Shown: positions 1 through 53,612 of the stretch, in pieces | Numbering within the stretch: the stretch's first letter is position 1 | Layout of the letters: the number at the start of each line of letters is the position of its first letter | Assembly: GCA_031406795.1 (NCBI GenBank) | Contig: JANOHV010000023.1 | Span: 1 to 53,612, forward strand | Direction of reading: 5' to 3' | DNA: 53,612 bases | From: Candidatus Rokuibacteriota bacterium | Lineage (GTDB): Bacteria; JAUVQV01; DATDCY01 | Program-made: the position numbers and the translations under genes | Notes under the pieces: generated by a model | The model's input: the letters and a program-made list of their open reading frames with translations, nothing else | Told to the model about the DNA's origin: nothing | The model's database searches: none

Positions 1-1
1 G

Positions 2-586
2 CTCGCCGCGCTCGCCTGTCTCGGACTCGGGGTTTTCCCGCCGCTGGTCATCGACTGGATGGACGCGGTGACGGAGCAGCTGGTCGGCATGAAGATCGGT
101 TCGCCCGTCGCCGGCCTCGGCTGGCTCTGGCTCACGCCGATGGCTGCGCAGCGCGCTTCGTACTCGGGGGGGATCGTCTTTTTCGGGTTGCTGGTCAGCA
201 TCCCTGCGGTCTACCTGCTGCTGCACATCCGGCCCGGCTCCGTGCACCGTGTGCCGATCTGGGACTGCGGGTTCGAGAAACTCACGCCGCGCATGCAATA
301 CACCGGCACCGCCTTCGCGATGCCGCTGCGGCGGATCTTCGGGTTCCTGTTCGGCATCAAGGAGCGCATCCGGCCGCTCGCCCATCCCGGGCAGTCGGCC
401 TACCCCAGCCGGATCGGCTACTCGCTGCGGGTGCGCGACCGCGCCTGGAGCTGGTTCTACGCGCCGATCGCGCTGGCCTGCTTCGCCCTCGCGCGCCAGG
501 TCGGCCGGCTGCAGCAGGGGCGGATCCAGTCGTACCTGATCTATTCGTTCGTGACGATCATCGTGCTGCTGGTGTTCCTGCGATGA
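2..586 (+). CDS. hyfB: Hydrogenase-4 component B-like antiporter subunit (HyfB/HycC), C-terminal part, 5'-truncated by window edge
   Basis: Frame open from base 2; motifs WDCGF...RMQYT..F..P and C-terminal LQQGRIQSYLIY are typical of HyfB; precedes hyfC-like gene with ATGA overlap. Confidence 0.85.
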   Translation, partial: LAALACLGLGVFPPLVIDWMDAVTEQLVGMKIGSPVAGLGWLWLTPMAAQRASYSGGIVFFGLLVSIPAVYLLLHIRPGSVHRVPIWDCGFEKLTPRMQYTGTAFAMPLRRIFGFLFGIKERIRPLAHPGQSAYPSRIGYSLRVRDRAWSWFYAPIALACFALARQVGRLQQGRIQSYLIYSFVTIIVLLVFLR

Positions 587-1527
587 ACGCGTATCCCTTC
601 TTCCTCGAACTGCTCCAGTTGCTGGCGCTCGCGGCGATCGCGCCGCTGTTCGCCGGCTGGGTCAAGATGCTCAAGTGCTGGTCGCAGTCGCGCACGAGCC
701 CGGGGCTGCTCCAGCCGGTGCGGGATCTACGCAAGCTCTTCGGCAAAGACGTCCTGCTCGCCGAAAACGCCTCCTGGATCTTCCGCTTCACGCCGTACCT
801 GGTCTTCAGCACGGCCCTGCTCGCGGGGGGGATCATCCCGATCCTCTCCGTCGATCTGCCGCTGGCGCGCACCGCCGACGTCATCGTCTTCGTCGCGCTG
901 TTCGCGATCGCCCGCTTCTTCACGGCGCTCGCGGGGATGGACGTCGGCACCGCCTTCGGCGGCATGGGCTCGAGCCGGGAGATGACGATCGCCTCGCTGG
1001 CGGAGCCGGCGATGCTGATGGCGATCTTCACGATCTCGCTCGGCAGCGCCTCGACCTCGCTGGCGCAGATCGTCAGCAGCATCCAGTCCGGACAGCTGCT
1101 GCTGCGCCCGTCGTTCGCGTTCGCCATCCTCGCCTTCGTGCTCATCGCGCTGGCGGAGACCGGCAGAATCCCGGTCGACAACCCCGCGACGCACCTCGAA
1201 CTGACGATGATCCACGAGGCGATGATCCTGGAGTACTCCGGCCGGCACCTGGCCCTGATCGAGTGGGCCGGCATGATGAAGCTCTCGCTCTTCTGCTACC
1301 TCGGCATCGCCGCCTTCTTCCCCTGGGGCATCGCCGCTTCCCGCGACCTGCGGGCGCTGGCGCTGGCCTTCGGCGCCCTGGTGGCCAAACTCGCCGTGAT
1401 CGGCGCCGGCATCGTGCTGATCGAGACCGGGCTGGCCAAGATGCGGATCTTCCGGCTGACCGAATTCCTCGGCGCCGCCTTCCTGATGGCGACGCTGGGC
1501 ATGCTCTCCTTCTTCATCCTGGAGTGA
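583..1527 (+). CDS. hyfC: HyfC/HycD (NuoH-like) membrane subunit
   Basis: PGLLQPVRDLRKLFGK, FGGMGSSRE, AETGRIPVDNPATHLELTMIHEAMILEYSGR motifs. Confidence 0.92.
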   Translation: MNAYPFFLELLQLLALAAIAPLFAGWVKMLKCWSQSRTSPGLLQPVRDLRKLFGKDVLLAENASWIFRFTPYLVFSTALLAGGIIPILSVDLPLARTADVIVFVALFAIARFFTALAGMDVGTAFGGMGSSREMTIASLAEPAMLMAIFTISLGSASTSLAQIVSSIQSGQLLLRPSFAFAILAFVLIALAETGRIPVDNPATHLELTMIHEAMILEYSGRHLALIEWAGMMKLSLFCYLGIAAFFPWGIAASRDLRALALAFGALVAKLAVIGAGIVLIETGLAKMRIFRLTEFLGAAFLMATLGMLSFFILE

Positions 1528-1529
1528 CG

Positions 1530-2195
1530 ATGAGCCTCGAACTGGCGGCCCGGATCAACAGCTTCCTCGCGGCGCTCGTGCTGCTGACCGCCTTCGCGAT
1601 GCTCGCGCAGCGGCGGTTGAACGGCCTGATCCACCTCTTCGCCTGGCAGGGGCTGCTGCTCTCGGTCAACACCGCGATCGTCGGTTTCGTCGCCTCACGT
1701 CACCACCTCTACATCTCCTCGCTCCTGACGCTCGGGCTCAAGGTCGTGCTGCTGCCGTACATCCTGCAGATGCTGATCCGCCGCCTGAAGATCCACAAGG
1801 AGATCGAGGTCGTCGTGAACGTCCCGATGACCATGATGATCGGCATCGCCCTCGTCGTCCTCTCCTACCACCTGACCGCGCCGATCATGGAGCTCTCCTC
1901 GATGGTCACCCGCTCGACGCTGGCCGTGGCCCTGGCGACCGTGCTGATCGGCCTGCTGATGATGATCACCCGGCGGCACGCGGTGACGCAGATCATCGGC
2001 TTTTTGGCCCTGGAGAACGGCCTGTTCTTCGCGGCCACGAGCGCGACGTACGGGATGCCGCTGGTCGTGGAACTCGGCGTCGCGCTCGACGTGCTGATCG
2101 CGGCCTTCATCTTCGGGATCTTCTTCTTTCACATCAGCGCGACGTTCGAGAGCCTGGACGTCGAACAGATGGCGCATCTGAAGGAAAACGACTGA
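1530..2195 (+). CDS. hyfE: HyfE membrane subunit
   Basis: ATG at 1530 inside ORF 675-2195; hydrophobic protein with QIIGFLALENG and PLVVELGVALDV motifs. Confidence 0.9.
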   Translation: MSLELAARINSFLAALVLLTAFAMLAQRRLNGLIHLFAWQGLLLSVNTAIVGFVASRHHLYISSLLTLGLKVVLLPYILQMLIRRLKIHKEIEVVVNVPMTMMIGIALVVLSYHLTAPIMELSSMVTRSTLAVALATVLIGLLMMITRRHAVTQIIGFLALENGLFFAATSATYGMPLVVELGVALDVLIAAFIFGIFFFHISATFESLDVEQMAHLKEND

Positions 2196-3655
2196 TGAGC
2201 GGCGCGCCCCTGCTGCTGCCCCTGCTGCTGGTCCCGCTCGCCGCCGCGGTCGCGCTGGCCATGGTCGGCGACCGCAGGTTCGCGCCCGAAATCAACATTT
2301 TCGGCTCGGCGGCGACCTTCGCCGCCGGCCTGGGTCTGGCGTTCCAGGTCTACGAGCGGGGCTCCTTCATGGCCGGGGGGGAGTTTTTCTTCGTCGACGC
2401 GTTCAACATCTACCTCGCGGTGCTGACCGCGTTCGTGTCGATGACGACGGCGATCTTCAGCCGGCGCTACATGCGGCGCGAGCGCGAGCACGGCCGGGTC
2501 GGCCACGGCGGCATGCGCTTCTACCACGCGATGTTCCAGCTCTTCATCTTCGCGATGCTGCTCTGCCTGCTGACCAACAACGTCGGCATCCTCTGGATCG
2601 CGATGGAGCTCGCCACCCTCTCGACCGTGCTGCTCGTCTCGCTGTACCGCACCCCGACCGCGATCGAGGCGGCGTGGAAGTACTTCATTCTCTGCGGTGT
2701 CGGCATCGCGCAGGCGCTCTTCGGCACCGTGCTGCTCTACTTCGCGGCCGAGAAGGTGCTCGGCGAGGGGGGCGACGCGCTGCTCTGGACCAACCTCAGC
2801 CGCGTCAGCGGCAGCCTGGAGCCGACGGTGCTCTCGCTCGCCTTCGTCTTTCTGATGGTCGGCTACGGCACGAAGGTCGGACTCGTGCCGTTGCACAACT
2901 GGCTGCCGGACGCTCACAGCGAGGGGCCGACCCCGATCTCCGCCGTGCTCTCCGGGCTGCTGCTGAACGTCGCGCTCTACGCCCTCGTGCGCTGCAAGGC
3001 GCTCGTCGACGGCGCCACGCGGACCCACCACGCCGGCGATATCATGATGGGCTTCGGCCTGCTCTCGATACTCGTTTCGGCGTTTTCCCTGTTGCGGCAG
3101 AAGGACATCAAGCGGATGTTCTCTTACTCTTCAATCGAGCACATGGGCATCGCGACTTTCGCCTTCGGCCTCGGCGGCCCGATCGCGACTTTCGGAGCGC
3201 TGCTGCACATGCTGATGCACAGTCTCGCCAAATCCTCGATCTTCTTCACCGTCGGCCACGCCTCGCAGATGCACGGCACCCAGGAGATGTCGCGCATCCG
3301 CGGCCTGTTCAAGGGCAACCCGCTCGTCGGCTGGGGTTTCATGCTCGGGGTCATGGCGATCATCGGGCTTCCCCCGTTCGGGGTCTTCACGAGCGAGTTT
3401 TTGATCCTCACGGCCACCATCAACGACGCCCCCGGGTGGGCGCCCTTTCTGCTGCTGGGCCTGGCGGTGGCCTTCGCGGCACTGCTCAGACGAGTGCAGC
3501 CGATGGTCTCCGGCGCGCCACCCCCCTGGCAGCAGCCGCTGCAGGCGGCGCACGTGCCGGTGATCCTGCATCTGGTTCTCGTGCTGCTGGTCGGCCTCTC
3601 CCTGCCGGCCTTCCTGAACGACTGGTTCGTCACCGCGGCGAGGTTGCTGAAATGA
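2195..3655 (+). CDS. hyfF: HyfF antiporter-like subunit
   Basis: EAAWKYFILC, GYGTKVGLVPLHNWLPDAHSEGPTPISA, KRMFSYSSIEHMG motifs. Confidence 0.93.
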   Translation: MSGAPLLLPLLLVPLAAAVALAMVGDRRFAPEINIFGSAATFAAGLGLAFQVYERGSFMAGGEFFFVDAFNIYLAVLTAFVSMTTAIFSRRYMRREREHGRVGHGGMRFYHAMFQLFIFAMLLCLLTNNVGILWIAMELATLSTVLLVSLYRTPTAIEAAWKYFILCGVGIAQALFGTVLLYFAAEKVLGEGGDALLWTNLSRVSGSLEPTVLSLAFVFLMVGYGTKVGLVPLHNWLPDAHSEGPTPISAVLSGLLLNVALYALVRCKALVDGATRTHHAGDIMMGFGLLSILVSAFSLLRQKDIKRMFSYSSIEHMGIATFAFGLGGPIATFGALLHMLMHSLAKSSIFFTVGHASQMHGTQEMSRIRGLFKGNPLVGWGFMLGVMAIIGLPPFGVFTSEFLILTATINDAPGWAPFLLLGLAVAFAALLRRVQPMVSGAPPPWQQPLQAAHVPVILHLVLVLLVGLSLPAFLNDWFVTAARLLK

Positions 3656-5232
3656 GCCGTCTTTTCCGGCTGCTCAAGGCGGCTTTCGGCGACTAGGTCC
3701 GCGCCGACGCGCGGCAGTTCCCCGCCGCCGTCGTCGCCTGCGTGCTGCCGCGCGAGCGTTTTGCCGACGCCGCGCGGGAGTTGAAGAAGGCGCACGCGCT
3801 GCTGGTCGCGGAGTGGACGACCGACGAGACCGCCTTCGGGCGCGGCTACGGCGTCTACGCCTGCTTTCGCTGGGCGAAGGACTGCGTGATCGTCAAGTCG
3901 GGGCTGCCCGCGGACGACCCGTCGTTCCCGACGCTGACGACGAGCTACGCCCCGGCCTTCCGCTTCGAGCGGCAGATGCACAGCCTGATGGGCGTGGTGC
4001 CCGCGGGACACCCCGACCTGCGGCCGTGGATCGCCTTCGAGGACTGGCCGGCCGGCGCGTTTCCGCTGCGCAAGTCGTTCGACGCCGCGCAGCCGCTGAC
4101 CCGTGGCAGCGGCGACTACGCCTGGATCAGGGCCGAAGGGGAGGGCGTCTACGAGATTCCCGTCGGCCCCGTGCACGCGGGGATCATCGAGCCGGGGCAT
4201 TTTCGCTTCCAGGCGGTCGGCGAGGACGTCGTGAACCTCGAGGAGCGTCTCGGCTACGTCCACAAGGGGATCGAGAAGCGATTCGAGTCCCTGCCGTGGG
4301 GGCAGGGGCACCGGCTGGCCGGCCGGGTCTCGGGGGACACGACGGTCGCTCACGCGCTGGGTTACTGCCTGGCGCTCGAAGCTATGAGCGGCTGCGCGGT
4401 GCCGGAGCGGGCGCACTGGATCCGCGCGCTGCTGCTGGAGCGCGAGCGGATCGCGAACCACTGCGGGGACCTGGGCGCGATCGCCAACGACGCCGCGTTC
4501 GCCTTTCTCTGGTATCAGCTGGCGCGCCTCAAGGAGACGATGCTGCGAACCAACCGGGCGCTCTTCGGTCACCGGTTCATGATGGAGAGCGTCGTGCCGG
4601 GAGGGGTGGCGGGCGACCTGACGGGGGAAGGGCGGACAACCATCGAGAGCGAGCTCGCGGGCCTGCTCGTGGAATTCGAGCGCCTGGTCACCATCTACGA
4701 CGACAACGCCTCGCTCGAGGACCGGGTGCGCCAAACCGGCGTGCTCTCCCCGAAGCAGGCCCTCGACCTGTGCGTCGTCGGCGTCGTGGCCCGGGCGAGC
4801 GGCATCAACCACGACGCGCGCGTTTTCCACCCGTTCCCGCCCTACGACCGTCCGGAGGAGATCGAGCTTGATGTCCCGGTGCTGGTGAGCGGCGACGTGC
4901 ACGCCCGCGCCTGGGTCCGGGTGCTCGAGGTCCGGGAATCCGTGCGGCTGTTGCGCTACATCCTGGCGAATCTCCCCGACGGCCCGGTTCTGGCGCCGCT
5001 CCCCGCGCCGCCGCCGGGGGTCGCCGGATTCGCCGCGGTCGAGGGCTGGCGCGGCGAGATCGTCTACTGGCTGCAGTCGGGCCCCGGCGGTGAGGTCAAC
5101 CGCTGCATGGTGCGCGATCCCTCCGCGCTGAACTGGGTCGCTCTGGAGCAGGCGGTGCCGGGAAACATCGTCCCGGATTTCCCACTCTGCAACAAGAGTT
5201 TCAACCAGTCCTACTCGGGGCATGACCTTTGA
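3652..5232 (+). CDS. hyfG: HyfG/HycE-like large subunit (NuoC+D-like) lacking NiFe ligands; in-frame TAG at codon 15 (3694-3696), alternative GTG start at 3742
   Basis: GPVHAGIIEPGHFRF, LGYVHKGIEKRFE, VEGWRG, DFPLCNKSFN..YSGHDL motifs; ATG 3652 overlaps the hyfF stop and is in frame with ORF 3742-5232 across one TAG. Confidence 0.85.
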
Positions 5233-5801
5233 TACGAATTCTCAAGCACATCTTTCGGACCGGGATCGTCACCGAGGCGCTGCCCGATGAGATCGAGGAG
5301 GAGATCCGGCGGATCGGGACGCGCCTCGAGGCCGGCATCGCGCGGCGTTTCCGCGGCAGCCTCGCGATCAGGCACGTCGACGCCGGTTCGTGCAACGGCT
5401 GCGAACTGGAGATCCACGCGATGAACAACCCGCTCTACAACTGCGAGCGCTTCGGCATGCACTTCACCGCTTCGCCGCGATTCGCCGATCTGCTGCTCGT
5501 GACCGGGCCGGTCGCCTTCAACATGGAGATCGCGCTGCGGCGGACCTACGCCGCGACACCGGGGCCGAAACTCGTCGTCGCGGTGGGCGACTGCGGGCGC
5601 GACGGCGGCATCTTCGGCACCAGCTACGCCTCCCTCGGCGGTGTCGCCAATGTGATACCGGTCGACGTCGTCGTCCCGGGTTGTCCGCCGACCCCGGTCG
5701 CCCTGCTGCACGGGATACTCGCCGCGGTGGAGGGCGGGCAGGGATCGTCCGCCCAGGGTGGGGCGATGCAGGTCCCCTCGCCCGGGGAGCGGCGGGCATG
5801 A
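5229..5801 (+). CDS. hyfI: HyfI/HycG (NuoB-like) Fe-S small subunit
   Basis: [31 protein letters not shown] motifs; TTG start overlaps hyfG stop. Confidence 0.92.
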
Positions 5802-6487
5802 GCAAGAAGGCGGTCGTGCTGCTCAGCGGCGGCCTCGACTCCGCGACGACGCTGGCGATCGCCGCCCAGCGCGGCTTCCAGCCGCACACGCTGAGTTTCG
5901 ACTACGGCCAGCGTCACCGCTGCGAACTCGCCGCGGGGCGCCGCGTAGCGGAGCGGCTCGGCTCGGTCGAGCACAAGCTCGTGCGGATCGACCTGCGCGC
6001 CATCGGCGGCTCCGCGCTGACGGAGGAGATCGCCGTGCCCAAGGGCCGCCCGCTCGACGACGGCATCCCGGTGACCTACGTCCCGGCGCGCAACACGATC
6101 TTCCTGTCGGTCGCGCTGGCCTGGGCCGAGGTGCTTGGGTCGCAGGACATCTTCATCGGCGTCAACGCGCTCGACTACAGCGGCTACCCCGACTGTCGGG
6201 AGGAGTACCTGCGCGCGTTCCAGGCCATGGCCGACCTGGCGACGCGCGCCGGCGTCGAGGGCCGCCAGAGACTGACGGTGCACGCGCCGCTGATCAGCAT
6301 GACCAAGGCCGAGATCATCCGCCACGGGGTCGCCCTCGGCGTGGATTACGCGCTGACGCACTCCTGCTACGACCCCGACGAGGAAGGCAACCCGTGCGGA
6401 CGCTGCGACTCCTGTGTGCTGAGGCGCAACGGCTTTCGGGAGGCAGGGCTCGTCGATCCTCTGGCGTACCCGGGTGAGCCTCAGTGA
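5798..6487 (+). CDS. queC: 7-cyano-7-deazaguanine synthase
   Basis: SGGLDS PP-loop, [18 protein letters not shown]...CGRCDSC zinc motif; ATG 5798. Confidence 0.96.
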
Positions 6488-7119
6488 GCTACCGGGTCAA
6501 GGAGCTGTTCTACTCCCTGCAGGGCGAGGGGGTGCGGGCCGGCCGGGCTGCGGTCTTCTGCCGCTTCGCCGGCTGCAACCTCTGGTCCGGGCGGGAGGCG
6601 GACCGCGCGCAAGCCCGCTGCCGCGTCTGCGACACCGACTTCGTCGGGACCGACGGCGCCGGCGGCGGCGTCTACCGTACGGCCGGCGAGCTGGCGGCAG
6701 CGGCGCGCCGGTTGTGGCCCGACGCGCCCGGTGCGCGCCCGTACGTCGTCTGCACGGGCGGAGAGCCGCTGCTGCAGATGGACGCTCCACTCGTCGCGGC
6801 GCTGCACGATGCCGGTTTCGAGATCGGCATCGAGACGAACGGCACCCTCGCACCGCCTCCCGGGATCGACTGGGTCTGCGTCAGTCCCAAGGCTGGCACC
6901 GAGCTCGTCGCGCGCCGGGGAGACGAGCTCAAGCTCCTCTATCCGCAGCAGGGGGTGGATCCCGCGCATTTTCTGAACCTGGCCTTCGAGCACTTCTCGC
7001 TGCAGCCGGTGGACGGGCCGGACCGCGCAGACGCGACGCGGCAGGCGCTGGGCTATTGCCTCGCCAACCCCCGTTGGCGGCTGAGCCTGCAACTCCACAA
7101 GATCCTGGACATCCGGTAG
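6484..7119 (+). CDS. queE: 7-carboxy-7-deazaguanine synthase (radical SAM, CX14CX2C type)
   Basis: [51 protein letters not shown]. Confidence 0.95.
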
Positions 7120-7159
7120 CAGACCGCCGAGAAGCGCCCATCTGTGTAGTTCGACAACC

Positions 7160-7168
7160 TGTTAGAAT
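7160..7168 (+). promoter_or_regulatory. Putative extended -10 promoter (TG-n-TAGAAT) for queD
   Basis: tgt-tagaat ends 8 nt before queD ATG; no SD sequence. Confidence 0.45.
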
Positions 7169-7176
7169 ATGCCCAA

Positions 7177-7539
7177 ATGGAAATTTATCAGGATTTTACG
7201 ATCGAGGCCGGGCACCGGCTGCCGCTCGTTCCCGCGGGGCACGGTTGCGGTCGCCGACACGGGCATTCCTTCCGCATCCGCATCTGCCTGGAAGGCCGCA
7301 TCGACCCGCAGACCGGCTGGGTGGTCGATTTCGCCGAGATCGCGGCGGCCTTCGCGCCGCTGCGCGAACAGCTCGATCACGCGGAGCTCAACGGGATTTC
7401 CGGCCTGGAAAACCCGACAAGCGAGCATCTGGCCGTCTGGATCTGGGAGCGGCTGCGCCCGCGCCTGCCCGGCCTCTCGCGCGTCGAGATTGCGGAGACC
7501 GCCGCGAGCGGCTGCGTCTACCGCGGCGAAGGTGGGTGA
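7177..7539 (+). CDS. queD: 6-carboxytetrahydropterin synthase
   Basis: EAGHRLP...C.R.HGHSF, DF, LDH..LN, ENPTSE motifs. Confidence 0.95.
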   Translation: MEIYQDFTIEAGHRLPLVPAGHGCGRRHGHSFRIRICLEGRIDPQTGWVVDFAEIAAAFAPLREQLDHAELNGISGLENPTSEHLAVWIWERLRPRLPGLSRVEIAETAASGCVYRGEGG

Positions 7540-7542
7540 GCC

Positions 7543-7968
7543 GTGATCGAGGCGGAAGGACGGCGGTTCGCGTTCGCCGACGAGTCGCAGATCCGCCCGG
7601 ATTTCCTCGAGACTTTCTCCTTCGGCAGCCCGGAGCAGTACATCATGACCGAGACCCGGGAGTTCAGCGCGGTCTGCCCCTTCAGCGGCCTGCCCGACCT
7701 GGGGCTGCTCAGGATCGAGTATCATCCCGCGGGGGGGCGCTGCGTCGAGCTCAAGAGCCTGAAGTATTACCTGGTCAGCTTCCGCAACGTCGGGATCTTT
7801 CAGGAGGCGGCGACGCGGCGCATCTATGACGACCTGCGCCGGGCGCTCGGCACGGAGCGCCTGCGGGTGACCACGGTCTACAACACCCGCGGCGGGTTCG
7901 ACACGACCTGCGTCGAGGGTTCGCTCGAGCGCGCCGGGCCCCGGCGTTCCCCGCGCCCCACTCCCTGA
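7543..7968 (+). CDS. queF: PreQ0 reductase (unimodular QueF)
   Basis: [35 protein letters not shown] motifs. Confidence 0.93.
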
Positions 7969-7988
7969 ACATGGCCTGAAGGGGTGGC

Positions 7989-9215
7989 GTGAACTCCGCC
8001 GCCGACATCCGGCTGCTGTTCGCGACCCGCATCCTGCGGATCTTCGCCTACGGTCTCGTCTCGGTGACACTGGCGCTGTACCTGCACGCATTGGGGTTCG
8101 GTGAGCGCACCGTTGGGCTGCTGTTCAGCCTGGCGCTCTTCGGCGACATCGTGATCTCGCTGTGGATCACCACCACCGCCGATCGCGTCGGGCGCCGGCG
8201 GATGCTCGTGCTCGGGGCGGGGTTGATCGTGCTGGCCGGCGGCGTGCTCTCCTCGACGAGCAGCCTGGTGCTGATCGCCGCCGCCGCCATCATCGGCGTC
8301 GTCAGCCCCAACGGCAGCGAGATCGGCCCGTTCATCTCAATCGAGCAGTCGGCGCTGGCGCAGCTGGTCGGCGACGCCCGGCGGACCCGCTTTTTCGCCT
8401 GGTACAACCTGGCCGGGTCCTTTGCCGCGGCCTTCGGCGCGCTCGCGGGCGGAGCGATCCTTCAGGGACTGCGGGGAGCCGGGTGGGAGGAGTTGACGTC
8501 CTTTCGCACGGTGCTCTACCTGTATGCCGGGATCGGTGTGGTGCTCGCGCTGCTTTTCACCAGGCTCTCGCCCGCGGTGGAGGCCCCGCTGCGCGCGGCG
8601 CCGCCGACGCTCGGCAGCCGTTTCGGCCTGCACCGGTCCAAAAGGACGGTTTTCAAGCTCAGCGGCCTCTTTGCCCTCGACGCTTTCGGCGGCGGATTCG
8701 TGATCCAGGGCCTGCTCGTCTACTGGTTCTACCTGCGCTTCGCCGTCGAGCCGGCCACCCTCGGGGGCATCTTCTTCGGCGCCAATCTGCTCGCCGGGAT
8801 CTCGGCGCTGCTCGCCGACCGGATCGCGGCGCGGATCGGCCTGATCCGCACGATGGTTTTCACGCACATCCCGTCGAACCTGCTGCTGATGCTCGTGCCG
8901 CTGATGCCGAGCCTGCCGGCGGCGGTCGGGTTGCTGCTCGTGCGCTACAGCATCTCGCAGATGGACGTGCCGACGCGCCAGTCCTACACCATGGCCGTCG
9001 TCGACCCGGACGAGCGTTCGGCGGCCTCCGGGGTGACGACCATCGCCCGTTCCGTCGGCGCGCTGCTCTCGCCGACGATCAGCGGCGCGCTGCTGGCCGT
9101 CCCGGCGCTGATGAGCGCGCCGTTCTTCTTCGCCGGCGGACTCAAGATCGCCTACGATCTGCTGCTGTACCGGGCCTTCAAGGGCCACCGCCCTCCAGAG
9201 GAGGCCGGCCGCTGA
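7989..9215 (+). CDS. MFS transporter
   Basis: About 12 hydrophobic segments, ADRVGRRR motif A, SQMDVPTRQSY. Confidence 0.9.
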   Translation: MNSAADIRLLFATRILRIFAYGLVSVTLALYLHALGFGERTVGLLFSLALFGDIVISLWITTTADRVGRRRMLVLGAGLIVLAGGVLSSTSSLVLIAAAAIIGVVSPNGSEIGPFISIEQSALAQLVGDARRTRFFAWYNLAGSFAAAFGALAGGAILQGLRGAGWEELTSFRTVLYLYAGIGVVLALLFTRLSPAVEAPLRAAPPTLGSRFGLHRSKRTVFKLSGLFALDAFGGGFVIQGLLVYWFYLRFAVEPATLGGIFFGANLLAGISALLADRIAARIGLIRTMVFTHIPSNLLLMLVPLMPSLPAAVGLLLVRYSISQMDVPTRQSYTMAVVDPDERSAASGVTTIARSVGALLSPTISGALLAVPALMSAPFFFAGGLKIAYDLLLYRAFKGHRPPEEAGR

Positions 9216-9303
9216 CATCGGCGCGGCCGCCGCGCCGGGGACCTCGGATATTCGCGAGACCGGGAACGTGAATCGGGCGAGCCATCCGTCAGTTGTCGCA
9301 GGT

Positions 9304-9443
9304 AACCCTTCAGTGAAGTGCGGTAACTTATCCCGTTCGTGGTGAGTCTGTCGAACCACGAACGGGAAAGAGTCTTCATACATGCGCCCTTCGACGGGCT
9401 CAGGGCGAACGGTACTGATCGGGCCGCTGTTCACTGAAGGGTT
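9304..9443. repeat. Miniature inverted-repeat/REP-doublet element, family A, copy 1
   Basis: Perfect 14-bp terminal inverted repeats AACCCTTCAGTGAA (9304-9317)/TTCACTGAAGGGTT (9430-9443) enclosing REP-like units CGTTCGTGGTGAGTCTGTCGAACCACGAACG and CCCTTCGACGGGCTCAGGGCGAACGG; homologous to the reverse complement of 11192-11343. Confidence 0.88.
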
Positions 9444-9501
9444 GCTGTCGCTGTTTCAGATACCTGGAAATTGCGCTCAGGATTGCGCTATTATGAGAGC
9501 C

Positions 9502-9939
9502 ATGACGAAAGACAAGGAGCCTGCCGGCGAACGGCTGGTGTTCATCGGGCATATCGAAACGCCCTACCAGACGCCGGCTGATTGCCCGTACACCGTCAAT
9601 CCCGGCGGTCCGGAGTGCCGCATCGTCGTCAACTCCTCGTATGCGCTGGGGCTGACCGGCCTCGAGGTCGGCGGGCGGATCCTGGTGCTATACTGGCTGG
9701 ACCGGGCGAATCGCGCCAAGCCCCTCGTGGCGGAGCGTCGTTCGGGAAAGGTCGCCGGCGCTTTCGCCGCGCGGACTCCGCACCGGCCGAACCCGATCGG
9801 CGCCGCGGTGCTGGTGATCGACGGCATCGAAGGTTCCGTCCTGAGGGTGCGCGGCCTGGACTGCGTGAACGGCACCCCGCTGATCGACATCAAGCCCGCG
9901 ATGCGCGCGGAAACCCCGGCGGGCGGGGGCGGGGCGTGA
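9502..9939 (+). CDS. TrmO/TsaA (YaeB)-like SAM-binding protein
   Basis: IGHIETPY, GAFAARTPHRPNPIG, GLDCVNGTPLIDIKP motifs; start 9502 or 9493. Confidence 0.88.
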   Translation: MTKDKEPAGERLVFIGHIETPYQTPADCPYTVNPGGPECRIVVNSSYALGLTGLEVGGRILVLYWLDRANRAKPLVAERRSGKVAGAFAARTPHRPNPIGAAVLVIDGIEGSVLRVRGLDCVNGTPLIDIKPAMRAETPAGGGGA

Positions 9940-10478
9940 GCGCCCCACGCCTGCCGGCGCCATCCGTGGCGGGCACGCCGCAGCCGGAGATCGTCCGGGG
10001 CTATCTCCCCGGGGCGATCGGCAGAATCGTCGAGATGCACGGGTCGTACTACGCCACGCACTGGGGTTTCGGGGCGTTCTTCGAGGCGCGGATGGCCCGC
10101 GAACTCGGCGAGTTCGTGGACCGCTTCGACCCGCAGTGTGACGGGCTCTGGACCGCGGTGGCCGCGGGGCGGATCGAGGGTTCGATCGCGATCCAGGGGT
10201 CGCGGGCGGACGACGGGGGGGCGCACCTGCGCTGGTTCATCCTCGACGAGGCCCGTCGCGGGCGGGGCACCGGCCGACAGCTCCTCGAGGAGGCCGTCGG
10301 GTTCTGCCGCAGCCGCGGCCGCCGGCAGGTCACGCTCTGGACATTCACCGGCCTCGATGCGGCGCGGCGGCTCTACGAACAGGCCGGCTTCCGTCTGGCG
10401 GAGGAGCGACGCGGAGCGCAGTGGGGGACCGAGGTCACCGAACAGCGCTTCGAGTTGCAGCTGCCGGGGACGGGGTGA
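9936..10478 (+). CDS. GNAT family N-acetyltransferase
   Basis: LRWFIL..ARRGRGTGRQLL, LWTF.GL.AARRLYE.AGF; GTG at 9936 overlaps upstream stop. Confidence 0.9.
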   Translation: MSAPRLPAPSVAGTPQPEIVRGYLPGAIGRIVEMHGSYYATHWGFGAFFEARMARELGEFVDRFDPQCDGLWTAVAAGRIEGSIAIQGSRADDGGAHLRWFILDEARRGRGTGRQLLEEAVGFCRSRGRRQVTLWTFTGLDAARRLYEQAGFRLAEERRGAQWGTEVTEQRFELQLPGTG

Positions 10479-10515
10479 TGCGGCCTGCTGCGGGTCCGGC
10501 CGTCGCCGGAAACGG

Positions 10516-11187
10516 ATGGTCGACCAGCCGGGCGTAAACCCGCCGGGCGGGCGCTGCTCCGGCAGCGCGGAGGAGCTCGCCAACTGCATCACGCACGCCT
10601 GCGGCGCGGTGCTCGCCGTCGCCGGGCTCGCCGCGCTGGTCCTCGCCGCGGCGCGGCGCGGCACCGCCGTGCCTCTCGTCAGCGCGATTGTCTACGGCCT
10701 CACGCTGCTCGCGATGTACGCCGCCTCGACGCTTTATCACGCGACCCGCAACGCCGAAACCAGGAAGGCCCTGCGCGCCATCGACCACGCTTCGATCTTC
10801 CTGCTCATCGCCGGCACCTACACCCCGTTCACGCTCGTCACGCTGCGGGGGCCGTGGGGGTGGTCGATCTTCATCGTCGTGTGGGCACTGGCGCTCGTCG
10901 GCCTGTTTTTCGAAGGCGCACTGCGCCGCCGCGGCACGCGATTCTCGATCGGCCTGTATCTGCTGATGGGCTGGGTCGCCCTGGCGGCGATCAGGCCGCT
11001 GTTCAACGTGCTGCCCCGCGCCGGTTTCGCGCTGCTGGTCGGCGGCGGCCTGGCCTACTCGTTCGGGACGGTCTTCTACCTGACGCCGCGGCTGCCGTAT
11101 CATCACGCCTGGTGGCACCTCGCCGTGCTCTGCGGCAGTCTCCTGCATTTCCTTGCGGTGCTTCTCTACGTGATCCCGCGCGGGTAA
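10516..11187 (+). CDS. Hemolysin III / PAQR family membrane protein (TrhA/YqfA-like)
   Basis: EELANCITH, ASTLYH, DHASIFLLIAGTYTPF, HAWWHLAVL motifs. Confidence 0.92.
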   Translation: MVDQPGVNPPGGRCSGSAEELANCITHACGAVLAVAGLAALVLAAARRGTAVPLVSAIVYGLTLLAMYAASTLYHATRNAETRKALRAIDHASIFLLIAGTYTPFTLVTLRGPWGWSIFIVVWALALVGLFFEGALRRRGTRFSIGLYLLMGWVALAAIRPLFNVLPRAGFALLVGGGLAYSFGTVFYLTPRLPYHHAWWHLAVLCGSLLHFLAVLLYVIPRG

Positions 11188-11191
11188 AGGT

Positions 11192-11343
11192 AACCCTTCA
11201 ATGAACGGCGGCCCGATCAGTGCCGTTTGCCCTGAGCCCGTCGAAGGGCGCTTGTATGAAGACTTCCCGTTCGTGGTTCGACCGTTCGTCAAGCTCACGG
11301 CTCACCACGAACGCGAAAAGTTATCGCACTTCACTGAAGGGTT
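11192..11343. repeat. Miniature inverted-repeat/REP-doublet element, family A, copy 2 (inverted relative to copy 1)
   Basis: Termini AACCCTTCAATGAA / TTCACTGAAGGGTT; reverse complement aligns with 9304-9443 over its length, with a short extra insert. Confidence 0.88.
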
Positions 11344-11364
11344 GTGGTAAAGCCTCGAGGAACG

Positions 11365-11392
11365 TTGCATATCCAGCTCTTTTTGCTATACT
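11365..11392 (+). promoter_or_regulatory. Putative sigma70 promoter for leuC operon
   Basis: TTGCAT-16 nt-TATACT with TG extension. Confidence 0.5.
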
Positions 11393-11431
11393 TCAAAGGT
11401 TTGACAGGGTGCTGAAAGAGTCATGGAACGG

Positions 11432-11557
11432 GCAGGCTGATCAAAAGGGCCCAGGTGCAAGGCGCGCGACGATCCGGCGAATGAGGCGTACGAGGTGTAC
11501 GCCGCAGTGAGGCGGGAGGAGCGAAACGCAGCAGATGGGCCATTTTCAGCAGCCTGC
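11432..11557. repeat. 126-bp palindromic MITE-like element, family B, copy 1
   Basis: Imperfect terminal IRs GCAGGCTGATCAAAAGGGCCCA / TGGGCCATTTTCAGCAGCCTGC; internal GGCGTAC..GTACGCC hairpin; colinear 126-bp homolog at 49381-49506. Confidence 0.85.
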
Positions 11558-11576
11558 ATCGACAGGAGCAGGCAGC

Positions 11577-12848
11577 ATGGGCATGACCATTACCGAAAAG
11601 ATTCTGGCGGCGAAGGCCGGCCTGGAGACCGTGAGCCCGGGGCAGATCGTCCGGGTGCCGGTCGACATCGCGCTGGCGAACGACATCACCGCGCCGCTGG
11701 CGATCCAGGAGTTCGAACGGGCCGGTGCGACGGCGGTCTTCGACCGCGAAAAGGTCGTCCTCGTCCCCGATCATTTCTCGCCGAACAAGGACATCCAGTC
11801 CGCGGAGCAGTGCAAGGTGATGCGCGAGTTCGCGCGGCGCTACGAGATCGTCAACTACTTCGAACTCGGCCGGATGGGCATCGAGCACGCGCTGCTTCCC
11901 GAGGCCGGTCTCGTCCTTCCCGGCATGGTGATCGTGGGCGCGGACTCCCACACCTGCACCTACGGGGCGCTCGGGGCCTTCGCCACCGGCATGGGCAGCA
12001 CCGACCTGGCGGCCGCGTGGATCACCGGCTGGACCTGGCTCAAGGTGCCGCCCTCGCTCAAGTTCGTCTTCCACGGCACGCCGCAGCCCTGGGTCGGCGG
12101 CAAGGACTACATCCTCGCCGTGCTCGGCCGGATTGGCGTGGACGGTGCGCTCTACTCGGCGATGGAGTTCGCCGGCGAGTCGATTTCCGCGCTCGGCATC
12201 GACGGCCGCCTGACGATGTGAAACATGGCCATCGAAGGGGGCGGGAAGAACGGCATCATCGCCGCCGACGCGGTGGTGGACGCCTACCTGGCGGGGCGCA
12301 CGAGACGGCCGTACGTGAAATACGCGAGCGACCCGGACGCCGCCTATGCGAGCGTCCACGAGATCGACGTCGGCGCCCTCGAACCGCAGGTGGCCCGGCC
12401 GCACTCGCCGGCGAACGTCGTCGGCATCAGCCAGCTCGGCGCCGTGCGGATCGACCAGGCCTTCGTCGGTTCCTGCACGAACGGCCGGATCTCGGACCTG
12501 CGCGAAGCCGCCCAGGTGCTGCGCGGACGGCGCGTGCACCGCGACGTGCGGATGATCGTCATCCCCGCGACGCAGGCGATCTACCGCCAGGCGCTGCAGG
12601 AGGGGCTGCTCGACACGTTCGTCGAAGCCGGCGCCGCGGTCAGCACGCCGACGTGCGGCCCCTGCCTCGGCGGGCATATGGGCATCCTGGCGAAGGGCGA
12701 AGTCGCCGTCGCCACCTCGAACCGCAACTTTCTCGGGCGCATGGGCCACACGCAGAGCGAGGTCTACCTCGCGGGACCGGCGGTCGCGGCCGCCTCAGCG
12801 GTGCTCGGCCACATCGCCCACCCGCAGGAGCTGGGAGTCAAGCCATGA
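11577..12848 (+). CDS. leuC: 3-isopropylmalate dehydratase large subunit (short LeuC/HacA-type) with in-frame TGA at 12219-12221 (Sec, nonsense mutation or sequence error)
   Basis: MGMTITEKILA, DHF.P, GADSHTCTYGA, GSCTNGR, CGPCLGG, TSNRNF.GRMG; ORFs 11535-12221 and 12225-12848 are in the same frame, separated by TGA-AAC. Confidence 0.88.
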
Positions 12849-12966
12849 CTGTCTTGCTCCGGGGGATAGAGCTCTCGCTTGAAGGAGCTACGAACTATAC
12901 TGCACTGGTGTTCGTGCGGAGTCGTGTGAAATCAAGCATTCGCATGCCTCTGCGGGGAGATTTGCT

Positions 12967-13470
12967 ATGACAATCCGAGGTAAGGCCTGGACGTTCGGCG
13001 ACGACATCGACACCGACATCATCATCCCGGCGCGCTACCTGACCACGGTCGACCCGATCGAGCTGGCGGCGCACTGCATGGAGCCGGTGAACCCGGACTT
13101 TCCGAAGCGGGTGCGCCCGGGCGACGTCGTCGTCGGCGGGAAGAACTTCGGCTGCGGTTCCTCGCGCGAACACGCGCCGGTCGCGCTCAAGGGCTGCGGG
13201 GTCGCGGCGGTCATCGCGCCGACTTTCGCGCGGATCTTCTATCGAAACGCCTTCAACGTCGGCCTGCCGGCGATCGAGTCGGCGTCGGCAGCGGCGGCCA
13301 TCCGCGAGGGCGACGACATCGAGGTCGACCTCGCGGGCGGGTCCATCGTCAACCACACGCGCGGCGAGAGCTACCGATTCCTGGCGATTCCGCCGTTCAT
13401 GATGGAACTGGTGGCGTCGGGCGGGTTGATGAGCTGGCTGAAGAACGACATGAAGAAGGGGCGGGTGTGA
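12967..13470 (+). CDS. leuD: 3-isopropylmalate dehydratase small subunit
   Basis: GDDIDTDIIIPARYL, NFGCGSSREHAP, FARIFYRNAFNVGLP. Confidence 0.93.
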   Translation: MTIRGKAWTFGDDIDTDIIIPARYLTTVDPIELAAHCMEPVNPDFPKRVRPGDVVVGGKNFGCGSSREHAPVALKGCGVAAVIAPTFARIFYRNAFNVGLPAIESASAAAAIREGDDIEVDLAGGSIVNHTRGESYRFLAIPPFMMELVASGGLMSWLKNDMKKGRV

Positions 13471-13474
13471 GGCG

Positions 13475-14500
13475 ATGACGGACCAGCAGGGGTATGTGGT
13501 GGCGGTGGTCGGCGCGACGGGCGCCGTCGGCCAGGAGATGCTGCGCGTGCTCGCGGAGCGCGCGTTTCCGGTGCGCGAGTTGCGGGTGCTCGCCTCGGCG
13601 CGCTCGGCGGGAAAGCCGGTGGAGTTCAAGGGTCGGGAGTACATCGTTCAGGAACTCACCGACGCCTCGTTCGACGGCGTCCAGATCGCGCTGTTTTCGG
13701 CCGGCGGCAAGGTCTCCGAGCAGTACTGCCCGGTCGCCGTGCGCGCCGGCGCGATCTGCATCGACAACACCAACGCCTTCCGGATGGACCCCGCGGTCCC
13801 GCTCGTCGTGCCCGAGGTCAACCCGCACGCGATCCGCACCCACCACGGCATCATCGCCAACCCCAACTGCTCGACGATCCAGATGGTGGTGGTACTCAAG
13901 CCGCTGCACGATGCGGCGCGCGTCCGGCGCGTCATCGTCTCGACTTACCAGGCGACCTCGGGCGCCGGCAAGAAGGCGATGGACGAGCTGTTCCATCAGA
14001 CCGCCGACCTGATCGCCGGCAGGGAGATTACGCCGAAGGCCTTCCCGCACCGCATCGCCTTCAACGTGATCCCGCAGATCGACGTCTTCCTGGAGAACGG
14101 CTACACCAAGGAAGAGATGAAGATGGTCAACGAGACGAAGAAGATCATGGAGGACGACACGATCCGCGTCTCGGCGACCACCGTGCGGGTGCCGGTCTTC
14201 TTCGGTCACTCCGAGTCCGTGAACGTCGAGACCGAGCGCAAGCTCACCGCGGCCGCGGCGCGGGAGCTGCTGGCGCGGGCCCCCGGCGTCAGAGTCGTCG
14301 ACGACCCGACGAACCGCCGCTATCCGATGCCGATCGAGGCCGCCGGGCAGGACGACACGCTTGTCGGACGCATCCGCGAGGACGTCTCGCTCGAGAACGG
14401 GCTGAACCTCTGGATCGCGGCCGACAACATCCGCAAGGGGGCCGCGACCAATGCCGTCCAGATTGCGGAGATTCTCATCCGCGACGGACTGCTCTCCTAG
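13475..14500 (+). CDS. asd: Aspartate-semialdehyde dehydrogenase
   Basis: VVGATGAVG, ANPNCSTIQ, STYQA.SGAG, DNIRKGAATNAVQIAE. Confidence 0.97.
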   Translation: MTDQQGYVVAVVGATGAVGQEMLRVLAERAFPVRELRVLASARSAGKPVEFKGREYIVQELTDASFDGVQIALFSAGGKVSEQYCPVAVRAGAICIDNTNAFRMDPAVPLVVPEVNPHAIRTHHGIIANPNCSTIQMVVVLKPLHDAARVRRVIVSTYQATSGAGKKAMDELFHQTADLIAGREITPKAFPHRIAFNVIPQIDVFLENGYTKEEMKMVNETKKIMEDDTIRVSATTVRVPVFFGHSESVNVETERKLTAAAARELLARAPGVRVVDDPTNRRYPMPIEAAGQDDTLVGRIREDVSLENGLNLWIAADNIRKGAATNAVQIAEILIRDGLLS

Positions 14501-14912
14501 CAGAAGACCGGACCGAGCGGGGGGATTCTCGCTTCTCGAGGTCATCGTCGCCCTGGCCATCCTCGGGATCGGCCTCGGCGTCGTCTTTCAGGGCATCGGC
14601 CAGGGGCTGCGGCTGCGCGGCCAATCTGCGGACAACATTGCGATCGCGCTGGCGGCGGAGAGCGTGCTCGGGGGGATGGCCGAGCGGGAGGCCGCGCCCG
14701 CGGAAACCGAGGAGGGCGAGGAAGCCGGCTGCCGCTGGCGGCTCGAGACGGTGGAGCAGCCCGTGGCCTCGGGCGGAGTTGTCGACCTCGCCCCGGCGGG
14801 TGAGCGCCGCGCCGCGCCGCTGGTGGCTGTCCGCCTGACCGTCACGTCGGCCGGCGGGCGCACCTGGGAAACGACGACCCTGCTTCCTCCGGCAAAGGCC
14901 GTCGGGCCGTGA
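14451..14912 (+). CDS. gspI: T2SS minor pseudopilin GspI-like (start uncertain, overlaps asd 3' end; TTG 14463 possible)
   Basis: Prepilin cleavage motif G/FSLLEVIVALAIL. Confidence 0.75.
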   Translation: MPSRLRRFSSATDCSPSRRPDRAGGFSLLEVIVALAILGIGLGVVFQGIGQGLRLRGQSADNIAIALAAESVLGGMAEREAAPAETEEGEEAGCRWRLETVEQPVASGGVVDLAPAGERRAAPLVAVRLTVTSAGGRTWETTTLLPPAKAVGP

Positions 14913-15547
14913 GCGACGCCCGGCTTCGCGGCGATCGGCGCGGTCTGACGCTGATCGAACTGGTGCTCACCCTGACGATCCTGGCGCTTGCCGGGGCGCT
15001 CGTCTCCGGTGCGCTCGCCACGGGACTGCGCGCCTGGAAATCGGGCCTCAACAGCGGCCGCGACGAGCTGGTCGCGCGCATCGTGCTTGAGCGAATCGCG
15101 ACGCAGCTGCGCGACGCCGTGGACTCGCCCGCCGAGCGCAACGGCGCTGCCGCCATCGCCTTCGACGCCGCGGATGACCGGCTGCGCTTCGTGACGCTCG
15201 CGGCATCCGGTCAGGCGCCGGTCCAGGTCTCGTACGGCCTGCGGGTCGAAGACGGCGAGACCCGCCTCGTCTACGGCGAGTATCCCTGGCCGGACAAGGA
15301 TTTCTTCGGCGAGGGACGCCCGCGCCACGAGGAGGTTGTCCCGGAAGTCTCGGGGCTGGCGGTGACGGTGGTCAAGCGCAGCCGCAAGAAAGACGGAATC
15401 TTGGAGCCTGCGACGGGGGAGTGGAGCCCGCTGGACGGGGCGCTGCCGGCAAGTGTCGGCATCGAGATCGTGATCGGCGCGGCGGGCCGGACGGAACCGA
15501 AACGCTTTCGGATCACCGTGCCGATCCTGACGCAGAGAAGTCCTTGA
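14909..15547 (+). CDS. gspJ: T2SS minor pseudopilin GspJ-like
   Basis: RRG/LTLIELVLTLTIL prepilin motif; position between gspI and gspK. Confidence 0.75.
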   Translation: MSDARLRGDRRGLTLIELVLTLTILALAGALVSGALATGLRAWKSGLNSGRDELVARIVLERIATQLRDAVDSPAERNGAAAIAFDAADDRLRFVTLAASGQAPVQVSYGLRVEDGETRLVYGEYPWPDKDFFGEGRPRHEEVVPEVSGLAVTVVKRSRKKDGILEPATGEWSPLDGALPASVGIEIVIGAAGRTEPKRFRITVPILTQRSP

Positions 15548-16458
15548 TGGCGGGGCGACGCGCGCGCAGCGCGCAGGCAGAGGCCGGGATCGCCCTGCTG
15601 CTGGTGGTCTGGCTGCTGGCGCTGTTCACGGTGATCGCCGGCGAGTTCATGGCTTCGGGTCGAGTCAAGGCGGCCGCCGAACGCAACAAGAGCGACGACC
15701 TGCACGGCCTGGCGCTGGCGCAGGCCGGCTATCGCGCGGCGGTGGCCGCCCTGGACGGGCCGATCGAGGGGCTCGAACTCGACGCGGGCGATCAACTGCT
15801 GATCCGCTACCGCGGCCTCAAGGACGGGGTGGCTGCCGTGGCCGACGCGGTGCCGCTTGGCGACGGCACCTACTCGTGGCGCATCAGCGACGAAGACGGC
15901 CTCGTGAACATCAACAAGGCCCCGCGGCAGGTGCTCGAAGGCCTGCTGCGGGAGGGCGGGACGGAACTGGGGGCCGATCGCGACACGGTGATCGACAGCA
16001 TTCTCGACTGGCGGGACACGAACCGGGACCATCGACTCAACGGCGCCGAGGAGGACTACTACCGCGGCCTCGACCCAGCGTATTCTTCCAAGGACGGTCC
16101 CATCGACGTCATCGAGGAGCTGCTCCTCGTGCGCGGCGTGACACCGCGGATGTTCGCCGGCGGCGAGGTGGACGGGCAGCGGAAACCCGGGCTGCGCGAT
16201 CTCGCTTCCCCCCGCTCCCCGGACGAGCCCAACCCGTGGACGGCGCCGCAGGCCGTGCTGGACGCGCTGGGAAAAGCGCGGCCCGTGGCGCCGGCGGTTG
16301 CGAACGTCTTGTCGAAGCACTTCGTGATCGTCGCCACCGGGAAACCGGCCGGCGGCGGGCCGCCCCGATCGCTGCGCGCGGTGGTGCTGCGGGAAGAGGC
16401 GAGTGACAGCCGATCCTTTACCTTGGTATATTGGAACGATACGTACAATCCCGAGTGA
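15547..16458 (+). CDS. gspK: T2SS minor pseudopilin GspK
   Basis: G/IALLLVVW (no E5), DEDGLVNIN, DSILDWRD, GAE..YY, ELLLVRGVT. Confidence 0.9.
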   Translation: MAGRRARSAQAEAGIALLLVVWLLALFTVIAGEFMASGRVKAAAERNKSDDLHGLALAQAGYRAAVAALDGPIEGLELDAGDQLLIRYRGLKDGVAAVADAVPLGDGTYSWRISDEDGLVNINKAPRQVLEGLLREGGTELGADRDTVIDSILDWRDTNRDHRLNGAEEDYYRGLDPAYSSKDGPIDVIEELLLVRGVTPRMFAGGEVDGQRKPGLRDLASPRSPDEPNPWTAPQAVLDALGKARPVAPAVANVLSKHFVIVATGKPAGGGPPRSLRAVVLREEASDSRSFTLVYWNDTYNPE

Positions 16459-16477
16459 GCGGGGAGAGGGGCGGACG

Positions 16478-17956
16478 CTGAAACACAGTCTGGGCGCGAT
16501 CGTTGTCGACGGGCACCTGTGCCTGGTCTGTCTGCGCCTCGGCGTCGGCCGCGCCGAGGTGGCGGGGGTGCTGCGCGCATTGCTGCCGCCGGGTGCCGAC
16601 GAGGAGGCCGCGTTCCTGCAGGAACTGTCGGCATTCCTGATTGCCGGCCGCATACCGGCGGGCGTGCGGGTGACGCTGGGTGTGCCGCGCGCGGAGTTCA
16701 TCCTGCGGCGATTCGAGACGCCGCCCGTCAAGGCGCCGAACCTCTCCGCGCTCGTCGGCTTCGAGATGGATCGGCACCTGCCGGGCAAGCGCGAGGAGTT
16801 CCTCTGCGGCTGGCGGGTGGACGGCCGGAACGCGGACGGCGGGTATTCGGTGCTGCTCGGCGCGACGCGCAAAGCGGGCCCCGAGCGCGCAGCGGCGCTG
16901 TTGCGGCGGGCAAACCTCCAGCCCGCCTCGATCCAGCCGGAGACCTTCGCCCTCGCCGAGCTGTTCCGGCGCGCCTCGGGAGTGCGGGATCCTGCGCTGC
17001 TGGTCGATCTCGGGCACGCCTCGGTGGGACTTGATTTCATCCGCCAGGGCCGTCCCGAGTTGTCGCGGATCGTGCCCATCGACGACCCGCGGTGGAGCGA
17101 GTCCCCCGCTGTGCTCGCGGCGGCCGGCGCCCAGGATGCCGCCGGGGGCGCCATCGTACCGCGCCAGGAGGCCGCGCAGCGCCTGGGTTCCCTTCTCGCC
17201 GAGCGCCTCGCGTCGCCGCTGTTCCGGGAATCGTTTCCCGGGGGGGAGCTTCCTGAAATCCATGTCGGCGGCTACGGCGCGAATCGCAGCCAGCTGCTGG
17301 AACGGCTTCAGCAACTGCAGAAGGCCCCGCTGCGCACCTTTTCGCCCTGGCCGCTGGTTCACTGGGGGAGCCCCCCGGCCGACCTGACGCCGTACACCTC
17401 GGCGCTGGCGCTGGCTTTCGCCCAAGGCGGCTCCAAGTCCGCGGGACTCGAACTTCTCCCCGAGCGGCAGGAGGAACTGCACCGCGCGCCGAGCCTGAAG
17501 CTGACCGCGGCGCTGGCGCTGGCGCTCGCGGCGGTGCTGGTGGCGTACCTGGTCGCCTATGGCGTACGACAGCAGCGACAACTGGCGTTGGCCGATCGGG
17601 AGATCCATCTGCTCCAGTCGAAGATGAAAAAGGTCAACGAGATCAATCGTCTCGTGCAGGAACAGCGCGTCCGGCGGGATTACCTGCAGGCCAAGATGCA
17701 GCGACGGGCTCGCGCGCCAGAGATCCTGCGCGAACTCACCGGGCTGCTTCCGGACGCCGTCTATCTCAGCGAATTGACCTTCCGCGACCGGGTGGTTGAA
17801 ATCACCGGCCTCGCGCCCTCCGCGTCGCAGTTGCTGCCGGTGATCGAGGCCTCCGCGCTGTTCTCGGGCGTGGAGTTTTCCGCGCCGATCGTCGCCCAGG
17901 GAGCGGGACTCGAGCGGTTCAGGATCCGGATGCGACTGGAGGCCGCCGGTGGCTAG
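16478..17956 (+). CDS. gspL: GspL / PilM-PilN-like inner-membrane platform protein (probable CTG start at 16478)
   Basis: Actin-like cytoplasmic region, single TM, PilN-like C-terminus (ILRELT.LLP..VYL..L, ITG.A..AS.L...IE.S..F..V.F); GGAGAGG precedes CTG 16478. Confidence 0.75.
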   Translation: MKHSLGAIVVDGHLCLVCLRLGVGRAEVAGVLRALLPPGADEEAAFLQELSAFLIAGRIPAGVRVTLGVPRAEFILRRFETPPVKAPNLSALVGFEMDRHLPGKREEFLCGWRVDGRNADGGYSVLLGATRKAGPERAAALLRRANLQPASIQPETFALAELFRRASGVRDPALLVDLGHASVGLDFIRQGRPELSRIVPIDDPRWSESPAVLAAAGAQDAAGGAIVPRQEAAQRLGSLLAERLASPLFRESFPGGELPEIHVGGYGANRSQLLERLQQLQKAPLRTFSPWPLVHWGSPPADLTPYTSALALAFAQGGSKSAGLELLPERQEELHRAPSLKLTAALALALAAVLVAYLVAYGVRQQRQLALADREIHLLQSKMKKVNEINRLVQEQRVRRDYLQAKMQRRARAPEILRELTGLLPDAVYLSELTFRDRVVEITGLAPSASQLLPVIEASALFSGVEFSAPIVAQGAGLERFRIRMRLEAAGG

Positions 17957-18557
17957 GAAGATCAGCGCGCGCGAACGGAAGTTCCTCATCGCGGGCGCGG
18001 GCCTGCTCGTTCTCTATCTGGTCCTGGCGAGAGCGGGCCTGCCGAAGATGCTCGCCGGTGTGACGAGCATCGGCCCGCAGGCGGAGAGGCTCCTGACCGA
18101 GAAGCTGGAAAGGATCGAAGCCTATCGTCAGTCCGTCGGGCGGGAGAATTCCCTGGGCGCGGAAGCGGCCGCGCTCGCGACCGAGATCACCGCCTACGAG
18201 AGCGCGCTGCTGCCGGGGGCGACGCCGCCGCTCGCCGCCGCCGATCTCCAGACGTTGCTCAAGCAGTTCTCCGACCGTTCGGGGCTCAAGATCCGGAGCG
18301 AGAAGATCCTTCCCCACGTCAAGCGCGATTTCTACCTCGAGATTCCCGTGCAGATCGTCGCCGTCGGCGACATCCGCAATCTGAAGGAGTTCCTGCTCGC
18401 GGTGGATGCGAGCAAGACGTACATCGGGGTGCAGGATGTCAACCTGCGCACCGTCCCGCGTCGTCAGCTCGTCGCGGAGACGCGCGCGTATGTGGACGTC
18501 AACGAAATCCAGGCCGGCATGACGCTGGTCGGGCTGATTCACGGCGCGCGGAACTGA
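17949..18557 (+). CDS. gspM: GspM/PilO-like protein
   Basis: S.RER.FL N-terminus, single TM, coiled coil, ferredoxin-like C-terminal region; follows gspL. Confidence 0.72.
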   Translation: MARKISARERKFLIAGAGLLVLYLVLARAGLPKMLAGVTSIGPQAERLLTEKLERIEAYRQSVGRENSLGAEAAALATEITAYESALLPGATPPLAAADLQTLLKQFSDRSGLKIRSEKILPHVKRDFYLEIPVQIVAVGDIRNLKEFLLAVDASKTYIGVQDVNLRTVPRRQLVAETRAYVDVNEIQAGMTLVGLIHGARN

Positions 18558-18559
18558 TC

Positions 18560-19390
18560 GTGCGCATCCGACTGCTGAACCTGTTGCTCCTGGTGGCGCT
18601 CGGGCTCGCGCTGTCCCGTCTCTGGGTCTTCCTGGGTCAACCTCCCGCCGCGCTGCCGGCGGTCAAGGCCGAGGCGCCTCCGTCGGCCGCGACCGGCCGC
18701 CCCGAGCAACCGGCGGAAATCGCGGCGTCCGGACCGGAGGCGTACGACGTGATCGCGGCGCGCGACCTGTTTTCGCCGACCCGCGGGGTCGTGCCCCCGG
18801 CCCCCGCGGTCGCGACGCAGCCCGCCGCCAGGCCGCAGCCGGCTCCCAAGTTGACGCTGTACGGGGTGGTCATCCTCGACGGGGAGCGGACCGCCTATTT
18901 GCAGGAGGGAACCCAGGAGGGGCGTCCCCGAAAGGTCCGCGAGAACGAAATGTTTTCCGGATTCCTCCTCAAGGCCATCCGGCCGGACGGAGTGACGGTC
19001 GTCTTCGCCGGCAACGAGATCATCGTGCCGTTGCGAACGCCGAAGGAAGGCGGGGAGGGACCGGCCGCCCGCACCCAGGAGGGCGCCGGGGCCGCCCCGC
19101 GGCCGGAGGCGCCGGCCGCCTTTCCGCGTCGTCAGATCCCGGCCAGCGCTCAACAGCAGCGGATCCCCGCCGGGCTGCAGCAGGGGCAGATGCCGAGCGG
19201 CATCCAGCAGGGGCAGATTCCGGCGGCGGGCCGTCAGGTGCTCTCGCCACCACGGATCGGCCCCGGAATGCCGTCGGTCGCACCTCCGATCGAGCCGGGG
19301 GTTGAAATGTTCGGGGATGAGGAATTTCCGGAGGGGTCCCTGCCCGGCGGGGAGATTCCGGGAATTCCGGAAGATCAGGTTGGGGAATGA
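18560..19390 (+). CDS. GspC-like protein (TM + HR domain + Pro/Gln-rich tail)
   Basis: N-terminal TM, I.ARDLFSP.R, L.LYGVVI..G.R.AYL, L..I..D.V; immediately upstream of secretin. Confidence 0.6.
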   Translation: MRIRLLNLLLLVALGLALSRLWVFLGQPPAALPAVKAEAPPSAATGRPEQPAEIAASGPEAYDVIAARDLFSPTRGVVPPAPAVATQPAARPQPAPKLTLYGVVILDGERTAYLQEGTQEGRPRKVRENEMFSGFLLKAIRPDGVTVVFAGNEIIVPLRTPKEGGEGPAARTQEGAGAAPRPEAPAAFPRRQIPASAQQQRIPAGLQQGQMPSGIQQGQIPAAGRQVLSPPRIGPGMPSVAPPIEPGVEMFGDEEFPEGSLPGGEIPGIPEDQVGE

Positions 19391-19420
19391 TAACCCCTTG
19401 TCCTGCAAGAATTCGCGGGT

Positions 19421-19450
19421 TTGACAAGCCCGACGCAATGCGGATAAAAT
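19421..19450 (+). promoter_or_regulatory. Putative sigma70 promoter for gspD
   Basis: TTGACA-18 nt-TAAAAT. Confidence 0.6.
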
Positions 19451-19463
19451 CCAAAGCCAAGCC

Positions 19464-21698
19464 ATGAGACAGCGTCTACTCACCCTGGTGTTTGCTCTGG
19501 CGACCGCGCTGCCGGGATGTGCCGTTTTCGGAACTTCCCCCCCCTCGGCGACCCGAGGCAACGCTGCGCCGGTCGTCAAGGCACCGGCGACGGTTGCGGC
19601 GGTCGTCGCCCCCGCACCCGATTCGCCGCCGCCACTCACCGCCGACGCGCCGGTCCCCGCGGCTTCAGCGTCGCAGCTCGCGCCGGCAGCGGCAGCGGCT
19701 CCGGCAGTGCTTCCGGCGACGCCAACGCCGCCGGTCATGGCCATGACCTTGACGCCGACGAAGCCGGCGGCCGGGGGGCCCGAGCGCTACATCAGTCTCA
19801 ATTTCGACAACGCGGACATTTCGGTTGTCATCCAGACGATCGCCGAATTGCTGCACCTGAACTATATTGTCGCGCCGTCGGTGCGGGGCCGCATCTCCAT
19901 TCAAACCAGCGAGAAACTCCCGGTGAGCGCGCTGCTGCCGGTGCTCGAGCAGATTCTCGAGGTGAACGGTTTCATGGCGGTGAAGTCCGGCGACTTCTAC
20001 AAGATCGTCCCCGCGGCCCAGGCGAAGCAGGAATCAGTCGAAACCGTGCTGCCGGCGCAGGCGCCATCCGTCACAACCGGGCTGGTCACGAAAATCGTGC
20101 AATTGCGATACATCAGTCCGGGCGAGGTGGTCAAGATCCTCACACCCTTCAAGACGGCCGCCGGGATTTACCAGGCGCACGAGCCGGCGCGGCTGCTGTT
20201 TCTGACCGAGGTCCCGGCGAAGATCGCCGACATGCTCAAGATCGTCGAGGTCCTGGACGTCGACTCCTTCGCCTCGATCCAGGTCGAACTCTATCCCGTG
20301 CGCTACGCCGGCGTCGAGGATCTGGCGCGGGAACTGACCCAGATCGTGACGCAGGTCTTCTCCGCCTCCGGGCGCGGGCGCAGCCTGTTTCGCATCATTC
20401 CGGTACCCATGGTCAATGCGATCATGGTCTTCTCCGGCGAACCCGGCTTGGCGGCGAACATCCGGGAGTGGATCGCCAAACTCGACCAGCCGGCTTCCGA
20501 GGCCAACGAGCGCATCTTCGTCTACCCCCTCTCGCACGCGAACGCCGAAACGCTTGCCGGAGTGCTCGAGAAGGTGTTCAAGCGCGATGCCTCCAAGACT
20601 CAGGTCAAGAGCCCGACGCCAACGCCGACCCCGATGACGCGGCCGACGCAGGTCCCCGGGCAGCCTGCGGCAGCGGCGAACCAGCCTGCGCCCGCTTCAG
20701 GCAGCCCGGCGCAGGCGATCGCGTCCGCGGAAGGTGGAGGCGCGGCGGGCGGGGCCACGGTGACCGTCGTCGCCGACAAGGACACCAATACGCTGATCAT
20801 CCAGACCGCCTCCTGGTTCTACCCCGCGGTCGAGGACATGATCCGCAAACTCGACACGATGCCCAAGCAGGTGCTGATCGAGGTGCTCATCGCCGAGATC
20901 ACCCTGGACGACAGCAATCAATTCGGCATTTCCTGGGCGTTCAAGGGTCAGGGCCCGGTCAATGTCCTGGGCGAGTCGCACAGCTTCGTCAACAGCACCG
21001 TGCAGAACCTCGCCGGTCTGGCGCAGAATCAAAGCGGTCTCTCGATCATGCTGACCGAGGCCAATCGGTTGACCGCCGTGCTCAACGCGAACGCCGAGGC
21101 CAACAAGCTGAACATCCTCTCGGCGCCGCACATCCTGACGACGAACAACAAGGAAGCCAAGATCGACGTCGGCAACGAGGTGCCGATTCTCCGGACCCGG
21201 ACCACGGCCTCCGCCGGCCAGGATCCCAACACGATCACCAACGACATCGAGTACCGTTCCACGGGCGTCATCCTGACCGTGACCCCGCACGTCAACGAGG
21301 GCGGGTTCGTGACCCTCGACGTGCTGCAGGAGGTCAGCGACGCTCAAGACGCGAGTACCGGCGGGATCAACTCTCCCACGATCCGCAAACGCGTGGCGAA
21401 GACGACGATGGTGGTCAAGGACAACCAGACGCTCGTTGTCGGCGGCCTGATCCAGGAGACCCGCACGAATACTCACAGCGGGCTTCCGTGGCTCAGCAGG
21501 ATACCGATCATTGGTTTCCTCTTCGGAAGAACCACGGCAGTGGTGAAGAAGACCGAACTGGTGGTGCTCATCACGCCGCATGTCGTAAACAATGTCGAGG
21601 AGGGCGATCTGTTGACCAGGCAGGTCAGGGATCGGGTTCTGACGCTCAAGCAGGGGATTGACCAGTTCCGCACCCTGGAGGGGAACAAGGCGCCATGA
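19464..21698 (+). CDS. gspD: T2SS secretin GspD with N-terminal lipoprotein signal
   Basis: LNFDNADI N0 domain, N1-N3 repeats, QVLIEVLIAE, GVILTVTPHVN, P.L..IP.IG.LF, TELVVLITPHVV; lipobox LPGC. Confidence 0.93.
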   Translation: MRQRLLTLVFALATALPGCAVFGTSPPSATRGNAAPVVKAPATVAAVVAPAPDSPPPLTADAPVPAASASQLAPAAAAAPAVLPATPTPPVMAMTLTPTKPAAGGPERYISLNFDNADISVVIQTIAELLHLNYIVAPSVRGRISIQTSEKLPVSALLPVLEQILEVNGFMAVKSGDFYKIVPAAQAKQESVETVLPAQAPSVTTGLVTKIVQLRYISPGEVVKILTPFKTAAGIYQAHEPARLLFLTEVPAKIADMLKIVEVLDVDSFASIQVELYPVRYAGVEDLARELTQIVTQVFSASGRGRSLFRIIPVPMVNAIMVFSGEPGLAANIREWIAKLDQPASEANERIFVYPLSHANAETLAGVLEKVFKRDASKTQVKSPTPTPTPMTRPTQVPGQPAAAANQPAPASGSPAQAIASAEGGGAAGGATVTVVADKDTNTLIIQTASWFYPAVEDMIRKLDTMPKQVLIEVLIAEITLDDSNQFGISWAFKGQGPVNVLGESHSFVNSTVQNLAGLAQNQSGLSIMLTEANRLTAVLNANAEANKLNILSAPHILTTNNKEAKIDVGNEVPILRTRTTASAGQDPNTITNDIEYRSTGVILTVTPHVNEGGFVTLDVLQEVSDAQDASTGGINSPTIRKRVAKTTMVVKDNQTLVVGGLIQETRTNTHSGLPWLSRIPIIGFLFGRTTAVVKKTELVVLITPHVVNNVEEGDLLTRQVRDRVLTLKQGIDQFRTLEGNKAP

Positions 21699-22300
21699 CC
21701 GGGCGGGGGAAGGGTTTCCGCGGCGGCCGGCTCCTGTGCGTCGCGCTGCTGGCCGTGTCGGCGCTGACATCCGGGTGCGGCCGTCCCTCCGACGGGACCT
21801 GGCTCCGGTTCCGCGGCTTCAAGCGCGGCGCCACGACGCTGAGCGTCGTCAAGGACATCCTGCGCGGTGAGGCGACCTCCACGGTCGACGTCGAGTTTGA
21901 GAACAGAAGCGTGAACGTCGGCAGTTCGGGCGGGACCGGCATTCTCGTCTATCGCGCCCGCGTTGACTACCGGCTGGCCGGGTTCTCGCCGCCTTCGGCC
22001 GAATATCCGTTGAACCTGTATCTCCCGCCGCCCGCCGGCGCGACCACGGGAGGCACCACGGCAACTACGGGGACGCTGAGCGCGTTCCCGCTGCCTTCGA
22101 CCTCGCTGAAGCTCTGGCTGATCGACACCGGCGCCTTCGAGGACACCGGCAGGAACCCCGTCGTCGAACTCAGCGCGCACGTGACCTTCTTCGGTGAAAC
22201 GGACGATGGCCTCAAACTCGAGACCGAGGGCAGCATCGGGATCGTGCTGACCAATACGGGGAATGAGTTCTTCAGCAATCAGGCCGAAGCCGACCGTTGA
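21695..22300 (+). CDS. Hypothetical lipoprotein
   Basis: Signal peptide ending LTSGC; beta-rich; ATGA-coupled to gspD. Confidence 0.7.
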   Translation: MTGRGKGFRGGRLLCVALLAVSALTSGCGRPSDGTWLRFRGFKRGATTLSVVKDILRGEATSTVDVEFENRSVNVGSSGGTGILVYRARVDYRLAGFSPPSAEYPLNLYLPPPAGATTGGTTATTGTLSAFPLPSTSLKLWLIDTGAFEDTGRNPVVELSAHVTFFGETDDGLKLETEGSIGIVLTNTGNEFFSNQAEADR

Positions 22301-22346
22301 TCGGGCGAGCGGTCGCCTGGTTTACCGGGCGCGGGAGGGAGTCTTG

Positions 22347-24065
22347 ATGGCGACGCAGCGTCTTTCGCGCTGGACCCGGATCTTCGGCCTGACCCTGCTG
22401 GTCCTGGCAGAGGCGGCCTGCGGTCTGGCTCGCAGCATCCCCCCCGAGCCGGCGGCGCCGGGACGGCGCGACGTGAATCACCTCGCCTACTACCACTACC
22501 TGCTGTCGGTGCGCGATCTTCGCGAAGGGCGACTCCCCGAAGCGGAGAAGAACCTGCGCGACGCCCTCGCGAAAGACCAGCGCTCGGCTTTCCTGCACGT
22601 CGAGCTGGCGGCGATCGTGTCCCGGCTCGGCCGCACCGAAGAGGCGTTCCAGCTGGCGCGAAAGGCGGTTCAGTTCGACCCGACGATGATCGAGGCGTAT
22701 CTCTTTCTCGGCGACCTCGCCGCCGCGCTGCGGCAGAAGGACGAGGCGATCGCGGCCTTCCGCAAGGTGATCGAACTCGACCCGGCGCATGAGGAGGCCT
22801 ACCTCCAGCTGGCCAACCTGCTCGCCGATGCGGGCAAGCCCGCCGAGGCCCAGGAGGTGCTCGGCCGGCTCGTCGCCCGCCGCCCGGGGAGCTTTCTCGG
22901 CCTGTACCAGCTGGCGCGTCTGCAGGGAGAGGCCAAGGCCTTCGAAGCGGCGGAAGCCAGCCTGAAGAAGGCGCTCGTGATCAACCCCGATTTCGTCGCC
23001 GCGGTGAAATATCTCGGCATTCTCTACGACCACTGGGGGAAGGCGGCCGAGGCGGAACGCTCCTATCGCGACCTGATCCGTCTCAACCCGCACGACACGG
23101 AGATCCGGCAGCGTCTCGGAGAATTCTCGCTGCAGCGCCGCGACTGGGAGCAGGCGCTCGAACAGTACCGGGCCTTGTTGTCGTTCGAGCCCGCGAACGT
23201 CGCCGTCAAGACCAAGATCGGCATCGTGCAGCTGCAGCAGGGCGCGTACGCCGAGGCGGCGCGGACGCTGACCGAGATCCTCGAGAAGGAACCCGGGAAC
23301 ACCCGGGTGCGCAGCATCCTGGCGCTGGTCTACGAGGAGCAGGGCAATCTCGACGGCGCGATCCAGTCGTTGCGGGCCGTGCTCGACATGGAACCCGACG
23401 CCCGCGAAGACCGGCTCCGGCTGGGCGTGGTCTACCGGAAACTCAAGCGCTTCCCCGAGGCGATCGGGGAGTTCGAGAAGATCGTGGAACTCGCGCCGAA
23501 AGCGCCGGATGCCTACCTGCAGCTGAGCCTGACGCACGAGGAAGCGGGCGACCCCGAGAGCGCCGATCGTGACTTGCGCCGGGGGCTCGAACAGGCGCCC
23601 GGCAGCGGCGACCTGCACTTCCAGCGCGGCGTTCTCTTCGACAAGCGCAAGGAGTCGGAGAAGGCGATCGCCGCATTCCGCGAGGCGATCAAGGTCGACC
23701 CGAAGCACGCCAACGCCTACAACTATCTCGGCTATTCATTCGCCGAACGGGGGACCAACCTCGACGAGGCGATTTCGCTGATTCAGAAAGCGGTCGCGCT
23801 CGAGCCGGACAACGGCTTCTTCGTGGACAGTCTCGGCTGGGCGTTTTTCCAGAAAGGGCTGATTCCCGAGGCGCTCGCTCACCTGGAGCGGGCGGTTTCC
23901 CTCGTGGGCGAAGACCCGGTGATCCTCGAACATCTCGGGGACGTGCGGCTCAAGGCCGGGCAGCCGGAAGCGGCCGTGGAGGTCTGGCGCAAGGCGCTGG
24001 CGATCACGCCCAAGAACGCCGGGCTCGAGAAGAAGATCAACGATGCCCAGCCGCCGACGCCCTAG
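22347..24065 (+). CDS. Tetratricopeptide repeat protein
   Basis: Many TPR repeats; C-terminal NYLGYS.A, DSLGW..F..G, ILEHLGD typical of the TPR gene upstream of lolB-ispE; SD GGGAGG before ATG 22347. Confidence 0.9.
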   Translation: MATQRLSRWTRIFGLTLLVLAEAACGLARSIPPEPAAPGRRDVNHLAYYHYLLSVRDLREGRLPEAEKNLRDALAKDQRSAFLHVELAAIVSRLGRTEEAFQLARKAVQFDPTMIEAYLFLGDLAAALRQKDEAIAAFRKVIELDPAHEEAYLQLANLLADAGKPAEAQEVLGRLVARRPGSFLGLYQLARLQGEAKAFEAAEASLKKALVINPDFVAAVKYLGILYDHWGKAAEAERSYRDLIRLNPHDTEIRQRLGEFSLQRRDWEQALEQYRALLSFEPANVAVKTKIGIVQLQQGAYAEAARTLTEILEKEPGNTRVRSILALVYEEQGNLDGAIQSLRAVLDMEPDAREDRLRLGVVYRKLKRFPEAIGEFEKIVELAPKAPDAYLQLSLTHEEAGDPESADRDLRRGLEQAPGSGDLHFQRGVLFDKRKESEKAIAAFREAIKVDPKHANAYNYLGYSFAERGTNLDEAISLIQKAVALEPDNGFFVDSLGWAFFQKGLIPEALAHLERAVSLVGEDPVILEHLGDVRLKAGQPEAAVEVWRKALAITPKNAGLEKKINDAQPPTP

Positions 24066-24855
24066 CAGCTTTCCCCCGGCTCGAGCGCTCGGGGCGATCG
24101 TGGCCCTCGTCGCGCTCGGGCTGGCTGGTTGTTCGTCGCACCGGCCGGGGTCAGCGGGCCCGGCTCCGACCCCGGGCGAGGTGTATCAGTCGCTTCTCGG
24201 ACACAACCGGGGCCTGACTGCGGTGCGTGCGGCCGCGGAGGCGCGCCTCTCGTACGCGGGCCGGGAAGTATCGCTGCCGGGCGCGCTGCTGCTCGACGGC
24301 TTCGGGGGATTCCGCCTCGACCTGCTCGATCCGCTCGACCGGCCGCTCGCGATGCTGTTCGCCGAAGAGGGGCGGATCGTCAACTACCGGCCCGGCCCGG
24401 CTCTGGCGGCGTCGCTCGGCGTGTTTCCCGACGGTTGCCGCGGGGTCGACCCGGCGGATTGGGTGTCGGCACTGCTGGCCGCCCGCCTTGCCCCGGTCGC
24501 CGGAGAGAGCCTTGCCATTCGCAGGTTCTGGGGAGGCGGGCGCGTTCTTGAAGTTCATCGCGGCGGTCGGGTGCACCAGAGCATCCGCTACGGTAATGAG
24601 GGCGGGCAGTTGCTGCCCCGGCACATTACCTGGTATTGCGACGAGGACGCGGTGCTCCAGTTGCGGGTGCTCGAATGGGTCAAGGGGTCCTCCTGGAGCC
24701 TGCCTTCGCGCTTTGATCTGCAGTTTCCCAAGGCCGGGCTCGCCATCAGGCTGGAACTCAGCGAGATCGAGGGGAACCCACCGCCGACGCCCCAGCCGCT
24801 GCGCCCGCCCCTCGGTTCCGACATCAGGTGGACGAGCTGGAATCTCCCGCAGTGA
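24043..24855 (+). CDS. Lipoprotein, LolB-like/DUF4292-like by position
   Basis: Lipobox LAGC; beta-rich; occupies the lolB position between TPR and ispE. Confidence 0.6.
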   Translation: MPSRRRPSSFPPARALGAIVALVALGLAGCSSHRPGSAGPAPTPGEVYQSLLGHNRGLTAVRAAAEARLSYAGREVSLPGALLLDGFGGFRLDLLDPLDRPLAMLFAEEGRIVNYRPGPALAASLGVFPDGCRGVDPADWVSALLAARLAPVAGESLAIRRFWGGGRVLEVHRGGRVHQSIRYGNEGGQLLPRHITWYCDEDAVLQLRVLEWVKGSSWSLPSRFDLQFPKAGLAIRLELSEIEGNPPPTPQPLRPPLGSDIRWTSWNLPQ

Positions 24856-25805
24856 CCGCGGGAGTCGCATCCGGCGCGGAAGTCCGCATACTCGCGCCGG
24901 CGAAGATCAACCTCGGCCTCGCGGTTCTCGGGCCCCGCGCCGACGGTTACCACGAGTTGCGCACCATCTTCCAGGCCGTCTCGCTGTGCGACCGCATCGC
25001 GCTGCGGCGAGCGCGCGGCGGGGTGCGGCTGAACTGCCCGGCGCTGCACGGACTCGGCGAGAACAACCTTGCCCACCGCGCCGCGCGGCTGTTTCTCGAA
25101 AAAACGGGTCTGCCCGGCGGGGTCAGCATCGATCTGGAGAAACGCATTCCCACGGGGGGCGGGCTCGGCGGGGGCAGCAGCGATGCCGCGGCCGTTCTGC
25201 TCGGATGCTGCCGTCTCTTCGGGATTCGTCCCGATCCGGCGACCCTCCTCGGCTGGGCGGCAGCGCTCGGCTCCGATGTCCCTTTCTTCCTTGAGGGCGG
25301 TTCCGCAATCGGGAGCGGCCGGGGTGAGATTCTCGAGCGTCTGGCGCCCTTTCCCGGCACCGTGGTGGCGCTTCTCCAGCTGGCGGGCCCTGGTTTGTCA
25401 ACGGCCGCCGTCTTCCGGAAACTCCGGGCGCCGGCGCACCGCCCCGCCGTTCATGCCGCGGATCGGACCCGAGGGAGATTGACAGCGGGCACCCGGAAAC
25501 TTACCATCCTCCTCGCGTGTTGGCAGGGGGGAGACCTGCGGCGCCTCGCGAGGCTGCTCTTCAACGATCTCGAGACGCCGGCATTCGCCTTGGCCCCCGA
25601 ACTCGCTGACGTGAAAGAGAGGCTGACCGCCGCCGGGGCGGAAGGGGCGCTCCTGAGCGGCAGCGGGTCGAGCGTCTTCGGGTTGTTCGGCGGCGATCGC
25701 GCAGCCGAACGGGCCCGCGGACGGCTGCGGGGAAGCATCCCGGGGCGGCTCGTCAAGGTGCACTTCCTTCCGGCGCGTCGCCGATGGGGCGTCGTCAAGC
25801 GGTAA
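24852..25805 (+). CDS. ispE: 4-diphosphocytidyl-2-C-methyl-D-erythritol kinase
   Basis: APAKINL.L, R.DGYHEL.T, KRIP.GGGLGGGSSDAA, LGSDVPFF, LSGSGS. Confidence 0.95.
   Translation: MTAGVASGAEVRILAPAKINLGLAVLGPRADGYHELRTIFQAVSLCDRIALRRARGGVRLNCPALHGLGENNLAHRAARLFLEKTGLPGGVSIDLEKRIPTGGGLGGGSSDAAAVLLGCCRLFGIRPDPATLLGWAAALGSDVPFFLEGGSAIGSGRGEILERLAPFPGTVVALLQLAGPGLSTAAVFRKLRAPAHRPAVHAADRTRGRLTAGTRKLTILLACWQGGDLRRLARLLFNDLETPAFALAPELADVKERLTAAGAEGALLSGSGSSVFGLFGGDRAAERARGRLRGSIPGRLVKVHFLPARRRWGVVKR
25479..25507 (+). promoter_or_regulatory. Putative internal sigma70 promoter within ispE (for tRNA-Gln)
   Basis: TTGACA-17 nt-TACCAT. Confidence 0.55.
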
Positions 25806-25859
25806 GACACGGGTCTTTGGATCCCGCATTCGGAGGTTCGAATCCTCCCGCCCCAGCCA
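25785..25859 (+). tRNA. tRNA-Gln (anticodon TTG)
   Basis: Cloverleaf: acceptor TGGGGCG/CGCCCCA, anticodon loop CTTTGGA, T arm GGAGG-TTCGAAT-CCTCC, encoded CCA. Confidence 0.96.
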
Positions 25860-25959
25860 TCGCAGGCATCTGAGCCGATTTACTTCTTGACAGGCGTGTC
25901 CCGAAGTGGTGTTGTGTCTATAGGTTGACGCAAATCCATCGGGAAGGAGGTGAATCTGC

Positions 25960-26187
25960 ATGGAACGCACGGATCTGAAGAATGTTCTGGCTGGTTTCGG
26001 TCTCGCGGCACTTCTCGCGGGCGTCGCAGTGGTCGGGTGCTCGCAGCCGCAGAAGAGCTCGTGAACGGGCAAGAAAACCGGTGCCGGTGGCACTGGAACC
26101 CAGCAGCAGGCCCCAGCCCCCAGTTCCTGAAGCGGAACCAAAGGCGCCGGTGGCGCCGGAGGCTCCTGATCGGGCACCAAGAAGTAA
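25960..26187 (+). CDS. sbtA: SbtA-type (selenobiotic family) RiPP precursor with three selenocysteines: MERTDLKNVLAGFGLAALLAGVAVVGCSQPQKSSUTGKKTGAGGTGTQQQAPAPSSUSGTKGAGGAGGSUSGTKK
   Basis: SD AAGGAGG at 25944-25950, ATG 25960, in-frame TGA at 26062, 26128 and 26167, TAA 26185-26187; leader resembles the SbtA family (DLK..LAG.G.A.L.AG); adjacent to an SbtM-like rSAM gene. Confidence 0.88.
26078..26096 (+). promoter_or_regulatory. SECIS-like hairpin 1
   Basis: CCGGTGCC-GGT-GGCACTGG; loop begins 21 nt after TGA 26062-26064. Confidence 0.75.
26143..26157 (+). promoter_or_regulatory. SECIS-like hairpin 2
   Basis: GGCGCC-GGT-GGCGCC; loop begins 18 nt after TGA 26128-26130. Confidence 0.72.
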
Positions 26188-26206
26188 CCAGTGCGGTCTG
26201 CACTGG
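26188..26206 (+). promoter_or_regulatory. SECIS-like hairpin 3 (in 3' UTR)
   Basis: CCAGTGC-GGTCT-GCACTGG; loop begins 25 nt after TGA 26167-26169; resembles the E. coli fdhF SECIS apex GC-AGGUCU-GC. Confidence 0.78.
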
Positions 26207-26247
26207 AAGATGAGAGAAACCGACCCGGAAGCACGGAATAGCCGGGC

Positions 26248-26311
26248 ACTCCGAACTGGCGGAACCGGGGGCGCGCGAGCGTCCTCGAGGATGTCGGTTC
26301 GGAGTTTTTTT
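26248..26311 (+). terminator. Intrinsic terminator-like long hairpin after sbtA
   Basis: ACTCCGAACTGGC/GTCGGTTCGGAGT outer stem, inner CGGGGGCGC-GCGA-GCGTCCTCG hairpin, followed by a T run. Confidence 0.7.
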
Positions 26312-26317
26312 CTGAAG

Positions 26318-26346
26318 TTGACACCAGAGTCCGTCCGGACTAGGGT
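26318..26346 (+). promoter_or_regulatory. Putative sigma70 promoter for sbtM
   Basis: TTGACA-17 nt-TAGGGT, ending 9 nt before ATG 26356. Confidence 0.5.
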
Positions 26347-26355
26347 TCTCGCGTC

Positions 26356-27834
26356 ATGACTTCCCGGAATTCGTCCCTCCCTCCCGACTGCGCGGCCGAT
26401 CTCGCGCGCGTGCGGGAGGCCGCAGAAGCGGTGGCCGCGGCGCAGACGCCGGCCCGCTGGGCGGAAGGCGACCGGCACGAGGTCAATCCGACGCTGCAGG
26501 CGCTCGCTCTGGCCTGGCGGAATCTCGGAGCCTACGCCGGACCCGACGCGCTCGCCGAAAGCGCCGCCCCGCCGGCTCCGGGCCAGGAGACGCTGCTGAT
26601 CTGGCGCTCCCCCGGGAGCGGGCGCGTGGTCGCCCGCGCGGCCGGCGCAGACGATCTGCTCGCTCTCAAGCTCGTGGTGGAGGGCATCGACCTGGACGCG
26701 GCCGCGGCCGCCGGGGCGCTCTCCCGGGGGGTCATCGAGAGCGTGCTCGCCCGCGCGGCCGACGGCGGAGTGCTCCTGGCGCCGCGCCCGCTCATCCGTC
26801 GCGGGGAGGATTTCCCCCGGGGCGAGCTGGTCGACGAGTCCTTCTTCAGCGTCACCGGGTTCACCCTGCAGTGGCACCTGACGCAAGCCTGCGATCTGCA
26901 CTGCCGCCACTGCTATGACCGCAGCGCGCGTTCGGCCGTCCCGTTGGCGGCCGCCCTGGGCGTACTCGACGACCTGCGGGACTTCTGCCGGCAGAGACGG
27001 GTGAGCGGGTCCGTCTCGCTGAGCGGCGGCAACCCGCTGCTGCACCCGGACTTCACCGAGATCTACCGGGCCGCCGCCGCGCGCGATTTCGGCCTGTGCA
27101 TCCTCGGCAACCCGGCGCCGCGCGCCCGGATCGAGGAGTTGATCGAAATCCGCCGGCCCGGTTTCTACCAGGTCAGTCTCGAAGGCCTGCCGGAGCACAA
27201 CGACTGGGTGCGCGGGGCCGGACACTTCGAGCGGACCCTGAAATTCCTGCGGGAGCTCAGGGAGCTGGAGGTCTCGAGCATGGTCATGCTCACGCTGACC
27301 GAAAGCAACATCGATCAGGTGCTGCCCCTGACGCGTCGGTTGCGCGGGCTCGTCGACGATTTTCACTTCAACCGCCTGGCCATGGTCGGGGAGGGTGCGA
27401 ACCTGCGCCTCCCCACCCGCGAACGCTATGCCCGGTTTCTCGAGGAATACCTCGCGGCGGCGGAGCGCGACCCGGCGCTGGGCCTCAAGGACAACATGAT
27501 CAACATCCTGCGGCGCGAGCGCGGCGAGCCCCCCTTCGGCGGCTGCACCGGCTTCGGGTGCGGCGCGGCATTCAATTTCCTCGCCGTGCTGCCCGACGGC
27601 GAGGCGCACGCCTGCCGGAAGTTCCCTTCGCCGGTCGGCAACGTGGTTCGTGAGGGCATCGCCGCGGTCTACGATGGCGCGGCCGCGCAGGCCTACCGCG
27701 GCGGCTGCGCCGCCTGCCGCGACTGCGCGATCCGCCCGGTCTGCGGCGGCTGCCTCGCCGTCGCGCACGGCTTCGGCCTCGATCCGCTGCGCGAGCGCGA
27801 CCCGCTCTGTTTTCGCGACCGTGACGCTCGTTGA
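26356..27834 (+). CDS. sbtM: SbtM-type thio(seleno)oxazole RiPP maturase, radical SAM/SPASM
   Basis: LQWHLTQACDLHCRHCYDR (CX3CX2C), SGGNPLLHP, GGCTGFGCGAAFNF...ACRKF, CAACRDC...VCGGC SPASM; N-terminal extension with LLALKLVVEG. Confidence 0.88.
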   Translation: MTSRNSSLPPDCAADLARVREAAEAVAAAQTPARWAEGDRHEVNPTLQALALAWRNLGAYAGPDALAESAAPPAPGQETLLIWRSPGSGRVVARAAGADDLLALKLVVEGIDLDAAAAAGALSRGVIESVLARAADGGVLLAPRPLIRRGEDFPRGELVDESFFSVTGFTLQWHLTQACDLHCRHCYDRSARSAVPLAAALGVLDDLRDFCRQRRVSGSVSLSGGNPLLHPDFTEIYRAAAARDFGLCILGNPAPRARIEELIEIRRPGFYQVSLEGLPEHNDWVRGAGHFERTLKFLRELRELEVSSMVMLTLTESNIDQVLPLTRRLRGLVDDFHFNRLAMVGEGANLRLPTRERYARFLEEYLAAAERDPALGLKDNMINILRRERGEPPFGGCTGFGCGAAFNFLAVLPDGEAHACRKFPSPVGNVVREGIAAVYDGAAAQAYRGGCAACRDCAIRPVCGGCLAVAHGFGLDPLRERDPLCFRDRDAR

Positions 27835-27940
27835 AAGGACCCGCCTGCCGCGTTGCCCTTCTGACCAACCTCTCCGCGACCGGACCAACCGCGATTAACA
27901 CTACAGCGAATCTTTCCTGTGGTACCTCAGACCGTTATTT

Positions 27941-28025
27941 TTCGTAGGGAGAGGGTTTATCCCCTCCCGCCCGTTTGCGGTGAACTGTCCTCAACTCGGG
28001 CGGGGACGAACCCCGCCCCTACGAA
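27941..28025. repeat. GTAG-type REP doublet (REPIN-like)
   Basis: GTAGGGAGAGGGTTTATCCCCTCCCG (27944-27969) and inverted CGGGCGGGGACGAACCCCGCCCCTAC (27997-28022); outer TTCGTAGGG/CCCTACGAA pair. Confidence 0.7.
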
Positions 28026-28117
28026 CCGTTGTGCGTTTACCACCATATTCTCAAGGTGTTGTTCACAAAGGTTCGTCGTAGTGTTAAGCACTATTCATAC
28101 CAGGGCGCAGCGGGAAG

Positions 28118-30680
<2,563 letters not shown>

Positions 30681-30684
<4 letters not shown>

Positions 30685-31655
30685 AGACGAGCGACGCGCG
30701 CGTCCTCGCCCGGGCGCGCCAGACGCTCGAAATGGAAGCCGAGGCCATCCGACGCCTCGCTCCGCGTCTCGGTCGCGATTTTCTCGCGGCCGTGCACCTG
30801 CTCTCCGAGTGCCGGGGCAAGGTCGTCCTCACCGGCGTCGGCAAGTCGGGACTGATCGCGAAGAAGGTCGCCGCGACCCTGGCCAGCACGGGGACGCCGG
30901 CGGTCTTCCTGCACGCCGCGGAGGGGGCGCACGGCGACCTGGGGGTCGTCACCCCGGGCGACGTCGTCCTCGCCGTCTCGACCAGCGGAGAGAGCGAGGA
31001 GATCCTGCGGCTGCTGCCGTCGCTGCGGCAGATCGGCATCGCGGTTGTTTCGCTGACCGGCAGGCGCGATTCGCGCCTCGCGAAAGCCAGTACCGTCGTG
31101 CTGCTGACCGGCCGCGCCCGGGAGGCCTGTCCGCTCGGGCTCGCGCCGACGACGAGTTCGACCGCCACGCTCGCGCTCGGTGACGCGCTGGCGATGGCGC
31201 TGCTCGAGCACCGGGGCTTTCGCGAGGAGGACTTCGCCCGCCTGCACCCGGGGGGCAAACTTGGCACCCGCTGGCTGCGCGTCGCCGACCTCATGCACCG
31301 CGGCGCCGACCTGCCGCTGGTGCGGGAGAAGACCCCGCTGCTCCAGGCCATTTACGTGATGAGTTCGCGCAAGCTCGGCATCGCCGCGGTCGTCGACGCC
31401 CGCCGCAGGCTCCGGGGGGTCGTCACGGACGGCGACCTGCGACGCATGATCGAGCGCGGCGTGGATTTCGCAACCACGCTGGCCGGCGAGGTCATGACGC
31501 GCACACCGGCCACGGTCGAGGAACAGGAGTTCGGGGTCCAGGCGATGCGACTCATGGAGTCCCGGGCGATCACCGCACTGGCCGTCACCGACCGCGCGGG
31601 GCGACTGCGCGGCCTCGTCCACCTGCACGATCTGCTCAAGGCCGGCATCGCCTAG
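30681..31655 (+). CDS. kdsD: Arabinose-5-phosphate isomerase (KpsF/GutQ family, SIS+CBS)
   Basis: TGVGKSG, ASTGTPA.F.H..E..HGDLG, EACPLGLAPT.S, HPGG.LG, CBS pair. Confidence 0.95.
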
Positions 31656-32194
31656 TGAACGCCGTGTCCGATTCGCTGGCGCGCGAGAAAGCCCGGAGCG
31701 TCCGCTGGCTGGTGCTCGACGTCGACGGCGTGCTCACGGACGGGCGCATCATCCTCGACGGCGGCGAGGGCGAGTGGAAAGCCTTCGACGTGCGTGACGG
31801 GCAGCGCCTCGTGCTCGCGGCTCGCGAGGGAATCCGCACGGTGTTTCTCACCGGACGCCGGTCGCGGGTCGTGGAGCGCCGCGCCGCGGAGTTGGGGGTG
31901 CACCGCGTCTTCCAGGGAGCACACGACAAGGGCGAGACGATGGAACTGTTCTTCCGCGAGGAGTGCGTCCGGCCGGAGGAGACTGCGTACCTGGGCGACG
32001 ACATCGTCGATCTGCCCGCGCTGAGCCGGGCCGGCTTCGCGGCCGCGGTCGGCGACGCGGTCCCGGAGGTGCGCGCCGTCGCGGACTGGGTCGCGGCGGC
32101 TCACGGCGGGCGCGGGGCCGTGCGTGAACTGGTGGAGTTCATCCTGGTGGCGCAGGGTCGCTGGGAGGCGGCGCTGGCGAGAATCGCCCGGTGA
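31655..32194 (+). CDS. kdsC: KDO8P phosphatase
   Basis: LDVDGVLTDG, F.VRDG, YLGDD..DLP, GG.GAVRE. Confidence 0.93.
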   Translation: MNAVSDSLAREKARSVRWLVLDVDGVLTDGRIILDGGEGEWKAFDVRDGQRLVLAAREGIRTVFLTGRRSRVVERRAAELGVHRVFQGAHDKGETMELFFREECVRPEETAYLGDDIVDLPALSRAGFAAAVGDAVPEVRAVADWVAAAHGGRGAVRELVEFILVAQGRWEAALARIAR

Positions 32195-32796
32195 GCGCGG
32201 CGCGCTGGTTGCGGATCAAGGCCCGGGCCGGGCGCGTCCTGCTGATCGCGTTGGTCCTGTCCGTGGTGGCGGGCGTGTACTGGTTTCGGCGGATGGCGGT
32301 CGAGGAGCGACCGCAGGCGCCGGTCGGGCTCCCGGTCAACGATACCAAGGCCGAGATGGTCACGCGGGATTTCCGGCATGTCGAAACGCGGATGGACCGC
32401 ACGATCTGGGTGCTGGAATCCGCCCGCGCCGAAATCTTCGAGGACCGGGCGAACCTGCACACGGTCAAGGTGACCTGGTACGGCGAACCCGGCGAGATCA
32501 CCGTCGTCATCACCAGCGCGGAGGGCACCGTTGATTTCCGCGACCGTAACGCCGAACTGCGCGGCGACGTCCGCATCGAGCGGGCGGACGGCGCGGTGGT
32601 GCGCACCGAAAAGATCTTCTGGGACGAGAAGACCAAGATGCTGCAGGCGCCGCTACCGGTCGTCATCACCACCCCGAGTTTCACGTTCCACGGCGAAGGG
32701 CTCGACGCCAACCTCGCGACGCAGAGCATCACGCTGCGGGGGCGGGTGCGTGGGGAGATTCTGGGCGGCGCGCTGGCGAAGTCCCGGCGCTCCTAG
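32191..32796 (+). CDS. lptC: LPS export protein LptC
   Basis: Single N-terminal TM plus jellyroll-like beta region; position kdsC-lptC-lptA-lptB. Confidence 0.85.
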   Translation: MSAARWLRIKARAGRVLLIALVLSVVAGVYWFRRMAVEERPQAPVGLPVNDTKAEMVTRDFRHVETRMDRTIWVLESARAEIFEDRANLHTVKVTWYGEPGEITVVITSAEGTVDFRDRNAELRGDVRIERADGAVVRTEKIFWDEKTKMLQAPLPVVITTPSFTFHGEGLDANLATQSITLRGRVRGEILGGALAKSRRS

Positions 32797-32876
32797 CGGA
32801 GGATGAGCAGATGAAGTATCGTATCGGTTGGCCCTCGTGCGGGGGTGCGGGCAGTGCCAGGCCAGGAGGAGCGGCT

Positions 32877-33502
32877 GTGCGGAGACGGAGCAGGTCGATC
32901 GGATGGATGTTCGCAGTGCTGGCCGTCGCGGCGGTGACGACCGCGTCGGCTGCGGCCGACAACCCGGGAGCGTCTCCCGACGCCGCGGCGACTGCGCCGG
33001 CGGCGCCGGTTTCGTCGAACAAGCCGGTCGAGCCGCAGCAGCCGGTGGAGGTCTCCTCCGACGCGGCGGAATACTTCAACAAGGAAGGTCTCGTCGTGTT
33101 CACCGGGAACGTCGTCGCCGTGCAGGGCGACGCGACGATCTCCGCCGATCGCATGGACGTGACCTTCGAAAAGCCGGCGCCCGTGGCCGGGACTCCCACC
33201 ACCGGGATCGGCGTGCCGTCGACCGCCCGGCGGATCAGCTCGATCGTTGCGCAGAAGAAGGTGAGTTTCCGGCAGGTCGACCCCGAGTCGGGGAAAGAGC
33301 GTTACGCCACCGGCGACAAGGGTACCTATGACCTGGAGCAGCGGACGGTGACCATGACCGGCAATCCGCGGCTCTGGGAAGGCAAGAATTCCATTGTCGG
33401 CGAGGAGATGGTCTTCTTCCTAGTTGACAAGAAGGTTGTCGTCAAAGGCAAGGTCAATCTCAAGGTTTTTCCGGATGACCTGAAGGAGGCGAAGAAACCC
33501 TG

Positions 33503-33503
<1 letters not shown>
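32877..33503 (+). CDS. lptA: LPS transport periplasmic protein LptA
   Basis: FTGNVVAVQG..I.AD, TMTGNP.L OstA-like; SD AGGAGG before GTG 32877. Confidence 0.85.
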
Positions 33504-34240
<737 letters not shown>

Positions 34241-34243
34241 CCG

Positions 34244-35662
34244 ATGCAGCAGCCGCGTCTCGATCTCCGGTTGACCCAGCGGCTGGTGCTGACGCCTTCG
34301 CTCCAGCAGGCGATCAAACTTCTCCAGTACTCACGCCAGGAGCTGGTGCAGTACATCCGTCAGGAGTTGCTCGAGAACCCGACGCTCGAGGAGCTGCAGG
34401 CCGAGCCGATCGGGCCGGCGCCCGAGGTCCCGCCGCCGGCGAGCGCCGCCGGCGAACCCGAGGCCGCACCGTCGCCCGACGGCGACGACGAGAGCTGGAC
34501 CCGCTACCTGGAGAGCTACGACGAGTCGTTCGAGCAGCGCGGGGGCGCCGAGGAGGCCCCCGAGTACGAGAGCGCGCTCTCGCACGCCGAGAGCCTCGCC
34601 GACCATCTCGAGCAGCAACTGAGCGTCGCCGTCTCGACCGACGAGGATCGCCTGATCGGCACGGAGATCGTCGGGAACATCGACGACGACGGGTACCTGC
34701 GGACCTCGCCCGAGGAGATCGCCGTTCTGCTCGGCGTCACCGGAGAGGCGGTCCTGCGGGTCATGCGCATCGTTCAGGCCTTCGACCCGCCGGGGGTCGG
34801 CGCGCGCGACATCGCCGAGTGCCTGGCCATTCAGCTCGAGCAGCGCGGCCTGGCCGGGGGGCTGGCGGAGCGTCTGGTGCGCCAGCACCTGGCGGATCTC
34901 GAAGCCCGGCGCTACAAGCGCATCGCGAGCGAGCAGAAAGTCCCCCTTGAGGCGATCTTCGCCGCCGCGCGCACGATCGGGGAACTCGAGCCGCACCCCG
35001 GCCGGCGCTTCGCCGGCGACGCGGCATCGACGATCGTCCCGGACATCACCATCACGAAAGACGGCGATGACTACGTCGTGAGCCTCATCGAGGACGGACT
35101 GCCGCAGCTGAGAATCAACGGGTTCTACCGGCGGATGTTCCGCAAAGGCGGACTCGAGGCGGCGGACCGCGAGTTCATCGAGAAGAAGGTCAACTCCGCG
35201 CGCTGGCTGATCAAGAGCATCCTGCAGCGCCAGGAGACGATCCTCAAGGTGACCCGCAGCATCGTGAAGTTCCAGCGCGAATTTCTTGACCGCGGCATCG
35301 ACTACCTGCGCCCGCTGGTGCTGCGCACGGTCGCCGACGACATCGAGATGCACGAGTCGACGGTGAGCCGCGTGACGAGCAACAAGTACGCGCAGACCCC
35401 CCAGGGACTTTTCGAGCTGAAGTACTTCTTCAACAGCGGCATCGGCCGCAACGGCGGCGGGGATTCCATGGCCTCGATCTCGGTGCAGGATCTGCTGCAG
35501 AAGATCATCGCGGCTGAAGACCCGCGCCGGCCGCTGAGCGACCTTGAAATCGTCCGGCGCCTCAATCAGGAGCACGGCCTGGACATCGCGCGACGCACGG
35601 TGGCCAAGTACCGCTCGATCCTGCGGCTTCCGCCGGCGAGCCGCCGCCGCCGGATCTATTGA
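34244..35662 (+). CDS. rpoN: RNA polymerase sigma-54 factor
   Basis: LTPSLQQAIKLLQ, HESTVSRVT, RpoN box ARRTVAKYR. Confidence 0.97.
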   Translation: MQQPRLDLRLTQRLVLTPSLQQAIKLLQYSRQELVQYIRQELLENPTLEELQAEPIGPAPEVPPPASAAGEPEAAPSPDGDDESWTRYLESYDESFEQRGGAEEAPEYESALSHAESLADHLEQQLSVAVSTDEDRLIGTEIVGNIDDDGYLRTSPEEIAVLLGVTGEAVLRVMRIVQAFDPPGVGARDIAECLAIQLEQRGLAGGLAERLVRQHLADLEARRYKRIASEQKVPLEAIFAAARTIGELEPHPGRRFAGDAASTIVPDITITKDGDDYVVSLIEDGLPQLRINGFYRRMFRKGGLEAADREFIEKKVNSARWLIKSILQRQETILKVTRSIVKFQREFLDRGIDYLRPLVLRTVADDIEMHESTVSRVTSNKYAQTPQGLFELKYFFNSGIGRNGGGDSMASISVQDLLQKIIAAEDPRRPLSDLEIVRRLNQEHGLDIARRTVAKYRSILRLPPASRRRRIY

Positions 35663-35729
35663 AACGGCGGTCTGCGGCGTTGAACAATTCCCCCCGGAGT
35701 GCTACCGTCACATCAAGGAGGCTACGACC

Positions 35730-36260
35730 ATGAGCAATCCCATCACGATCACCGGCCGGCACGTCGAAATCACCGAAGCGCTCAGAGACCACGTGACCGA
35801 GCGGCTTGGTCATGCCTGCAAACTGCTCGACAAGATCACCTCCAGCCACGTCACCATCTCCGTGGAGAAGAACCGCCACCTCGTCGAGGTCGTCATCCAA
35901 TCGCACGGCGCCACGCTGCACGCCAAGGAGGAGACCCACGACATGTACTCCTCGATCGATCAGGTGGTCGACAAGATCGAGACGCAGGCCAAGCGGCTGA
36001 AGGACAAGATCAAGGACCACAAGCACCTGGCCGGAGCGACGGAAGCCGTCGCGGTCGAGGACGAGGTCGCTCCGCCGCCCGCGCAGGTTTTCGTCGCGGA
36101 AACCTTCGCGCCCAAGCCGCTGAGCGTCAACGAAGCCGTCGAGACGCTCCAGGCCGGCCCCGAGCACTTTCTGGTGTTTCACAACGCCAAGAACGGTCTG
36201 GTGAACGTTCTGTACAAACGGGGCGACGGCAGCTTCGGACTCGTCCAGCCCCCGGCCTAG
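35730..36260 (+). CDS. hpf: Long ribosome hibernation promoting factor
   Basis: ITITGRH.EIT.AL, DMY.SID..DK...Q..R.K.K, C-terminal KP.S..EA...F.VF.N; SD AAGGAGG. Confidence 0.92.
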   Translation: MSNPITITGRHVEITEALRDHVTERLGHACKLLDKITSSHVTISVEKNRHLVEVVIQSHGATLHAKEETHDMYSSIDQVVDKIETQAKRLKDKIKDHKHLAGATEAVAVEDEVAPPPAQVFVAETFAPKPLSVNEAVETLQAGPEHFLVFHNAKNGLVNVLYKRGDGSFGLVQPPA

Positions 36261-36303
36261 GCAGCGCGACGAGAAGCGCGACCAGCGTCAGCGAGTAGTC
36301 GCC

Positions 36304-37320
36304 GTGGTGTCCCTCAGAAGAGTCAACGCCGCAGCACCCGGTCGCGTGCGCCCGGCTGACGCTGCGGCGGGGCGGATTTCCCCTGCCGCCTCGTATCTTA
36401 CGGTGCGAGAGCTGCTCGGCAACCCGCACCTCGGTCTCGAGTTGTTTTCGGGAAGTCAGGGGCTCGAGCGCCCCATCCGCTGCTCGAGCGTGCGCAAGCT
36501 CACGTTCCGGCCCGGGAGCGCCCCGCGCTTCGGCGGGAGCGATTGTCTGATGGCGGTCGGTCCCGCGGCGCTGGCGCGCCTGGACCGGCTGGCGGCGGGC
36601 GAGCGCCGACGGCTGCTGCGGTCGCTGACCGCCAGCGCCGTCGCCGGCCTGGTGCTCTCGCGCAGCCGCCCGGTACCCGAGGCGATCATCGCGCTCTCGC
36701 GCGAGTTGTCGCTGCCGCTGCTCCTGACGCGCGAATCGCTGGAGACCAGCCTCTCGCGCCTGGGTTTCTTTCTCCGCAACCGCCTCGGCGCCGAGGTCAC
36801 CGTCCACGGGGTGCTCGTGGAGATCTTCGGGGTCGGGGTCCTGATCCTCGGCCCGAGCGGCATCGGCAAGAGCGAGAGCGCGCTCGAACTGGTGACCCGC
36901 GGCCACCGTCTCATCGCGGACGATATGGTGATCGTCCACCGCGGGGAAAACCGCTCTCTGATGGGGAGCGGCTCCGGGCTGGCCCGCTATCACATGGAGA
37001 TCCGCGGCATCGGCATCATCGACGTCAAGGAGCTGTACGGCGTGGCCGCGGTGCTGGCCGCGGTCGAGATCGAGCTGGTCGTTCAGCTCGAGGAGTGGAA
37101 CAACGGCTCGGAGTACGACCGGCTCGGACTCGAGGAGCACTACCGCAAGATGCTGGAGATTCCGGTCACGGACTTGCGCGTGCCGGTCAGCCCGGGACGG
37201 AACATCGCCGTGATCCTCGAGGTCGCCGCGAGAAACCACCTGCTCAAGAAGCAGGGGTATCACACGGCGCGGGAATTGAACCGGCGCCTGCTCCAGCAGA
37301 CGGGAGGGGGCGCGCGATGA
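36304..37320 (+). CDS. hprK: HPr kinase/phosphorylase
   Basis: HGVLVEIFG.GVLI.G.SGIGKSE.ALEL..RGHRLIADD, MEIRGIGII, PGRN.AVI.EVAA. Confidence 0.93.
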   Translation: MVSLRRVNAAAPGRVRPADAAAGRISPAASYLTVRELLGNPHLGLELFSGSQGLERPIRCSSVRKLTFRPGSAPRFGGSDCLMAVGPAALARLDRLAAGERRRLLRSLTASAVAGLVLSRSRPVPEAIIALSRELSLPLLLTRESLETSLSRLGFFLRNRLGAEVTVHGVLVEIFGVGVLILGPSGIGKSESALELVTRGHRLIADDMVIVHRGENRSLMGSGSGLARYHMEIRGIGIIDVKELYGVAAVLAAVEIELVVQLEEWNNGSEYDRLGLEEHYRKMLEIPVTDLRVPVSPGRNIAVILEVAARNHLLKKQGYHTARELNRRLLQQTGGGAR

Positions 37321-38273
37321 AGACGACGGCGCGAACGCCGGTGAGAAGCGTCAAGCCCCGCAAGGGCGCCGCCGGTGCGCCGAACACCGAATTTCTCGTG
37401 ATCACCGGACTCTCCGGCTCCGGCCGGAGCTCCGCCGTCAAGGCGCTCGAAGACCTGGGAGCCTACTGCGTCGACAATCTGCCGACCGAGCTGCTGCCGC
37501 AGATGCTCGAGTTGACCCACCGCAGCACGCTCGATTTGGATCTCGTCGTCCTCGGCATGGATATCCGCGAGCGCGACTTCGTGCGGAAGTTCCCCCGGGT
37601 CTACCGTGCCGCGCGCGCGCGGGGTATCCGGATCAGACTGCTCTTTCTCGAGGCCACCGAGAACGTGCTCGTCCGCCGCTTCAGCGAAACCCGGCGCGTG
37701 CACCCGCTCGGCGGCGGGCTGCCGCTCGTGGAGGCCATCCGCCAGGAGCGCCGCGAACTCGCGCCGCTGCGCGACCTGGCGGACCAGGTCGTGGACACCT
37801 CGCTGCTGCGCGTCCGTGACTTGCGCGAGCGCATGGTCGCCATCGCCCGGGAGGTGCGCGCCGGACGCAACCTGATCGTGACCATCATCTCCTTCGGCTA
37901 CAAGTACGGCATCCCGGCGGAAGCCGACCTGGTCTTCGACGTGCGCTTCATCCGCAACCCCTTCTTCGAAGTCGGGCTCAAACAGCTCAGCGGCCTGGAC
38001 GACCCGGTGCGCGATTTCGTGCTCGGTCGTCCTGAAACCACGGCTTTCCTGCAGCGATTCCTGCCGTTCCTGTCCTTCCTGTTGCCGCTCTACCGCGCCG
38101 ACGGCCGGGCCTACCTGACCATCGCGATCGGCTGCACCGGCGGGAGGCATCGCTCACCGGTGATCGCCCGCGCGGCGGCTGCGGCGCTCACCGGCCCGGA
38201 GCTGCGGGTGACCATGCGCAACCGCGACCTTCGGTGCGACGGGGGCGGGCCCGGGGACGGGGGCGAACCGTGA
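37317..38273 (+). CDS. rapZ: RNase adapter RapZ (YvcJ family)
   Basis: TGLSGSGRS, CVDNLP, RRFSETRR.HPL, SFGYKYG, DVRF, GCTGGRHRS. Confidence 0.95.
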   Translation: MKTTARTPVRSVKPRKGAAGAPNTEFLVITGLSGSGRSSAVKALEDLGAYCVDNLPTELLPQMLELTHRSTLDLDLVVLGMDIRERDFVRKFPRVYRAARARGIRIRLLFLEATENVLVRRFSETRRVHPLGGGLPLVEAIRQERRELAPLRDLADQVVDTSLLRVRDLRERMVAIAREVRAGRNLIVTIISFGYKYGIPAEADLVFDVRFIRNPFFEVGLKQLSGLDDPVRDFVLGRPETTAFLQRFLPFLSFLLPLYRADGRAYLTIAIGCTGGRHRSPVIARAAAAALTGPELRVTMRNRDLRCDGGGPGDGGEP

Positions 38274-38701
38274 TCGGCATGGTGCTTGCCACGCACGGCG
38301 ATCTCGGGCAGGCGCTGATCGGCGCCATGGAGATGATCGTCGGCGCGCAGCCGCAGGTCGCGGCATTGTCGCTCCAGATCGCCGACCGTCTCGAGGATGC
38401 CACCGCCCGCCTCCAGGAAGCGCTCGACGGGACCGACGAAGGCGATGGCGTCCTGGTGCTGACCGACATGCTCGGCGGGACCCCGTCGAACCTGTGTCTC
38501 GCGCTCATCGGCGGACCGCGCCCGGTCGAGGTGGTTTCGGGGGTGAACCTGCCGATGCTGCTCAAGGCCGTGCAGGTGCGGCGCGCGTCCGACCTGCGCG
38601 AGACGGCCGCCAACGTCAAGAGAGTCGGCCGCAATGCCATCCTCGTCGCCAGCGAAGTGCTCGCCGGCCCCGACCCGGCGGCCGGAGGTTCCCGGGCATG
38701 A
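38270..38701 (+). CDS. PTS mannose-family EIIA
   Basis: IG.VLATHG, LTDMLGGTPSN, GVNLPML. Confidence 0.92.
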   Translation: MIGMVLATHGDLGQALIGAMEMIVGAQPQVAALSLQIADRLEDATARLQEALDGTDEGDGVLVLTDMLGGTPSNLCLALIGGPRPVEVVSGVNLPMLLKAVQVRRASDLRETAANVKRVGRNAILVASEVLAGPDPAAGGSRA

Positions 38702-39180
38702 TCGCCCTCGCCCGCGTGGACGAGCGCCTGCTGCACGGCCAGGTCTCCGTCGGCTGGGTGCCGCACCTGCACGCCACCGTTGTCGTCGTCGCCAACGATC
38801 GCGTCGCCGCCAACCCCTTGTTGTCCGGCATTTGTCAGTCCTGCTCCGCCGGCGTGCGCGTTGAAGTCGTACCGGTTGCGGAGGCCGCCCGCCGGGGCGC
38901 GGGAACCGAGTGGGCTCACGATACGGTGATCGTGCTTTTCGAAAGCCTCCAGGATGCCCGTCGGGCGATGGACGCCGGCCTCGTGGTTTCGCGGTTGAAC
39001 CTCGGGGGCCTGCGGCACAACCAGGGCTGTCTGTGCATCTGCGACGGGGTGACCCTGGACCGCGAGGATTGCACCATCCTGCGCGACATCGTCAGCCGGG
39101 GGGTGGAAGTTGACGTGCGCCTGATGCCGCGGGATCGCTCCTGCGCGCTGCCCGCGCAGTTGCAGCAGGGGGACGGGTGA
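38698..39180 (+). CDS. PTS mannose/sorbose-family EIIB
   Basis: ARVDERLLHGQV..GW, LNLGG. Confidence 0.9.
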   Translation: MIALARVDERLLHGQVSVGWVPHLHATVVVVANDRVAANPLLSGICQSCSAGVRVEVVPVAEAARRGAGTEWAHDTVIVLFESLQDARRAMDAGLVVSRLNLGGLRHNQGCLCICDGVTLDREDCTILRDIVSRGVEVDVRLMPRDRSCALPAQLQQGDG

Positions 39181-39860
39181 ACGCGGCCGGCACCGCCCTG
39201 ATCATCGGCGCGCTCGGGCTCGATCAGACGGCTCTGGCCCAGGTGCTCTTTTCGCAGCCGCTGGTCGGCGGCGTCATCCTGGGCTGGAGCGCCGGCGAAC
39301 CCGCCTCCGGCCTGCTCGCGGGGGCCTTCTTCCAGTTTCTCTGCCTGACCGACCTGCCGGTTGGGGCAAGCATTCCCCCGGACACGGCGCTGGCCGGTCT
39401 GATCGGCGTCGCGACGTTCATCGCACTCGGCCACCCGCCCGGCTGGGGAGATCAAGCGCTCCTCGGGTTGCTGGCGACCGGGTTTCTGCCGTTGGCGGTC
39501 CTGGGCAGGCTGTTCGACGTGCGGGTGCGACGGGCCAATCGGCTCTGGACGCATCTTACGGAACGACTGCTGGAACAGGGGAGGTATCGCCTGGCCCAGG
39601 TGGCGGTGAACGGGGGACTGCTCTTCTTCTTCCTGCGGGCGTTCATCGTTGCCCTGGTTGTGCTCAGCGCGGTCGCGCTCTGGGATGGGGCCGGTCTGGG
39701 GCGGGCTACGGCGGCCGCTCCGGTTTTCGAGCTCTTCGCACGGTGCGTCCCGTTGATCGGGCTGGCGGCACTGCTGTCGCAGCGCCGTCGTCCCGACTGG
39801 CCCCTGTCGCTGGCGGCGGGTATCGCCGCCGGTGTTCTCTTCACGCGATCGGCGGTTTGA
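39177..39860 (+). CDS. PTS mannose-family EIIC-like
   Basis: LD..A..Q..FSQPLV, LPVGASIPPD; hydrophobic. Confidence 0.8.
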   Translation: MNAAGTALIIGALGLDQTALAQVLFSQPLVGGVILGWSAGEPASGLLAGAFFQFLCLTDLPVGASIPPDTALAGLIGVATFIALGHPPGWGDQALLGLLATGFLPLAVLGRLFDVRVRRANRLWTHLTERLLEQGRYRLAQVAVNGGLLFFFLRAFIVALVVLSAVALWDGAGLGRATAAAPVFELFARCVPLIGLAALLSQRRRPDWPLSLAAGIAAGVLFTRSAV

Positions 39861-39866
39861 CGCATC

Positions 39867-40616
39867 GTGGCGGGGAGTCTCGGCAGAAGCATCTTTTTCC
39901 GCAGTCTGCTCGTGCAGTCGTCGTGGAATTTCGCCGGGCTGCAGAACCTCGGGTTTTTCCTGATGACCTGGCCGGCGCTCGCGGACCGACGCCTCTCCGC
40001 GCCGGAGTTGCGCCGCGCCGGTGTGCGGAACCTGAGGAACTTCAACACGCACCCGTACTTCGCGGGCCTCGTCGCGGCTGCAGTGATCCGGCAGGAGCAG
40101 AGCGGCGCGAGCGAAGAAGCGGTCGAAGGGCTCAAGCACTCGCTGATGTGCGCCCTCGGGGCCATCGGCGATGAGTTTTTCTGGGCCACGCTGCGTCCGT
40201 TCGCCGCCCTGGTCGCGCTGCCGGCCGCGCTCGCGGGGGTGGTCTGGGCGCCGCTGGTGCTGCTTGCGGTCTATAATGTGCCGCATCTCGGCATCCGGGT
40301 GCTGGGAATCCGCGCCGGCCTGAGAGGGGCGGGCACCGTCGTCGGGCTGCTCCAGCGGCAGCCGTTGTCACGCGCGCTGCCGGCGCTGGGCGTCGCCACC
40401 ACGGTCCTGTGCGGGTTTCTGCTGGGGGCCTCGAGCCTCGACGGCACCTGGGGCGTGCTGCCCGGGCACGGGTTGGTCTCGGTCGGCGCGGCGGTCGCCC
40501 TCTTCCTGCTGCTGCTGGGCGTGCAGGGCCGGGGACTCCCCCCGGGGCGGTTGCTGGCCGGTCTTTCCGCGCTGGCAGCGCTGGCCGGGGTGGTGCGGGT
40601 GGTGAGCGCGCCATGA
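39867..40616 (+). CDS. PTS mannose-family EIID-like
   Basis: RSLLVQSSWNF..LQNLGF, FNTHPY, GAIGD.FFW. Confidence 0.85.
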   Translation: MAGSLGRSIFFRSLLVQSSWNFAGLQNLGFFLMTWPALADRRLSAPELRRAGVRNLRNFNTHPYFAGLVAAAVIRQEQSGASEEAVEGLKHSLMCALGAIGDEFFWATLRPFAALVALPAALAGVVWAPLVLLAVYNVPHLGIRVLGIRAGLRGAGTVVGLLQRQPLSRALPALGVATTVLCGFLLGASSLDGTWGVLPGHGLVSVGAAVALFLLLLGVQGRGLPPGRLLAGLSALAALAGVVRVVSAP

Positions 40617-40882
40617 TCCGCAAGGAGTTGCCGATCGTGAACAAACTCGGGCTGCACGCGCGCGCGGCCAGCCACCTGGTGAAGACGGCGTGCGACTTCA
40701 AGTCGCACATCACCGTCGAGAAGGGCGGCGCCAGCGCCAACGCCAAGAGCATCATGGGGCTGATGCTGCTGGCGGCCGCGAAGGGTCATAAGGTCACGGT
40801 GAGCGCCGACGGCGAGGATGAAACCGCCGCGCTGGCGGCCATCGAGGCGCTGATCTTCAACCGCTTCCACGAGGAGCAGTAG
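40613..40882 (+). CDS. ptsH: Phosphocarrier protein HPr
   Basis: NKLGLHARAA (His15), NAKSIMGL (Ser46). Confidence 0.95.
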   Translation: MIRKELPIVNKLGLHARAASHLVKTACDFKSHITVEKGGASANAKSIMGLMLLAAAKGHKVTVSADGEDETAALAAIEALIFNRFHEEQ

Positions 40883-40885
40883 ACG

Positions 40886-42667
40886 ATGGCGCATCAGCGA
40901 GTCAGCATCGTCGGCATCGGCGTCTCGCCCGGCATCGCCATCGGCCCGGCTTTCGTGCTGGAGAAGACCGATTACACAGCCCATCGCTGGGAAATTCCGC
41001 CGGGGAACGTCGCGAGCGAGGTGCGCCGTTTCCGGGCCGCCGTGGCTGCGGCGGTCACCCAGCTGCGAAAGTTCAAGCGCCGGCTCGCCCGGGATCTCGG
41101 CCCGCAGCACGTGTATATCCTCGACGCACACCTGCTGATGCTCAAGGACCGCATGCTGCTCGACGGCGTTGCGAAGATCATCCGCAGCGAGCGCGTGAAC
41201 GCCGAGTGGGCCCTCCAGCAGGTGATCGCGCGCTTCCGCGAGGCCTTCGAGTCGATCGAGGACGCCTATCTGCGCGAGAAGGCGGGGGACATGGAGGACA
41301 TCGGCCAGCGTGTGCTGCACAACCTGGTCGGCGCCACCCACGAGCAGGTCACGCAGATCCCGGAGGGCGTTATTGTCCTCGCCCGCGATCTCTCCCCGTC
41401 GGACACCGCCCAGATGCGCAAGGAGTGGGTGCTCGGCTTCGCCATCGACATGGGCGGGAAGACCTCGCACACCGCGATCGTGGCCCGTTCGCTCGAGATC
41501 CCGGCGATCGTCGGCCTCGAGGACATCACCAGCCGGGTCGCCAATGGTGACCCGCTGATCATCGACGGCAACACCGGCCAGGTCCACGTTCACCCGGATG
41601 AGGAGACCGTCCGGCACTACGAGACGCTGCGCCGCCGGTACCACCGCTACGACGTCGAACTGCACAAGCTGCGCGAGCTGCCCTCCGAGACGCTCGACGG
41701 GTACCGCGTCGGGCTCGAGGCGAACATCGAACTGCCGGAGGAGATCCCGTCGGTGCTCGAGCACGGCGCCGCCGGGATCGGTCTGTACCGCACGGAGTTC
41801 CTCTACTTCAACCGGAGCGACATGCCGACCGAGGAGGAGCACTACGGGCTCTACCGGCGCCTGATCGAGTCGATCCACCCGCGTCCGGCGACCATCCGCA
41901 CCTTCGATCTGGGCGGCGACAAGTTCATCTCGCAGGTCCCCCTGGCCAAGGAGATGAACCCCGCCCTCGGTCTGCGCGCGATCCGCTTCTGCCTGCGCGA
42001 GGTCACTGCCTTCAAGACGCAGCTCGCGGGCATCCTGCGGGCGAGCGCCCACGGGAAGCTGCGGGTCATGTTCCCGATGGTCTCCGAGCTGACCGAGCTG
42101 CTCCAGGCGAAGGAGCTCCTCGGCGAGGTGGCGCGCGAGCTGGACCAGCGCGGGGAACCCTACGACCGGGCCCTGCAGGTCGGCGTGATGATCGAGACGC
42201 CGTCCGCGGCGATCATCGCGGACATCCTGGCGCGCGAGTCGGACTTCTTCTCGATCGGCACCAACGACCTGATCCAGTACGCGCTCGCCATCGACCGGGT
42301 GAACGAGCACGTGGCCTATCTCTACCGGCCCCTGCACCCGGCGGTGCTGCGGATCATCCGGGAGACGGTGCGCGCGGCGCACACGCAGGGTATCCCGGTG
42401 GCGATGTGCGGCGAGATGGCCGGAGAGCCGATCCACACCCAGTTGCTCATCGGCATGGGCATCGACTCCCTGAGCATGAACGCCGTCTCGTTGCCCCGCG
42501 TCAAGAAGATCGTTCGAGCGACTCGGCTGGCCGATGCACTGCAGCTCGCCGCCGCGACCGCTCAGTTCAACACGGCCTGGGAGGTCGAGGAGTACGTCAA
42601 GGGCGAGATGACGCGGCGCTTCCCCGACGACATCACCGACGACGGGAGACAAATCTGCCTCATCTGA
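40886..42667 (+). CDS. ptsI: PTS enzyme I
   Basis: GG.TSHTAI.ARSLEIP, GIGLYRTEF, E.NPALGLRAIR, FFSIGTNDL.QY, CGEMAG. Confidence 0.97.
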   Translation: MAHQRVSIVGIGVSPGIAIGPAFVLEKTDYTAHRWEIPPGNVASEVRRFRAAVAAAVTQLRKFKRRLARDLGPQHVYILDAHLLMLKDRMLLDGVAKIIRSERVNAEWALQQVIARFREAFESIEDAYLREKAGDMEDIGQRVLHNLVGATHEQVTQIPEGVIVLARDLSPSDTAQMRKEWVLGFAIDMGGKTSHTAIVARSLEIPAIVGLEDITSRVANGDPLIIDGNTGQVHVHPDEETVRHYETLRRRYHRYDVELHKLRELPSETLDGYRVGLEANIELPEEIPSVLEHGAAGIGLYRTEFLYFNRSDMPTEEEHYGLYRRLIESIHPRPATIRTFDLGGDKFISQVPLAKEMNPALGLRAIRFCLREVTAFKTQLAGILRASAHGKLRVMFPMVSELTELLQAKELLGEVARELDQRGEPYDRALQVGVMIETPSAAIIADILARESDFFSIGTNDLIQYALAIDRVNEHVAYLYRPLHPAVLRIIRETVRAAHTQGIPVAMCGEMAGEPIHTQLLIGMGIDSLSMNAVSLPRVKKIVRATRLADALQLAAATAQFNTAWEVEEYVKGEMTRRFPDDITDDGRQICLI

Positions 42668-43506
42668 AGCGAGGAATCCCGATTCTGCTGTTTCTGGCGA
42701 CGGTGGTCACGACGCTTGGGGCTGGGAGCATGATGACCGGCGCCGACCCGATCGCCAATCCCGCCGCGCTGCTCGAGGGGATCCCGTTCTCTTCGGCGCT
42801 GCTGCTGATACTGCTGGCCCACGAGTTTTCCCACTACATCACCTCGCACCGGCACGGCGTCCGCGCCAGCCTGCCGATGTTCATCCCGGGGCCGCCGCTC
42901 GCCGGCACGTTCGGCGCGATTATCCGCATCGAGTCGCCGATTCCCGATCGTCGCTCGCTGCTGGAGATCGGCGTCTCGGGGCCTCTCGCCGGCTTCCTCG
43001 TCGCGCTGCCGCTCGCCGTCGCCGGCCTGCGGCTCTCGCACGTTTCCGTGCAGGCCGCGGCGGCGGCGGGCCAACCTGGCGCCGGCCTGGGCATCGGGCT
43101 GGGGGATTCGCTGCTGTTCTCGCTGCTGGAACGGCTGGTGGTCGGGCCGTTGCCCCCCGACGCCTCCCTGGTGCTGCACCCGGTGGCATTCGCGGCGTGG
43201 ATCGGCTTCCTGGTCACCGCGATCAACCTGCTGCCAATCGGCCAGCTCGATGGCGGGCACATTCTGTACGCGTTGGCGGGGTCCCGTCAGGAGGGGATCT
43301 CGCGGGGGATTCTGCTCGTCCTGGCGCCGCTCGGGTTTCTGTGGTGGGGCTGGTTTCTCTGGGGCGGTCTGCTGCTGCTGCTCGGCCCGCGTCACCCGCC
43401 GGTGCTCGAGGAAGGGTCGATCCTGGGATTGCGCGAGCGCGTGCTGGGGGCTATCGGCGGCGTCCTGCTGGTGCTGACGCTGGCGCCGGCGCCGTTTACC
43501 GCATAG
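42664..43506 (+). CDS. Site-2 protease (M50) family membrane metalloprotease (probable CTG start overlapping ptsI stop)
   Basis: LAHEFSH (HExxH), GPLAG, NLLPIGQLDGGH. Confidence 0.9.
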   Translation: MKRGIPILLFLATVVTTLGAGSMMTGADPIANPAALLEGIPFSSALLLILLAHEFSHYITSHRHGVRASLPMFIPGPPLAGTFGAIIRIESPIPDRRSLLEIGVSGPLAGFLVALPLAVAGLRLSHVSVQAAAAAGQPGAGLGIGLGDSLLFSLLERLVVGPLPPDASLVLHPVAFAAWIGFLVTAINLLPIGQLDGGHILYALAGSRQEGISRGILLVLAPLGFLWWGWFLWGGLLLLLGPRHPPVLEEGSILGLRERVLGAIGGVLLVLTLAPAPFTA

Positions 43507-43529
43507 CGGCGCGCGGCGCGCTTCGCCGG

Positions 43530-46223
43530 CTACTCGGCTTCAAGGGCGCTGCAACGCAATTCGGCGTAGCCGCTGGCCTCGAGCGGAAAAGCCATCTGCT
43601 TCTCGATTCGGAAATCGGGCACGATCGGCCCGCTGTCCCGGGCGAGAACATACCCGTTGTCGGCGCCGATGACCTTGCCACCTTGTCCGACGGCTCGACA
43701 GTTGATCGTCACCGAGGAGGCGAAGGTGAAGGTGGTGTCATTCGTGTAACTGACGGTCGCCCTGACGCCGGACGCGGTCAGCTCCGAACTCAGCACGGTG
43801 ACCGTGCCGAAAAGGCTCTTGTTGCCCACCCGCGCGTCGCGCGCAGCGGGGCCCGCCGGTGTCCCGGGCCGCTCGGGGACGGGGGAGAGCTGCAGCGCCG
43901 CGGATTTCGGCTCGAACGTGGTGTTCACGATGCGGGGCGTGAGAAAGATCATCAATTCGGTCCGCGTGTTGCTCGAGGATCGCGACTTGAACAACCAGCC
44001 GAGGATCGGCAGCCGGGAGAGGCCGGGCACGCCGTCGTCGCTCGTGCTGTCCGTCTGCTGGAAGATGCCGCCGATGACGGACGTCTCGCCGTCGCCGACG
44101 AGCACCTTGGTCTCGGCGCCGCGCCGGTCGATCGAGAACATGTCGCCTTCCGTGGTGCTCACGGTCTGACCCGCGGAGGACTTCTCGATCTTGACTTTCA
44201 TGAAGACCCGTCCGTCGCTGGTGACGTTCGGCGTGACTTTCAGCAGGATGCCGACATCCTTCCACTCGACCGAGCGGTTGCCCTCGGTGTCAGTCTTGGG
44301 GACGGGCAGCTGGCTGCCGACGTTGATGTTGGCCTCCTCGTTCTGAATCACGAGAACTTTGGGGTTCGAAAGGATCTTCGTCTTGCCCAGCTTCTCGAGC
44401 GCCGAAAGCTTGACATCGAGGGAGAAGGTGTTCGCGATGTGACCGAGCGCGATCCCGACACCGCTGACGGCGCCCGTGGCCGGCAGATTGACCAGGTAGT
44501 TCCCCGGGTTGAGTCCATCCGTCCCCTGGGAGGCCGTCGGGTTGATGCCGATGGAGTTCGGGAACGCGAACTTGGTGGCATTCCCATGGGCGGCGTCGGC
44601 GCTGAAATTCGCCCCCCACTGGATGCCGATGGCGTCGGAATAGTCGCTCAGGACCTCGACGATCCTCGCCTCGACCATGACGGCCGACGTGGGCGACTCG
44701 AGGGCCAGGAACACCGCGTTCATCTGCTCGATGTTGTCGACGAAATCACGCACGAAGATTGTCTTGGAGCGCTCGCCGGCTTCGAAGACGCAGCCGTCCT
44801 TGCACCCGGAATAGAACTTCTCGAGGCGCGTCGCCACCTCCTTCGTATCCCCGTAGGAGACGACGAAGGTCCGCTCGAGCCAGCCCTTGCTGCGCTGGCG
44901 CTCCGATCGGACTTTCTCCAGTTGCTGTTTCTGGCTCTCGGCCTCGAACTTTCTCGAGAACTCGGCCTTTTCGAGCCCCTGCTTCTGTTCGGCCAAGGCC
45001 CGCTGAAGCTGTTCGAGCCGCCGCTTCTCGACCGCCGCCTGCTCGTCGAGCACGCGCTGCAGGGTGGTCACCCGAATGATCGACGCCGACTCGCCGATCT
45101 GGACCAGCGGGGGGATGTTCGTCCTGAGAATCAGGTCCAGCGCCTGGTCCCAGGGGACATCGTTCATCTTGACGCTGCGCTTGCCTTTCACGTCGTCGGT
45201 CGCCACGATATTCATGCCGGAGACTTCGGCGATCAGACGGAAGATGTCGGCGAGGTCGGCATCGATGAAGTCCAGGGTGATCTTCCGGCCGGTGTAGGAT
45301 CTGGGGAGGCTCGACGGGTCCGCGGAAGCTTCGGCGGGTGCGGCGGGGGGAGGGCCGGTGAGCGTCGACCCCGGGGTCAGCCGCGGGATGTCCGACGACG
45401 GGCGCGGTTCCCGCTTTGCGGCAACGGCGATGGTGAAATCGACATTCAGGCCGCTTGCGTCAGTGAACACGCGGAACGGCAGCGGTTCACGGAGGTCGAT
45501 GGCGATCAGGACCACCGCCGCTTCCGCAGATTCGGCCCAGGTGGAGATGCGCGTCACCGGGGCTTCCAGGGTCGAGAAGTCGCTGGTTCCACGGGAATCC
45601 GACGCCAGTCGGGCACCGTCGATGGCGACCGTGACCCGCGTGCGGTCGGCGGACTCCAGGACGCGATACGCAGGCTTCGCATCCGTCTTCACCGAGACGC
45701 GGAAGGCGCCCGCGAGCCGCGAGCCAGTGACTTCGACAACCCGGTTGAGCGTGGACTGGCCCGCGGAGGCAGCGAGTTGCGGTTTCGCGAAGTCGACCAC
45801 GATCCTGCCGTTCTCGCCGCGCACGGCAAACCCGTCGGGTCTCTTCAGCGCGAGCACGACCCGGGTGCCGGGCTCTTCACCCGTTTGCGCCGCCACCTGG
45901 ATGCGGCTGACGTATTCGTCGACCAGTTCCTGTTCGGCAGGCCAGACCGTGCTGGCGGCGCCGGGGATGTCGATGGCCAGGCTCTTGCCCGCGATGACGA
46001 AGTATTCATACTTCAGATCGCTGTCGCCGCTGATGACGATCCGCGTGCCGGCTTCGCTCTTGACCACCCCGATCGACGTCACGAGAGGCTGGCGGGCGGC
46101 GGCGGACTCCGCCGGGGACGCGAGCGCAGGCGAGAGTTCCTCGGCCCGGACTCCTGGGCCCCGAACCGGGAAGCCGGACAGCAGCAAAAGCAGAGCAAGA
46201 ACAGACAACGAGCGTCGCAGCAT
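43530..46223 (-). CDS. pilQ: Type IV pilus secretin PilQ-like with AMIN domains and an extra C-terminal domain
   Basis: Signal peptide, AMIN-like repeats, YTGRKITLDF..ADL..IFRLIAEVSG.NIV, DVPWDQALD, VMVEARIVEV, VPGLSRLPILGWLFK, ELMIFLTPRIV; GGAGG upstream. Confidence 0.88.
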   Translation of the reverse strand: MLRRSLSVLALLLLLSGFPVRGPGVRAEELSPALASPAESAAARQPLVTSIGVVKSEAGTRIVISGDSDLKYEYFVIAGKSLAIDIPGAASTVWPAEQELVDEYVSRIQVAAQTGEEPGTRVVLALKRPDGFAVRGENGRIVVDFAKPQLAASAGQSTLNRVVEVTGSRLAGAFRVSVKTDAKPAYRVLESADRTRVTVAIDGARLASDSRGTSDFSTLEAPVTRISTWAESAEAAVVLIAIDLREPLPFRVFTDASGLNVDFTIAVAAKREPRPSSDIPRLTPGSTLTGPPPAAPAEASADPSSLPRSYTGRKITLDFIDADLADIFRLIAEVSGMNIVATDDVKGKRSVKMNDVPWDQALDLILRTNIPPLVQIGESASIIRVTTLQRVLDEQAAVEKRRLEQLQRALAEQKQGLEKAEFSRKFEAESQKQQLEKVRSERQRSKGWLERTFVVSYGDTKEVATRLEKFYSGCKDGCVFEAGERSKTIFVRDFVDNIEQMNAVFLALESPTSAVMVEARIVEVLSDYSDAIGIQWGANFSADAAHGNATKFAFPNSIGINPTASQGTDGLNPGNYLVNLPATGAVSGVGIALGHIANTFSLDVKLSALEKLGKTKILSNPKVLVIQNEEANINVGSQLPVPKTDTEGNRSVEWKDVGILLKVTPNVTSDGRVFMKVKIEKSSAGQTVSTTEGDMFSIDRRGAETKVLVGDGETSVIGGIFQQTDSTSDDGVPGLSRLPILGWLFKSRSSSNTRTELMIFLTPRIVNTTFEPKSAALQLSPVPERPGTPAGPAARDARVGNKSLFGTVTVLSSELTASGVRATVSYTNDTTFTFASSVTINCRAVGQGGKVIGADNGYVLARDSGPIVPDFRIEKQMAFPLEASGYAELRCSALEAE

Positions 46224-46314
46224 CACCGGCAAACACGCCTCCGTACGCAGGAGTTGGCTCTCGCACATCCATTTCAAGGTGGCGCGCACCCCACCCGCGG
46301 AATAAATGTGCGAC

Positions 46315-46343
46315 ATCTTTGCGTGGCAGGCCGCTATTGTCAA
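46315..46343 (-). promoter_or_regulatory. Putative sigma70 promoter for pilQ
   Basis: Minus strand TTGACA-17 nt-AAAGAT. Confidence 0.4.
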
Positions 46344-46376
46344 GTATTCTGTGCCGCTCTGCGGTATCCTTCCCCC

Positions 46377-47363
46377 ATGCGCTACCGCCTCGCGATCGAG
46401 TACCAGGGAACTCGCTACCACGGGTGGCAGGGGCAGCAGAACGCCCGCACGGTACAGGGGGAACTGCTGCGGGCCGCGCGCGAGCTGTTCGGCGTCGCGG
46501 TCGACCTCCAGGGGGCCGGGCGCACCGACGCCGGCGTGCACGCCCTGGGTCAGGTCGCCCACCTCGAGACCCCGCAGGCGCTCGCCGGGGATCGGCTGGT
46601 CTACGGGCTCAACGATCTGCTGCCGCAGGATATCAACATCCTTGCCGCCCAGCCCGTCGACGAGCGCTTTCACGCCCGCCACCACGCCGTGGGGCGCTCG
46701 TATCTCTACCAGATTTCTCGCCGACGCACCGCATTCGGCAAACCCTTTGTCTGGTGGATCAAGGACAGCCTCGACATCGAGGCCATGCGCCGGGCAGCCA
46801 CGGGGCTCCCGGGCATGCGGGATTTCGCCGGTTTCACCGACAAACGGGTCGAGAAGGACACCTCGACGATGGTCCTGGTGCAGCAGGCGGTTCTCGTCGA
46901 AGCCGGGGATCTCATCCTGGTACGGCTGCGGGCGTCGCATTTTCTCTGGAAGATGGTCCGGCGTGTCGTCGGCTGTCTCGCGGGCGTCGGGCGCGGGGAG
47001 ATCAGCGTCAGGGAGTTCGAGGGTCTTTTCGCCGGCCCTTCGCCGTACCCGGCCAAGGTCACGGCACCCCCCTCGGGCCTGTTCCTGGAGGAAGTGATCT
47101 ACGCGCTCGAGGAGTTCCGCCGGCCGCTGGAGCCCGTGTTGGGGGTTTCGCACGCCCAGGGCGCCGTCTCCGCGCCCACCTCGGCGATCGGGGAGAGAAA
47201 CGACCGCTTGCGGGAGAAGCCCCGAGCCGCGCTCGATCGAGTCGGGGGAGATCGGCAGCACCACGTCCCCGCGGCGCAGGCGGTGCCGGACAATGCGGTG
47301 ACGGCCAGGCCGGCCCGGAAGGGGTGGAGAACGAAAAAGGGATCAGGGCGGTCGTCACGGTAG
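46377..47363 (+). CDS. truA: tRNA pseudouridine(38-40) synthase
   Basis: EYQGT.YHGWQ, GAGRTDAGVHALGQVAH, FHAR, FLWKMVR, TAPPSGLFL; low-complexity C-terminal tail. Confidence 0.94.
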   Translation: MRYRLAIEYQGTRYHGWQGQQNARTVQGELLRAARELFGVAVDLQGAGRTDAGVHALGQVAHLETPQALAGDRLVYGLNDLLPQDINILAAQPVDERFHARHHAVGRSYLYQISRRRTAFGKPFVWWIKDSLDIEAMRRAATGLPGMRDFAGFTDKRVEKDTSTMVLVQQAVLVEAGDLILVRLRASHFLWKMVRRVVGCLAGVGRGEISVREFEGLFAGPSPYPAKVTAPPSGLFLEEVIYALEEFRRPLEPVLGVSHAQGAVSAPTSAIGERNDRLREKPRAALDRVGGDRQHHVPAAQAVPDNAVTARPARKGWRTKKGSGRSSR

Positions 47364-47391
47364 CGGAGAGGCCGCCTCTTTTCAGCGGCCG

Positions 47392-48132
47392 TTACGGGGC
47401 GGGGAGGGCGAGCAGTTTCAGGCGAAAGTGCCGCTTGCGGGGCCCCTCGATCTCCAACGCGCACTCCCCGGGGATGGCCATTGCCAGCGTTCGCGGCGCG
47501 GCGAAGGCGACTTCGATCGCCACCCGGTCCCACGATTCGAGCACCAGCGGTTGCGAGCGGTCGGGCCAGGCGGGCATCTGGCAGCGGTAGGAGGAAGGCG
47601 CCGCTTCGAGACGCAGCACGCGAACCGGTTCTGCCCGACGGTTCGTGAGCATCACCACGCTCTTTAGCAGGGCGCCCGGGCGCACGTCATCGAAAGCCAC
47701 CACCCCCGGCTCGAAGTCGATTTCGAGCTCGACAAGCGCCTTGACGCGCAACGTCACGCTCCGGCGGACCGGGTCGTCGGAGCGGACCTCGACCTCCTTG
47801 ACGATCTCCCCGGAAAAATTCTCCGAATCGAATACGACGTGTATCCCCCCCCGGGCACCGGCGGGCACCAGCGTGGCCGAAAGCATCGCCGTCGTGCAGC
47901 CGCAGGTCGGCTCGACCTGGAGAATCCGCAGGTCGGCGCTCCCGCTGTTGGTGAACGAGAATACGCAATCCGGCTTCTCGCCCTGGGCCACGCTACCCAG
48001 TTCGCACGTCTCGCTCTCGAACGTGATGGCGGGGGTCGAGCCGATCGCGCCGGCCGGCGAGTCGGTCAGGACCGCGCACGCGACCAGCAGCGCGGGAATC
48101 AGGAGCGAGCGCCTGGAGTTCCGAAATGCCAC
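47392..48132 (-). CDS. DUF1573 domain-containing exported protein
   Basis: Signal-like N-terminus, F.FTN.G...L.I..V..TCGCT motif; GTG start at 48132. Confidence 0.8.
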   Translation of the reverse strand: MAFRNSRRSLLIPALLVACAVLTDSPAGAIGSTPAITFESETCELGSVAQGEKPDCVFSFTNSGSADLRILQVEPTCGCTTAMLSATLVPAGARGGIHVVFDSENFSGEIVKEVEVRSDDPVRRSVTLRVKALVELEIDFEPGVVAFDDVRPGALLKSVVMLTNRRAEPVRVLRLEAAPSSYRCQMPAWPDRSQPLVLESWDRVAIEVAFAAPRTLAMAIPGECALEIEGPRKRHFRLKLLALPAP

Positions 48133-48140
48133 GGTCCAGC

Positions 48141-49352
48141 CTAACCGGGAGTCTTCCACCGGGCCGCCAGACGGACCGTGCCCGCGTGTTCGCCGTCGGG
48201 GGTCACGGTCAGTGCGCGGCAGTTGTCCAGCCGGTGATACGTCTTGTGGTCGCGCGAGTGGATGGCGAAGGTGAGAAAGTAGCGACCGCGCTGGAAGGGG
48301 ATCGATTCGACTTCGAACTCGATCGCGCCCTCCCCGTCGATTGCGGCGATGGCGAACCCGTCGATGGCCGTATTCGTCCCGTAGAGCAGGCGCCCCTCGC
48401 CGTCGCTGAGCCCGAAGCCGAAGACCGGGTCGGCGATGCGGCGCGTGGCGCGCCAGCGGACCGTCGCCGTGAACCCCTCGCGGGCGTCCAGCGTCGTGAG
48501 TGGTCCCCCGCGCACGTCGCGCAGCGCGACATCGAGGATCACGGCCTCGCGTGTGCCCCATTCGCGCATTTCCGGCCCCTCGCCCTGACCCGCGCCCTCG
48601 CCGAGGGAGTTGATCGCGTGGTACTCGCTGACCGCGCGGGCCGGCACGTCCTCGACGATGGTCTGACCGCGTTCGAGCACCAGCGCCCGGTCGCAGTGCG
48701 CCTGGATGGTGTCCATGTCGTGCGAGACGATCAGGAAGGTCTTGCCGCGGCGGCGGAATTCCTGAAGGCGCACGCGGCACTTCTCCCGGAATCGTTCATC
48801 ACCCACCGCGAGGACTTCGTCGAGAATCAGGATGTCCGGGTCGACCTCCATCGCCACCGAGAACGCCAGCCGCACGAACATCCCGGAGGAGTAGTGCTTG
48901 ACCGGGTGGTCGATGAAGCGTTCGAGATCGGAGAAGGCCACGATCGCGTCGAACCGCTGGGCGATGTCGCGCCGGCGCAGCCCGAGGATCGAGCCGTTCA
49001 GGAAGATATTCTCGCGGCCGGTCAAATCGGGGTGGAAACCCGCGCCCAGTTCGAGGAGCGAACTGATCCGCCCGTGGGTGCGCACCGCCCCCTCGGTGGG
49101 TGTGATGGTGCCGGCGATCAGGCCGAGCAGCGTGCTCTTTCCGGCGCCGTTGCGGCCGATGATGCCCAGGGTCTCGCCCTGCCGGACCTCGAAGGAGACC
49201 TCGCGCAGCGCCCAGAACTCCTCGCTGGTTTTCACGCCGCGCGAGAAGAGCCGCAGCGCCGCCGTCTTCAGCGTGGTCTGCCCCTGGTGCTCGAGTCGGT
49301 AGCGCTTGCCGAGGCCGCAGACGGCGATCGCAACGGGGACGGTCGCGCTCAC
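48141..49352 (-). CDS. wzt: Polysaccharide ABC transporter ATPase with Wzt C-terminal domain
   Basis: FWAL..VSF, GRNGAGKSTL, GAGFHPDLTGREN, YSSGM..RLAF, DEVLAVGD; C-terminal beta domain. Confidence 0.92.
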   Translation of the reverse strand: MSATVPVAIAVCGLGKRYRLEHQGQTTLKTAALRLFSRGVKTSEEFWALREVSFEVRQGETLGIIGRNGAGKSTLLGLIAGTITPTEGAVRTHGRISSLLELGAGFHPDLTGRENIFLNGSILGLRRRDIAQRFDAIVAFSDLERFIDHPVKHYSSGMFVRLAFSVAMEVDPDILILDEVLAVGDERFREKCRVRLQEFRRRGKTFLIVSHDMDTIQAHCDRALVLERGQTIVEDVPARAVSEYHAINSLGEGAGQGEGPEMREWGTREAVILDVALRDVRGGPLTTLDAREGFTATVRWRATRRIADPVFGFGLSDGEGRLLYGTNTAIDGFAIAAIDGEGAIEFEVESIPFQRGRYFLTFAIHSRDHKTYHRLDNCRALTVTPDGEHAGTVRLAARWKTPG

Positions 49353-49380
49353 GCCCCCCCCCCGTTCATCCGGTGAACGG

Positions 49381-49506
49381 GCAGGCCGCTCAAAAAGGTC
49401 CAGGTGCAAGTCGAGCGAAGGCCCGGCGAATGAGGCGTACGAGTGGTACGCCGCAGTGAGCCGGGACGAGCCCGGCGCCGCAGATGGGCCTTTTTCAGCG
49501 GCCTGC
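49381..49506. repeat. 126-bp palindromic MITE-like element, family B, copy 2
   Basis: GCAGGCCGCTCAAAAAGGTCCAGGTGCAAG...GAATGAGGCGTAC...GTACGCCGCAGTGAG...GCAGATGGGCCTTTTTCAGCGGCCTGC; colinear with 11432-11557. Confidence 0.85.
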
Positions 49507-50297
49507 TACAGTTCATCGGCGAAGCGGGGTTCGAGGCGGGTGAAGAGCAGCGCGCCCACGGAGAAGACCACGAAAACGCCGAGCAGCCCGGGCCAGAGCG
49601 CCGCCGCCGGCAGCGGGTCGCCGAGAAACGCATGCCGGTACCACGAGAGCAGGGCGGTCATGGGATTGGCGAAGAACAGCGGGGCCACCCAGGGTGGCAG
49701 GCTCGGGTTGCCCAGCACGAGTTCCGTCGAATAGATGACGGGGGTGACGAAGAACCCGGACATCAGCGCGATCGGCACGAGATGTTCGACATCGCGGAAG
49801 ATGACGTTGAGCGCCGAAAGCCCGAGCGAAACCCCGAGGCACAGCAGGAACTGCAGCGCGATCAACCAGGGCAGATGCAGCCAGGTCCCGCGGGGCGCGA
49901 CGCCGAGCAGCGGCAGCGCCACGGCCAGCACGAGCAGCGAGAGCGCGAAATGCACGAGATTGCCCAGCACCGCCGAGAGCGGCAGGATGACGCGGGGAAA
50001 CCAGGTCTTCTTGACGAGCGAGGCGTTGCCGAGCACGACGCCGGCCGCATCGCCGGCGCAGAGCGAGAAGAACTGCCAGACCATGACCCCGACGAGCAGG
50101 TGCGGCATGCTCGTCGAGAACCGCATCAGCCGGATGAAGACGAGGTAAACGAGCACGAGAAACAGCGGGTGCAGCAGGGACCAGAGAAACCCGAGCGCCG
50201 AACCCTTGTAGCGCTGCTTGAGGTTGCGCACGACAAAGTTCGCCACCAGTTCCCGGCGGGCCAGCACCTCCGGAAGCACCGGCCGGCGCTGCATCAT
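49506..50297 (-). CDS. wzm: Polysaccharide ABC transporter permease
   Basis: R.LK.RYKGS.LGFLWSLL.P, LVKK..FPR, FRDV.H, F..TPVIY, NPM, F.D.L. Confidence 0.92.
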   Translation of the reverse strand: MMQRRPVLPEVLARRELVANFVVRNLKQRYKGSALGFLWSLLHPLFLVLVYLVFIRLMRFSTSMPHLLVGVMVWQFFSLCAGDAAGVVLGNASLVKKTWFPRVILPLSAVLGNLVHFALSLLVLAVALPLLGVAPRGTWLHLPWLIALQFLLCLGVSLGLSALNVIFRDVEHLVPIALMSGFFVTPVIYSTELVLGNPSLPPWVAPLFFANPMTALLSWYRHAFLGDPLPAAALWPGLLGVFVVFSVGALLFTRLEPRFADEL

Positions 50298-50328
50298 CGC
50301 CTCGCGGAGGCGTCCGGCGGCCGCAGAC

Positions 50329-50613
50329 TCACTTGAGGCTCTTGACGAACTCCCGGGCGTCCTCCGCGGGCAGGGTCATCAGGCGCACCGACCCCCGGGA
50401 ACCGATCTCGACCGAGACGCGGGTCATGGTCGCGTTGTCCGGGGCCTCGATGACATTGATGAAGTCGTACTGTCCGAGAACGGCCCACTGCTCGAGCACT
50501 TTGGCGCCCATGCGCTGGATCTCGGTGTTGACCTCGGTCAGCCGGTTCGGGTTCTCCTTGAGGGTCTTGAGCCCGTGGTCGGTCAGCGTGGACATGACTA
50601 TGTATTTCGGCAC
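50329..50613 (-). CDS. GYD domain-containing protein
   Basis: MPKY...LT..G, LGQYD...V.EAPD; SD GAGGAGG before GTG 50613. Confidence 0.85.
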   Translation of the reverse strand: MPKYIVMSTLTDHGLKTLKENPNRLTEVNTEIQRMGAKVLEQWAVLGQYDFINVIEAPDNATMTRVSVEIGSRGSVRLMTLPAEDAREFVKSLK

Positions 50614-50716
50614 GGCGTCCTCCTCGTGGTCAGGGGTTGGAAAGCACCCTGCCATGATACCATAGACCACGATCGATCCTTGACGTACGCCGGCCGCTTG
50701 GCGTAAGTAATCGGTC

Positions 50717-51301
50717 ATGGTTCGCGTACTCGGCATCCACCATCTGGCGCTGGTGACGGACTCGCTCGACAGAACGCTCCGCTTCTGGCGCGATCTCGTC
50801 GGTCTGCGGGTCCGTTGCCGGGTCGGGGCCCCCGGCTACCGGCAGTATTTTCTCGCCGCCGGCGACCGCACCCTGCTCGCCTTCTTCGAGTGGACGGGCG
50901 CCGAACCGCTCCCCGAGAAGGACCATGGGGTGCCGAAACGAGGCCCCATCGCTTTTGACCACGTTGCGCTGGAACTCGGCAGCGAGGAGGGCCTGTTCAC
51001 GCTCCGTGAGCAGCTCGACGCCGCAGGCTTCTGGGTTTCCGAGGTCATGGACCAGGGGTTCGTGCGTTCCATTTACACGTTCGACCCGAACGGGGTCGCC
51101 GTGGAGTTTTCGGTGTCCGTCGCGGCGAGGGACCCGCGAACAGTGACCCGGTTCGTCGACCGCGATCCCGGGCCGGTGGCGCTGGAAGGAGCGGACCCGC
51201 AACCTGGCGTCTGGCCCGCTCCGGAGCGCTCGACACCGCCGGGTGAACGCACCGTCTACCCCGGACTCGAGAGCGGCTTCTTTTCCGGGGACGCGAAATG
51301 A
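50717..51301 (+). CDS. VOC (glyoxalase-like) family protein
   Basis: GIHHLALVT, FDHVAL, SIYTFDPNG..VEF. Confidence 0.88.
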   Translation: MVRVLGIHHLALVTDSLDRTLRFWRDLVGLRVRCRVGAPGYRQYFLAAGDRTLLAFFEWTGAEPLPEKDHGVPKRGPIAFDHVALELGSEEGLFTLREQLDAAGFWVSEVMDQGFVRSIYTFDPNGVAVEFSVSVAARDPRTVTRFVDRDPGPVALEGADPQPGVWPAPERSTPPGERTVYPGLESGFFSGDAK

Positions 51302-51398
51302 CGGTGGCAAGAGTGCGGGAGCGCTGGTAAAATAATCAATTCGGGGTTGGATGAGCCGCCCCGTGCGGAAGTCAGCGGGAAAGGAGCGGGTGAAGATC

Positions 51399-52454
51399 AT
51401 GGGAATTGTGAGAACCTCAATCGTACTCGGGGCGGTGCTGCTGACCCTGGGCGCGCCGGCCGGAGCCGCGGACAAGGCGGGGAAGCCGGCCGAGGCGCCC
51501 GCACCCAAGTCCGGCGCGAAGGCGCCGGCGAAGGCCGGCGGCGCGGCTGCCGACGCCATCGTCGCGAAGGTCAACGGCGTGGGAGTGTCCAAGAGCGAGT
51601 TCGACCGGAACTGGGAGTACTTCCTCCAGCGCAGCGGCCTCCCTGCCGGCCACGCCGCCAAGGACGACAAGGACGGGAAGATGCTGGAGTTGCGCCAGCA
51701 GGTTCTCGATCGGCTCGTCGACGAGGAGCTGCTTTTCCAGGAAGCGAAGAACCAGAAGATGCTCGCCGGCAAGGAGCTGGTCGACGCCGAAATCGAGAAG
51801 GCGCGCGCGCAGTTCCCCTCCCCGGAGGCCTTCAAGGCGGCGCTGGCCGAGAACAAGCTCGGCGAGCAGGAGCTGCGCGCCGTTTTCACGCGCAACCTGA
51901 GCATACAGGCCCTCGTGGAGCAGAAGCTCGCCAAGGAAGTGACGGCCTCCGACGCCGAGGTTCACGATTTCTACACGGGGAACAAGGAAAAATTCGAATC
52001 TCCCGAAGAGGCGCACGCGCGCCACATCCTCGTGACGGTCGCCGAGCAGGCCGACGAGAAGACACGCCAGGCGGCGAAGGCCAAGGCGGACGATCTGCTG
52101 GCACAGCTGAAGGGGGGCGCAAGTTTCGAGGAACTCGCCAAGAAGAGCTCCGACTGTCCCTCCGCCCCGCAGGGCGGCGACCTGGGCTTTTTCGGCCACG
52201 GGCAGATGGTGCCGGAGTTCGATACGGCCGCTTTCGCGCTCAAGCCCGGCGAACTCTCCGGGGTGGTGACGACCAAGTTCGGCTACCACATCATCAAGCT
52301 CGAGGAGAAGAAGGACGCCGGCGTCGTCCCGGAGGCCGAGGTGGCGCCGAAGATCCGGGAGTACCTCGTTTCGCAGAAGACTGGTGCGGTGGTCGAGAAG
52401 CAACTCAAGGCGCTGAGGGAGAAGGCCAAGATCGAAATCGTCATGAAGCTCTGA
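51399..52454 (+). CDS. PpiC-type peptidyl-prolyl isomerase (SurA/PrsA-like foldase)
   Basis: IVAKVNG, HARHILV, FEELAKK.SDCPSA..GGDLGFF..GQMVPEF, TKFGYHIIK. Confidence 0.92.
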   Translation: MGIVRTSIVLGAVLLTLGAPAGAADKAGKPAEAPAPKSGAKAPAKAGGAAADAIVAKVNGVGVSKSEFDRNWEYFLQRSGLPAGHAAKDDKDGKMLELRQQVLDRLVDEELLFQEAKNQKMLAGKELVDAEIEKARAQFPSPEAFKAALAENKLGEQELRAVFTRNLSIQALVEQKLAKEVTASDAEVHDFYTGNKEKFESPEEAHARHILVTVAEQADEKTRQAAKAKADDLLAQLKGGASFEELAKKSSDCPSAPQGGDLGFFGHGQMVPEFDTAAFALKPGELSGVVTTKFGYHIIKLEEKKDAGVVPEAEVAPKIREYLVSQKTGAVVEKQLKALREKAKIEIVMKL

Positions 52455-52472
52455 CCCGGTTCCGCGAGGGGG

Positions 52473-53459
52473 TTGCGTATCATGGGGGGGTGGGGCAGGG
52501 GGCGGTCCGCGGTTCGCATGCTGCTCGGCATGTTCCTCCTCCCGTGTTGCCTCGCGTGCACCGATCGCGGGGAGGGCACGCCCGTTGATCTCTCCCGGAG
52601 GGAACGTGTCGGGTACGCGATCCATGATCCCGCCGGTCCGCCCCTGCGCTTCGCCGTCGGCGCGATGCTGATACCCGAGGCGGGCAACGCCCTCTACCGC
52701 GCCTTGCTCGAGGAAGTCGAGAGCCGCCTCGGGCGTCCGATCAAGCTCGTCGACCGGAGCAGCTACGCGGCGATCAACCGTTCGCTCAAGGAGGGGACGA
52801 TCGACGCCGCGTTCGTCTGCAGCGGACCCTACGTCGACGGCAAGCGGGAATTCGGCCTGCGGTTGCTCGCAGCGCCCGTCGCGTACGGGCGCACGACGTA
52901 CCAGGCCTACGTGATCGTCCGCAAGGAGAGCCCCGTGCAGCGCTTCGAGGACTTGCGGGGAAAGAGCTTCGCGTTCACCGACCCGGATTCCAACACCGGC
53001 CACCTCGTACCGGCAAACTGGCTTGCGAGCCGGGGTGAAACACCGGGGAGCTTCTTCTCGCGCGTGGTCTTCAGCGGGTCTCACGACGCCTCGATCGCGG
53101 CGGTGGGCGGCAAACTCGTCGATGCGGCCTCGGTGGACAGCCTGATCTGGGAGTACGCGCGGCGCGTCAAATCCGAGTATGCCGGGAAGACCCGCATCGT
53201 CTGGGTTTCGCCGGCTTACGGTATCCCCCCCGTCGTCGTCCGGCCGGGGCTCGACCCCGAAATCGTCAAGCGCCTCCAGGCGATCTTTCTCGCGTTCGAC
53301 GCCGACGAAAAGGGCCGGTCCATCCTCGGCAAGATGATGATCGACCGCTTCGTCGAGGCCCGCGACGAGGACTACGACTCCATTCGCGTCATGCAGGAGG
53401 CAGTGGCGCGAGGCCCCGACGACCCGCCCGACGGCGCCGCGGCTGCCGGGCGTCCATGA
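52473..53459 (+). CDS. PhnD/PtxB-like substrate-binding protein (start uncertain)
   Basis: DAAFVCSGPY, FAFTDPDSNTG, SHD.SI.AV, D..YDSIR. Confidence 0.82.
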   Translation: MRIMGGWGRGRSAVRMLLGMFLLPCCLACTDRGEGTPVDLSRRERVGYAIHDPAGPPLRFAVGAMLIPEAGNALYRALLEEVESRLGRPIKLVDRSSYAAINRSLKEGTIDAAFVCSGPYVDGKREFGLRLLAAPVAYGRTTYQAYVIVRKESPVQRFEDLRGKSFAFTDPDSNTGHLVPANWLASRGETPGSFFSRVVFSGSHDASIAAVGGKLVDAASVDSLIWEYARRVKSEYAGKTRIVWVSPAYGIPPVVVRPGLDPEIVKRLQAIFLAFDADEKGRSILGKMMIDRFVEARDEDYDSIRVMQEAVARGPDDPPDGAAAAGRP

Positions 53460-53612
53460 AGCTGCGCACCAAGCTCCTCGGCGGCACGATCTTCCTGGTT
53501 GTCCTCATGGGCGCGCTGCTGATCTCCCTGCTGCGCAGCAACCTGGCCTCCCGGCTGGAGACGGAGCTGCAGCGGCGGGGAGTGTCCATCGCCCGGCTCG
53601 TCGCCGACGACA
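53456..53612 (+). CDS. Probable membrane sensor (histidine kinase-like), N-terminus, truncated by window edge
   Basis: ATGA overlap with upstream gene; MKLRTKLLGGTIFLVVLMGALLISLLRSNLASRLETELQRRGVSIARLVADD has a TM followed by a helix typical of sensor N-termini; no catalytic domain visible. Confidence 0.55.
   Translation, partial: MKLRTKLLGGTIFLVVLMGALLISLLRSNLASRLETELQRRGVSIARLVADD

Follow-up and report, generated by a model that had tools for sequence, protein, structure and literature searches.

The closest described systems to the locus analyzed here are the SbtA/SbtM pairs (models TIGR04081 and TIGR04082), a family predicted by Haft and Basu in 2011, whose enzyme was studied by Lewis et al. 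in 2021 (as related in the available parts of PMC9204691, PMC11002830 and PMC13188914). In those parts, SbtA is described as having "at least two SeCys" in a GGUG motif (PMC9204691) and is listed with 2 selenocysteines (Sec) (PMC13188914), and the listed prokaryotic proteins have at most 2-3 Sec each (2026 review). The in vitro substrate motif of the SbtM studied, which comes from another organism, was Gly-Cys/Sec in a short peptide (PMC9204691, in part); in the reaction four hydrogens are lost and a thio(seleno)oxazole is formed, the product still being reactive with iodoacetamide (available parts of PMC9204691 and PMC11002830). The first-pass annotation of this DNA knew of no characterised product or function for an all-Sec variant with three cores, and our literature searches, whose coverage did not extend to the family's primary reports, likewise found no characterised natural product or function for any SbtA. 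Two further groups of RiPPs are relevant. Bufferins, for which copper buffering has been shown, comprise the peptide BufA, the MNIO enzyme BufB and the partner BufC (PMC11626156, available part). DAG-RiPPs, such as DybA, have a lipobox signal as leader and are predicted to be modified in the cytoplasm and then processed by Lgt and LspA (PMC13056109, available part). The latter study mined MNIO-associated precursors only, and in its text the words "radical SAM" and "selen-" occur zero times.

The window, that is, the whole stretch of DNA analyzed, comprises 53,612 nucleotides of contig JANOHV010000023.1 (assembly GCA_031406795.1, a Candidatus Rokuibacteriota bacterium). As had been claimed from the letters alone, a frame opening at ATG 25960 runs through three TGA codons (26062, 26128 and 26167) to TAA 26185 (Table 1). 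Read with TGA as Sec (U), its 75-residue product is MERTDLKNVLAGFGLAALLAGVAVVGCSQPQKSSUTGKKTGAGGTGTQQQAPAPSSUSGTKGAGGAGGSUSGTKK, which contains the three cores previously named (SSUTG, SSUSG and GSUSG), with a Ser before every Sec. The frame is indeed missing from the list of open reading frames, because with translation table 11 it ends after 34 codons, below the listing threshold of 40 aa. The assignment of leader and neighbouring radical SAM gene to the SbtA/SbtM family was borne out when both were scored against the curated models: the leader passed TIGR04081 with 35.2 bits (cut-off 30.5), its residues 1-26 aligning with positions 1-26 of the 27-position profile, and SbtM, whose start lies 169 nt 3' of the sbtA stop, matched TIGR04082 over its full length with 660.7 bits (cut-off 350).

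Table 1. Features of the sbtA-sbtM locus (positions in the window)
Feature	Coordinates	Strand	Description	Basis
tRNA-Gln (UUG)	25785..25859	+	just 5' of sbtA	ARAGORN; Rfam tRNA, 58.6 bits; synteny in G001
Shine-Dalgarno AAGGAGG	25944..25950	+	nine bases 5' of ATG 25960	sequence; kept in G001
sbtA	25960..26187	+	75-codon precursor, stop TAA 26185-26187 included	translation; TIGR04081 match; G001 ortholog; RNA and DNA contigs
Leader	25960..26040	+	putative lipoprotein-type signal peptide (residues 1-26), lipobox V-V-G-C	TIGR04081 match covering residues 1-26; pattern only
UGA 1	26062..26064	+	Sec35, core SSUTG	sequence and translation
SECIS-like hairpin 1	26078..26096	+	8-bp stem, GGU loop, begins 16 nt downstream of the U in UGA 1	fold; homologue alignment
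UGA 2	26128..26130	+	Sec57, core SSUSG	sequence and translation
SECIS-like hairpin 2	26143..26157	+	6-bp stem, GGU loop, 15 nt after UGA 2	fold, z -1.67; identical in G001
UGA 3	26167..26169	+	Sec70, core GSUSG	sequence and translation
SECIS-like hairpin 3	26188..26206	+	7-bp stem, GGUCU loop, 21 nt after UGA 3, directly 3' of the stop	fold, z -1.88; identical in G001
Long hairpin (26248-26305) and seven U (26306-26312)	26248..26312	+	between sbtA and sbtM; candidate intrinsic terminator or attenuator	
sbtM	26356..27834	+	radical SAM/SPASM maturase, 492 aa	TIGR04082; Pfam; invariant Cys; structure model

An ortholog of sbtA is found in the genome of a sister species (G001), where the order ispE, tRNA-Gln, sbtA is kept. 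It has 91% DNA identity and retains the three TGAs, the stop position (with TAA changed to TAG) and unchanged hairpins 2 and 3. Contigs from four runs, two of DNA and two of RNA, also have the TGAs unchanged; the DNA runs are not independent support, because they are possibly the source of the window itself. A DNA contig joint that skips 25857-26630 (run X1) was disregarded, its shorter side of 24 letters being under the reliability mark. In the G001 copy, 2 nt are inserted between cores 1 and 2; if real, this insertion means the loss of cores 2 and 3 there. This frame-breaking change after core 1, like the table 11 reading, speaks for UGA 26062 as a true stop, in which case only a 34-residue mini-lipoprotein or leader would be made, with the "cores" lying in the untranslated region 3' of that stop. 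A coreless leader beside a maturase, however, would offer no substrate residue, and what G001 keeps beyond UGA 1 (the other TGAs, the hairpins and the stop position) argues against this explanation, as does the presence of Cys in place of U at the same cores in homologues.

The RNA also bears on this point. In ordinary bacterial SECIS elements (e.g., that of fdhF), an in-frame hairpin lies just 3' of the UGA, with a G in the apical loop approximately 20-30 nt from the UGA. Folding placed a hairpin with a G in the loop downstream of all three UGAs of sbtA, in the same arrangement; unlike fdhF, this single short gene has three elements in 145 nt, the last of them behind the stop codon, and the G-A-G-G-T-type residues of the spacers that separate the cores would be set by the hairpins (hairpin 1 codes for part of the T-G-A-G-G-T-G spacer). 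The fold energies of single sequences were unremarkable in this GC-rich DNA (for the 60-nt stretch of hairpin 1, z was +0.10 and 107/200 shuffles were at least as stable), and in an Rfam scan of 25700-26500 with E up to 10 only the tRNA reached threshold, with no match to a SECIS family; both results would fit a true stop at UGA 26062. Among SbtA homologues, in contrast, a hairpin of at least 5 bp follows 139 of 155 UGA sites but only 31 of 72 Cys-codon sites, and G occupies one of the first two loop bases at 129/155 and 23/72 of these sites, respectively. Since RNAalifold predicted 0 pairs on the 136-row alignment, the hairpin was defined by hand and its pairs were then counted. With the structure thus read off the very sequences used for testing, which favours the helix, the 7-bp helix was paired in 84.4% of cells over the 136 aligned sites, changes on both sides were seen in 190 cells (72.3 +/- 8.3 in shuffles; 0/500 shuffles reach the observed value), and the covariation score was 0.362, as compared with 0.053-0.138 for slid partners. 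Two of the five helix measures did not rise above the shuffles: pairs with a both-side change (reached by 173/500) and further pair types (198/500). Each UGA of sbtA is thus followed by its own conserved, predicted SECIS-like hairpin, and on the evidence as a whole termination at UGA 26062 is very improbable.

We also searched the genome for the Sec machinery, as the first-pass annotation had proposed. Profile searches identified selA (541 bits) and selD (351 bits) above their cut-offs, selD itself having one in-frame TGA, and tRNA-Sec scored 69.2 bits (gathering score 47). For selB, only model positions 158-580 were found, at a contig start (130.5 bits, cut-off 242.25), the N-terminal part being unassembled. 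The comparison with homologues indicates, as a first step, that sbtA is translated through the three UGAs, each recoded by its own hairpin 15-21 nt downstream, which would give a 75-residue precursor with Sec35, Sec57 and Sec70. The TIGR04081 match, the TIGR04082 neighbour, the TGAs and stop position kept in G001 and the TGAs unchanged in contigs make the frame more than chance. On these comparisons, sbtA is a real gene hidden from gene callers, encoding a small peptide with three predicted selenocysteines beside a maturase gene. The main practical value of the locus is an annotation fix: it adds one correctly decoded SbtA gene, from a Rokubacteria-like lineage, to a family routinely missed by gene callers.

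Our survey of SbtM neighbourhoods covered 80 other genomes or loci, and in 71 of them SbtA-like peptides, 73 in all, were encoded next to SbtM. The number of Sec residues ranged from 0 to 5, and three was the commonest count (25 peptides, 24 of them without a Cys core); in all, 29 of the 73 had at least three Sec and no Cys core. An all-Sec peptide with three cores had been regarded as an unusual variant; the survey indicates the opposite, the three-Sec SbtA being by its predicted product typical of a family that is already known. Nor did the designation as Geobacter type hold for the lineage: the nearest named relatives of this SbtM are MAGs labelled Candidatus Rokubacteria or Methylomirabilia. 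Multi-Sec peptides of this kind, each UGA with its own recoding hairpin, are the densest bacterial use of selenocysteine seen; homologues have up to four and five Sec, as against the maximum of 2-3 listed for prokaryotic proteins. The core type of this SbtA, [S/G][S/G]-U/C-[S/T/G]-G, recurs with either U or C in the 73 peptides from 71 loci, and the suggested comparison of Cys and Sec did show the interchange, both at the aligned cores of these homologues and in the same genome, which has two further SbtA paralogues, one of them all-Cys, for one SbtM. Besides SbtM and its shadow frames, no ORF family is shared by more than 8 of the 81 loci, so by this count no gene is conserved beside the sbtA-sbtM pair. 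An ORF at 27919-28194 (91 aa) was considered as a third gene and rejected: it belongs to no family, it holds a promoter-like site of pyrG, and no downstream gene is conserved in the homologous loci.

SbtM itself has the features of a RiPP maturase. It has Pfam matches to Radical_SAM (53.3 bits) and SPASM (27.6 bits). The radical SAM CxxxCxxC motif (C179, C183 and C186) is invariant in 55/55 aligned homologues, as are eight more cysteines (C397, C402, C420, C454, C457, C463, C466 and C485). The structure model (pLDDT 90) has fold matches to radical SAM maturases of RiPPs (SkfB, SuiB, entries 5why/5wgg, PqqE and anSME). The first-pass annotation had cited formation of thio(seleno)oxazoles at Ser-Cys/Sec motifs. 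The formation of the heterocycle is indeed published; the published in vitro motif is Gly-Cys/Sec (PMC9204691, available part). With Ser before every Sec here, as against the published Gly, "Ser-Sec" is this SbtA's own form and not the one assayed. From family membership and from the in vitro work on one other SbtM, we infer as a second step that SbtM, a radical SAM/SPASM enzyme that also has a peptide-binding-like domain at its N-terminus, would oxidise each Ser-Sec to a 5-selenooxazole in which the selenol remains free, with a change of -4 Da per site.

Alternatively, the three Sec could be inserted and none, or not all, of them be made into selenooxazoles, which would leave SbtA as a small exported lipoprotein rich in selenols, with a redox or selenium-carrier role. 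The limitation of published SbtM activity to a Gly-Cys/Sec peptide fits such unmodified Sec in a peptide with Ser at each site, yet among the 73 homologues beside SbtM the residue before U or C may be either S or G. A single SbtM would need to serve three different SbtA paralogues, but the family-defining leader is kept in every one of them. Linkage is not obligatory: in G001, sbtM lies 412 kb away from the sbtA site, and no sbtA was found within 3 kb of it. Against this, sbtA adjoins sbtM in 71 of the 80 other loci. Unmodified or only partly modified Sec seems quite unlikely, and we consider it likely that the three-Sec SbtA is both genuine and a substrate of SbtM. The locus is best explained as a working two-gene SbtA/SbtM cassette.

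The transcription signals were analyzed as well. The long hairpin between the two genes had a fold energy of -49.2 kcal/mol (z -3.38; 1/200 shuffles as stable), and its outer stem is kept in G001 via a compensatory change; the terminator scan did not list it because the loop limit of the scan is 8. Together with its U-tract, this hairpin probably holds the precursor transcript well above that of the maturase. A scan for sigma-70 promoters found none upstream of sbtA, the single match being at 28118-28146, 5' of pyrG. Contigs of RNA libraries from two studies (metatranscriptomes) cover the sbtA ORF, though RNA libraries can contain DNA. In one run, a 213-nt RNA contig (25964-26176, 1 mismatch) had a word depth of 1832, and an sbtM-like contig one of 13, which is only a hint that sbtA is expressed above sbtM, as the data are assembled contigs and contig depth cannot rank genes. 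Gaps in these contigs, such as over most of sbtM, do not indicate silence.

The destination of the product may be read from the leader. By residue pattern, it looks like a lipoprotein signal peptide, with a K/R-containing n-region, a hydrophobic stretch and then VVGC, whose Cys27 is codon 26038-26040; lgt and lspA are present in the genome. A lipobox-like end of the leader is found in 45 of the 73 homologues and is absent in 28, so that lipidation is not constant across the family. As a third step, the general secretion (Sec) pathway would carry the modified SbtA out of the cytoplasm, Lgt would lipidate Cys27 and LspA would cleave the peptide, giving a 49-residue lipid-anchored peptide with three selenooxazoles. 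We give this sequence of signal, export, lipidation and cleavage, drawn from the residue pattern, about an even chance. Such a route would account for the lack of a protease or transporter gene accompanying sbtA-sbtM, and it has precedents in RiPPs with signal peptides (PMC11626156, in part) and with lipoprotein signals (PMC13056109, in part). As a speculative fourth step, suggested by analogy with bufferins, the N,Se heterocycles might serve, where oxygen is absent, as ligands for soft metal ions in the cell envelope; we regard this metal binding as possible but doubtful. The role of SbtA that we infer by this analogy would be that of a lipid-anchored selenium metal-binder.

The mature product could also be a released antimicrobial peptide rather than a membrane-anchored metal binder. 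TIGR04081 is named "Selenobacteriocin" in a table of the 2026 selenoproteome review (PMC13188914, available part), and many RiPPs are antibiotics, but the near-absence of shared neighbours among the 81 loci extends to immunity, transporter and protease genes, none of which is conserved near the pair. The leader resembles a general signal peptide, the lipobox recurring in most of the peptides, the core is rich in Gly, Ser and Lys and low in complexity, and the nearest chemistry with a known role, that of the thiooxazole bufferins, serves metal buffering. We thus find a "selenobacteriocin" unlikely. We put forward a possible but doubtful proposal: rather than classical antibiotics with a cleaved leader, SbtA peptides would be poly-selenooxazole products of an oxygen-independent radical SAM reaction, exported by the Sec pathway and in most cases anchored by a lipid. 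Their Gly/Ala-rich spacers would be dictated by the UGA-recoding hairpins and not by peptide function, and a single SbtM would act on several precursors not linked to it, among them a protein that has a Sec core and a folded PDZ-like tail. Reading the leader as a signal peptide yields a concrete and testable proposal for the product's destination and possible role.

Compared with published SbtA/SbtM, the locus is alike in its two-gene cassette, its small-residue UGA cores with a hairpin, and its radical SAM maturase of the SPASM type, in which the cluster cysteines are invariant. It differs in having three Sec, each after Ser, rather than two in GGUG, in a Rokubacteria/Methylomirabilia-like host rather than Geobacter or Desulfobacteria, and in two extra SbtA paralogues for one SbtM. 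By the sequences sampled, these differences are not unusual within the family. With DAG-RiPPs (DybA; PMC13056109, available part), SbtA would have in common a lipobox signal as precursor leader and modification in the cytoplasm ahead of Lgt/LspA processing, its own lipidation being putative. As in bufferins (PMC11626156, available part), the peptide is ribosomal, and it would likewise carry a general-secretion signal at its N-terminus and require no dedicated exporter; Cys-derived 5-thiooxazoles leave the chalcogen free in bufferins, and the same is predicted for SbtA. The locus is not a bufferin, since its conserved neighbour is a radical SAM enzyme alone, with no MNIO (DUF692) and DUF2063 partner, and by analogy the resemblance would be functional only. 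The heterocycles of bufferins are made by an oxygen-dependent multinuclear iron enzyme, those of SbtA would be made by a radical SAM enzyme; bufferins are folded small proteins that use sulfur, whereas SbtA has a low-complexity core and would use selenium. If our proposal is true, SbtA peptides would be the selenium-based counterpart, in anaerobes, of copper-buffering bufferins and lipoprotein-RiPP hybrids.

Translation with TGA read as Sec (U) confirmed the hidden frame proposed in the first-pass annotation, which starts at an ATG behind a Shine-Dalgarno sequence and passes three TGAs (U35, U57 and U70), each in a core, in 75 codons up to a TAA. Under the standard code the sbtA frame ends after 34 codons, and the gene is therefore missing, as that annotation had also stated, from the list of ORFs of at least 40 aa, which over this region holds nothing but the overlapping frames common in GC-rich DNA. 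The proposed membership of the SbtA/SbtM family held as well, since both curated models were passed; the peptide had no match in Pfam. The detection of sbtA was correct and careful.

Features of the sbtA/sbtM locus and related sequences, with model scores (cut-off in brackets) or z values
Feature	Location	Description	Score
tRNA-Gln	25785-25859	upstream of sbtA
Shine-Dalgarno	25944-25950	AAGGAGG
sbtA	25960-26187 (+)	ATG 25960, TAA 26185; cores SSUTG, SSUSG, GSUSG
SbtA leader	residues 1-26	TIGR04081 (SbtA precursor)	35.2 bits (30.5)
RNA contig, 213 nt	25964-26176	1 mismatch
Second RNA contig	25950-26246	7 mismatches
Hairpin 1	26078-26096	8-bp stem, GGU loop	z +0.10
Hairpin 2	26143-26157	6-bp stem, GGU loop	z -1.67
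Hairpin 3	26188-26206	behind the stop; 7-bp stem, GGUCU loop	z -1.88
sbtM	26356-27834 (+)	TIGR04082 (SbtM)	660.7 bits (350)
sbtM	26356-27834 (+)	Pfam Radical_SAM	53.3 bits (29.5)
sbtM	26356-27834 (+)	Pfam SPASM	27.6 bits (21.5)
Palindromic region	27875-28048	GC-rich motifs, e.g. 27998-28022
Spurious ORF	27919-28194	91 aa
Sigma-70-like promoter	28118-28146	TTGACA, 17 nt, GATAAT
selD	C234:8400-9320 (-)	one in-frame TGA	351 bits
All-Cys paralogue	C271:5909-6124 (-); L110:1495-1716 (-)	74 aa, four Cys cores, lipobox AAGC	44.6 bits on TIGR04081
C49 paralogue	L114:1501-1803 (+)	101 aa, core AAUSG	40.7 bits on TIGR04081
sbtA site of G001	G001:C15:365907-369065 (L107)	ispE - tRNA-Gln - sbtA - pyrG, without sbtM
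Five-core homologue	L085:5288-5653 (+)	MAG labelled Desulfobulbia

The all-Sec, three-core form had been singled out as a variant, and the idea that it is unusual did not survive comparison. SbtM was confirmed in 573 of 599 pattern matches, and the best 80 loci, from different species, were translated with Sec at every TGA; an iterated profile of the leader then gave 73 SbtA-like peptides in 71 of the 80. Peptides with none, one, two, three, four and five Sec cores numbered 11, 12, 20, 25, 4 and 1, respectively, counts in which the core pattern may have taken a few true stops for cores. Three is the commonest number; 24 of the 73 have three Sec exactly and 29 have three or more, in both cases with no Cys core. 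Three Sec in an SbtA peptide are not unusual, and the locus is a typical representative of a known family and of low novelty. A table in a 2026 review (PMC13188914) lists TIGR04081 as “Selenobacteriocin”, with the motif SGUG and two Sec; SbtA/SbtM as found in databases is broader than that entry.

All three sbtA UGAs have a hairpin on their 3’ side. Singly, these hairpins are statistically unremarkable in GC-rich sequence, and Rfam matched no family to them; the case for recoding hairpins comes from comparison with homologues, not from single-sequence fold energy. Together with seven extra loci (the window copy with its two paralogues, plus four of the sister species G001 and G003), the 73 peptides provided 155 UGA and 72 Cys-codon core sites. 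A hairpin of 5 bp or more lay at the right distance from 139 of the UGA sites versus 31 of the Cys-codon sites, and a G was present within the first two loop bases at 129 versus 23. Mean fold energy was -12.4 versus -9.2 kcal/mol (rank test, p ~9e-9, a significance overstated because the sites are related).

Of 146 distinct UGA windows, 136 went into an alignment; each of the ten left out either had a further UGA of its own peptide at 6-18 nt or was a probable true stop. The consensus was UGA-AGC-GG, a spacer, and GGUGC-AGGU-GGCACC. The hairpin, which we chose from the same 136 sequences on which it was tested, has a 7-bp helix paired in 84.4% of cells, with both-side changes at six of the seven pairs. 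Such changes occupied 190 cells versus 72.3 ± 8.3 in shuffles (none of 500 reached 190), and the covariation score was 0.362 versus 0.166 in shuffles and 0.053-0.138 with slid partners. Two of the five helix measures were no better than shuffles, and RNAalifold predicted zero pairs on the same alignment. Variants of the stem (among them GGUGC/GCACC, GACGC/GCGUC and GGUAC/GUACC) alter the encoded residues yet preserve pairing. This pattern points to selection on the hairpins as RNA, which would account for the G-A-G-G-T-type spacer that recurs behind each core.

Four homologues (in loci L033, L043, L086 and L100) have four in-frame UGA cores and one (L085) has five; for prokaryotic selenoproteins a 2026 review gives no more than two to three Sec. 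In the aligned windows every UGA of L085, L033 and L086 has its own hairpin; for L043 and L100 the alignment omits one UGA of the four, which lies near another.

The search for Sec machinery in the same assembly supported the Sec reading. It found selA (541 bits), which lies where a contig ends, selD, and tRNA-Sec (69.2 bits versus a gathering score of 47). For selB the match covered only model positions 158-580 (130.5 bits, below the cut-off), right at the beginning of a different contig, and the N-terminal third was not found; the simplest reading is a selA-selB operon split by assembly. From its in-frame TGA, selD is probably itself a selenoprotein.

Between sbtA and sbtM lies a terminator-like element, a hairpin of -49 kcal/mol followed by seven U (z -3.38; 1 of 200 shuffles as stable), in which G001 has a compensatory change. 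Two metatranscriptome runs, each from a different study, yielded contigs over sbtA in which the TGAs are intact. The 213-nt contig had a word depth of 1832, versus 13 for an sbtM-like contig of the same run, a hint of high sbtA expression, although the depth of contigs measures expression poorly and RNA libraries may contain contaminating DNA. Differences in the second contig are K38N and S71T, the rest being silent or untranslated.

The flanks are housekeeping genes, ispE and then tRNA-Gln upstream and pyrG downstream. In 81 loci, searched up to 3 kb on either side of SbtM, no third gene was conserved beside the two: widespread ORF clusters, SbtM itself aside, all overlap SbtM in another frame, and the most widespread independent one occurs in 8. 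Of the 8000 proteins scored, 3170 matched SbtM at E ≤1e-40, under names including Nitrospirota, Desulfobacterota and Methylomirabilia. Between sbtM and pyrG, the palindromic region attracts many foreign metagenome-run contigs (depth 54-121 versus ~9 for neighbours); it occurs only once in the window, Rfam gave no match above threshold, and it is probably a repeat element common to several organisms. The near-consensus sigma-70-like promoter, just upstream of pyrG, falls within the spurious ORF.

The genome encodes two further SbtA-model proteins and one SbtM. The all-Cys paralogue is unlinked to sbtM and has an ortholog in G001 (L111). The C49 paralogue, kept in G001 (L115) and G003 (L108), combines an SbtA-type leader/signal peptide, a single in-frame UGA and a ~60-residue tail with faint similarity to the DegQ PDZ region (E 0.0034), and looks like a Sec-core “precursor” joined to a folded domain. 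The linkage of maturase and precursor is not constant, since sbtM of G001 (L026/L023) lies 412 kb from sbtA, behind an engB-like GTPase gene. G001 sbtA (91% DNA identity) retains the three TGAs, the position of the stop and hairpins 2 and 3, but a CAG run that separates cores 1 and 2 carries a 2-nt insertion, which reflects either a fault of assembly or recent decay.

The predicted SbtM structure (pLDDT 90, pTM 0.88) resembles RiPP radical SAM/SPASM maturases, with fold matches to SkfB (E 1.1e-13), SuiB (TM 0.53), entries 5why/5wgg, PqqE and anSME, versus SkfB alone in a sequence-only search. Residues 48-136 are modelled as three strands followed by three helices, the element order of a peptide-recognition domain, and form a candidate for one. 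We propose that three SECIS-directed Sec insertions, which the comparison of homologues shows, would be followed by conversion of each Ser-Sec unit into a 5-selenooxazole by SbtM, as suggested by family membership and by the activity of another SbtM in vitro. Judging from the leader pattern, the peptide would then be exported by the Sec pathway, lipidated at Cys27 and cleaved by LspA to a 49-residue lipopeptide, which might, speculatively, bind soft metals in an anaerobe's envelope. The role of SbtA products is a question of the whole family, not of this locus.

With its charged start, hydrophobic run and V-V-G-C, the leader resembles a signal peptide. Lipobox-like ends were found in 45 of the 73 homologues, the other 28 having mostly Ala-rich ends that by eye resemble signal peptidase I sites; the genome contains lgt and lspA, the latter split across contig ends. 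Bufferins, reported to have Sec signal peptides, thiooxazoles and a role in copper buffering (PMC11626156), are a precedent for a signal-peptide-bearing SbtA. For the lipobox leader, the precedent is the lipobox-bearing RiPPs shown in 2026 (PMC13056109), a set that came from mining of MNIO enzymes only.

Follow-up and report, generated by a model that had tools for sequence, protein, structure and literature searches.

The sbtA-sbtM locus and its surroundings

The window (the whole 53,612-nt stretch of DNA that was analysed) carried two adjoining genes on the same strand, sbtA and sbtM, with sbtM starting 169 nt downstream of sbtA (Table 1). Judged by its sequence, the locus is a further example of a known RiPP system, the SbtA/SbtM thio(seleno)oxazole selenopeptides. 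With TGA translated as selenocysteine (Sec, U), sbtA encoded a 75-residue peptide in which three Sec residues fell within 36 codons. Residues 1-26 of this product matched NCBIfam TIGR04081 ('SbtA family thio(seleno)oxazole RiPP natural product precursor') with 35.2 bits against a cutoff of 30.5, and the gene beside it matched TIGR04082 ('thio(seleno)oxazole modification radical SAM maturase SbtM'). Membership of the precursor in the SbtA family was also reflected in its three Sec contexts, SSUTG, SSUSG and GSUSG, which were Gly/Ser-rich variants present in homologues too, and the tail USGTKK was identical to that of one homologous locus (L032). In a standard list of open reading frames, the sbtA frame appeared only as a 34-residue ORF ended by the TGA at 26062; during genome annotation, gene callers will cut such genes short at the first TGA.

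Table 1. Features of the sbtA-sbtM locus, with positions numbered from the first letter of the window
Feature	Position	Strand	Description and basis
Shine-Dalgarno-like AAGGAGGTGA	25944..25953	+	GGAGG core ends 9 nt before the sbtA ATG; read directly
sbtA, precursor peptide gene	25960..26187	+	ATG at 25960, stop TAA at 26185-26187; 75 aa with TGA read as Sec (U35, U57, U70); translation with TGA = Sec; TIGR04081 match
UGA-1 (Sec35)	26062..26064	+	Context KSS-U-TGKK; sequence, translation
UGA-2 (Sec57)	26128..26130	+	Context PSS-U-SGTK; sequence, translation
UGA-3 (Sec70)	26167..26169	+	Context GGS-U-SGTKK-stop; sequence, translation; tail U[SG]G.KK-stop recurs in homologues
SECIS-like hairpin 1	26078..26096	+	CCGGTGCC-GGT-GGCACTGG; coding, translated T-G-A-G-G-T-G; 8 bp, one of them G.U, with GGU as loop (alternatively 7 bp around loop region CGGUG); -12.4 kcal/mol; 25.0 bits, E 7e-4
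SECIS-like hairpin 2	26143..26157	+	GGCGCC-GGT-GGCGCC; coding, translated G-A-G-G-A; 6 bp, GGU loop; -10.4 kcal/mol; 21.7 bits
SECIS-like hairpin 3	26188..26206	+	CCAGTGC-GGTCT-GCACTGG; 3'UTR; 7 bp, loop GGUCU; -11.0 kcal/mol; 22.7 bits
Terminator-like hairpin between sbtA and sbtM	26248..26311	+	Long GC-rich hairpin (26248-26305) into seven U (26305-26311); -46.9 kcal/mol, z -5.62, a stability reached by none of 200 shuffles
sbtM, radical SAM/SPASM maturase, 492 aa	26356..27834	+	TIGR04082, 660.7 bits against a cutoff of 350; Pfam Radical_SAM and SPASM

By eye, the SbtA leader (residues 1-27, 25960-26040) had a charged N terminus, a hydrophobic stretch and the residues VVGC, with Cys27 at 26038-26040, so placed that it resembles a lipoprotein signal peptide; many SbtA homologues had L-x-[ST]-G-C at the VVGC position. 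The long hairpin between the two genes looks like an intrinsic terminator or attenuator, which would yield more precursor than maturase transcript. A simple terminator scan missed it because the loop limit of the scan was 8 nt, and a simple promoter scan found no promoter. Upstream of sbtA were ispE and a tRNA-Gln gene, where the predicted ispE ORF (24828 to 25805) overlapped the start of the tRNA-Gln (25785-25859) by 21 nt. The remainder of the window, which had a GC content of 67.9% overall, was ordinary chromosome and included hydrogenase-4-like subunits, queC/queE, asd, gspD/gspM, pyrG, kdsA/D/C, lptC/A/B, rpoN, hpf, rapZ, ptsH/I and pilQ. The left end (59-5232) held the genes for hydrogenase-4 or formate-hydrogenlyase-like membrane subunits and the right end (52473-53459) a PhnD-like binding protein, for which a 'putative selenate ABC transporter' model stayed below its cutoff (98.7 bits against 250); neither the hydrogenase-4-like genes nor the PhnD-like protein is evidence for selenium use.

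Hairpins downstream of the three UGA codons

The first-pass annotation of this DNA had proposed that each UGA in sbtA is followed by a SECIS-like hairpin of its own, two of them inside coding sequence and the third beyond the stop codon. When the sequence was reread, the letters and coordinates of all three hairpins were exactly as first described, the distances from TGA to the first loop base were again 21, 18 and 25 nt (hairpins 1, 2 and 3), and hairpin 3 began at the base directly after the TAA. Measured to the 5-nt loop region, the spacing was 20, 17 and 25 nt.

Folding had been suggested as a check on these hairpins, and all three proved to be the minimum-free-energy (MFE) structures both alone and within a 54-nt context. 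Folded alone, their z scores against shuffles of their own letters were -3.07, -2.77 and -3.34, and in the 54-nt context they were no more stable than shuffles (z of -0.36, -0.21 and -1.28). Given the 68% GC background, the stability of the hairpins alone was not beyond chance, and since stability is uninformative in such sequence, we undertook a comparison with homologues. Rfam at gathering score gave a tRNA match only, with no SECIS or other family at the hairpins, and at E values up to 10 over 25900-26360 it returned just sub-threshold, unrelated families and no SECIS.

A bSECIS model described in a 2026 review allows a loop of 3-9 nt, a stem of 4-16 bp, a G at one of the two leading loop positions, a spacing of 16-37 nt and an MFE of at most -7.5 kcal/mol (PMC13188914). 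The window hairpins had loops of 3, 3 and 5 nt and stems of 8, 6 and 7 bp, their loop regions (CGGUG, CGGUG and GGUCU) fitted N1-G-[G/U]-N-N2, all three spacings lay inside the 16-37 nt range, and their folding energies (Table 1) were below the threshold. Hairpins 1 and 3 (26076-26098 and 26186-26208) shared identical flanks and an identical 3' arm (AACC ... GCACTGGAA), with one copy in coding sequence and the other in the 3'UTR, which suggests duplication of a cassette across the boundary between coding and non-coding sequence.

Conservation of the hairpins among SbtA homologues

A search of genome contigs for SbtM gave 80 loci, mostly from Thermodesulfobacteriota and Nitrospirota MAGs with approximately 50-60% identity, together with one Rokubacteria MAG at 77%. 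With a regular expression for the leader (TGA read as U), an SbtA ORF was identified upstream of sbtM in 52 of these loci and in the window, and together these ORFs held 140 in-frame TGAs, some of which are read-through past a probable true stop. As a strict family hairpin we counted any GC-N5-GC core that extended to at least 5 bp and whose 5-nt loop region began 12-40 nt downstream of the codon in question. Such a hairpin followed 108 of the 140 in-frame TGAs in sbtA, compared with 10 of 101 Cys codons in sbtA and 82 of 5,904 any-frame TGAs elsewhere in the same loci. The proposal of one hairpin per UGA holds in the window, and across the family it is borne out at those 108 sites with a sharply defined spacing: the distance from UGA to loop region had its main peak at 20 nt (51 sites) and a second one at 17 nt (19), followed by 21 nt (11), 16 nt (8), 18 nt (5) and a few others. 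Strict hairpins occurred at a density of 6.2 per kb within sbtA versus 0.47 per kb outside, and the second and third loop bases were GG or GU in 111 of 129 cases inside sbtA versus 22 of 162 outside. The strict hairpin was absent after 32 of the 140 in-frame TGAs; inspected by eye, many of these TGAs were read-through past a probable true stop or preceded hairpin variants that contained a mismatch, had 4 nt in the loop or carried a GUAC core. Eight loci had Cys-type SbtA homologues beside SbtM, in which [GS]SCG-type sites were repeated and the hairpin motif was missing, and one further locus (L009) was mixed, with Cys sites lacking the hairpin and Sec sites followed by it.

One hundred hairpins at distinct positions (87 distinct sequences) aligned without gaps, with invariant columns G8, C9, G11, G15 and C16. 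The family consensus was N-R-Y-G-C / N-G-K-N-N / G-C-R-Y-N, comprising a 6-bp stem and a 5-nt loop region in which the second base was G in all 100 hairpins and the third was G or U. RNAalifold, unaided, predicted the 6-bp stem and 5-nt loop region. Covariation across homologues, which the first-pass annotation had named as a test of its proposal, was clear: the score was 0.450, compared with 0.180 in column shuffles (none of 500 reached the observed value) and at most 0.183 when pairing partners were slid. Since pairing at the five inner pairs of the alignment (A1) had been a condition of selection, their percentage paired is circular; pair 4-20 played no part in that selection and was formed in 76 of the 87 rows, with five pair types.

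A covariance model (R2) was built from 97 homologue hairpins with the window excluded. In a search of 57 kb on both strands, the three window hairpins were its top three matches (25.0, 22.7 and 21.7 bits), and the next-best match reached 15.8 bits with a 10-nt insertion in the loop. The window hairpins thus exceed chance by their match to the family consensus, not by their stability. Other matches of R2 in the window (6804-6835, 47156-47180 and others, all at 15.8 bits or less and with loop insertions) were taken as chance. Applied to the 28 loci that had not been used for the model, R2 gave 23 matches at E values up to 1, of which 22 were on the sbtM strand, and each of these 22 followed, at a distance of 16-23 nt, an in-frame UGA in an SbtA-like ORF overlooked by the leader regular expression. 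Three loci had sbtA downstream of sbtM, not upstream. In the closest SbtM relative among the 80 loci (L001, the Rokubacteria MAG at 77% identity), neither the regular expression nor the model found an sbtA within 3 kb on either side.

These matches bear on the possibility that the first TGA of the window gene is a true stop, so that the product has 34 residues and the downstream hairpins are 3'UTR stability or attenuation elements, or terminators for the minus strand. TGA was the commonest stop codon in the window, ending 15 of 27 family-supported genes, which favours such a view and also means that any recoding of UGA must be local; in addition, the upstream Lys codons read as T-runs on the minus strand, and for that reason the simple scan scored each of the three hairpins as terminator-like there. 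We nevertheless consider it extremely improbable that translation ends at the first TGA, since three TGAs and a TAA share one frame, in-frame conservation of the residues after each TGA extends to distant homologues (as U-[SG]-G-x-K and, at the tail, as U[SG]G.KK-stop), the distance between UGA and loop is fixed at 17 or 20 nt within coding sequence, and 22 of the 23 matches in held-out loci were on the sbtM strand. A role as minus-strand terminators was rejected as there was no minus-strand gene converging on the hairpins, sbtM and ispE both being on the plus strand.

Inside coding sequence, the hairpins coincide with a recurring GAGG peptide motif that the first-pass annotation had interpreted as the translated SECIS stem. 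A motif of the form [GSD]A[GV][GS][TAV] started 3-8 residues after 73 of 140 U residues versus none of 101 C residues, and it was found in none of seven Cys-type SbtA homologues still beside SbtM. For a test at the codon level we used 68 distinct instances of [GSDNTA]A[GV][GS][TAVS], picked by their amino acids alone and hence free of selection for pairing. In 65 of the 68 instances, the synonymous third base of codon 1, which was only ever U or C, formed a pair with the base that opens codon 5 (U-A in 40, C-G in 23 and U-G in 2). The opening base of codon 1 and the synonymous third base of codon 5 likewise paired in 65 of 68. Thr occurred with GGU or AGU and Ala with GGC or AGC. Coupling of this kind points to a constraint on the RNA rather than on the protein, as the interpretation of the motif as a translated hairpin had implied. 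Furthermore, 25 of the 100 distinct-position hairpins lay wholly past the stop codon with the same consensus, following peptide tails such as UGGKK, USGKK, USS and US. The non-coding third hairpin of the window, originally put forward as independent evidence for recoding, therefore has counterparts throughout the family.

The opposite direction of cause would be that the hairpins are a by-product of a Gly/Ala-rich repeat, GAGG[TA], kept for the sake of the peptide (for example for recognition by SbtM) and have no function as RNA. Hairpins 1 and 2 are indeed coding and translate to the recurring motif, GC-rich Gly and Ala codons readily become palindromic, and the folding energies in context were unexceptional. 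However, an origin in the peptide accounts neither for synonymous bases that follow their pairing partners, nor for the absence of the motif after Cys codons and in Cys-type homologues that keep SbtM, nor for 25 copies of the same consensus in untranslated 3'UTRs, hairpin 3 included. These results largely refute it, and we regard it as highly implausible. The GAGG-type motif after Sec is best read as imposed by RNA structure, and it is a well-known principle that a SECIS within an ORF constrains the protein sequence (PMC10778597). More tentatively, and with somewhat less than even confidence, we postulate that UGA, spacer and hairpin may form a recoding cassette that is complete in itself and can be duplicated, its GAGG[TA] core being, on this view, a passenger of the RNA structure and not a determinant of peptide maturation or activity. 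When RiPP substrates are designed, one should not presume that the GAGG-type motif acts as a recognition element.

Selenocysteine decoding and comparison with known systems

We consider it very likely that the locus is an sbtA-sbtM RiPP pair whose 75-residue precursor contains three UGAs decoded as Sec, each with its own bacterial SECIS hairpin. The identities of the genes, the hairpins, their conservation and covariation across the family, their restriction to UGA rather than Cys codons, and the non-coding copies are all shown by the present analysis. SelB binding, Sec insertion and the maturation chemistry in the host organism are inferred by analogy. As in E. coli fdhF, SelB-GTP-Sec-tRNASec would bind the apical loop of the hairpin, and with a UGA in the ribosomal A site the hairpin would be positioned at the mRNA entrance, allowing Sec-tRNASec to be delivered in competition with release factor. 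The ribosome would then melt the hairpin and translate cassettes 1 and 2 as G-A-G-G-T/A, and it is through this translation of hairpins 1 and 2 that the RNA would impose the peptide motif. As the last Sec is just five codons before the stop, its hairpin falls in the 3'UTR. Subsequently, SbtM would convert Sec (or Cys) to seleno(thio)oxazoles; formation of thio(seleno)oxazoles by SbtM has been reported in vitro for another family member (PMC9204691, PMC11002830).

Read-through of the UGAs might also take place without Sec, for instance by near-cognate insertion of Cys or Trp stimulated by the hairpin and without SelB. Consistent with this, selA, selB, selD and tRNA-Sec were not found in the 53.6-kb window (ARAGORN identified tRNA-Gln only, and NCBIfam scans covered 49 ORFs), Cys-type SbtA homologues exist, and SbtM is reported to take Cys substrates in vitro (PMC9204691). 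Against it, the invariant loop G is followed by G or U where the bSECIS model wants it and the spacing lies within 16-37 nt, features that fit SelB-type elements and not generic read-through stimulators, and SbtA is curated as a selenoprotein family (NCBIfam; table in PMC13188914). Insertion of another amino acid is thus very unlikely, if slightly less so than the two explanations weighed above. Since each hairpin agrees with the bSECIS model in every structural respect and also resembles the fdhF element, the SelB route to Sec insertion is the best-supported mechanism.

The apex of the fdhF element, given by the first-pass annotation as GC-AGGUCU-GC, was confirmed in the E. coli K-12 record, where it is situated 17 nt after the UGA. 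Further features of the fdhF SECIS are a bulged U and a long lower stem, of which the UGA is part. Like it, the window hairpins are short, lie just 3' of the UGA and have G-G-U in the apical loop, and the apex of hairpin 3, GC-GGUCU-GC, can be set beside that of fdhF base by base. The 17-nt distance from UGA to loop in fdhF is also the spacing of hairpin 2 and of 19 family sites. Unlike fdhF, which has a 6-nt loop, SbtA hairpins have a 5-nt loop region on perfect stems of 6-8 bp and are mostly 20 nt from the UGA; R2 gave no match to the E. coli fdhF SECIS at E values up to 1.

Reviews place bacterial SECIS elements in coding regions, or often within the ORF (the latter in PMC10778597). An engineered bacterial SECIS located within the 3'UTR works in E. 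coli for recombinant thioredoxin reductase, where the element is untranslated and Sec is near the C terminus (PMC10778597). Hairpin 3 of the window has the same layout, after the stop codon and with Sec near the C terminus. Unlike the engineered element, the layout in SbtA is natural and recurs in 25 of 100 family hairpins; among the matches listed in our literature search, there was no report of a natural bacterial SECIS in a 3'UTR.

For the SbtA/SbtM system itself, a SECIS just downstream of the UGA/stop codon in an SbtM-associated peptide is already in print (PMC9204691, PMC11002830). The window locus is similar in that its leader matches SbtA and the adjoining radical SAM/SPASM gene matches SbtM, both above cutoffs, and in that its UGAs are in a context of small residues with a SECIS-like hairpin after them. 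The table of the 2026 review lists a 'selenobacteriocin' selenoprotein family with two Sec and the motif SGUG (PMC13188914). In contrast to the two Sec of SbtA in that table, the sbtA of the window has three Sec codons (PMC13188914), and in place of the quoted SGUG or GGUG its contexts are SSU[ST]G or GSUSG. Bandarian's perspective describes the SbtA/SbtM pair as limited to Geobacter and Desulfobacteria strains (PMC9204691), whereas the window host is GC-rich (67.9%) and the nearest relative of its SbtM among the 80 loci is from a Rokubacteria MAG. What is new here is the three Sec residues, the SSU[ST]G contexts and the GC-rich host outside Geobacter and Desulfobacteria; with this locus, the range of the SbtA/SbtM selenopeptides comes to include a GC-rich, Rokubacteria-like genome. 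What is known of Sec decoding in bacteria is unchanged by these results. The approximately 100 SbtA hairpins provide an unusually clean natural data set for the minimal rules of a bacterial SECIS, namely a 6-bp stem, an invariant loop G and a spacing of 17 or 20 nt.

Two further arrangements were observed among the homologues. In 11 loci, paired in-frame UGAs 3-7 codons apart were followed by a single hairpin, at a distance of approximately 17-21 nt from the near UGA and approximately 26-41 nt from the far one; in these homologues, one SECIS may serve two Sec codons. In another set of 12 loci, the last Sec UGA was followed 2-5 codons later by a second TGA, with no more than 7-13 nt from there to the loop. 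This second TGA seems to be where translation really ends, because reading on in frame turns the hairpin into unrelated sequence, and the same codon would then be read in two ways within a few codons. If the cassette interpretation is true, with one hairpin apparently serving two UGAs 3-7 codons apart and a TGA 7-13 nt before the loop acting as a true stop, the SbtA family would be a natural ruler for the SelB decoding window.
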